DNA of 54,339 bases, filler included, from Bipalium vagum (lineage: Eukaryota), in assembly GCA_037834085.1 (NCBI GenBank). It is 3 parts of 3 records of this genome, joined end to end, with 100 filler letters (N's around TTAATTAATTAA, not from the genome) between each part and the next. Parts side by side here need not be neighbours in the genome. Positions count along the whole stretch, not along the records: positions 17,007 to 34,056 come from JBBMKC010080821.1; 2 more parts are not named here. One strand, given 5' to 3'. Positions within the stretch are counted from its first letter, which is position 1. Each line of letters opens with the position of its first letter. This document shows positions 1 to 54,339 of this stretch, one piece after another. Below the pieces are notes generated by a model. It was not told the DNA's origin. It saw only the letters and a program-made list of their open reading frames with translations, and did not search any database. Made by a program: the position numbers and the translations under genes.

Positions 1-72
<72 letters not shown>

Positions 73-80
73 ATAATAAT
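1..80. repeat. (AAT)n microsatellite, intronic in the giant rod gene
   Basis: Near-perfect AAT array at the window start. Confidence 0.97.
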
Positions 81-245
81 GAGCCAAAAGAAATATAATT
101 TATTCTTTAAATTAATTTGAAACATAAAATTTATAAAATTATAAAATTTGTTTAAATTATCTTCATTTAATTAATAATTATTAATTGTTTTTTACTTCTT
201 AAAATCGTTTATATATTGAATGATTTAAACAAATCATAGACTGAC

Positions 246-3200
246 CTTTAATTCTCTCCTTTCTTCGTCGATCTTCTCCTCATTGTCTATCCGGTCATTT
301 ACCAGAACCATTTTCTTCTTTCTTTTCAGCCATTTCAAAAATTCTTCCTGAAAACTTCGTTTACCTTCAAGTCTAACCATCTCATTTCCCAAAACATCCT
401 CTGACGTCCTCACTAACGTCCTCAGACTTTCAAAGTCTTTCTCAATTTCGCGGATATCGTTGTGAAGGTCCTTCATTCCCTCTTCAGACATGAGATGCAA
501 TTTAAAAATATCTTTTTCGAAATCCTCAAGGGTCTCTTTTTCCTTTTTGTCTATGGCCAACAACAAGTCCTTTTGTATGACATAACAAATAAGATAATAA
601 TAACTTTCAACTGAAAAAAACCCGTCTTTTCTTGGCTTCCTTTTCCAAGTGATAAGTGCTCCCTCTGACACCTTCCGATCTTGTCAGATCTCTTTGACAT
701 CTTTCTATGAAACTCCTGGATCCTGCCATTGAGGCTTGATGATTTTGGATCTTTTCTTTTGCGCTGGCAAGGGCCCTCAGCTTCTCCTGAGAACGAAGGG
801 ACAAGGTATATTTCAAGGCAGAAACAAGATCACATCATTACGTTTATTTTTACTTCCACTGAACCGACCTTCTGATCCAGTTTGTCCACTGACTGCAGCC
901 ACATTTTTGAGTTCAATTCATTCGTTGTACTGTCGATTTCAGACTGAGCATCCAACAGGTTCCACTTCACATCTCGACACTGACGGAGGAGCTTGAGGAA
1001 GAGCCTTTCATCTTCGTCCAAACTACTGAAGTCGTCGGGTCTTGTGGAAGACAGTAGCTGGAGTTCAATTTGCTTCACATCTCCTTCCAAAGTTCGGATC
1101 GTTGCATTACATTTGGCAACATTTTCCTTATTTTGTTTTAATCGTCTTGAAAATTCACCGATTTTATCGTCAATGTTCCGAATCTGTCTCGAACGAGTTC
1201 GATGATTCGACGAAAAACGGAAATGTTTGTCAGGGGTTTTATCACCCTTACTGCGCCAAATGTTGAGTAGATTGGTCTGGAGGTCGTGCAAGAGCTGGTT
1301 TTTGTTGCTCAACGTCTTCAAGGCATTTTCTTGTACGTCGTCCTGGTCCAGCTTATCAATTTCTCGTTGGATTTCTTCCACCTGGTAGGCAAAATTATTT
1401 TCTATTTTCGCAATATTCTCCTCCTTCAGCATTTCGCTGTTCAGATTTTCAGATAATCGTCCAGACTTTTCCGCCAGGTCTTCAAGGTTTTGTTGCATAT
1501 TTTGGATGGTCGAGGTAAATTGGAATGAATTCGGTAAGACTTTACTGGAATGGCTCAGGGTTTTAATGGTCTCAAGACAATTCTTGTCGTCGGACACTTT
1601 TGCTGTCAAGCCCTTTCATATAAAAGTAATTAAATAAAATATTAATAATAATAATTATTATTATTATAAGTTAATTAAATATCATAATTAATAATAAATT
1701 ATAACTGATAATTATTACTAAAAATATTGATTTAATCGATAATAAATTTAATAAATAATAATAGTTTTTTAATAAAGTTTTTGGCGTTATCAAACGCGGT
1801 GCCCATCTTGCACACAGCTTTCTCATACAAAATTCTTCATACAAAGTATGGTGATTAGGTTCTTTTGAGACATCTATACCTTCAGTAATTTGAATCAGTT
1901 TTAATCTCCTGCCTGTCAACACGATTTCTTGGATATTTTTAACCTTTTCCTCGGAGATTGCTGTTTTTCGTTTACCAGGTCATGGTGGATCTTTAATACT
2001 CACTCCACCCCGATTAAATTCGGCAATCACTTGTAAAGAGTTTTTAATGTGGGTGAATATTCATTTAATTTTGCACCAAGGTCGCTCTTGATTAACATTG
2101 AACTTAATCCTTTAATATTCAAATATTTAATTACTGCTCGTATTTCTTCTTTTTGTATTTTTCTAAAACGGTTTAAATATGAAACTTAAAACTTCATACA
2201 TTACCTAAACAACACCACTCCCTATTTTAATGTAATTTTGGATTTTGATTACTGAATATTGATTTTATAAGATTTATTGACAAAGGTTTAAATAAAGGTT
2301 TAAACCGCCGTATTTATTATTCACCTTTTCAACATACCTCGTATAACTTTCACTATTTAAATAATTTGAATGAAATTAATAGTGAAAAAAAGTTGTCATA
2401 ATCATTATAATTTGAAACCTTGATTATTTAATAAAACTATTTAAACAAAAAAATGTTTAACATAATGTGGCACATGAGGTTAGTTCGTTAATTAACTTGA
2501 CAAAATTTGAAACCGTCCCGTAAAATATTGCATCATTCGTGATTCCTGTTTATTCTATTAGACCAGTAGTTAATATAGAAAATCGAAATTTTTAAGTAAT
2601 GTCCCAAAAGTAAAATTGCCCCACATTTTAAATGCTCCTTGCCTTAGGGCTTGTCAGAAAACGTAAATAGACCAATAGTTTTCATTATAAATATTCTCAT
2701 TAAAATTTATAATTTATTTAAATAAATATAAATATTTACAATAACATTTTCATTCTTACTTCAATTGCTTTGAAAACTTGATGGTCGTGAAGCTTGGACC
2801 TTTCAAGATGTATGACATCCAGATTCTTATTACTGATGGCTCCTCCTCGGTCACTTATTTGTTTATTGTGTTCAGTCAGAAGGTTTTTCTCATTATCACA
2901 GTCTTCTATGAACTTATGAAGGTCTCCAAGTAAGCCATTCATTTTTTTCCACAATTCTCTGGACCTCTGTTTAAGGTCAGAATAGTTTGGAAGACCAGAG
3001 ACTTTATGGCCAATTTCTTTTTTAAGGGAACCAATTTGATTTTGCAAGATAGTTGATTTGCTTAATAAGATGGAGGCTTCACTTTTAGCATTAACAAATT
3101 GATCGATATCTTGCAAAGGCCTTGAACGTAATTCTTGGACCTTCACTGTATTGGAATCAATTCCCTCCTGTAAATCTCTCATGGTCTTGAGATAATGATT

Positions 3201-6200
3201 GCGGATGTCAATTTGATTCTGTCGCACAGTTATATCTTCAGTGACAGTTTGTACAATGTTTTTGTACTGAGTTACAAAATTATCTTTTAATTCCTGGCAA
3301 GACGGAACGGATACATCTTCGGCTAACGTTTCCAGATGGTTGACGTTGGAATCATTTTTGACAATTTCATTAAGAATTTTCTGAAAGAAAGTATCTTACA
3401 ATTAAAGTAAGGCAATTGTATTTATTATTATTATTATTTATTACTTATTTTATTTTTTTTTATAATTTTTTTATTTTTATTATTATTATTATCTCAAAAT
3501 TAGTTAATATATATTAGATTAAAATCTTCCTGATTTTTGTTTTCTTTTATTAATAAAATGGCTTATCAAAAGGTTTATGATTTTAGACTTAAAAATATTA
3601 CGCGTGGTATAACGTTTTTTTATGACGATCAGCCCTGGACGATATCTGCACTGTTTCTTTTGACTTGTGTCATGATCTTTTTGTTTTTTGAATATAATTG
3701 TATCAGGATAATTTCATCCCACTTACCAATCGTTTCCAAAATAGACCATTTGGTTGGGTTTGAGAAACGATTCACAAATTTCCAAGCTCTGTCTAATGTG
3801 AATTTCCTTAAGTTGGTAAGGAATCCATAAATATGTTTCATATGATTTTCCTTGGTTAAATCGATACTCTAAGCTTCATTGCAATGTTAGACGCTGTTCT
3901 CTTAGAATTTTGTTGTCTTTGACATCTAGTATACCCGCCAGATCGTTGCTGATCTTTTAGAGAAAAATCAATTCTTCGAAAATTCTGAATCAATTTCAAC
4001 ATTGACGTTTTCTTGATGCATCATCGCTATAAAGTTCATATACTTTTTTTCGATATATTTTATCCTTTCCAATAATAGAAAAGTAAAATAAATATGAAAT
4101 GCGACTTCCGATCTTCCACATTTGTAAAACTGACAAATAAAAACATAGCAAATTAATCTGTAAAGAATGAGTCCATCGCCCCTCTTTTAGTATTATTTAA
4201 ACAATGATTATTTTACTTAAAAAAAGTTAATTGCCTTTAATTAAAAACGGCAATAGCTTTCATATCATGCCATTATTTGTTTTAGTTTACGACCATTCAT
4301 TTTATCGATTGGGTTTACTCCAAAAGAATGATTATTTTCACTATTTGTTTATTCAGTTTCGACTGAATACTTTTCATTGTTACATGAAAATTTATAAAAT
4401 ATTATCCACTTAATAATTTATAGTTTCTTGTTTAACTTTTTAAAATTTAATGACAATAATTGAAATGCTTTGAACACAAAAACTCACATTATTAAGTTAC
4501 GAGAATTCAACCTCAGTCATTATGCTACGGACGTGACAAGAAACAACCATAGAACACACTACACATACAGTTCGCAATTCGACCATTGTTTTTGCACTAA
4601 CTCAATATGTGAGTATACTTATTTGAAAAATCAATGAAAATTGTTCACGTAAAACATTTTATGCATGAATTTAGAGAGGAAATTGATAAAGTAAATGTGT
4701 GACATAATATACAACAATTATAAATAATAATAATGGAGAAAATATTAACATTACTTACTTTTAGTTTATCGATTCCTTCCTCAGGATTTCTTTCGGACTT
4801 AATAGATTCGTATCCTTGTCTTTGCTTATCTATCTGATCGGTAAGATTTGCCAAATGAGTCTGAAAAGATTCCACTTTCAATTGCTTTTCGGTCAGAGAA
4901 GAAATTCTATTTTTGATTTCATCTTTCAATTCTCCTTGATTCTTTTCTAACTTTTTCATTTCTTCATTCACTGAACTCAAAACGTAAGGACCAGTTTGAA
5001 GGTATTCTGTTATTTTTGCTGACTTTTGAATATCGCCATCCAGTTGTGAGACTTCTAGATAAAGACGATTAGAAGATTCTAAATCTGAAGTCAAAGTAGA
5101 CAAGTCGGAGATACAGTTTTGATCCATCATTCTCGATCTTATAAGACTTTGTTTTTCTGCAATATCTTTTACCAGGTCTTCGTTTGCCTTTAAACTGTTG
5201 ACTACCACCATACATTCATCAAACATTTCGCCCGTTTCTTCTTTCAAAGTTCTTAGATCCCCCTGTACTTTGTCCTTTAATGAATTGAGCTCTTCAGATT
5301 TTAAAGGTCCAGAGATGGCTGATCTTTCCAAATCTTTTAGTATATCAAATTTTGAATCAATCATTGAACGGAGATTTTCAATTTTGTCCAGCTCCGACTC
5401 AATTTCGTTGTCTTTTGACGAACTGAGGAAACACCTCTCCAACATTTGATTGTCATTAATCCATTTCTCAATTTCCTTTAAGATTCGATGACTATTCTCA
5501 TGATATTTCCATTGAGAAGAATATTTCTCAAATTCCTCATCTAGAAATTCAGATAATTTATTTATGCCTTCCTCGATTTCCATGAATTCAGAACTGGCAG
5601 TTTTTTGTCCCAAGTTGTTGCTCTCTTTACAAACGATGTTTAAATCATTTTCCAACACTTTTAAATGATCTTTGATATCTGAAATTCTTGCTTTCTTTTC
5701 CTTGGTTTCTTTCAGAATATCCTTTAAGGAATGTATATCGTCTTCAGGGACCTTTTCAGAACTCAGAGATTTTAAAGAAGACTTAATATCATCGATTTTG
5801 GAACTGTAAGCTTCATGGTTCTTCAAAATGCTTTGGTTTTCAGACAAATTTTTCATATTTTTTTCTGATAACATGTTGTATTTTTGATTCAGCTCATCAA
5901 GGTGAGATTGTTTTCCATTTTCTCCTTTTAACTGAGAATTTACATTTTCCAGATTTTGGAGGTCGGTTTTAAGTTTTTCCAGATCTTCTTTGTTCTTCTA
6001 AACATGTTCAACATGATAATTAGTAAATAGGAACCTTTAAAATGATCGTAAAAGTTTGATCAGATAATTTTATAAAGTTAAAATTGATCATTTTTAAGAA
6101 ACATTATAAATAAATAAGTTTATAAGTACCCAATGATTAAAAAGTCACTATTTATCAATTGAATTATATTTGTAGATTGATACTATTTGTGGCCATGCCT

Positions 6201-9200
6201 TATGAGGGCTGGCGTTGTCATGATGAAGAATAATTTGTCGACTTCTATTGTTCTGTGGTAAGTGAACTGTTGTATACCATTTGGCATTGACATTTTTTTA
6301 ATTCTCTACACTTGTATTTGCTATATGTTTTTCTACACCAAAAAAGCAGCCAAATACACAAGCAGCGATTTTTATTTAGTTTACTACGAATAAATTCACA
6401 TTTCATCACCAGTCACGTTTTAAAAATTAATTATGAACCACTGTTAAGTTTTTGACAGAATTTCAAACGATATTATTTTCAGAAGATATCAAATTCAGAT
6501 GTTCATGCAAAATACTTTCAACTGCTTTCATGTAATTATGGTGTGTAAAATCAACTTCTTTCAATTATATAATGAGACACAATAGATATTAACAGCTAAA
6601 ACGGATTTAGACATAAACCCTTATGAAATATGTTAGATTTTAGACCACATTTTAGAAATAATGTTAAATCATCAAATAATAATTTCATATTTATTTATAG
6701 CACTTATTTAAAATGTTTACTTATTTCAAACAAATTAATTAATTTAGATTTAATCAAATGATTAATGATAATTCAATATTGAAATTTATGATTATCAGTA
6801 TTAAAACGTAAATATCACTTAAAGCACGAGATTCCACAAACGCTCTAATAATATATTACACCATGACAATTAAAATGTTATATATAATAAAATATTATTC
6901 TTAAATTACAGAAAAATAAAATTTATGTAACAAATGAACAATTAATAAACCGAAAAATTACCAAACAAAACGCGTATTTTTCCTTCTTTTCAGTAATATT
7001 TTCACACAAACAAGATTCTTCGTCAACTGCATCTTCCATCATAGCAAGCAAATTCTCTACCTCATTAAAGGCATTATCCCTTTCTAAAACTTTGGATTTA
7101 CAATCCTCCATCTTCTTGTCAATCTTGGAAATGTGTCTATTCAGCGTTTGAATGATCGTTTGAACGTCGTCAATCACAAAGCTGATATCAGAAGAACATG
7201 TTTTCTTCTCACTGAGTGTTCGAGATTGGTCTAAAAAATGCTCAAGTTGATCGACCATTTCATCCGTGAATCTTTTCAGTTCCTAAATTTCATTAAAAAT
7301 GAAGTTATTTTGTGCTTTCTCTTGAAAAGTAAAATTTATATACTCTGCTTATGTCAATTATTTTTTGAACAAAATCATAATTTGATAGGTATCCTAGACT
7401 TATTTCTTTATTATAAAATTTATATTAATTATCAACAAGATACCTTCAGAATAATATCATATAATCCAGGCCATCAACATTGAATTTTGCAGACTTTATT
7501 ATTATCTTATATATTATAATATTTATAAGTAGGCTGTTCACAACGTAAGAATTTTTTAATTTTAAATTCTTATTCATTTTTATAATGTAATACTTTATTC
7601 ATATTACAATTTTTAAAAAAAACTTTAACTATTTGATTAAAATTATTTTTAAAATAATACATGGGTTGAAATTCCATATGACCAAGATCAGCTAATTACG
7701 GTTTTTTTTAATATAATCGAAAATTTGTTAAACATTTAAAATTATATAATTCTAGTTATATGGAATGTAGTCTATTATTGGTATTAAGTATTATAGAATT
7801 AATTTTTTAAGTCTTTTCGCGAGGCAACCTTGAATTATTTGAAATATTTTTTACAATTGGGTTAATGGAAAGCTGACCTATGGTATAGTATCTCCTTTTT
7901 ATTTTTTTATTGGCTCGCGACAATTGACCAATAAAAATTAAGATTAATAATCAATATCCAACTAGATTAGGGTCAAATAAAAATATAATAATAATTATTT
8001 AATTTTAATTAGGGTTAGGGTTAAAAATTCTGAGAATACATTTTATTCTGTTTAATAAAGAATAATATAATAATAAGATGTAATTTAAAAATTTTTTATC
8101 CCTAACCTCAACCTTAATAAAAAACTATATTATTATTAAATTTATGCCTAGCCCTAGTCTGATTGGGTATTGATTATTAATCTTAATTTTTATTCATCTA
8201 TTGTCGGGAGCCAATTAAAACGGGTAAGATACTATACCGTTAGCAAAAGCTGTAATAGATAAAAATCAACATATATACTGTGTGCCAAAATTATTGTCCT
8301 CTTTGAAAAGGACTAATGAGAGCATTCATTTGATAGTTATACTGAATTTTTATTGCCCCAGACATCAATATAATCTATCTACATATAGAGGTAATGTATA
8401 TGGATTTTATAATCATGTAGATTTCAATATTGTTTTAAACGATTAATATTGCTTACAGTGAGCTTAGCAATTTAAAAAAAAGAAGATTTGTTGGCATGGT
8501 TGAAGCTGGATTCTTCCAACGTGAGGTAGCACACAGGCTATTAAGTTTCCGTTCATTTTGGCGAATTATTTTAATTCCACGGCTTCCACTAAATCGTTCT
8601 ATTCGGTTACTTTGGAGCAATGAATGATTTCATTGGTCTAATGAAAGTTAACAAAAAGTGGATTTTAGCGATGAATCAGGGTTCTGTTTGGATATGTAGG
8701 TGAAAGTGTTCAAGTTAGATGGCAAATTACAGAAAGGTTTCGGATTTTTGCATCGTACTACATCGCAGAGGTTCTCAGCAATTAAGCCCAGTGATAATGA
8801 TTGATGGGACTTTGAATGATAACAATATGCCAAGAAATTATTTAGCGGATTTGAAGCAAAATAATATCAAGAACTTTTTACGGCCTTTGCGATCACCGGA
8901 TCTCTCCGTTATATATCATTTATAGAATTTACTTTGTAGGAGATTGCAAATAGATTATGTGAAACCACCTGCTTCTTTGGAATCTCTAAAAAATCGACTA
9001 AAAGAACAATGGAACTTAATGTCTTTTGAAACAGTAAAATTTTTGTTCAAAAAATGTTTTCCTCGTAATAATCCCAGACCTCACGTGTTTCATGACACTG
9101 CTGATAATTGGTGACCTAGAACAGGAACAACGAAGTCAGATTTCATAGTCACCGACCTAGTATCTATTGATTTCAATTTATTTCTTCAAAAATCACTTGG

Positions 9201-12200
9201 TGGAAACATGTTAAAAATTTTAGAGTACCACAGAAATCTATTTCATATTCAAAAATTTTAGCTAATTCTGTAAAGATTGGTTAATTAACCTTTCACAAAA
9301 ATAAGAAAGAATAGTGGAGCATGTTGATGCGTTTTTTACAGATTAAAAATGACATCATAGAGGTTTACTGTTTAGATTTTTCAATAAAACCTTAATTAGA
9401 AAATCCAATTTGTGCTTATTTAGTACTGATGAGAAATCATAATTTTGAAACCGGTTTCCGTGGTTACTAAGTGACACGTTGAATAAATTTTTAAAATATA
9501 TATACTACCGAAAGAAACTAATTAAAAATGAAACATACTTGAGACTTCTGTTCCAATTTTACGATATGATTTTCTTTCAACTCATCGCCGGAAAGAGTCA
9601 AGTGTTTGCATCCCTCAATTTCAGAATTGATTTTATTTTTCATGTTCAAAAGCTCATTAAATAAAGTATCATTCATTTTAACACTTTTTCTCAGTTGAAC
9701 TGTTGAGGTTTTGCTCTCATTATCCAGTTTTCGGTGAGATTCAACAAGGGTCTCAATATCTTTCTTTAAGGAGATGTCTGTTGCTGACAACTCCATCTCC
9801 ATCAAGGATTGTAGGTTATTGGCGTTTTGTTCTTCTATTTTCTATTTGATATTTATAATAATTATTAATAATATTATATTATTATTTTTATTATAAATCT
9901 ATTTTTGTAAAATAATTTAAGATAAAAATTCGTTTTATTTCTAAAAATAGTAACATTTTTATTAAATCAATTATGGTAATTATCAATTACTTTGGTCTTC
10001 AAACATGAAATTTTTAGAAAAAAGGACAAACTTTATTTATAAATTACAAAGATAAGAAATTATGTTATTCATCAAAGTATGAACCCGTATTGTCTATACA
10101 CTTTTGCCATTTAAGTGGCAATTTATTTATGCAGATGAAATAAAACTGTGGTGGACGACAGTCAAGAGAGGCTTAGAGGGCCAGTTTCATAGCATTCTCA
10201 TAATTAATTCGTTTTTCAATTAAAAAGTTGTCCAAATTGCCGAAGAAGTGGTAGTGAGCTGTGGCTATGTTTAGTGAGTATGGAAGCTGATAAAAAAGTT
10301 CTAACCCCTGTTCCTGGATTTTTGCCACAGTCATGTGCGCAGTATTTGGTGTAGCGTTATTATGCAATAAGATAGGAGTCGATCAGTTGATCAATTTTTG
10401 CTGTTTTTTTCTAAGATTTTGCATCATTTCATCCAGTTGTTCACAATATATTTCAGGTGAGACGATGATCATGAAATCATAATGGATCACACCTGCTGCT
10501 GCAGACCACCAAAAACTCACCACCAGCTTCTTTTGATAAATATTAGACTTCAGAATGTGTTTCGGAAATTTATTCTTATCTAACTACTGTGCTGAACGTT
10601 TGTGATTGTAATATTGGAACCATATCTCATCATCCAGACCCCTTTGTTTCTGCTTTTTATTCAGCTCATGTGGAATTCATTTGTCAAAATTTTTCACTTT
10701 ACCGATATGAGGTAAATGGGTTAATATTTTTTGTTCAATGATAATTCATAGACACTTTGAGATGGATGAGACTCAATCTTTTATTCTTCATTACAGACCT
10801 TCAAGTCTGGGTCACGGAGTGGCTTATTTATCAAATGAAAGTTACCTGCATGAAATTTGAAACTTTCTACTATGAAGTAAAAGTAGAGCCAAATACACTA
10901 ATAATGGTTATGGCGTTCTGCAATGCCGTAGTTCCACAGAAATATAATATATAATAATGGCATGAATTTAAGATCTTTCCATTTTAAATTAATAACCACT
11001 ATTATATTAAATAATATTAATATTAAATATAATGAATATTAAATAAATAATTAAATTCTCAGTCTACTAAAATAGTAATATTACCAAAATGTTGGGTAAA
11101 TCAAAAATACTTGGAAATAAGTTGAATAAAGTAGTTCAGACAAACAATATTGTTACCTAAAAATTTTATTCTTAGCGACTCAATAATGTATAATTAAATA
11201 ATAATGAAGAGCTCTCAATCCTTCAAATTTATAAAATTGTAAATAAAATGAATAATTATAAGTTTCTTTAGTACCTCTAGGTCGGCTAAATTTCTTCTTT
11301 GATTTTCCAAGGAGACGTTTTCGTCATTTGCAATGGCTGATAATTGCCTTTTATTATACAGATGAGTTTTGTCAATGGAAAAAAATTGTTCTCTTTGCTC
11401 ACAGGTTTTGTTAGAGGCCTGCTCTAATTTGTCTCTGCTCTTTAAAATGTCACTAACAATGGATCGAAACCCTTTCACTAGTGTCTCATTAAAAGCTTCA
11501 AAGTCTCCACCCTCTGAATTCATATTGGAAGGCTCCAATTCCCGACATTCCTGAGATTGTAGACAGATATCGTCAATGAGCTTTTCCTCATTCTCAATGG
11601 AAGATATCAATTCATTTAATGTTTGTAAGTCCAATTTAACATCGGTTGGACGGGTTTCAAGATTTGCACTTAGTTTTATTCTACCCTCCACATCAGTTAT
11701 CCATTTGTCATGTTCTTCATTTGCCGTTCTAAACTTTTGCAATTTATCTTTGTAAAGATCTCTTTTGAGGGAATCAACATTGTCAGCCAACAGCTTTCTC
11801 TCATCCTTCAACACTTTATTCCTACTGATGAGATTCTGAATATCATTACTGTTGACCTTATAAGGCAAATTGTTCAGCTTCTTTTCAAAATTCTCGATCT
11901 CTTTCTTCAACATCTTTAATGCGTCTTCAATTCCTTTCATTGTAACCAGATCAACTGTTTTCTTTCCGGAATGATCACTTTCCAATTTTTTTACTTCTTC
12001 GGAAATCTTATCAAAGTTTAAACTCGTTTCTTCATACTCCTGGAGAAGACTGTCTTTTTCACTGATCATTCTTTCAATATTTTCTTTGACGTTTTTCACC
12101 AATTCCAAACCCCTTCCATGAATTTCAATTATCCTTCTTCCTTTATCTTTGCAGGTTTTTGAATCAAAATATTGGAATACCCCATCCAATGAATTATAGA

Positions 12201-15200
12201 TCATTTCGTTATTCTCTCGAATATTTTCCAATCTCTTTTCTTCCTTCTCAATTTCTTGCAAGACATTGTCCATTGCCGTGGACGAATTGACAAGGTTCTT
12301 TAAGTTACTAATACAATTATTTACATCTCTATCAAGTTGAGAATATTGGTTTTCAATATCTTCCACTTTTTGGACTTCAGTCTTTAGGGATCCTACAACT
12401 TTTTCCCAGGAAGATAAGCATTCAAGGAATTCCCCTTTCAAATTCTCCTTTTCAAGAATGAGATTTGTACACCTTAATTCAGGAAAAACATCACTGTTTT
12501 CTTCTATATATTCCAATTTCGTTTCTAAAGTATCCAAGAACTCATTTGTTATTTCAACGTTATCCTGGAATTCGATTTGACTGTTCTTCAGATACAATAA
12601 CATATCTGAACAATTATGAAAGCAAGGTTTTCTTTCCATAATCTCTCTTAGTTTTTCATTATTCTTCGATATTCCATTGAGACATTCTTTAGCCTGGCCT
12701 GTATATCTTTGGAGATGTGTACAAAAATCCATCTTTCCAGAAAGCTTATCACATAATCCTTTGCAGTCCTGCTTTAGTTCTTTGATACACTCGATATTTG
12801 CCAGTGATCGTAAGCTTTCGCTTTGGCTCAGTTTCAATGCCCTCTCGAAAATATCCCCAATTTCCTCTTCCAAGGGATAAACTGAAAACCCCGCTAGACT
12901 GAGTTCTTTTGCTACATTTTCTATTACAGATAAATCCAAATCGTTAATATTGATAGAATCAACGGTTTCATTACACTCTGCAATTGTTTGTTTAACCGAA
13001 CAAATCCTTCTTTCCAATTCATCCCATTCTTTACTTTCTTTTAAGACTGTTCTCAATTTCTCACTTGATTCTTTGACACGTTCTTCAACCTCCTCCAAAC
13101 ATTCATGTAGGTTAAGCAGTTTCAAATCTTTATCTCCATTTAAAGGTGGATATATTTCGTTATTCACCTTCAACAACTCTTTCATATTTTCCATTTTCTT
13201 TATAATACCATCAATACTATCCTGTACCTTAATAACGTTTTCTTCGGAAATCTCATTCAATCGTACATCTTGATCCTTAAGGTCATCAATCATTTCATTG
13301 ATCTGTTCACGGAAATCATTATTCCACTGACTGAAGTTTGATAAATCTTCAGATTCTTTCATTTCTTTTTCTTCAGGGAAAATTTCCATCACTTCTTCAT
13401 TTCTGTTTTGTTCAACTAAAGAATCTTGCTCTTTGATAGTTCCATCGACCTTTCGAGTACCTGTGTCATCAACATTATCAATTGTATCCTTTTTTCTTTT
13501 TATACGGGCATCTATAATCTTTATTGTTTGACCCTTAGGTCTGACATCCTGTTGAGGTGTAATTTCCCCCACTCTGTTCAAAGCATCTTTTATCTTCATT
13601 TCTTCATCTATTCTTTGCTGACATGCTTTCAAATGTTTTTCCAAATCTCTTTTCTGAATAGATAACTTCATTTTCATCTCCTCAATCACAGGAGGACTAT
13701 ATATCTTCTCTTTAGAACTTATCAATGCTTCCTGATTATTCAAGGAATGAAGAAGATTCGCTATATTATTTTTAATATCTTCAACAAAAGAAATATGTTC
13801 ATCAACAGTCGCCTGGTCTAGAGGCTCGATTTCCTGAAGAGATTCCTTGATATGATCGACTTTTATTTCCATCTCTTCAAAGAAACTCATATTCTCAGTA
13901 ATGAATTCCATACCATTTTCAATGTTGCCCTGTTCCCCCGCAAGTATATTTTCGTTAGACTGTCCTTTATTTATCGATTCCGTTAACATTTCATTTACTC
14001 TTTCGTCGGATATCAAAAGACTTTCTTCATAATTTCTCACTTTTTCCAAAGTACTGTATTGACATTGGTCAAGTTTAACCTTTACAGGTTGAACAAGATT
14101 CAACAACATTTCGCGATTCCACTGAGATGGAGCCAGTCTTTCTTCCCGATCTTCGAGAATTTCTATTAGTTCTTCTTCATATTTAATGTTTATTTCATTA
14201 ATAGTTCTGACCGTTTCTCCATTATTTCTTATATTCAGTTCTGGTTCCGAAATAATACTTGATAAATCATCGGGTTTCTTTCCAAATTCTGCAAATATTT
14301 CCGGTGTTTTTGTTATTAAGTCTTCTTCATTGTCGAAATTATTTCCAACTTTCTCATTCGCATTGCTAAAAAGATCATCACTTCTTATCTGCTTGGAAAT
14401 ATCGACAAGATCTTCCATATCTTCATCATCCTTTAAAGATATTTCCGGTGGTTTTGTTATTGAATGTTCTTGATTGTCCAAATCCTTTCCGACTTTCTCC
14501 TTCTCGTCGCATAAAACATCATCACTTCTTATCAGCTTCGAAATATCGACAAGATCTTCCATATCTTCATCATCCTTTAAAGATATTTCCGGTGGTTTTG
14601 TTATTGAATGTTCTTGNNNNNNNNNNNNNNNNNNNNNNNNNNNNNNNNNNNNNNNNNNNNNNNNNNNNNNNNNNNNNNNNNNNNNNNNNNNNNNNNNNNN
14701 NNNNNNNNNNNNNNNNATTGTCCAAATCCTTTCCGACTTTCTCCTTCTCGTCGCATAAAACATCACCACATCTTATCAGCTTCGAAATATCGACAAGATC
14801 CTCCATATATTCATCATCCTTTGAAGATTCTACTTTCTCCTGAATATTTTCAATATCTATTGATTCTTCTTGAAAATCATTATCAAAATCCAGAACAAGC
14901 TCAAAGGACTTGTTCAACTTTGCTTTCTTGAATGCCAATTCCTCCTTCCTATTTCTCGCTTCCTTTCTTAATTCATCAAACGTCATTTCAGAGCTCTCGG
15001 TCTTTCTTTCGATTTCCGTTGATTTTGTATAATCAATGTTTATTTCATCTTGTTTGGAAGGATTTCTAAAATCTTTCACGTTTTTTTCAAGATTCTCTTC
15101 AATTATTTCGGAAAAATCCTCCAGTTTTGTATACTTCATTTCTTCATCCTTATCATTTATTTCATTCATTTCGACAACGACTTCTTTTATTTCTAAATCA

Positions 15201-15955
15201 CTATTCTTTTCATCTTTTTCAATTTTTCGACACAATTCCTTCTTTTTTCTCAATTCACCAAGCTTTTTCTTTTTCGCTTCTTCAACTTCTTCAAAAACAT
15301 TCCCTAAGTCAATTGGTATTAACGAAACCATATTTATTGCTCTCAACTGAATTGTTATATTTTCAATTTTGGCCATTTCCATCGCAACCTCTTGGGTCTC
15401 CTTTTCAAAATCCTGTATAATCTTTTGTTCCTCTTCTTCCAAATCCTCCAATCCTACTAATTCTTCTTCCTCAATATTCTCAAACTTTATTTTCAGCTCC
15501 AGCAATCTCTCGTTTAACTTTATTGTTCTTTCCTTTGATTTAATTGATTCTACCACAAGTGGACCTACACGAGAAAGGATAACAGGATCAAGAAAAATCT
15601 CAGTAACTCACCAGTTTTGGAGGTTTCTTCAATTTTGTCATTGACCTTTTGAAATTCACTGATTACACTTTGGAGCTGATTCTCTTCTTCAGTGAAAAAG
15701 AAGTGAGGGGTGGCGAATTTTAAGTTTGACAGCATTTGACTAAGTTCTTCTCCTTTAGCTATCTGAGAGGCTGCAAACTTGGATAAATTCTCAAATTCTG
15801 CTAGGTTTTCTTCATAGGCCTTTAATCTTTGACTGTCTGAACTTTGGAAAGATTCTGGCTCAGAGTCGGGATCATTATTCTTTCTTTCAACCGAGACATT
15901 CAATTTTGAAGATAAATAATCCATGGATGACATCCACTCCACCATTTCCGTCATT
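246..15955 (-). CDS. Giant alpha-helical rod protein, spectrin-repeat/nesprin(MSP-300/ANC-1)-like; partial multi-exon gene
   Basis: Exons read from GT-AG sites: 15955-15612, 15564-11275 (contains a 100-N gap), 9841-9539, 7282-6962, 5997-4759, 3380-2760, 1612-869, 786-622, 569-246. They splice in frame into about 2,800 aa of E/K/L-rich heptads with spectrin-like Trp positions (KEIEKWIND, HDKWITDVE, EFLKWLK, EMVEWMSS). No start or stop in the window; family assignment is inferred. Confidence 0.8.
1780..2343 (-). mobile_element. Mariner transposon 5' fragment
   Basis: Translates to MRKLCARWAPRL (mariner WVPxxL motif) with HTH remnants; TIR-like end TACGAGGTATGTTGAAAAG at 2343 on the minus strand. 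Confidence 0.85.
6185..6560 (-). mobile_element. Degenerate mariner transposase fragment
   Basis: Minus strand encodes TGDEM*IYS and ILHHDNASPHKA, matching the first and second catalytic-Asp motifs. Confidence 0.8.
7881..8239. mobile_element. Foldback element/MITE of about 360 bp with long imperfect inverted repeats
   Basis: TGGTATAGTATCT...ATTGGCTCGCGACAATTGA...AATAAAAATTAAGATTAATAATCAATA is mirrored at the right end; internal TTAGGGTTAGGGTT with a CCTAACC counterpart. Confidence 0.85.
8273..9060 (+). mobile_element. Degenerate Tc1-like transposon
   Basis: Left end TATACTGTGTGCCAAAATTATTG; remnants VDFSDESGFCL, DNNMPR and RSPDLSVI resemble the Tc1 DD34E motifs; many stops. Confidence 0.75.
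9065..9350 (+). mobile_element. Mariner C-terminal fragment
   Basis: RPH motif and an SPDL-like stretch followed by IDFNLF (cf. YSPDLAPSDYHLF), frameshifted. Confidence 0.5.
9412..9477 (+). ncRNA. Degenerate type I hammerhead ribozyme (Penelope-associated type)
   Basis: Stem I TTATTTAGTA / TACTAAGTGA encloses CTGATGA, stem II GAAAT-cata-ATTTT, GAAA and stem III CC...GG. The cleavage-site triplet appears one base short. Confidence 0.55.
9970..11000 (-). mobile_element. Near full-length degenerate mariner (DD34D) element
   Basis: HNNATPNTAHMTVAKIQEQGLELFYQLPYSLNIATAHYHFFGNLDNFL; also DEIWFQYY, W(I)PHEL and C-terminal GSYFDE* remnants. Confidence 0.9.
14300..14825 (-). repeat. Coding tandem repeat, 144-bp (48-aa) unit, interrupted by a 100-N gap
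   Basis: Unit QEHSITKPPEISLKDDEDMEDLVDISKLIRSDDVLCDEKEKVGKDLDN; TGAATGTTCTTG occurs at 14461 and 14605 (period 144); at least 3 copies visible. Confidence 0.92.
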
Positions 15956-16389
15956 CTAAGTTTAATTTATTAATAAGATAAACATATTTTGTGTTGTAAT
16001 ATAATAAATTTATACGTAGATATACATTGAAAAAAAAAACAAAAAAACTTTCCAAATTCGATACCATTGTTTCAATAGTATAAATTTATCTCTGGACTTG
16101 AAATTATCTGACCACTTCAAAACAGAGAGAATAATGAAGATCATTAAAAATCGACTGACTGAATTATTTAGACAAAAGTGGTCCACCCCTGATGAATGCT
16201 GAGTTATGTAACTACAGAAGAGGTTGAAGAAGGACATAGAACAAAAAGGTCTGAAATACTTTGCTCACCATTTTGATATTTACTAAATAGAATCTTGGTA
16301 AATGTGCCAAATATAATGTTTATTAAAATGATTTTAGAACTTTTAATTTGGTCCGAAAAATATGTGACCGATTTTGGTAAATATTTTAA

Positions 16390-16870
16390 AATATTTCAAT
16401 CAATACATTTAAGACTTTATTAATCAAAATATAATTCTTTGGAATCTATAAATATCTACCAATGAGAAATAAGCATATTTATTTGAACAGCATAATTCCC
16501 AAGACTTCTAGAATCGAAAAATTCGTCAAAGGCATTTTTACATTCTCCTCATTCTCAAAGGTATAAATATTAAGTAATGATTTGTGATACTCCGAAATCA
16601 AATGGTGAAAGATAGACTTCCAAATCTAGTGAAAAGGTACAAAAGTTGATAGCTTCAACATAAATTGTAGATTTAAACCACGCGAAACATGATGTTCCTA
16701 CAGAAATAAATAAGGAAAATATTTTAAAAATTTTTTGTCAATTATTTTTGAAATCTTATTTATTTTCTATTTTGCAAATAGATATACAATTATATTTTCA
16801 CAATTTGTAAAACTTTCTATTCTCAAATTGAAAATATGGTTGAGTTTTTTATGAAGAATGGCTTTGACCA
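16390..16870 (-). mobile_element. Mariner C-terminal fragment
   Basis: Minus strand remnants TFENEENV, NAFDEFFDSR and IDSKELYFD* match mariner C-termini. Confidence 0.7.
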
Positions 16871-16906
16871 ATGATAAGAATTCAAAATAATAGTAATAGT
16901 AATAAT

Positions 16907-17006
16907 NNNNNNNNNNNNNNNNNNNNNNNNNNNNNNNNNNNNNNNNNNNNTTAATTAATTAANNNNNNNNNNNNNNNNNNNNNNNNNNNNNNNNNNNNNN
17001 NNNNNN
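16907..17006. other. Assembly gap with artificial TTAATTAATTAA spacer
   Basis: N-run, 12-bp all-frame-stop linker, N-run; the same construct occurs at 34057-34156. Confidence 0.95.
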
Positions 17007-17406
17007 TTCAATTAAAATTTTCTTCCAATTTATAGTAAATTATATTTTAAAATATTATAATTAGTAAGTTTGTTTTACTAATTATGTTTTTATTTTCTAA
17101 AATATTTCTATTTATGATTTTCATTATAATTTTTTGTTAATTTCTTTATTTTTATTTATTAATAGCAATTATTTTATCAAATTTTCTTATTTTTAGCAAA
17201 AATGCTTTATAAGTTTTTAATTTTAATTTTATATTATTTATATTATTTATTTTATAAAAAACTTCCGGGTTTCATCTATGGGTACAATATAATATTTCTG
17301 TTCATACCTGAGACCTTTATTAAACACTTTTGAAATAACAAATAAAATACATGATAAAACAATAATTAAAATTTCATGCACAGATAGTCAGATTGGATTA
17401 TAAAGG

Positions 17407-17470
17407 ATCACAAAGAAAAGAATTATTGTTAACTAAAAATCACAAAGAAAAGAATTATTGTTAACTAAAA
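17407..17470. repeat. Perfect 32-bp tandem duplication
   Basis: ATCACAAAGAAAAGAATTATTGTTAACTAAAA twice. Confidence 0.9.
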
Positions 17471-19026
17471 ATGGTTGCACAATTGTTATTATTAATTCAT
17501 TTCGTCTGTCGTGTCTGGGAGTCTCCACAGATATTAATATATACAATTCTGCAGGTCTGGAGTCAAAAAAGCTTCGTCAGTCTTCGTGATGAAGTTTTTC
17601 ATTTTCAAAACACAGCGCTCAGAGAAAATGTGAAATGGACATTAACGTTTTAAGACACTGTTCACTATAACATTTAGAGGGTTAAGAGAACTTTACATCA
17701 GTAATAAATGATTTCATATCTCTTCGTATAAGTCTTAATAACAAAAATAGATGTTTTTGGAACAATTTAATATTTAGAAGAATTTTATTTAAGACCGTTA
17801 GACATTCAACAAAACTATTCCTGTTGAAAGTTATACATGGCCTTGAACAAATTATTGGTGAAAAAATATAAATTTTTAAAAAACATGAAAAATATATTAT
17901 AATAATAATAATAAACGTGTATTATTTAATAAAGATTTATATTATTTTTAATATTATAATATTAATAAATTTAAAAAACAATAAAATAGATATGGTTTTT
18001 AAAATTAAAATTTTCTGTTGTTAGGACTGCCTTGAAGGGTAAATTTATAAAATAATAAAAAAGCTTTCTAAAAAGTCCTAAAAGGAATATTATAATCAAT
18101 TATTTAAATATATACTAATAAAGAGCACTCGTGGCTTCTGATTATAACAAACAAATTAATAAAATATTTAGATTTATAGATTATAAACCGATAGATGCTA
18201 ATATTTATAACAATTTGTTAATTAATAAAAATTTATAATATTAAAAGTTTTATTTCATTTTAAGTCAATTTTTGAAGGATAATAATCGATATAAAAGTGA
18301 AAATTTTAATCCACATTTTTTCATTATGCCTATAAAATTATTTTTATTTAAAATTCCCGTAAAAAAAATTTCCACTAAATTTTTATTAAATAAAGTGAAT
18401 AAATTAAGTCATTTCTAATTATATTTCGTTTATTAAATAATAAATAAATAAAAATTGAATGAGTTCGAAATTTAAAATTAATTTTTCACGATATTTGAAA
18501 AATATTAAAAAAATATTTTATGAAAATTCTTTTTTTCTATCGTAAGTAGAACCACGGAACATTTTTGGTAAATTCAATAATTTTAGTTGGTAAATTCAAT
18601 AAAAATCATTTTTCAGAACAAAAGATAAGATTTCGAATTTTTATAGAGATACCAGTTTGGTTTTATCACAAGACCCCAATCTCACAATAGTCATATCGTT
18701 CCTATTAATATTTGCATTCTTTTGTTGTTATGTTAATAATATGATTTTTTATTACAATAAATAAACAAATATTTAAACAAATTTATTCCAAAGGAGTCCA
18801 AATATTTAGAAATTTGGCATTTGATGTGAAAACCAAATTTACATTCAAAACCTGTTACAATAATTCATTGAACATTGAATAATATATATTATTTAAGAAA
18901 GGATGTACAGTTCCCATGTAAGCAAACAAATGATTTGTTACCTGAAGACTATTGAAATATATGTTTCACGAAACTTCCATGAATAAATAATATTAAATAT
19001 TTAACCATTTTCACTTGTTGGAAAAA

Positions 19027-19945
19027 ATGTTTTTGGTTTTTCTCACTTTATTAATCCAAGTCAAATCGAATACGGTCTACAAGGTTTGGAGCTCCTGTGT
19101 TTTTCAAAGCTTTCAGACCTATGAAGTACAGTCCCAAATCCAATGTGCTCTTAAATGTGACCTGACCAATTGTAAGGCTCTGCAATATTATGTGAGAACA
19201 TCGTCCTGCCTTTTGTATGCTTATGATGAAATTTGCCAGTCCAACACGTCTTGTAGCAATGTCAAAATATTTATCAATGACAGATTCAATGGCTTGGTAA
19301 GAGAGAGTAGTTGTTGTTTTCATACCATTTTTATACTGTTTATAGTTTCATTCAGATAAAACAAATCCGAGATATCAAATTTTGAAGAACATCAATTTTC
19401 ATTTCGCTAGAGGAGGTCCGTCGTTATATAACATCAACAATCATACTCAAGGAATGGCAATATTAACCAGTAAGAATGACATGGCTTTTGTGGCATTAGG
19501 ATCATTTGAGAAAAGCAAACTGGTATCCCTACCTAAATTCGAAATCGTTTCTTTTATTTTAACGAGGCATTCTGAAAGTAAACTCTACATTCTTCAAATC
19601 AATAATATCATCGAGTTCTTAACTGAAGGACTATGCAAAACTTATACTAAATGTTTTCACTCAATTGACAAATACAAGGAATACATTGGAGTAAACCACC
19701 AAGTTTTCGGCATTGATTCAATTTCCGAATTTGATATTGATGATTTGGTAACTGAGATAACAAAACACAATTGGCATTTTATTTTAGCAGGAACCTTTTG
19801 GGGTGGACATCCCACACGACTTATTCAACAATTTCTCAACCTGTACGGCCTTTGTGCTTTAAAAATATCGGATAAAACAGATTATTATGTCCGAGGAAAT
19901 ATTTGTAAAAATGTTACAAAAATCAAATCAACCAAATGCCGTTAG
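19027..19945 (+). CDS. Secreted PAN/Apple-domain protein, copy 1 (about 289 aa, 2 exons)
   Basis: Exons 19027-19296 and 19346-19945; 49-nt phase-0 intron GTAAGA...TATAG joins both ORFs in frame. Signal peptide MFLVFLTLLIQVKS; PAN motif SQIQCALKCDLTNCKALQY....SSCLLY. Confidence 0.85.
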
Positions 19946-20234
19946 AATCAATTGACTCTTATTGAATTTGCCTAATTAATGTTCAAACCATTTTTTTTCT
20001 TTTAATATTTTAGAAATTATGAAATATGAATATTTTAGTTTTCCACAAGAGGGCTATTTCTCAGCAACTGTAAAGGCTCAGCTAATAGTCCTGGAAGCTT
20101 AAACGAAGATAATTCGTAAGCTTATTTCATTTTTTTATTATCATTCTTATCATTCTTATTTTATTTTCGGTTAAAACTTAGTAATATGGTTATATTATTT
20201 CATATTAACTATTGATTAACTTTAAGTATTGATT

Positions 20235-21321
20235 TGTGTTTCTTAAACTCGAACTCTTAGGTGGTGCAAAAATAATAACAATCAGTAAAGCAATAATTTG
20301 TATTTATACCACAAAACTCACAAGGAATTTCAATGATAACAATAACACAAAAATCGTGAAACTCAAATGGATCACAATAATATCTGAAATTGTCTTGAGT
20401 AATCAATCAAATACAAAAGTTCAATAAAATCGAGTCAATTATTTAAAACAAAATAAATACTTGAACTTAAGCAATAATCAAACTATAATAATAATTAATA
20501 TTAAATAATGTTTAATCAAAGTAAATATTAAGACAAAAAAATAAAACGAGTTCACGGGTTAGCTTTGTTTAAAATTCCAGGACTATCAGCTGAGCCTTTA
20601 CAGTTGCTTAGAGATATCTCTCTGGTAAGGAACTCAAACACAACTCCAGGCAAAATAACATAATTGAGAAAAAATACTTTGAATTATCTTAAGTCTTATG
20701 AATAGTCTCTTGGTACAAATCTCTAAATCTCTTGATACGGATCTCTGAAACTCTTAAGTGTGCACAATTTCACAATTTACATCTGTGAAGGGTGGATGTT
20801 TTGGGTAAACCTAACATATTTATATGTTTATGAAAATTGTTCGAAAACTAATCAATAGAAATCTTCACGGATTGTTGGCATTGTGTTTTTGCAATTCTTC
20901 ATCACAAGAATTAGCTTGTGTGAGATAATGCTTTTTCTGCCCAGAAACCGAGCATGTTTTTCTCGAATACAATATTTTATAATTTAGGTCATCAATTATC
21001 ATTCTCTGAGTTCACATGTAGCAGTCGAAAATACAGGTGAAAAAGAAAGAAAATCTCAAATCTATTTTGAAATGGATTTGGAGTGTTTCTGGTGCTAATT
21101 TATTTCATTGTTTTGAGTAATGTTTTTCTCATCATCCATAATGTTGATGAAAGGCAGGCCATAAATTTTAATTTCCAGATGCCTTTGATACAGTCGATAC
21201 AGAATCTTTTAAATAGCTTCTTTCTAGACTGAATTAGACTTCATAGATTGTGAATTTTTCAGATTGTTTGAGATTATCGTTGAAAAATTTTGCTGTCTTA
21301 CATAGGCTCCTGTAAATGACA
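20235..21321 (-). mobile_element. Possible solo LTR of about 1.09 kb
   Basis: Minus strand starts TGTCATTT and ends AAACACA, has an internal TATAAAT and is non-coding; a related fragment lies inverted at about 20040-20135. No TSD found. Confidence 0.4.
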
Positions 21322-21384
21322 ATAAAAGAAAGACCCAACAATTTTTTTAAAGTAACAAGTCATACAAAATTAACATGAAATAAA

Positions 21385-21480
21385 TACGAGGGTGGGTTGA
21401 TAATTTCTGTGAATAAATATGAAAACAATAAAATCAAAAGATAAAAAAAATATTTTTCAATGTAGTCTCTTCGTAGTGTC
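21385..21480. mobile_element. Mariner terminal inverted repeat remnant
   Basis: TACGAGGGTGGGTTGATAATTTCTGTGAATAAATA resembles the TIR at 2343. Confidence 0.6.
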
Positions 21481-21539
21481 GAACCTTAAATTCGAAATTT
21501 TATAAACGCGGGTATTGAATATAGCCAATATCTCCAAAA

Positions 21540-22345
21540 CATGAATCCTTTTATCCGTTTGTTGGGTTCTTGTCAGACTATGTCAGGGTTGTCTTCTAAT
21601 GAAGACACAGTCATCATCTTGAAGTCAAGTCATATTGAATGTGATTCAATGGTCTTCAAAAGTTATCACGATTATAGGCACTAAGCACCTCACCAATTCA
21701 TGATTATCTCTGCTATAATAGTACCTAGCATATTGTCGGAATCTATCTAGTCTCTGACTTCTTTGATGTCATACATTCACTTCTTGGTCTTGTTTGGTTT
21801 AGAAAGGTCTAGAATACTGTATTTCCTGAAAATATAAATTTAGAATGCTAGAGGAATGAGCCACAAGTCCAGTCTTAGTTGCTAAAATATCTGGGTTAGG
21901 TAAATAATCTTTTAACTTTTCTCTTAATCCGTTTTTGATCAGCATATCTCATTTCTTTCAATTTATATGATACATATCAAACTATCCTATTATGTTATTA
22001 ATATGAGACCTTTCACTTGACTACACTCCGGAAAAATATTGTTCAGGAAGTCCAACCTCTCCATACAGCCTTTCTTGAAGTAAGAATCTTTTTTAAACTT
22101 CATTCCTTCCTCTGTTTGTTCTTGTGATTTTTGGAACCTCGGAACTCATCAATATAACGTACTCCTTTTATGAATTCTGTTCCATCTAAATTCATGTCCT
22201 ATGCTATTGGAACACTGTCAATACTTAGAAAACATTTTCTTTCTAATGTCCTATAAAACACTGTAATTCTGATCTTGGTGTAGTCAGCAATTGACCTTAC
22301 TTTTTCCTCAATCATTCTGTTGAGTTTCTTTCACATTACTAGTTC
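21540..22345 (-). mobile_element. Highly decayed reverse-transcriptase region, Penelope-like
   Basis: GC-richer, stop-ridden tract with RT-like remnants in plausible order, ending in LQDDDCVFI (YxDD-like). Confidence 0.4.
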
Positions 22346-22774
22346 CTTTAATAATATACTACTGACTTATTTATTATTACTAATATTATTAATTAAAGTT
22401 ATTAATAGTTAGCTTTACATCTTTCCTAAAGCGAATCGCAACAAAGTAATTAATTTATTAAATAATTCACCTTTATCAACATAAAACTAATTAATTTCTC
22501 AAAAAATGATTTTAATGCATCGAAATGAATTCTTATTCTACAGAAAACAAAATATAAAAGTTTATATAAAATTTCATCAGGTGTTACAGCAAAAGTGGAT
22601 ATTATTAATTATTAATATTTTATATCAGAAACCATTAAAAATAACTTTGATAATTAGAGTAAGAGTTGTTTATCCTTTAATTTCATAGGACGTTTAACAA
22701 CTGAAGATAGTTTAATTAATCAATTATATAAAAGGTTAGAATTAAAAAGTGAAGAGATAACCTTTTTTATATTA

Positions 22775-23200
22775 GAGAGTGGCGACTGAAAAGGAATGCG
22801 GATGGAATTATTAGTAAAGAATATGAAATAAGAAAATACAACCAAATATGAACTGGAGAGGCTGAATAGTTAAATATTTCTGGAAAACTAACACAATTGA
22901 GACATGAATTTTTTCACCTGCTAGAAACAATAGCAGAATGAGTTCTTTTAAATGAATGAACATGGTCAAAGCAAGAACGTGTTTTAAAATGAATTTTGAA
23001 ATTAAATGAGTTTGGGGTTTCAAAATCCACTCAGTATAGTGGAACATAGGGCATAATGAATTATTACACAATGCAAAATTTGAAAAGAACAATGTATAAA
23101 ATAACAATTGAAAAAAAAGGTTGGAGATTTAGAAATGGTAAAAATAAGTCCTGAATTAATTCCTTCACTGGTGATCTTCAATCAAGCTTAATGTGAAAAC
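22775..23200 (+). mobile_element. Possible decayed Gypsy-type PBS/gag start
   Basis: TGGCGACTGA (PBS-like) followed by a stop-ridden, purine-rich coding-like tract. Confidence 0.25.
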
Positions 23201-23651
23201 AAAAGAATTAGTCTTTGGTCTATAATAGAACAATAAAGTAATTAGCTAATTCTTTCTGAATTGATCTTTCAAGGTTATTTACATTACTTAGAATTTGTCC
23301 ATATTGATAGACAAATCTACCATATCCGTTTTCTTTATTTATTTACTAGAAAATGTTATCATACAGCATCACCAAATTACTATGTTCAATATTATTTTAG
23401 CTAGAATAAGAAAAACTTTATATAAGATTATCTTATTTCATATATGTTTTGGAAAAAGGAATAAATGATAGGTATTTAGTATTTTTCAGTATTAACAATA
23501 ACTAGCGAAAATGCAAAATAGTAAAATCACTTAATTTTCTTAATTAAAATTTTAAGCTGTGATTTATTTATAAGCAATCATTTTTTAGTTTAACCTTTAC
23601 TATAACAAATTACAGACAAAACATTGTTTAAATATTCAAAGTAAATCCTTC

Positions 23652-26201
23652 ATGAGTTTAAAATTGTGAGTTATTCTTAATTCAAAATATTTTACTTTAC
23701 ATATTTAGATTGATTTGTGGGGATATTAAAGGAAAATTTGATGATCTTTATAAAAAGATTGATGTGATTGAAAAAAAGAGTGGCAAATTTGATGTAAAAT
23801 AATATGTGTTCAGATATATATTATTTTGTTCTAGACTTTGTTTTGCATAGGAGATGCATTTGGTGACAGCTACAGCTCAATTATCAGCTATATAGATGGA
23901 AAAAGCTACTGTAAATATTTATTTGTGTCCATATTTTTAAAATAAGATTATTAGCTCCTATAGAAACCTATATAATTTCACAATTACCAAGTGAACTTAA
24001 TTCAATAATTGACGTTAACGGTTCAGAAATATGTAAAAATATAACATATCTCGGCAAAAAAGGTGTCATTAAATTTCAGAACAAGTTAAAAATCGGATTT
24101 CTGAATGGTACCGAAGTAACTAATGAGGAAGTTAAAAATTTATCTCACCAATTAATGTGTACCAATATTGGTTACACTGGTATTGATATTTTATTCACTC
24201 TTTTATGGCCATCGGGCATTGAAAAACTCGGCAAAGAACTTCCCAGCGGAGAGAACTCTGTTAAATGGGGAAATGAATTAATTTCTGCTTTAGCAGTTTT
24301 AGTGAAACCGCGGTATCATTTTACAGCGGGACGTGACTTATATTATGAACGACAACCATACAAGTAAATTTATTTTGCTTTTCGAATTTCATTGCCTTAT
24401 TGCATTGTGAATCGTTATTAGAATGTATTCAATTTTTGTGTGGAAATTTGTAATTCTTTTATATCAAGAATTACTCTAATTGTTTAAAAATATTACAATG
24501 GGTTATTTAGGAATGGTAATTCTCTTTCAAAACCGAAACATGCAACTCGCTTCATTGGTCTCTCGTCTTATAAAAACAAAGCAAATGACAAGGTTACATT
24601 ATTTTTGTAGATAAAGAGATCGTCATTGTACAAATCATTGACGCAATTTATAAAATAAAATTTTAAAAATTATGAAGTTAATTATTTATTATTTCTTTTC
24701 TAATTGTTTAAATTAATTAATTTTGAATTAACTAATTTCATTTTCTGTTATCGCGGAATTGAGTTATGTTTTTGATTTTCGTTATTAACTGTACCATTTA
24801 TTCATATGATTAAAAAGTTGTTAATTAAATTTTTTGGTCACAATTTGATAACATTCAACAATAAACTAATCTTTTGGTTTTAGTATTTATATGCATTGCA
24901 ATTGCAACCGATGGAATTAATGGTGCCCGAGGATCTATTGAAAATACCAGCTGATTGTACCGAAAATCCATTTTTAGAAATCAAAACAGATCTTATATTG
25001 GTAAAATTATTAAACAATAATTTTGTAATACAGTTTTAAAAACAGTCGTCGACGAGTCAGCAATTCTTTTACGATCCATCTCTATTGAAAAGAAAAGCTG
25101 AGTCTGAAGGAGAACATAGCGAGAAAAAAAAGCAGCGTTTGTAAAATTGACATTGGATGATAATTGTGACGGTGGAAATTTTCAGGGACAAACTCAACGG
25201 ACGGCTGTTGGTTTTGCTTGGGCAATCCTCAGGTGGAAAAGCATTTAATAGTTCATGTTGGAAATGAAGTCTACGTTGCCATGCCACGGGGTGCTCTCAG
25301 CGATGAGCATTTGATGATTTTGACCGTTGGCCATTTCCAATCTTTCGTAACCGTCCCAGCGGAAGTGAGAAAAGAAGTCAGGAGAGCTATGAAGACAATT
25401 GTCAAATACTTCTCCACAAAAGACAAGGACGTCGTTTTTTTCGAGAGGAACTTCAAAACAAATCACTTTCAAATGCAGGTCGGTTACTCTCAGTATTTCT
25501 TTTCGTCTTTGTTTAAAGTATATCGCATTGTTTAGGTCGTGCCGGTTGACAGGGACAAGCTGGAAACCTGTAGAGTATTGTTCACGGAAATGGGGTCCAG
25601 TCCAAGTGGGCCTGGAGAAAATTTCAGAGAAATTCCAAGTCGTGCAAAGCTTGTCGAGGTACCTTTTATCTGTCACCGATAATAGGAACCGTGTGACATT
25701 CGTTTAACCTTCTCATTCAATCGTTATTGCTTCAGATCGTAAATCCAAACGTACCATACTTTTATGTAGAATTTTCGGACGAGAGCAAATTCTTCGGATC
25801 AATTCCTCGCGACAGATTATCGTCATTCGATTTGCAATTCGGAAGGTACGTTGTATTATCAGTTTTCATTGGTCAAATTAAATAATCAATAATATTAATT
25901 TATTTAATAATACTTATAACAGGAAATATGGAACATAAAATCACATTCTTAAATCGATATCGAATTTATTTTAATGGAATTTGAAAATCTTATATTATTT
26001 ATTATAATTATTGATTATAATTTTTATTGATTGCCATAGATTTTATTGTTAATTTTTATTATCAGATTAGTCCTAAGTCATTTGAAGGTTCTGAATTGTC
26101 CACACAAAGTTGATTGGAGGAAATGTATTGAGGATAAGAGCATAGAAAGGAAAATGGTTAAAAAAATGCAGAATTCTCTGTCGAAATTTTTTGAAATATA
26201 A
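23652..26201 (+). CDS. CWF19L1: CWF19-like protein 1 (metallophosphoesterase-like N-terminus plus CwfJ C-terminal domains), about 11 exons
   Basis: Spliced protein MSLKLLICGDIKGKFDDLYKK...FCIGD...DILFTLLWP...KPRYHF...YYERQPY...ATRFIGL...CWFCLGNPQVEKHLIV...FFERNFKTNHFQMQVVP...QFGR...VDWRKC...FFEI*; all introns are GT-AG. Confidence 0.95.
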
Positions 26202-27158
26202 AAAAATCGTTTTTTGAATTTTTATTGTATTAGAAAAAACTTTTATTTATGGAAATAAGTTAATCACTAGTCAATTTTGAAGCATATTAAGATAATTCTT
26301 AATTCTCTTTCATGATGATCGGTATAAGCTTTATAAAAAATCGATTATCGAAAGAGGAGTAAATTAAACGGTTTAAAGCTTATTTCAATTAAATTTCCTT
26401 TATATTAAAGCTTGAAAATTTTCGTTCTGTATTTTGTGATATTGCTTATGTTGTTTTCACATTTTAGGAATAAGAGTAAATTGGGAAGTTAATATGAAGT
26501 CTGATAACATGGTTCTGAGTCATAAAATCAATGCTTTGATGTTAAATGCCGAGATCTCTTTTGTAATTTCTCTCATTTGCACTGATGGAAAATAGAATGA
26601 TAACTGACAATTTAAAGTTAGAACATTTAAGGAAGAAAATTAAAAAGATTGCTCATGTAAAAGTAATAAAAATGTTAATCTAAGTAATAAAATATATGAA
26701 CGAATAAAATTAGGAATTTTTTGAAGACGTATTTTAACCAACCACCGGAAGTAGTAAAATTTGAAAAAATAGGTTAAATTATTAAGAGCCACAATATTTC
26801 ATCGTGAACTATTTGAATCTTCGAAAATATATTCTCTGTGATCTGCTGTGAATGTGTTCCAAGGATGTATTTTATTATACTGTGCACTTAGTTACGATTT
26901 TGCTTGTCACATAATTTATATTTGGTTTTTTAGTTATTTAAATTCAGATTGTTAATTCCACACAATGGTCGTGGTATTAATCTAATGGTGGTATTACAGA
27001 TTCCTGACATTTAGTGAAAACTAATAGAAATTATTTGGTAATATTGTTGTAAGATCAATACAGGTTTTTTTCACTTAATTGTTATTTGATTTCCAAAGGT
27101 TAGTGTAGCTAACGTATGCAACCAATTAAAAATTTGAGTTTGATTTAGTTAATATAAA

Positions 27159-27353
27159 TACACTAAATTTTCGATATAAGCGACAATTTTTAAATCAAAA
27201 AGTAGCTTATAAAAAATGGGTCACTTAAAACAAAATGATATATTTAAAAATGTTATCTTTAAAGTCACTAAATAATAAATATCAATATGAATGTATTAAA
27301 ATTTTTAAAAAGAGCCCTCTTTCGAAAGTCACTTAAAGAGAAAATTTAGTGTA
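27159..27353. mobile_element. MITE of about 195 bp
   Basis: TACACTAAATTTTC ... GAAAATTTAGTGTA inverted termini; internal GTCACTTAAA repeats. Confidence 0.65.
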
Positions 27354-27421
27354 TTAGCAAAAATAAAATATTTTCTTTTCAACGGTTGTTTAATTTGAAA
27401 GATTCTACGATATAAAGAAAT

Positions 27422-27948
27422 TACGTCAACTCGTTTTATATACAATATAAGTCGAGGTTTTTTCTATAAAATTTGATGAAAAAAATGGCGTCGACTTATT
27501 TAAGAGTCATAGCAGTTTTAACCAATGTAATGGCTGTATTTATGCCATGTATCACGTTGTGTTCATAATTGAATACTGGTTATCATTTATGTTTCGTTTT
27601 TTTCCAGTTTTTCTCAGCATCACAGTGCTACGCATGATAAATTTATTTCAAATTTCTCACAGCTTTTTTTAGCACGTCGCACACAACTTGCCTATGTTAC
27701 CTATGATGCCATGTTTGTAAATAAAAATATATAAATATTATCACGAATATTTTGCAATAAAGTATCAAAAGATTGACATTTTTTCCTTGTTATTTTATGT
27801 TATTTTCCAAATGTACAAAAGAGGAAACTACCCAGAAATATATTTTTACCTCGACTTATATAAGAGTCATACGGTTTTCCACAGAATTTCCCATTTTTTC
27901 TCCTCGACTTATACACGAGTTCGACTTATATTCGAGTATCTACGGTAA
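27422..27948. mobile_element. Tc2/pogo-type non-autonomous element
   Basis: Right end TCGACTTATATTCGAGTATCTACGGTA (CCGTA-type TIR plus TA); repeated TCGACTTAT motifs; inverted TATAAGTCGAGG at the degraded left end. Confidence 0.75.
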
Positions 27949-28264
27949 TAATTAAAATTATTTAGAAATTTTATAATTAATTTGATGTTTTTCTTTGAAA
28001 TTACATAAGTGCATTTTTTGAACTTATTAATAATAGGAACAAGCATGTATCTAAATCGATATACATTTGGCATTCAATAGGAAAAGAGTTTCACATTTTT
28101 AAACCTGTTTTTAATATTTAATTGAATAGTAAGAATTATTTTTAAGGAAATGTTATACAGCTCCTTGTAAACAAACAAACAATAATTGACAGCAATGTAT
28201 TCCATAACAATTTTCTGTTTATAAATAGTAAATAATGTTTCATTGTATTCATTTTGAGAAAAAC

Positions 28265-29186
28265 ATGTTTAGCTTGAGTTTCCTTATTTTAATAATCAAC
28301 GTTAATTCGTATACAATTTACCAAGTTTCAAGGTCCTGTGTATTTAACAGTTTTCGAACTTATGAACTGCAATCCAAAATCCAGTGTGCTCTTAAATGTG
28401 ACATTAACTATTGTAAAGCGCTGCAATATAATGCTCCAACAAAATCCTGTATTTTGTATGCTCATGACGAAATATGCCAGTCCAATACATCCTGTAGCAA
28501 TGTCACAATATTTATCAATCAAAGAGTAAATGAAATGGTAAGACAGAATATCTTTTGTATTCTTATTATTTTTATACTGTTACTAGTTTCATTCAGACAT
28601 AACGAACCCGAGATATCAAATTTTGAAGAACATCAATTTTACTTATGGTTCAGGAAATCCTTCAGTATTTAATATTAACAATTTTTCTAAAGCAGTTCCA
28701 ATATTAACAAATAAAAATGATAATATTTTAGTAGCAATGGGATATTTTAAAAACAGCAAGCTCGTTTCCTTACCGAAATCAGAAATGGTTTCTTATATTT
28801 TAAGCGGTCATCTTAGAAAATTTTTATTTATTCTTCAAATCAATAATATCATCGAGTTCTTGACCGAAGGACTATGCAAAACCTATACTAAATGTTTTCA
28901 CTCAATTGACAAAGACAAGGAATACATTGGAGTAAACCACCAAGTTTTCGGTATTGACTCAATTTCCGAATTTGATATTGATGATTTGGTCACTGAGATA
29001 ACAAAACACAATTGGCATTTTATTTTAGCAGGAACCTTTTGGGGTGGACATCCCACACGACTTATTCAACAATTTCTCAACATGTACGGCATTTGTGCTT
29101 TAAAAATATCGGATAAAACCGATTATTATGTACGAGGAAACATTTGTAAAAATGTTACGAAAATCAAAACAACGAAATGTGTTTAG
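28265..29186 (+). CDS. Secreted PAN/Apple-domain protein, copy 2 (about 290 aa, 2 exons)
   Basis: Exons 28265-28537 and 28587-29186 with the same 49-nt phase-0 intron; signal peptide MFSLSFLILIINVNS; SKIQCALKCDINYCKALQY...SCILY; paralog of 19027-19945. Confidence 0.85.
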
Positions 29187-29626
29187 AATCAATTGATTTT
29201 TATTGAATTTACGTAATAAAGGTTGTAAAGAATATTTGTTTAAATAAATTTAATTGTTAACTTCTACAGATTTGAAACCTCCTTTGAAGGTGGATAATAT
29301 TTTATAACCATTCTATTTTAAATTTTTAAAAAATTCAAAATTTTAACCCAAAAAAATAAAAATATTTAAAATTAAAAAAAATAATGAAAATTAGTTCTGC
29401 TCATTAGTTTCATTGTGATTAGAAATATTTAATTAGTAGAAATATTTTATCGATTTATTTATTAAATGATCACAAGTAATCGTGAAACGACTTATTAAAA
29501 GTGCAGAAAAATCGATTTTTAAAAATTTGTTATTTCATTTTATTATGCTAATAAAAATTATAAAATATTTTTTCCATAATTTTTAGAATTCATAATTTTA
29601 TTTTTTTCTATACTAAATTCAATCAA

Positions 29627-30078
29627 TACGTAGGTTGCTCGTTTTGTATTGCGAACTATCAAAACTATAATACAAATGCTTGGTTTGACTTTGTTTGTCT
29701 ACATTAACAGGTTTATATAACAATTGGATTATTAAAAAATATGTATAAATCGATAATTTTTGTGGTTTGATTTATTATGATTTTCGACGAGAATTATCTC
29801 AGTAATAATGCGTCAATCAGCTTATTTCAACTTTTGGCAATGAGCTCCACGCAAAGCTACGATACGAGCATACAGTTGAATTTTCTGAGATATTTTCTCA
29901 TGTTTCTGATAGACCTAAATCATTATGGATAAAATGCTTAAAAATTGATTTAAGGCTATGCAATATTTTGAAAAAACAATGGCATAGTTTATTATATTTA
30001 TTTTTATAATTATTATATTATAATTAAATTTTAGTTTTTAATACTTTTTTTCGCAATACATATCAAGCAACCCACGTA
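29627..30078. mobile_element. Mariner-type MITE/deletion derivative of about 450 bp
   Basis: TACGTAGGTTGCTCGTTTTGTATTGCGAA versus TTCGCAATACATATCAAGCAACCCACGTA: roughly 29-bp imperfect TIRs bounded by TA. Confidence 0.75.
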
Positions 30079-30259
30079 CACAAAATGTTTTTAGTCGAAT
30101 GACTAAATAATCAAACACCAGAATTAAATAAAAATCGAAATACAAAAATTAGTGAAATTAAAAATACAATAAAAAAAATACAATCATCTGTTAGGTTAAA
30201 ATCAGTTGTTAGAAACGTGTTGTTTAACTTTATCAAATTATTAATTAGCCCTGGAAATT

Positions 30260-31270
30260 TAACAATTCTTATTTATATAACAATTGTTAAAGTTGTGGTT
30301 CTGCTTTTTGTTGTAGAATCCCGATCCCGACGAACGTTGACAGCTACTTAAAAGCTGATTTCTGGATTCGGGATCGTGAACTCCCCTTGAAGACTGATGG
30401 TCGCCTTTGAATAGTGAATTCACAGCCAAGCTCTCTTTAGAATACAAAAATGACTTGCAAAATGCTTGGGATGCGAAACCATCAGCAAGTACTCGGAATT
30501 TAGAGACTGTACTTCGAGTTTCTCACATCTATTTTGAGGAATAGTTGTTTATATTGTGAAGAAATTTACGCTAAAAAAATTAATTTTTTCGCTCGATCAC
30601 GAAATTTACTTATAACCTTGTATCATATTGGCTAAAAATATAAGTAGTATGTAAATGAGTAGGCAGTATGATATTATGAATATTAAACGATATATCTAAA
30701 CATTAAAAGCTGAACACATCTAACAAGTCCATCGAAAATACTCTTCTTAATACTCTTAAATCCAATTGGTTTTTTGGTTGTTAGAAAGATCTAGGAAGGT
30801 CGAAAAAATATCTAATTTCTAAAACAGATCATTATAAAATATAAATAATATAATGGTAAACTGAAACTGTGCAGATTTGGTATTGATTACTTTGAACTTT
30901 CAATAGGATACGACTTACAAGTTTCTGTTTGTCAGTCATGCTTTAATTAGTAAAAATGTTTATAAAACCCTAGCAATACTTTTATTATTTTAACTTGTAA
31001 GCATTTCATCCAAAAACAACAGCGATAATAATGGAAAAGGTAAATATTTTTCATTATTTATTATTTATTTTTCTCGAGAATTGCAAAATAATATTTTCTG
31101 TTTCAAAATGACCTTTGTACAATCTTGTTCATTGATGATCTGTGCTTTCAATCAGAAACATCAAAGCCAGAAATTTAACACAGATAAAATTGAAACAAGA
31201 ATTTTTGTAAAATAATCTCAAAGTCATTAACAGAGTCATTAACAAGGAGAATATTTGTTAAAGCAGAAGT
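30260..31270 (-). pseudogene. Decayed gene of unknown family, paralogous to 36200-37515
   Basis: LYSKESLAVNSLFKGDHQSSRGVHDPESRNQL aligns with VYPEGSFILNKIVQSEYKLERGV/HDPGLNSQL; upstream frames contain stops. The 5' extent is uncertain. Confidence 0.4.
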
Positions 31271-32941
31271 GAACCTTTTCTAGAAACAATGAGGAGCATA
31301 TTAATTGAGTCACGTTATATATTTTTTTACTTTTGGTTTTAATTAAAGTAAAAGTCGATGAATACAAAAATGTTCTATTAAAAAACTAAATAATTGTAAT
31401 AATAAATCATGATTTTTAAAAAGTTTATTACATATCAGGCCTTTGTGTGCCCTCCATGTCAACCAGCTTTACACATGTCTCTTTTTATTAACATTCACTA
31501 ACATTATTTTATTAACATTCATTCCTAAAAATCCAGTTAGGCCATCTTGTTGTTCTGTTTTCTTCACATTATTTGATTTTATTTTCTTTATGACTGCAGG
31601 TTAAATTTAACTTCTTCTTATGAGCAAAGTTTGAAAATCCTGATCGATGCAGGTAGTTTAAAAGGTGTTGGGATGCACTCTTGAGATCCACGATTTACCA
31701 TATCTTTACAAAAATCAAAAGATGTTCTTGTGTCACCTTTTATGACAAGTTAACTGAGTTTCAGCCAATTTATTTTTTTAAATTTTCCTAAGTCTTCCAC
31801 GTCTAGTCTTTCTTTCAAGACTACATCCTTAACGGTATTCCCGTTATTTTAATATATTTCAGCTGGGCTCTCATAATCCTTTTTTTGGTTTTAAATTTGA
31901 ATTTAGAAATGTGTGGTCTTCATTTTGGACAATTGATCTAAGAAAATTATCAAAATAATGATCATTATAAGGTTACATTTAAAATGATTATATATTATTA
32001 AAAGTATCTTACCTAGTGGTTAAACTAACCGCCTGGTATTTAAATTATTTAAACAAATGTAGTATAATCAAACTTTAATTATCAAACCGCCACTTGTTAT
32101 TATGGCAGCTACATAATTCTTTTGTTATTAATGAAATGGTAAGTGAAAAAATGATTAAAAATCTTTTTTTAATTTTAAAATTTAAACAATTTCATTTTGT
32201 AAAAATACTCGGAACCCGTTTCAAATAAAAAACAAATATAACAGTAACAGAAACATAAAATAAGAAAATCAAACACATTTCACACAACAAATGAAACGTT
32301 TCAAGCTTGAAAATTCAAGGAAAAATGAACTCCAAGACACATCACCATCTTATGAAGAATGATGATGTCTTTCAATAACTTGGTAACAACAGTAACAAAC
32401 AAAGGGGAGATAATTCCCCTGAAAAGAATAAAGATTTCATCAATCAACCAAGTACCATCATCGGTAATTTTTTTTTTAATTTTATAATATTTGAGGAAGG
32501 AAGGATGTGAGCATTTTTTAATGTCGTGCCCTCATTATCTGCAGCAATGATTTTATCTCGTGATTGACAATATTAATTTAAATGAAAAATTAAAAGGAAA
32601 AAAACTAAGAAATTCATGCAAATCCACTCCCCGTGCTCGAAACATAAACATTCCCAGTTAATTAACTAATACATTTTCATACATTAAAAGATTTCCTTTC
32701 ACCATTGAAAACCAAAAATTTTTTTGTGTTTTTGTCTTTTTTTCAAATGGCTTCTTTCTCTACGGAGGAAGAAGAAAAGTTAGAGTCGAGTCTGCCTAAT
32801 GAAACGAAGATTACAAAATACCATTAACAGTACGGCATTGATGGGGCAAAGAGAGTAAAATTTTACATCAAAACAATTACGAGATTTTGGAATATTTTTT
32901 GTTTTTTTTTATTTTTAATATTAATTTTAATTAAGCAAATG

Positions 32942-33048
32942 TTGAAATGTTTCTCCGTCAGGATTTTCTTTCGTTGAGCAAACGAAAGCAGGGCAGTGTA
33001 TTGAGCAACGCTTCGCCCAGGTTTCTGTTACGGGGTGAATATTTTCAA
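32942..33048 (+). ncRNA. Candidate structured RNA element: three-way junction with two GAGCA-loop hairpins
   Basis: Outer stem TTGAAATGTTT-CTCCGT-CAGGATTTT pairs with AGGTTTCTG-ACGGGG-GAATAT-TTCAA; inner stems CTTTCGTT/AACGAAAG and GGGC-AGTGT/ACGCT-GCCC; about 7 G-U pairs on the + strand. Confidence 0.5.
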
Positions 33049-33487
33049 AGTGATTTGGGAGAATATTTTAATCCTTACATCACATTTTTTAATTATAAAA
33101 AAAAACTGAAAGAAAAATGGAAGACGAGTTCGCCTTTGCTGCAGTGTACGAAAGAAAAAGTTCAGAAAAGAAAAATCTCCGTCAATGATTTTTTGTTTTA
33201 AAAAAAATCGGAAAAAATTCCCCTCAAAAATTTTTTTATCAATAAAATCTCATTTAAAACAAGGATTTTTTTCTGAAACAAATCTTTTGTTAGACAATTT
33301 TAATTAAAACTTTTTTTAATTGGATTCTTAAAACAAAATTGTAATGAGAAAGTTTGGGGGATTTTGTGAAAATATTTAATATTTCTTTCATTGTAAAATT
33401 ATTCAAAATTCGGATCAATAGAAAAAGAAATTTATGAAGTGCTGAATATTGATTGAATATAATTTATAATTTTTTCTGTTAATTTTA

Positions 33488-33633
33488 TAGGGCGTTTCAA
33501 CAAAAAACAGAACGTTTAAAATATTTCTGAAAAGTGAAAAAATGATAAATAAAAAGAAAAAAAATTTTCTGTTGGATATTTTTTAATAATTCAGAATTTT
33601 GAAAAAAAGCTCTGATTTTTTGAAACACCCTCT
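33488..33633. mobile_element. Small Tc1-family MITE
   Basis: AGGGCGTTTCAACAAAAAACAGA ... CTCTGATTTTTTGAAACACCCT inverted termini. Confidence 0.7.
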
Positions 33634-33820
33634 GTTTAATCATTAAGCATGTGCTGTAGAAATAACGTTCTTTTGTTTCTAGTAATAGTTTTTGTACAAA
33701 ATTTTATTAAAATAGTTAAAGAAATCATTAAAAGAACGATTTATTAAAAAATTTAAGCAACATGCTCAAAATGCTTCCCTACATGTTCAATATAATCCTG
33801 AATGCTAATAGTAACACTTA

Positions 33821-34056
33821 TAAAGGGTGTCTCAAAAATCACGCAAGATTTGAATTAAATAAAAAACATCGTTTTTTTCATTAAACTGTTAATTTTTTAT
33901 TGAAATATGAAGTACATAGATTAGGGTTATGTATGAAAAACACTGATGGCGAATGGCCTCCACGACTTTGCTGGCACATGCGCACTCTTTTGTTAAAGTT
34001 TTCGATGACCAGTTTGCATATATCTGGCTGAATTTCCTTGATGCAGCATTGAATTT
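33821..34056 (-). mobile_element. Tc1/mariner (rosa/maT-like) transposon 3' end, cut by the gap
   Basis: IQCCIKEIQPDICKLVIENFNKRVRMCQQSRGGH C-terminus; TIR TAAAGGGTGTCTCAAAAATCACGCAAGATTTG. Confidence 0.8.
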
Positions 34057-34156
34057 NNNNNNNNNNNNNNNNNNNNNNNNNNNNNNNNNNNNNNNNNNNN
34101 TTAATTAATTAANNNNNNNNNNNNNNNNNNNNNNNNNNNNNNNNNNNNNNNNNNNN
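34057..34156. other. Assembly gap with artificial TTAATTAATTAA spacer
   Basis: Same construct as at 16907-17006. Confidence 0.95.
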
Positions 34157-34162
34157 AAATAA

Positions 34163-34212
<50 letters not shown>

Positions 34213-34249
34213 TAATAATAATAATTATAATTATAATTATAATAATAAT
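34163..34249. repeat. (AAT)n microsatellite
   Basis: AAT array directly after the gap. Confidence 0.93.
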
Positions 34250-36199
34250 GACAGGTTTTAATATTTTTTAAAATTTTTAAAGAATATTAAAATTTAATTA
34301 TTTTCTTTTTATAATTATAAATTATGATATAATGTGTAATAATATATATTTGTAATAATAAAGAATTCAAATTTTTCCTGTTTACCATGACCACTGGAAG
34401 ATTTTGTTTTGGAATACTTTATCAAGTTTACTTTAAATAGTTACATATTTTATAAATTACTGATAATATTTATATTAAAAATTTATCTTGCCGTCTAGAT
34501 AATAAAAACATAACTTTAAAATTATTGAGCGTTTGGAGGAAATAGCATTCGAAAATTAGATATTGGCAGTCGTCGGTCATTCTCTACCACTATATAAGGC
34601 GAGGATTTAGTTCAGAAATTTTCCGAAAAAAAATAATATTTTTTAAGTGTTAAGTCTAAAGGCCTGTTCTTCTTCATCTTCAAGACTTCCTCTTGACATT
34701 TAAGATGGAAAAACTAAGTGCGAAGCTTCAGTTCCTTATTCAAATTTCAATTTTTTCAGTGAACAAAAATTGTCTTTTATAACTTGGTTACTTGATACCC
34801 AAAACCTCATGTTACCATTGTGCCTTAATATCTCGACTTTGTTTCATTCTGATACTTATTTTTGTAATAATTACTTATTATTGTAAATTATTAATAAACT
34901 GCTTGCTTATTTATGATGTAAAAATAATAATTGAAATAAAAATTCATTTGATAATCTTAATAGGTCAAGCTATATTGTATTACTGTAATCATCAACCAAT
35001 TAATATCAAATGAAGTATACGTATCATTTAAAACTTTCTATTAATATTATTATTATTATTATTATCATTATTATCATTAATTTTATTATTAGTAATAGTA
35101 GTGTAATACTAGTTATTTATTAGATGATTTCAATACAATATCTTACTTTGCACCAATCTGTACACCATCTTCAGTCAAGCCTATAACTCGTAAAAGACCG
35201 TCAATATATTCGAGAGAATTTTGGTAAACTTAAAGAAAAAGTTTTTAAGTGTATCAAAATGTTTTTTCAAACTAAAATTTTAAATAAAAAATATTTTCTT
35301 GAATTTTTCTTTCAAAACATTTTTTTACAGAAAAAATTTCAAATTTTGTAAGTAAAAAAAAATATATATATATATATATACATATATAATGGTTATTTTT
35401 ATGTAAATAGTCTGCATGATTTTCAAAATTGGCTATTATACTAGCGTTTGTTAAAAATGGTGAAAATCGTTAAGACTAACAATAAGAATAACAATAGACC
35501 TTATGAAATAAATGTTTACGTTTATTATAATTCACGAAAATTATACTTTATAACTTACTGTGATATGAAAATTCAACCTTCTTCAGATTCTTGTTATGAG
35601 AAAAATTAACCATTAAAGACAAAATAAGCATAATTTTTATATTTTTAAAATTCACCCAATTCATTGAACTAAAAATTAAAGTATACGTCAAATGTTAATA
35701 GGTATTTCCAGTCCATAATTAATTTCTTAATCGTTTTTATTTTGAAATATGTACGATATATTAAATGCTGTAATTGAATCTTTTAAACAAAATGTATTTT
35801 TTTAATAATTTATCTTTATTTTAATATATAACTTAAATAATTATTCTATATTAACAAAAATAATATAATTCATTTTTAAAATAATTTTTTATTGTGAATC
35901 TTATTATATTTTGAATTAATCTTAATTTAGATAAATGATTTTAATAAAATAATTTTTCGGATAAAAAAAATATCAATTTTAAAAATTGTATATAATTATT
36001 ATAATCAAATAGATAACCTAAAAGAAAAATGTGAAGAATAAATTATTTAATAGGAGCTAAGAAATTTCAAGCTTTATTCAACTAAAATTAGTATATTTAT
36101 TTAATAAAATATATATTTAGCACTGTTAAAATTATTTTGATATCAATAAAATTCGGATATATAATATGTTATAAAAACCTTTAAAATTTTTTTATAAAA

Positions 36200-37098
36200 T
36201 TTATAATGATAATAGATGATAACATATAATTGAGTCAAGATCTCGATGACCCAATGGTGGATACAGTCGGTGATTCCAAGTTGACTGTTTAATCCAGGAT
36301 CGTGAAACTCCTCTTTCAAGCTTATATTCGCTTTGGACAATCTTGTTCAAGATAAAGCTCCCTTCAGGATACACCATCATAGTCAGTGCATCTGGTATAT
36401 ACGTGGTTAGCTAATAATCACAATATTTTGAATTCAAAACGAGCTGTACTGAAGACACTTTTGCTCTTGTTTGTATTTTTTTTAATTTATCTTCATCTCT
36501 TCGAAACTACAGACCATTTTCTCTTCCTCTTTAAAGTTACAGATACATAGCAACCATAGAAGTACAAATCATCAAGCTGGGGATAAATCTCACTGAACAT
36601 CCTAAAATAATTCCAAAAAAAATTTCTATTTTTTATTTGAAACTCACAATTTCTTCATAATATTACTTTTTAAAGATTTAAAGATGCTGATCATTCAACT
36701 AAAAAGGATGACTGTCTTTGTAAGTGGAAATGCAGAAAGGGGAATGGCTCTGTCAGTGATGGAGAAATATTCTCTGTGGGATTGAATTGATTGGTCAGGT
36801 TATAGAATTGTGTCCGATTCAGTTGGAAATGATTGGATGAATACATCAATCCAGAGTCCTATTATCCTTATTTTATATTCTATAGATATTTCTGAGAAAA
36901 GCAAAAAAATCAATATTATCAGCTTTGGACATTTATTTTTTTCAAGACAATCCAAGATAATTAAGTTTGTATTCAACTTTATTGTTGATTTAAATTCTAT
37001 TTTTTATTTATTGATTTTTTAAAACTAGTTTATAAATTTATAATAAATACTTTAGAGGTTATCTGTCGATAATCATTTAAATAATAATAATAATAATA

Positions 37099-37149
<51 letters not shown>

Positions 37150-37515
37150 GTGAATAAAAACCTATAAATAACCATCTTACTAATAAAAAATAAAGCATTT
37201 ATTTTTCTCATTTTCATCATTGCCCGGATTATGGACTTTTAAGAATTCACTATGAGATGGCTGAATAAAAGAAAAATAGATAATGAAAGGAAAATAAAAA
37301 ATTATTACTTAGCTCAGTGAGATGCGTTCGAGATTCGGAGCTTTCTGTAAAGGTATGTCTTTCATTAGTTTATGGAAAATAGGAGATGAAGAAAGTTATC
37401 TCTAATATTTGCCATGCAGCAGTGGCTGCTCTGATCGTTGATTGTCTGGTATAGAAAATCTGAAAACTTCTATTTAATGGAGTACCAGAGTTCTCACATT
37501 CAGAAACGAACTAAG
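36200..37515 (-). pseudogene. Decayed multi-exon gene with LRR-like (F-box/LRR-type) phrases
   Basis: Splice-like boundaries remain (GTGAGT near 36648, TTTTAG near 36602); fragments SFLNVRTLVLH*, LQKAPNLERISLS*, CPKLIIL; stops and frameshifts in every frame. Confidence 0.4.
37080..37149. repeat. Head-to-head (AAT)n/(ATT)n microsatellite
   Basis: An AAT run directly followed by a longer ATT run. Confidence 0.92.
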
Positions 37516-38029
37516 GTAAAGATTGATCAAAAGCAAAAATGAAAAAAATGAAATTTGCGTAAAACTAAGTAAGATTGAAGTCCAAATATAGCTTAGTTAT
37601 GTGATTAGAAGTTAAAAAGAAGTTGAGTTGAAATCAAATGATTAGAAACGAATTTTAATTGATACAAAGCAGAATTTTGTCTAAAATTATATTGTTAGAT
37701 AAAAAATGAAAAATATTGAAGAAAATTTGAAACCGAGTAATGTGTATTCATTTTGTGTTGATTAACCTTGTGTGCATTAACATAGATAAAATTGTAGAAA
37801 TTATTTGCTTTTGTTAGATTTGACTGCGTCGAGAAAGACTATTACTGAGAGATATATAAATATAAATAAAGTTTGAAGTAACAGTTCGAGATTGTAGTCT
37901 TTCGTATTAGACGTGTATCAAATGTTTTCATTTTTTTAGATTTTGGTAGTTGCTTGTAGACTGTTAAAAGTCAAAAAATTGTACATGTGACCATATGGTT
38001 TTTAGTTTTTTCTTTTAAGTTAAGCCAAA

Positions 38030-38720
38030 GAAAAAACTGGTTCATTTATTCAAGAGGATTACTAAGATCACTTTAAAAACTTAAATGCCTGATAGTTAAA
38101 AAACAGATAACTAATGTTCATTTTATTTTATGTGATTGTCAGAAGTGAAAAAACAGCATGGAAGACAGCATATCAAAATACGATGGTACATGGAAGTACG
38201 AAAAACTAGTGCCATTGAAAAAAACTTTTTTGTTTTAGTCTAAAGCCAGACATTGTGCCGTTTATGATTGTCTAATCTTGACAGTGTCAAATATGGAATT
38301 TCCCATATTAGATCAGGATCCGCAATTAGATACAATTTTACCAATATGGTCTTAAAAGGATTTGATATTTCTAATTAGGAATACTGGTCTACGACTGAAT
38401 CGTCGTCTGATCAATGAAAAGGTGTTCGAGTCCTCAATGAATTAACCAGAATTTAGAAATTTGTTGAGTTATTACTATTTTCGTCGGAAACTTTCTATTT
38501 ATAGAAGAAATGTTATTGTAAAAGAACATTCATTTTCAGAAGAATTTTTATTGTCAGAAGAATCACTGTGGGTGAATATTTACAAATTATTATTTTCTTT
38601 TGATCCTATTATTATGCAACAAGACAAAACGATTGGTTTTGCGCTGTTAGGTTGTTTATGAGCCAATCGTTTCAGGTTCATATAACGACCCGAAGATCCA
38701 TCATCATCAAAAGTGGTTTT
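38030..38720 (+). pseudogene. CANX: Calnexin-like pseudogene fragment (N-terminal lectin domain)
   Basis: LSEVKK/SMEDSISKYDGTWKYEKLVPLKKTFLF*SKARHCAV matches calnexin WILSKAKK..EIAKYDGKW..GLVLMSRAKHHAI; downstream YKLL...QDKT...FRFI*RPEDP matches YVKLL..HDKTPY..HFIFRHKNP; stops and frameshifts. Confidence 0.75.
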
Positions 38721-39224
38721 TCTTTTCATTTACTTTACGATTAATTAACTCTTTAAAATTTAAATTAATTTTGTATTTAGTAATTATTATTTATTGATTA
38801 TTACTATATTAGATTTCTTTCATTATATTTGATTCTTTTTTATTTATTATTTTTTTATTTATTGATAGTGATTGACATTTTGAGAATTGATGTCAATTTG
38901 TTTACTTTTTGTGTGAATATTTTCTGACATTCATTTGTGTATCTTTGTGTTGACAAAATAAAGTTTTGTTGTAATTGTTTTGAATAAATTATTTTCGAAT
39001 ACATTATTGACAGAAGTGAAAGGGTCAGTAAAAATAACAAATTAAGTGGTACGAAAGTTTTCATAGCAGTATAAAGCTTAATAATAACGTTATTTATTTT
39101 TTGTTTTTATGTCATCGTTGTTTTAAAGTTATTGTTTATCATTTTTATCACAATTAATATTATTATTATCTCTGGCGTAGGATTCAGATAACCTCTTCAC
39201 TTTTCTTTTTTAATGAATTATTTT

Positions 39225-39386
39225 TCATAAGAATCGTGCTCTTTTCTTCGATTTTTGATCTGCAACTTGGGCAACTTTCGCGACATCGTATAAATTTATT
39301 CTTTGTCGTATGAACAAACCGTCTGCGTAATATAAATGTTTCTTGACTTTTGCATATCTTTTATTAACTTTAAATCTGGGTTGCAT
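39225..39386 (-). CDS. Candidate 53-aa basic microprotein or terminal exon
   Basis: MQPRFKVNKRYAKVKKHLYYADGLFIRQRINLYDVAKVAQVADQKSKKRARFL*; a GC island in AT-rich DNA, preceded by an acceptor-like TAAG, divergent from TFB1M. Confidence 0.4.
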   Translation of the reverse strand: MQPRFKVNKRYAKVKKHLYYADGLFIRQRINLYDVAKVAQVADQKSKKRARFL

Positions 39387-39769
39387 CCTTAGTAATTTAA
39401 ACTTATAACAATATTTTATCCAATTAATATATGAGGATCTAATGACTTATATATTAAAAACAACTGCAATTAGAATGTAATTTTTATTGTACAAGAAATA
39501 CCAGTTTTAAATCCAATGAATTGTCAATTTACAAAACCAATTTTAAATTTTTAAAAAATAATTTATGATTAACTTTCTTTAACTTTCAATTAAAAACAGT
39601 ATTATTTTTCTTTAAAAAAACTAACAATTTTAGCAATATAGAATTTGATTTTTTCTAGAGGTATAGCAATAAAATGATACTATAATTAGTACATGATTTA
39701 CTTTTCAAATATAATTTTAGATTAAAAGACAAGTTTACGATATAATATTTAAATTTAAAAAGTTGCACA

Positions 39770-42191
39770 ATGAAGCATTTATCATACTCTGTTTTAATAT
39801 TCATAATTTTTAATTATTTTAAATATATCTTTTAACAAATACATTATTTTTAGGCACATTTACCGCCTCTTGCAACACTTCATGAATTATTAAGAATATT
39901 GAACATAAAAGCTTGCGGTCAGCTATCCCAAAATTTTTTATTTCAGCCATGGTCAATCAAAGGCCTAGTTAATTGTGCAGGTAACTTAACTGGTGGGAAT
40001 ATTTTAGAAGTTGGTCCTGGACCAGCTGGTATTACTAGATATATATTGGAACAAAAACCAAATCATTTGGCAGTTGTCGAAGTAGATAGTCGGTTTCTAA
40101 TAGGATTAGAACAATTGAAGACAGCAGCTGCAACCGTAAATACCAAAATGGATATTTATCATCAAGTAAATTTATTTCTGTGGTGAATTTCAATTATTTG
40201 GATCATTTAATAAGGACATATTGAAATTTAATTATGACAATATTTTTCCTAACATGAAAAACTATATTCATGCCGATCAAGCTTGGGACTTGAAGGATGT
40301 CGGTGCAAATGAGTCTGAAAATAAAAAACTTCATATCATAGGCAATTTGCCATTTCACATCTCAACTATATTAATATCTCGATTTATGCACGATATATCT
40401 GAGCACAGGGGGTTGTGGGCCTTGGCTAAAGTGCCTCTGACTCTCACTTTTCAGGAAGAAGTAGCCCACAGAATGAGTGCTGAGGTTTTTGATCCAGAAA
40501 GATCTCGACTCTCGATCCTGTGCCAGTCAGTGTGTCAGGTAATACATTATTTAGTTATATTTTGAATTATATTAACAAATTAGTTTAATAAGATATTTCG
40601 CATTTACATCTAGAATTATTTTTTTACATAAATTCAAAATCTCTATCTGAAAAACAAGTAAAATACGTAAATCAATAAGAAATTCATGGAATCTTTTGTC
40701 TTTTTAAGTTATGTGCTATAACAATAATTTTGGAAAAATCTCGAAATAAGGCTGCACTGAGAGCCTAAGAAATTGAGTATTTTGATCTGAATTATTTTCT
40801 TTGAATGAATAAAAAGTCTGTTGTTTTTAAGACTTACAGTATATTCATATTTAAACTGGAAAATTAGATTATGTTATTAGAATGAATTGCATTATTAACA
40901 GTTGCAGGCATGAAGTAATTATGTCAACTTACTGAACAACAAAAGTTACAAAACAATAACAGAACTTTAAGAAATATAAGATTATATAGTTGATATCGAT
41001 TAAGCACATTAGGTGTAGTTCGTATTAAATTTTCCTTTGGGACTTATAATTCTTTTTGTAATTCTCAGTTAAAACAAATATCAACATGGAAACCTGAACA
41101 TTAAACAGGATAACAATTACCGTCATCTAGCCAAATTTATTAATTCTTTTGTGAAGCAGAATGCAATCTTTCTGTTTTTCTTTTATGACGATCACTTTCA
41201 TTTCGGAATACCAAAAATTTACAATAAAGACTCTTATTTAGGTTTCATCCTCTTCCAGGACACCTATGTTTCCTGGCATTGAAAGTTCCTCTCATTTCTA
41301 GTTATTAATTATTCTTGAGGACCTTACAGTCGACCACGAATTTCTTTAGCCATTTCAGCATGCTTATATTCGGCTATAGATTTAATTTTGCAGAATTTCT
41401 ATATTTCATCTAAAATAGTAAAAAAAATGATATTTAAATAAATAAATATTTCATTTTTCGAATATCTGTCATTCTTATGTCTATTAAAGATCTAAGTAAT
41501 TAAATTTTTAATTTAAAATTTTCTGATGTCTGAATTTATAAATCTAGATTTAAGTTATATGTATTATTAAATTATTATTTAATTTATTATAAATTATTAG
41601 TTAAAAACCAAGAAAATAATCCCTGGTACAGCATTTCTTCCAAAGGCAAAAGTAGATTGTGCTGTTGTACATTTAGTACCCCGTCAAGTACCATATATTT
41701 CCGTTCCATATCCGTATCTTGATAAATTTGTCAAAGCGATTTTTCAGTTCAAGTAAGACACTCATTGTAGTTTCATTCCTTTAAAGTTTCTAACTATTTG
41801 AATCAGATCAAAACAAGTATATTTCGGTGTTGAATCCCTGTTTCCCCCTAATCTTTGTAAAATGGCGATACGACTGTTTGCCAAAACTGGGATTGATCCG
41901 AAAAAGTTCCCAATTGAGGTTAGAAAATATTTTTGTATGAGTGTTTTGAATTATTAAAATTTCTTTCAGTTGTGTAACGAAGAGTTCAAAGTTATGACTG
42001 AAGAATATTATGAGATTTGTAAAGAATCTCCGAACGTCTTTATGTACAATTTCCGGAGCAATAAAAATGATATTTCTTATCGAGAACGAAAAAAGATGCA
42101 GCGAATTGTTTTGGATGGAAAAACGCTGAATGCAGATTATATCGAGTCCGAATTGGAAAAGATTTATCAGAATTTTGATACAACCGGGTAA
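39770..42191 (+). CDS. TFB1M: Mitochondrial 12S rRNA dimethyladenosine transferase / transcription factor B1
   Basis: Exons about 39770-39790 (tentative), 39854-40165, 40215-40538, 41601-41752, 41807-41918, 41970-42191. Motifs LPPLATLHELL, QLSQNFL, ILEVGPGPAGITR, HIIGNLPF, LTLTFQEEVA, RSRLSI, IPGTAFLPKAKVD. Confidence 0.95.
41180..41400 (+). mobile_element. Penelope-like RT fragment in a TFB1M intron
   Basis: HFGIPKIYNKDSYLGFIL resembles the PLE motif YGLPKIHKxDxPLRPI; degenerate. Confidence 0.4.
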
Positions 42192-43029
42192 TTAGAAACC
42201 AAGTGAACTTCTGTTAAAAAATCAATATAAAATAGAATTTTGCATGTTTTTAATTTGGAACATTTGTCTGTAATGGTTATCTTTTGGTATAATAATCAGA
42301 AATTGATCATAAATTCTAAGTAGTCTAACATTATAATAGTTTTTAATTTATTAAAAAAACCCACATTGAAACATTATCTATAAAATAAAAAATTAAGGTA
42401 CAGTAAAACTTATACATATGAACAAAAACTGTTTCAAGAAAATTTACCTCTCAAATAGAATTTTCTCAAGAAAAAAGGGACAAAAATTAAAAACGTCAAA
42501 CAAAATTGATCTTAGCATTATTAACTATCTCAGGCGCACAAACGTTGAAATTCCATAAGTTTAAGTTTTGATATGCAGTAAATTTTCCAAATGTTCATTG
42601 ATGAATCAGTGAGAGAATTTTGATTTTGTAGGTCACTTATATTCAATAGATAATTTGAAATATTATTCGGTCAAGTTGCTGAATCAAGGGTTTGGTGTTA
42701 GCTGGTAAGAATTGTAGTTGCTGAAATTTTCAATGTAAGACTTTCAGTTATCAGTGAATACCAGTATATTTTATACTCTATTTTTTTATGAGCATTGATA
42801 AATGTGAAAAACTTACTTTGTCTCCGAAAGGTGGTCTGATGTCAGAATACTTGATATTAAGAGATGCCAAATTTTATTTTTTAATACTTACTCAATGTTG
42901 TCCTTTTTCATTTGTATTTTCTGAATATTAGGCTCAGACCGAAATGTTGTTGGAGTATTATTCAAAATTGTCAATTATCTTTTGCGTTTTAAATTCTTTA
43001 TCAAATTTTTTATCCTTTTGAATATAATC

Positions 43030-45470
43030 ATAATAGCAATAATAATGAAAATGAAATAAATAGTGGATTTTATACGAAATGAATCTGAAAATGTTTTTTA
43101 AATGTTACCGGAGATTGATGAGAGGAATTTCAAATCTGAATAACAATTCTAAGAAAAGATTGAATAATATGATAAGCAAAAACTAACTGATCCTATTTAT
43201 CCGACTTTAAAAGATTATAAATTTATTTACGCAGATGAAGAGTGATTTTCCAATCAGCTTATTAATCAACTAGAAAAATTGAAAATTTTATGAATGAAAT
43301 AAGTTTTAGAAAATTTCTTATCCCATTATAAAAAATTAAAATTTACAAAAATAAATTCTTATTTAAAATTAGGAAGTAACTGTGTAACCGGAATTATTGG
43401 AATTGGATCAGTAATTTTAACAGGAATATCAACTTTAGGAATTGAATTAGTATTTTATATTTATATTGGTAGTGGGATTTTTGGAGATGTAAATGTATCT
43501 ATTTCTGAAACCATTAGTAGAAATATTACTTTTAAGAAACATAAATTTTATAGAGAAATTTGTGAGTCTATAGGAAATTCAATTAACAAACTATATATAA
43601 TTCAGAAAATAAGAAAACCCAAAAAAGAGTTGAAGAGAAAGAATTTTTTTTAATGTTTTCTTATTTTTCATAAAATGAGTGATTTAAATTTAAAATATTT
43701 TGAATTTAAAAAAATTATATTTAGTTGAGATTTACCATCTTTTAAAAATGTAGAAATAGCTTCTCTTAAAGATATTTATGATTTTTTAGAAATAGAATAT
43801 CATTCTATGATACTATGATTTTCTATCGGAAAATTTATAATAAACTGGGGTATGAATTGTACCCCACTACATTTTAATTTTTGATATAAAAAATAAAATA
43901 ATCTATAACAAAATGTAATTAATATTAAAAAATATTGAAGAATTACAAAAAACTAATAACAGTACGAGAAGAATATAATAATAAAATAATAATAACGGAA
44001 GTTACAAAAAGGAATAAAACTAGATATAACTTTATTTCATAAACCAGTTGGAGATAAAATAATTATGGAAATATATATAATGGAAAACATAGCAATATTA
44101 AAAATTTAAAAGAAGTAAAAAATGTTATTAAAAATTAGAAAACATCAACAGAAAAAATAATTAAAATAAAAAATGAAAAAGAAATAGGATAGTTAAAGAA
44201 TAAATTTTAAATGAAAAATAAAATGATTTTCTTGAAAATTAAATGATAATTGATAAACCACCAGGATATACAAACGTTGATTCTAATTTTAAAGACAGTT
44301 TTTTCTTTAAAAATGATCTTCCAAAAATTATTTATACTATAATTGATAAAACCATTTAGTAATAAATAATCAAATTTTTTTAAACATAAAGTGGAGAAAA
44401 AATATTTATTAACAAGATAAGAAATAGTAATTGTAAATAAAAGTTACACCAGATTTTAAATCTTTGCTTATAGGAAAAAAGTATACAAAAGGTATTTTAT
44501 AATAGAGAAGAATAAATAAAATATAACTTTATTGAAATGAAGTAATATTTTTATTTAATGAATGACGCTAAAATTGAAAAAGTTGAAAGAAATTATACAA
44601 TATTATTGTAAAGTAGGTCCAAGATATTTGAAAGAATTAGAAAGCAATCTAGAAATAAAATATTCTAAATTTAATAATCAATTCATATGTCTTCTTGAAT
44701 TACTCAAAAATTGGCAAATTGAATTAACATAATCAAATATAAAAGATATAAAATAGTTAAAAGTAATAATAAAATTGTAAATAATTTAAATTTTTTAAAA
44801 AATGAATTGAAAAAGTTCAGTAATATCTAAATACTATGAACTCTGAAGATTAAATTAAAAAATATTTTGCTCACGATGATTATAAAAACATTTATGAAAA
44901 AATTACACCTATTGTTTCTTTGTTTTTTATTGAAAATCTTTAACAAGAGATATTATAAATTTTAGAAACTTGGAATTTAATTTAACCAAGTTAGGATATT
45001 TAAAGGAGAAAAAAGTTTTTTATTAAAAAGTGAATTTATAATATTATTAATTGCAGATAAAAATGAATACACAATCAACAATGTAATAAATTTTTGAACA
45101 ACAAATAATTATCAAGTTTTCGGATGGTATTATTTTATGGTTGATGGAAAGCCTTTACAGAAAACATCTGTTAAAAGTTATTAGGAATGGACATATATTT
45201 TTAAGTTATAGGAATTTACTTACAAAATATTATTTTGATTATAATTCTGAAGAAAAACATTCAAGTGAATGTAGAGAAATGAGTAATAATATTAAATATA
45301 CATTTTTTTCAAGTCAAATATAATTTTATGAAATTCTATTTTTTCAACGTTATGTAAAAGATGAAGAATTAAAAGAGATAGAAATTTTTATGAAATCATT
45401 TCATCCTAATATACTTTACAACTTTCTAAAGACTTTTCTTTTTTTTATTTTAAAATGAAAAAGAAAATTG
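43030..45470 (+). mobile_element. Decayed Polinton/adintovirus-like segment
   Basis: One frame with three early stops: DPIYPTL...LSHYKKLK..KINSYLKLGSNCVTGIIGIGSVILTGISTLG...KKHKFYREICESIGNSINKLYI, like the Gly-rich membrane ORF (GasderminX type) of adintoviruses. Further unspliced, A-rich, same-strand ORF remnants follow. Confidence 0.5.
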
Positions 45471-45927
45471 ATACAGAAAAAAGAATTTTATTAATCTGTT
45501 TGTTCCGGATTTTATTTTGTTTAAAAGGATTTAAAGTTTTACATGCAATTTTAAATATTTTCCTGTTGTAAATTTATTAAAAGATTTATTATTTGTTATA
45601 ATTTTTGAATATTATCAACTTTATTATCGTTTTAAAATTCTGAATGTTTCTCTTTTATGGGTTATTCTTAAACAAACCGTAATTAAATGAATCGTATACT
45701 GAATTTTAGCGTTTATTCTTTCAATCCATTTATAATTTTTTTCATTGCTTAATTTTTAAAATTTTAACAAAATTTTCTTGGTGAATTTTTTTTTAAAAAC
45801 TTGATGACAAAACTATTACAATTTTAGAAATCGGCAAACTTTTTTTAAAAAAAGAAAATTAAAAAAAACTATTAAAGCACAAAAAATAAAATTAAAAAAA
45901 ATAAAACAAAAAAGCGAAAATTTTATT

Positions 45928-47463
45928 CTAAAAATGATTCTGTTGAGAATTTTGTAGAATTAATCTTGATAAACGGTTCTTTATGGTACCCATCAAATTA
46001 TTTATGATTTCCAATTTTTCGTCATTTTCTTCAATCTCCAGATATTTTTCCTGAATATTTTGTACTAAATTCCTTGATTGACGTAAGTAAACCATTCGGT
46101 CATACTCATTATTATTGATCAAATTGTCCATAGCTTTGACTTGAATGCTCAACAAAAGTAAGGATAGCTTGTTAATGTTCAATAACACATCTAATTCGGT
46201 TTGTAAAGATTGTGTAACTAGAGCTCTTTCTTTCATTACTATGTTTAAATACAACAATTGCAAGTACCGTTGTCCTTTTGAAAACAATTTCAGAGAAGTT
46301 TGATAAAATGTTTTCACCAAGTCTGCTTTTGACATCAAGTAGAATTCAAGACTGTGGTGAAAGTGTTTAACAATTTTATAGACGTTTCTGTTGAAGTTAG
46401 AGAACATATCTTTAAGGACCTTTTTACTATGTTCTTCATCTATCACTAAAATTGTACTATAATGTATACCAGAAGCGTTGTAGGGACAACAGAGAGGACA
46501 ATTTCCTTCAACGATTTTAAATTCATTGATGCATTGAATACAGATTTTATGGTTACATGAAAACGTAAAATAATGACATTCATTATTGGAAATAATTTTG
46601 TTACACAATATACATTTGTTGTCATTTTCCATGTAAAACTCTTTGAACTCGATGTTTACGACCCCAGCAAATAGCACCAGCAAAGACTTGATAAAAGTTA
46701 GCGTTTTACAAAACATATTAAGTGTCACTAAGTATAGTGAAATGGCATATTCTGAATCTTGTAAGAATGAAAGGATATTGTTCTCGGAGTTTAACTCGCT
46801 AATGGACTTGTGGATATCTTTCAAGATCTTCTTTATGAACTCACATAAATTCCTAAAGATGAATAGTTCTAAACAAATCAACCTCATCTTTCTGTATAAA
46901 AAAGTCAATTTTGTAATTGCAGATTCATTTATGTTATGTTTTAGCAACCGTTTTTTTATGTCTATGAATGATTTCTTAATCTTTAAAAGGCATTGAGGAA
47001 TATCATCTATATTGGTGATGTCACAAAGTCTCGATTGGGAAATGAAAGAATACAATTGTTGAATGTCTTGGACTGATACTTTCTCAAGATTTTCTTGTAG
47101 TGTTTTTACTCTGCTTAAAAGTGCTTTGCCAAACTTTTTTTCATTGTTGAAAATGTTTTGTGCAATTGCAAAATAACGCAAAATTTGTTTTAGATATGAC
47201 GTAATGTTTACGTAATATTGGTCTATAAGGAGATTTTGTATGACTGTTTTAAGAGGGACTTGTTTGCAATTCGAAAAATCGTTCTCCATTGGATATTCAA
47301 TAAAGGTGATATGTCCACGATCCAAAGGACAAGAAGGAGTTTCTAAAATCCACAAATTTATGCACTCCACACAAAACTTGTGTCTACAATAATTCAATCT
47401 ACAACATGGTATGGAATTTAAATCTTCATAGCACACAATACATTCAGTTTCATTGAAATTCAT
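45928..47463 (-). CDS. Double-RING finger protein (putative E3 ligase), 511 aa, uninterrupted CDS
   Basis: RING1 CIVC..CRHKFCVEC..W..CPLD (C3HC3D); RING2 CILC..CNHKICIQC..CPLC (C3HC4); each is followed by a long helical region. Confidence 0.88.
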   Translation of the reverse strand: MNFNETECIVCYEDLNSIPCCRLNYCRHKFCVECINLWILETPSCPLDRGHITFIEYPMENDFSNCKQVPLKTVIQNLLIDQYYVNITSYLKQILRYFAIAQNIFNNEKKFGKALLSRVKTLQENLEKVSVQDIQQLYSFISQSRLCDITNIDDIPQCLLKIKKSFIDIKKRLLKHNINESAITKLTFLYRKMRLICLELFIFRNLCEFIKKILKDIHKSISELNSENNILSFLQDSEYAISLYLVTLNMFCKTLTFIKSLLVLFAGVVNIEFKEFYMENDNKCILCNKIISNNECHYFTFSCNHKICIQCINEFKIVEGNCPLCCPYNASGIHYSTILVIDEEHSKKVLKDMFSNFNRNVYKIVKHFHHSLEFYLMSKADLVKTFYQTSLKLFSKGQRYLQLLYLNIVMKERALVTQSLQTELDVLLNINKLSLLLLSIQVKAMDNLINNNEYDRMVYLRQSRNLVQNIQEKYLEIEENDEKLEIINNLMGTIKNRLSRLILQNSQQNHF

Positions 47464-47984
47464 TTTTATTGTTATTTGTATTTTTTAAACTAAATATGCA
47501 CCATTTAATATTATTTTACATTTCCCAGAAACATCATTGGATGAAAATATCATATATTTATAATGTAAACTATTAATTTTATTAGATATTAACATATGAA
47601 ATTAGATAATAATTAGTTTTTTAAAATTTATTAAAATTTAAAATATTTTTTTAATTGCATATTTTTAATCAAATAATATTGCAAAACATATTTAAAATAA
47701 AAATGTCTAATTTAAAAGAGTTCTTAATACTAATAAAATTAAAATTTTTTTATTAAAAATTTATTTATTTTTTAAAATTATTTATTAGTATTTATTTTAC
47801 TCATTATTAGGTAGAAGAATAATGTACAAGATCAAATACAATTCTTAATAAATACTAAAAATTAAAATAATTATATTTATAACTTTATTTGACTAAATGT
47901 AAATATTTACGTTCAAAGTAAAATTAAAAAAAACTTAATTTTAAAATAAAAATTTTAATTTGAAGCCAACACCCAAGCCCCATC

Positions 47985-48165
47985 ATCAAATACCGAATAT
48001 CAAATAAAATAATTTGGAAATAATTTTTTTCAATGTGAAATACCAAATATCGAATAAACATAATTTGGTTTTGATTATTTTTCAATTTTATGAATATCAA
48101 ATATTGCAAAACCACAATGTTGAATACCGAATATGAAATCTGAAATACCGACTTCAAGTCTTACT
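47985..48165. repeat. Transposon end with subterminal AATACCGAATA repeats (hAT-like)
   Basis: Several AATACC(G/A)AATA copies ending ATACCGACTTCAAGTCTTA. Confidence 0.45.
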
Positions 48166-48868
48166 TTTAGCACTAGTATCATTTTTTCCAATTTTTTCAT
48201 TGTTAATTGAGTTTTCATTATTGAGTTTCAAATGAGTTCATTTTTTTACTTATTATATATAAATTTTTAATTTTTAAAATTTTTTTTTATTTAATCAAAT
48301 TTGGTATTGGTTGTTTTAATTTTTCATGAATTTTTATAAATTTCATGAATTTTATAAATTTTTATTTTTATGAATTTTTTAATTTATTAACTCATTTTTT
48401 TACGGTTTATTTTTTTTATTATTATAAAAATGATTGAAACCAGAAAGATCATATACAAAGAGGAGAATCTCACAATAAATGTAATATAAATAATAAAAGT
48501 CAATTAAAAATTTTTTCATTCCATTTTATATTCATAAGGGATTTTGATATGATTTTCATTTATTTTCCAAAGAATTAATGACCAAATATCCATAGTTTTT
48601 ATGTAATAAATATTTCATTTTTAAGAAATCATTGAAATAGATAAAAAATATTTTGAGTTAAATACAACTTTATATTTAAAGGATTTATATCTTAATTTTT
48701 TAGATTTTAAAATATCAAGTTTACATAAAATATTTATGATTATTTAGATATTGAATATTTTATATTTCTATAGGAATAATAACAATAATAATAATTTTTT
48801 CAGAAAACTAAAAAAATATTTATTTATAAAAAACATTTTCGATATTTATTTATTTAAAGTTACTTTTA

Positions 48869-50478
48869 CAAACTTTGACTTCGCCTAACTTTTGTTTCAA
48901 TATTAAAAATTTTTCCTCCTTTTACTTTTTATTTCCATTAATAAAATTTAAATAATGTTTTACTAACTTTATCTCGGCGTGGAGATAAAGTTAGAGTTAA
49001 TGACCTTTTGAATGAAATAGAGTAGAGATTGGTGATCGTAGACCAATTTTTCTTCTATTCACAAAAAGCTGCCCAGAACAAAGAGACAAGAAAAGTTTTT
49101 TTTATTATTTGCGAAGGCAGTTTATAAAAGGCGAAAGTTATTGGTACAGGTTCCAAAGAGAAGATCATTTGTACAGTAATTTCATTTATTTCCAAGTTAT
49201 GATGACGATGTAAACGGATTTAACAATGGAACTCATGGAGTTTGGGAATCACTAAGTGACCTGAAAATGACCTAGAGGAAGTCCCGGGACCCATTGTTGC
49301 TCCTGGTGAGGTTATTCTAGATTTCTTTTAATTTTTTTTAATTCTTACTTTTTTTTCGGCATTCAATGTTGTAGTATTATTCAAAATTTGATATTCAACT
49401 CCATACGAGAAATTATAATTAAAAAAGGCAATGATGGTAAATACCAGAAGCAAATATCCGAGGAATTAGAGATTAATAAAAATTCACTGGTATCTGTTAT
49501 TAATCTTTATAAAAAGGTAAGATTTGTCTACAAAAACTAGGAAACCTAAACATAAAAAATTAACAAGAGAAGCATGCAAATTTATACAGGTTTTTATTTT
49601 ATTGAAGAAAACTGTAGCGTAACTTTAAAAAAAGAGAATCAAAGACAAATTCTGAATTAATGCGACAATTACAACCATTAACAAATCTATCAAAGATATG
49701 CACTATTCATTTTAGAGAGTGGTTTTAGTACCAGAGACTCGGAATACAATTCATTTAATTAAAAAACGCGCACTGCATTGTACACAATACATCATAGAAG
49801 ACGAAAATGCATTTATTTTCGAGGATGAATTAGGTATAAGTTGTTCGACTTGTGTTATGTATGGAAGAAGAATAACAAGTACAACTCTTTGTAAAACATT
49901 AAGAGCGATCCTGTCGAAACACTTGTCCATTTGTGAAGCAATTACAAAAAATGATCTAATATCTTTCGCAGTTTGAGAATCTGTCTACAATGTTGTAGGA
50001 TTTTCCGAATTGTTTTAGGAATAATGTTCTAATGATTACATGAAAAAGGTTTTGGGTATATATGAGGTATACATGTCTTTAATTTCATCTTTCAGGTATA
50101 ATGAATCAGGCAGAGTTATAATGGATGATGCGAGTATTCACAAAAATACAAATCACCATCCATTGTTGAATGAAGAATTAGAATTAAGTGTTTTACTAGC
50201 GTATACACCCCAGCTAAATCCCATCGAGGAAGTTTTTCCAAGTGGAAGTGTATTATAAAACAAAGTAATCCAAGAACAATAAACGAATTAAAAGTAAACA
50301 TTGGTAAGACAGCTGATTTTTAAGTCACCATGATTAATATGGATTCTTTTCGCACGTACGATCTTTTGCCGTAAAAGGAATGAGGGAGAACCATTTTAAT
50401 ACGGAATACAGTACTTTTTTGGATTTTATTTTATTTGGTGTCAGAATAAAGTTTAAACAAGCTAAGTCAAAGTTTGAT
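48869..50478 (+). mobile_element. IS630/Tc1-like (DDxE) DNA transposon, decayed, with both TIRs
   Basis: TIRs CAAACTTTGACTTCGC / GCTAAGTCAAAGTTTG; motifs FIFEDELG, VIMDDASIHK, YTPQLNPIEEVF; N-terminal HTH remnants. Confidence 0.85.
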
Positions 50479-50699
50479 GAATTTAAATCAAAGAATCTTT
50501 GAATACAACAGAATAAGAGTGCCTAGCTGTATCAAGACCCAAAATTTAGGAGTAAGAAGGCAGTCTATAATATTTTCTCAAATTTCTCAATGTTGATTAA
50601 AAACAGTAATAAAACATCAAAAATGTTCAAAATTAAACAGGTCAATACAAGTCAAGAAGCGTTAATAAAAATTTATTAAAATAAATAACATCTGTACAT

Positions 50700-52145
50700 T
50701 CACAAAGTGTTACATAAATCCAAAAATCTGCGCGACTTTGAAATACATTTCACAGATTGAAATATCAAGATCTCCTTTTGAAAAACGACAATGATCGTAG
50801 AACAGGGCATAACTTGGAAGGTTTTAATTGCACAATCTCTATAGATTGATGGAAATTTGAGATTTTGAACTAAAATATATTCATTTCTCCTTTTAATCCA
50901 TACAAGCTTATTTCTGTTGGTGTCCAGAAATATAATCTTCTCATCATCCGTCACGAAAATCGTTTTTGGAATAGCGTTCTTAAGTTTCTCCGTATTGATC
51001 AATCTGTATGTTCCAAACTCAATGTCAAGAATGATGATCTTTTTATTGAAAGGACAAGAGATAAACAATTGATTTTGTAGTGAATGAACGGCAACATATT
51101 CCGGCTGGTTATCATTAAATTCGGCAACTTCGGAAGATTGTGACATTTTGTTATCGTAGACAAGAAGTTTTCGATAATGGGGCATACATAAATAGAGATT
51201 TCCCCCTTTACAATCCATGTCAAACCCCAACATAACAGGAGCGCTGCACGAGTCTGGCCAGGGATAAAATTGAGACTGGTGCAGTATCTCTCCTTTTAAA
51301 TTGCATTGCAAGAAGACTGAGCTGGATTTTCCATCTTTTTCAAAGCTTCCAGATAGAATCATATTTCCTTGAAAAAATCGTATATATTCCGGTCTTATCA
51401 GACTTCCTTCAATAAAAATATGAAATGTTTGCAAGTGAGATTCGGAAAAAATAACCATTTCACTATTATTAGTATTTACCAAGGCAAATTGATTTGGGTT
51501 TTTCGGATTTCCGGAAATAAAAGTGTCGAATAAAGAAAAATTAAAAGGAATATTTTCTATTTCATACTGATATAAATACTTATAACATCTCTGTACTGTG
51601 CCTTTCTTTATCACTTTGTAATGGGAATGTTTCAGCATGGTTTCGCGCATCATGTCAATATCCATCATATCATAGATGGAGCTACAGGCACTGCCAATGT
51701 TAAGGTCGCCATCACTTTTCCTTAAAACTGATTTCGAACAATCTGACGAATTTTCAAAACAGTCTTCATTTTCGTCAGGAATGCTGAATATTACTTGATT
51801 AAGCTCGGCGCTATCAGTAGCACCCAATTTTGTATAGGTCTCAGAAGAAGGATCAGACCCAGTCATGTTTACATGAAGTTTATGCTTCATCAGAACGTCA
51901 ATCACCTGTTTTTCTGTCAATGCCGACTGTAATTGATCGATATCGGTGATTTTTTCTTCGGCTCTGCAAATCGGACAAATGAATGCCGCACAATTTCTGG
52001 AATATTCCTTCAGACATTTGTAACAGAAACAATGCTGACATGAAAACTTTCTTGGGTCTTCCATTATTCCTAAATGTATTGAGCAAGTAACAATGTCTTC
52101 CCAGTCACGGGAGTATTCATTGTATGATTCCGATTTTCTCGTCAT
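50700..52145 (-). CDS. RING-HC plus C-terminal beta-propeller protein (TRIM-NHL-like), 481 aa
   Basis: N-terminal CSIH..EDPRKFSCQHCFCYKCL..FICPICR; C-terminal blade-like repeats (GFDMDCKGGNLYLC, PEYVAVHS..QLFISC, PKTIFVTDDEKIIFLD). CDS uninterrupted; probable 5'UTR intron 52164-52291. Confidence 0.85.
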   Translation of the reverse strand: MTRKSESYNEYSRDWEDIVTCSIHLGIMEDPRKFSCQHCFCYKCLKEYSRNCAAFICPICRAEEKITDIDQLQSALTEKQVIDVLMKHKLHVNMTGSDPSSETYTKLGATDSAELNQVIFSIPDENEDCFENSSDCSKSVLRKSDGDLNIGSACSSIYDMMDIDMMRETMLKHSHYKVIKKGTVQRCYKYLYQYEIENIPFNFSLFDTFISGNPKNPNQFALVNTNNSEMVIFSESHLQTFHIFIEGSLIRPEYIRFFQGNMILSGSFEKDGKSSSVFLQCNLKGEILHQSQFYPWPDSCSAPVMLGFDMDCKGGNLYLCMPHYRKLLVYDNKMSQSSEVAEFNDNQPEYVAVHSLQNQLFISCPFNKKIIILDIEFGTYRLINTEKLKNAIPKTIFVTDDEKIIFLDTNRNKLVWIKRRNEYILVQNLKFPSIYRDCAIKTFQVMPCSTIIVVFQKEILIFQSVKCISKSRRFLDLCNTL

Positions 52146-52899
52146 TCTTTGTGATAAACTGACCTTAATTATATAAATGTTAATTGATTGAAATTCAAAA
52201 TTAAAAAATCAATATAAGACGTTATGAATAATTACTATAATAAATCAATTTTATTATCAATAACATTAACTGATGATATAAAAGGTTTTACCTGTGCAAA
52301 TTAACAATTTTCAAAGGTTTTATTTTTGATGAGCTAAGTATAATGATGAGAATATATTTTTTACTCGCTTTACTTGAAGGCTATCTGATAAACATAAGTC
52401 GACTATCCTTAGTTGATATATTGCACTGCTGGTTTTAGGGAAAAACGCGGAAAAGAGGCGTACCTTGGAAGGCGGGTTAAAGGTTTTCAACAAACGCAAT
52501 ATTAGGTTAAGTTATTTCAAATTATCAGTTCAACTGAAGTTGAGAAATATTGTAAAGAGTGACTTAAAAATAAAATAACTGCATTGATATTTAATCTATT
52601 TTATATCTGAGTTATATTTTGAGTTATTTGAATATCTTGGCACCTTTTTATACTATTATTTTTGCATATTTTTACTTGAATTATAAATGTTTCTTAAGTT
52701 AGTAACTACTTAAATATTCTCATTGTTGATACTATAATTAGTAACACTTAGTATAATTAGTAACGATTAATTTTTGTAAGTAGTGCTATTATGTTTTGAA
52801 ATAATTGAATCTAATTTTAGCAACTCACTTTATTATCTTTGTCTAGATTTCTAAAGATGTTTAAATTGACCAGAATTTCTTATTTAAATCTAAGCTTTA

Positions 52900-53760
52900 T
52901 ATTAGGTGACCAATAAAAGTTCCCGACGTTTTCGTTATAGACTTTAAATAGAGTTACGAGCAATAATAAGGTATGAAATTAAACATTGATAAATCTGTTA
53001 GTAAAATCAAATCATCAGAATAAATAGTTTTAAAATATTATATATAAATGATTTTTTCGAATTAAAAGATGTCACAAAAGATTCATAACACAGAAATGAT
53101 ATGCGTTAAAAAATTTTATTTATTGAAAGAGAAAAATGCCAGTCAAATACATGCCGCATATAGGTCTGATACAATATCAGACGGAATGGTGCGAGAGTGG
53201 TTCGCATGATTTCGTTAAGTAAACTTTGAGTTGAAATATAAAATTCATCCTTAAATAATCAAGAAAGTCTGTCACACAAACAATTTTGACATTGCTAAGG
53301 ATCTAGGCACTTGTTAGGAGACTAGAAAAGCTTGGTTACATGAACACTTGATATTTGGATGTCTCATTATTTATCTGTATAGAATTTAGTCAGCAGAAAT
53401 TTTATTGTTGAATCTTTAATGAAAAAACATACAATTAAACCATTTCTTAAAAATATATATTTATCTTGTACCATAAACCAGATTATTGATTTCGGTGGAA
53501 CGGATGTAAATATTAAACATAAATGACAACTATTATTGTTATATGATTACCGATATATTTGATAAATGTAATTATTCTTTCTTATTTATTGTAAAATAAC
53601 AAATCTAGTTTTTATATAGTTTAGAGGTAGTATAAATATAAAGAATACATAATCATAAATACATTAAAAGTGGATTACATATGATGATAATGTGAGAAAA
53701 AGATTGTGGTCCAAAGGATGAAGCTCCACAAATGATTGTAAAGCCAAAATTATCTACAAT
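52900..53760 (+). mobile_element. Degenerate mariner element interrupted by an AT-rich insert
   Basis: TIR-like TATTAGGTGACCAATAAAAGTTC; NASQ, SDTISDGMVREWFA (HTH), WMSHYL, PFLKN, then WITYDDNVRKRLWSK after an insert of about 200 bp. Confidence 0.85.
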
Positions 53761-54172
53761 ATTATTATATAAATATTAAAAAAAATTAATAAAAATAAGA
53801 AAAATATTATAAACCTTGCTAGTGGAAATTAGATTTACTAAATGTATACTTTAATCGACAAAATTGAAACAAAATAATATTATGACAAAAATTAAATCAA
53901 ATTGCCTTAAAAAATATTCGAAAATCAATGAATCAATGGTGAGGAATTTAAAAACTAAAAATGTGACTTAAGAAAAATTAATAAATTCATTAATTAAAGA
54001 ACACGACTTTTTTTTTAAATAGCACTAAAAATCTCGGAAAAATCTTACTAATAAAAATAAAATTTATTTTATTATTATTTATTTATTTATTATTTTAATA
54101 TATCTTTAAAGGTTTATTTTGAAGAAAATTTGTAAATTATAATTATAAAATAAAATTATAATCAAATAATTT

Positions 54173-54339
54173 ATACAGGGTGTGTCAAAAGTCCCTTCCT
54201 ACCCATTTAATTAAAATAGAAGTCAAAACGTAATACATAAATAAAAAATTTTATTAATATTTATACAATATATTTCAATAGAGGCATAATCTTTTGGTTT
54301 ACTTTTTAAAGATTATGTCTTTTAAATGATGGCCGCCAG
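54173..54339 (-). mobile_element. Tc1/mariner (rosa/maT-like) 3' end
   Basis: TIR TACAGGGTGTGTCAAAAGTC; minus strand GGHHLKDIIFKK* terminus. Confidence 0.75.

Follow-up and report, generated by a model that had tools for sequence, protein, structure and literature searches.

A predicted three-way junction in the Bipalium vagum genome whose repeated loop word may mark a pair of miR-87 target sites on the opposite strand

The window analysed here is a stretch of 54,339 nt from Bipalium vagum (assembly GCA_037834085.1), made of three parts joined with filler. The element under study, at 32942-33048, lies ~1 kb from the end of contig JBBMKC010080821.1 (window position = contig position + 17006), on the same stretch as a CWF19L1 gene and two PAN-like genes. 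Five of the six matches to the CWF19L1 protein are named, all flatworm, the top one at 59% to Cichlidogyrus; at 23790-23930 the introns of this gene appear by eye to be just ~35-45 nt long. It is flanked by paralogous two-exon genes (18997-19945 and 28232-29186, + strand), which have a hydrophobic stretch at the N-terminus and match the PAN domain weakly. Closer to the element, a decayed reading frame with several stops (31590-31950, - strand) continues into a multi-copy repeat. The element itself sits in single-copy DNA:

32256-33450, no strand assigned: single-copy island, bounded by a repeat (31800-32250) on one side and, from ~33470, by high-copy transposon DNA on the other

When three parts of this island were used as DNA queries against the host genome, each matched only itself. 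In one sequencing run, depth over 32256-33015 was mostly ~22-fold (21.8) on one contig, and no allelic or compensatory variants in the element were found among the rows listed for one run. A 10-bp hairpin with a C(UACG)G tetraloop lies 170 nt upstream of the element (32751-32774, + strand) and overlaps a 26-codon ATG frame.

A sequence-only reading of the window had described these ~107 nt as a three-way junction with hairpins of 8 and 9 bp, and folding recovered this structure on the plus strand at -34.9 kcal/mol. The outer stem, put at ~25 bp in that reading, has 20 bp inside 32942-33048 and reaches 22-27 bp when the flanks are included. The predicted parts are as follows:

32944-33045, + strand: predicted three-way junction with an outer stem pairing 32944-32963 with 33023-33045 (20 bp); it forms on the minus strand too
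32968-32988, either strand: hairpin 1, a perfect 8-bp inverted repeat with a 5-nt loop at 32976-32980
32991-33018, + strand: hairpin 2, a 9-bp stem that has a 2-nt bulge and is capped by an 8-nt loop at 33000-33007; weaker on the minus strand

Pair probabilities of both hairpins are 0.84-1.0. The minus strand folds into the same junction topology at -23.6 kcal/mol (z -2.31), with both copies of the repeated word described below in loops. The comparison with shuffled sequences that had been proposed as a check gave a plus-strand z of -3.49, with as stable a fold in 15 of 3000 shuffles; six other loci in the window reach similarly low values (z <= -3.5; 10/30 shuffled tiles, 4288 tiles in total). 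Two of these six are AT microsatellites. We regard the predicted fold of the element as only moderately unusual. Other strong folds in the window lie at 30270-30410 (z ~-4.9) and 48945-49060 (z ~-4.6), the latter a pair of long hairpins.

The word TTGAGCAA occurs at 32974 and again at 33001. The two loops had been described as twins that both read GAGCA. Loop 1 is indeed 5 nt (GAGCA), whereas loop 2 is 8 nt (AUUGAGCA) and holds the word in a different register, so the loops themselves are not alike; what the description retains is an 8-mer repeat that covers both. A repeated 8-mer anywhere is found in 198 of 3000 shuffles and one covering two hairpin loops in 9 of 3000; among 2142 natural tiles, one other locus has such a repeat over two hairpin loops. 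The proposal that the loops form a kissing pair looks weak: the 8-mer self-duplex is worth -2.4 kcal/mol, and both loops stay open in 3779 of 3797 suboptimal structures, in a model that does not cover loop-loop pseudoknots.

The choice of strand had been argued from ~7 G-U pairs, taken as a sign of selection on a plus-strand RNA. We count 6 G-U pairs among 37, close to the shuffle mean of 6.25, and at least 6 occur in 1914 of 3000 shuffles. The strand gap of -11.3 kcal/mol is equalled by 76 among the 150 best-folding shuffles. As both values are ordinary, the strand cannot be inferred from them. The asymmetry does argue against a decayed DNA palindrome, as had been proposed, yet not against chance. 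These results bear on the simplest alternative, namely that a G+C-richer, non-functional unique patch happens to fold well and to repeat an 8-mer, and was picked up by a very large scan. We consider this rather unlikely. It agrees with the ordinary G-U content and strand gap and with the six other loci of comparable z; combining a fold p of ~0.005 with a twin-loop p of ~0.003 over ~1000 tiles, we estimate that such an element arises by chance in ~1-2% of windows of this size.

Searches for relatives are also in keeping with chance, as paralogs and relatives were absent from every one. In the host genome, the twin pattern gave 15 matches against 6 for the control, the hairpin-1 pattern 32 against 15 (longest other stem 7 bp among 30 examined), and the stem pattern 7, with six two-mismatch matches that are unrelated. 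A one-sequence covariance model, run on pattern-matched loci only, found nothing credible (best E 0.14). Pattern matches elsewhere (24 viral, 10 metagenome, 1 prokaryote) are not homologous, and blastn against phages gave short AT-rich matches only, off the element. The homolog search suggested earlier thus came back empty for the host genome and for the viral, metagenome and prokaryote collections. A literature search on the loop 8-mer found such an element in no title among the matches listed.

The interval had been called gene-free, which goes further than the sequence allows: an open frame of 88 codons (32935-33201) spans the element, with neither a paralog nor a credible family or atlas match. 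Read as a coding exon, the locus would use a splice acceptor at 32936, where a pyrimidine tract ends in AG, to open the frame, and the twin words would encode LSK and LSN. The missing paralog, a Pfam match under the cut-off, a best atlas score of 0.75 (recognition 1146) and the absence of a joinable upstream frame make this scarcely credible, as does the presence of 35 frames no shorter among the 7786 stop-free ones in the window. Recoding was considered because both words place an in-frame TGA in one plus-strand frame, and was rejected as that frame has an earlier TAA stop.

Short words of the element are reused nearby:

33129-33184, + strand: four 6-9-nt element words in reversed order, pairable with the element in longer folds

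This reuse scores 65 bits, inside the range of 49-144 given by the best hits of 54 control segments; both top word-reuse hits are local, as in just one of the 54 controls. Element words also occur at 32244-32320 (- strand) in colinear order, and the set at 33129-33184 is mirrored about 33068-33073. In another reading the locus is an enhancer or promoter island at the DNA level, its twin bZIP-type sites being a C/EBP-like word and CRE half-sites, and the fold is incidental. This would make sense of a unique island richer in G+C and CpG (at least 6 CpG in 13 of 502 tiles), of four words reused in altered order, of two TGACG words and of an octamer at 32616. We hold it to be very unlikely. The reuse score is that of the controls, and both the stems and the extended miR-87 pairing described below would go unexplained. 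Moreover, planarian binding motifs are without experimental verification according to the part of PMC10558129 consulted.

No recognised RNA family was found, in agreement with the sequence-only reading. At gathering score Rfam matched nothing anywhere in the window, and none of 13 matches at E <= 10 in 32300-33500 falls on the element; ARAGORN found no tRNA gene. The other classes were checked by their consensus motifs. For a box C/D snoRNA, the sole C box is at 32359 and Rfam has no match on the element. An Sm-class snRNA or Pol III gene was rejected, as an adjacent Sm site, a B box and a U6-type upstream motif are all absent, and an iron-responsive element because CAGTGT at 32994 is paired in a stem and not in an apical loop. 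The hammerhead core is absent from the element, and a sigma-70 promoter scan is irrelevant for this host.

The CAB-box motif UGAG could suggest a likeness of the element to H/ACA scaRNAs and telomerase RNA. It lies entirely in a loop at hairpin 2 only; at hairpin 1 its U is paired. Unlike these RNAs, the element has no H box in a hinge, no pocket geometry and no template, as had been noted before. Going downstream from the stem, one meets ANANNA first at 33060, within the following hairpin, and an ACA at 33082-84 overlaps a short stem, on which grounds an H/ACA RNA was rejected. With TTAGGG as the telomeric repeat, no 6-nt permutation is present on either strand of 32250-33500. Metazoan telomerase RNAs retain a template-pseudoknot and an H/ACA domain (PMC8480181, in part); neither is seen here.

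Host snRNA genes were used for comparison. Upstream of the U6 genes lies a shared octamer-like motif whose end is ~27 nt from the start, whereas the DNA upstream of the U1 genes is AT-rich without a clear motif, so that a plus-strand Pol II small RNA is still conceivable. U1 genes form divergent pairs of different sequence types (L131/L133, L134), and in L021 a U2 gene is flanked on each side by a U6 piece, all on a single 1-kb contig. Six loci (L023, L024, L025, L028, L029, L030) hold dispersed, 5'-truncated, diverged U2 copies; five of the six share a downstream tail that is an inverted part of U2, L028 being without it, and L023 has two copies in opposite orientation. This family looks like a U2-derived repeat. 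Another four loci (L019, L020, L022, L026) carry a different, more canonical U2 type in a G+C-rich context, which suggests that a second organism was co-assembled.

The original proposal was a new ncRNA or cis-element. Its non-random fold, repeated loop word and lack of a known family stand, while the case for plus-strand selection does not. A plus-strand small RNA or 5' leader starting at ~32937, with two loops that would offer a protein a bivalent binding site or imitate the seed of miR-87, would account directly for the stems; the better fold of the plus strand and its 6 G-U pairs count in its favour. A T-tract just upstream resembles those before a host U1 gene (L134) and within the U2-U6 locus (L021), and a 3'-box-like word follows at 33107. 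Constitutive starts in Schmidtea are preceded by T-stretches (PMC10558129, in part). However, the loops are unlike in size and register, the DNA is >90% AT over just ~50 nt upstream, and the 3'-box word scores 8.2, against a background of 2.3 hits per kb at scores of at least 6.6. An Rfam match, an H box, a template, a C/D pair, an adjacent Sm site and a B box are all missing, as is a host U6-type motif nearby, and the miR-87 matches would be left to chance. In our view such an RNA is unlikely. Matches to the Schmidtea Inr consensus (PMC10558129, in part) number 11 in the element's surroundings (L130), the nearest, with two mismatches on the minus strand, abutting the element; they are not diagnostic.

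What the sequence-only reading overlooked is that the repeated word is the exact reverse complement of a host miR-87 8mer site, a match indicative of the minus strand and of a ligand guided by RNA. On that strand both copies are exact canonical 8mer target sites (complementary to seed nt 2-8, plus A), and the miR-87 family sequence in the available part of PMC8016320 agrees with the word as the miR-87 5' end. Identity between the copies ends at these 8 nt, and their flanks differ. The candidate sites and their extensions, as predicted from sequence, are:

33001-33008, - strand: predicted miR-87 8mer site A, matching seed nt 2-8 plus A
33010-33014, - strand: complement of miR-87b nt 10-14 in register, with nt 9 mismatched
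32974-32981, - strand: predicted miR-87 8mer site B, pairing with nt 2-9
32995-33000, - strand: 6 nt complementary to nt 16-21 at the 3' end of miR-87a, located 12 nt ahead of the site B seed pairing and abutting site A

The host has mir-87 genes. Four of 17 pattern matches (L115, L119, L121, L126) fold as precursors, in two sequence types, and three of these four hairpins match Rfam RF00726 at E 4e-7 to 5e-4, under the gathering score. The sites were compared with mature sequences cut from these loci, which we take to be miR-87a and miR-87b. The element is not itself a mir-87 precursor. It shares with RF00726 the miR-87 nt 2-8, present twice on the plus strand, but the seed lies in loops and not on the 3' arm of a long hairpin, a complementary 5p arm is missing, and RF00726 has no match here.

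How far the pairing extends beyond the seed differs between the sites. At site A, 5 of 6 positions of miR-87b nt 9-14 are matched, an extent reached by none of 68 background sites and by 1.1% of the 3704 GC-matched flanks; the 6-nt 3' block of site B is equalled by 5 of 68 background sites and 5.7% of flanks. There are 34 matches to the extended site-A pattern in 440 Mb, and among the 30 of these examined a second 8mer within 100 nt was found at this locus only. Opening the sites would cost 2.1 and 2.3-2.8 kcal/mol, close to the median for 57 other sites, which is 2.6. Several points count against miR-87. The duplex energies have best-of-two p values of 0.05 and 0.22 and are equalled by 4 and 9 of 68 background sites, a modest advantage over controls. 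Pairing at nt 10-14 also falls outside the canonical supplementary register of nt 13-16. In addition, the extension, tail and duplication tests were devised after the sequence had been inspected and are to be discounted accordingly.

The 8mer identity itself counts for miR-87. With 37 conserved miRNA families in Schmidtea (PMC3840308, in part) and two strands, we calculate ~0.1% for a given 8-mer to be some family's 8mer site. In a blind control judged by eye, none of 23 other close repeats of exactly 8 nt was the 8mer site of any of 29 families (PMC8016320, Table 1). The control has an exception outside that table. One repeat equals the miR-33 site, so such coincidences do happen, which counts against the miR-87 reading; the miR-33 family was lost in flatworms (PMC3840308, in part). 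Another word, at 32951-32959 and 33177-33184 (+ strand), complements miR-184 at an offset, without nt 2, and is probably a chance match. Its pairing would involve nt 3-10/11 of miR-184.

The seed starts of sites A and B are 27 nt apart. Neighbouring miRNA sites act cooperatively at spacings of 15-100 nt (PMC9650897, in part), so the observed spacing counts for a cooperative pair. As in the neighbourhood co-targeting described there, the locus has two canonical 8mer sites for one conserved miRNA family, 27 nt apart and upstream of polyadenylation-like signals; it differs in that the predicted sites lie in hairpins of one junction, which is not required of ordinary sites.

The sequence beyond the sites resembles a minus-strand RNA 3' end:

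32926-32931, - strand: ATTAAA, possible polyadenylation signal, 9 nt before the A-rich tract
32908-32913, - strand: AATAAA, the first on the minus strand for ~790 nt
32893-32917, - strand: A-rich tract, 19 of 22 A; a T-stretch/polypyrimidine tract on the plus strand
32890-32898, - strand: 9-nt direct repeat, candidate 3' target-site duplication
33061-33069, - strand: 9-nt direct repeat, candidate 5' target-site duplication in a TT/AAAA context

The same-strand hexamers and A tract count for a minus-strand 3' end. Against this, an AATAAA lies 20-100 nt downstream of 21% of positions, a share that falls to 4.5% with none in the preceding 500 nt, and ATTAAA occurs 11 times on the minus strand of 32200-33800. 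Tracts with 19 of 22 A, a cut-off picked after inspection, number 6 in 313 kb of host DNA (119 sequences), and one of the six, the tract here, has the 9-nt repeat upstream. At looser cut-offs such a repeat is found upstream of 1 of 36 and 6 of 125 tracts, the TT/AAA context being present here only among the 125. The A-rich tract supports either strand, because similar tracts occur near other features: of seven listed, the first stands ahead of a host U1 gene, another falls in the U2-U6 locus and a third is splice-acceptor-like.

These signals could also be the scar of a 5'-truncated retrocopy made by target-primed reverse transcription (TPRT). An A-rich tail, a 9-nt repeat, the TT/AAAA context and a hexamer before the tail are shared with such copies (PMC2912911, in part). 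In contrast to them, the locus has no parent or sibling copy at 80% identity or more, its tract doubles as a plus-strand T-stretch, and the rules applied come from human L1 (PMC2912911, in part). The search for a parent or sibling copy covered the host assembly, which may be incomplete. A third copy of the 9-nt repeat lies in the outer stem (33037-33045), and the word occurs 14 times in the window. The 144 nt bracketed by the repeats coincide with the extended fold, whose z is only ~-1.7 on either strand. AT-rich DNA gives hexamers, tracts and short repeats on both strands, which again favours chance; however, chance would also need to produce an exact 8mer match to miR-87, its extension in register (0 of 68), a rare A tract and the 9-nt duplication.

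Weighing these observations, we tentatively propose as the best reading, at somewhat less than even confidence, that the element holds two paired miR-87 target sites close to the 3' end of an RNA from the minus strand, native or retroposed. The RNA may be native, being the 3' terminus of a gene or lncRNA with its body on the far side of the contig-end transposon, which we think possible if on the doubtful side, or a retroposed 144-nt copy of such an end, bearing the A tract and 9-nt duplication, which seems distinctly improbable. In the proposed mechanism, a polyadenylated minus-strand RNA would be transcribed with the two neighbouring sites. Argonaute loaded with miR-87a or miR-87b would nucleate on a seed match that is mostly exposed in the loop and open 2-3 bp of the stem, and sites A and B could then repress the RNA cooperatively. 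Any role of the stems would come on top of these steps: miRNA sites need no stems, so the perfect 8-bp hairpin 1 is left unexplained by target sites, and the better fold of the plus strand counts against miR-87. Among the titles and abstract openings listed in literature searches, we found no flatworm miR-87 target.

In a bolder reading, the element would be a natural structured decoy, a minus-strand ncRNA whose three-way junction displays in its loops one site tuned to miR-87a and another to miR-87b, so inducing the decay of these miRNAs. Triggers of target-directed miRNA degradation (TDMD) such as C. elegans tts-2, HSUR1 and Cyrano likewise combine a seed match with extra pairing around an unpaired middle (PMC10899785, in part), and tts-2, like the element, has two sites (PMC12324485, in part). 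Solved trigger structures differ in having 9-10 nt of 3' pairing (PMC10899785, in part), against a longest block of 6 nt here; for tts-2, seed pairing suffices for decay (PMC12324485, in part). In the Drosophila ovary, knock-down of Dora causes miR-87-3p to rise and to become tailed (10.1101/2025.02.20.639214, in part). We regard a decoy as highly improbable, and decay triggering as possible yet less likely than cooperative repression. In this bolder reading, if the retroposition scar is real and the parent absent from the genome, the copied RNA could be foreign.

If chance is the true explanation, the element is an ordinary unique patch of DNA. A decoy, if real, would be a loop-displayed, paralog-matched one for a protostome miRNA that responds to the Drosophila decay pathway, and hence a TDMD trigger in a flatworm for a miRNA family sensitive to Dora in flies. 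More generally, twin-loop motifs should be compared with opposite-strand miRNA seeds before a new ncRNA is proposed. Should the paired-site reading be correct, the locus would provide a directly testable miR-87 target in a flatworm.
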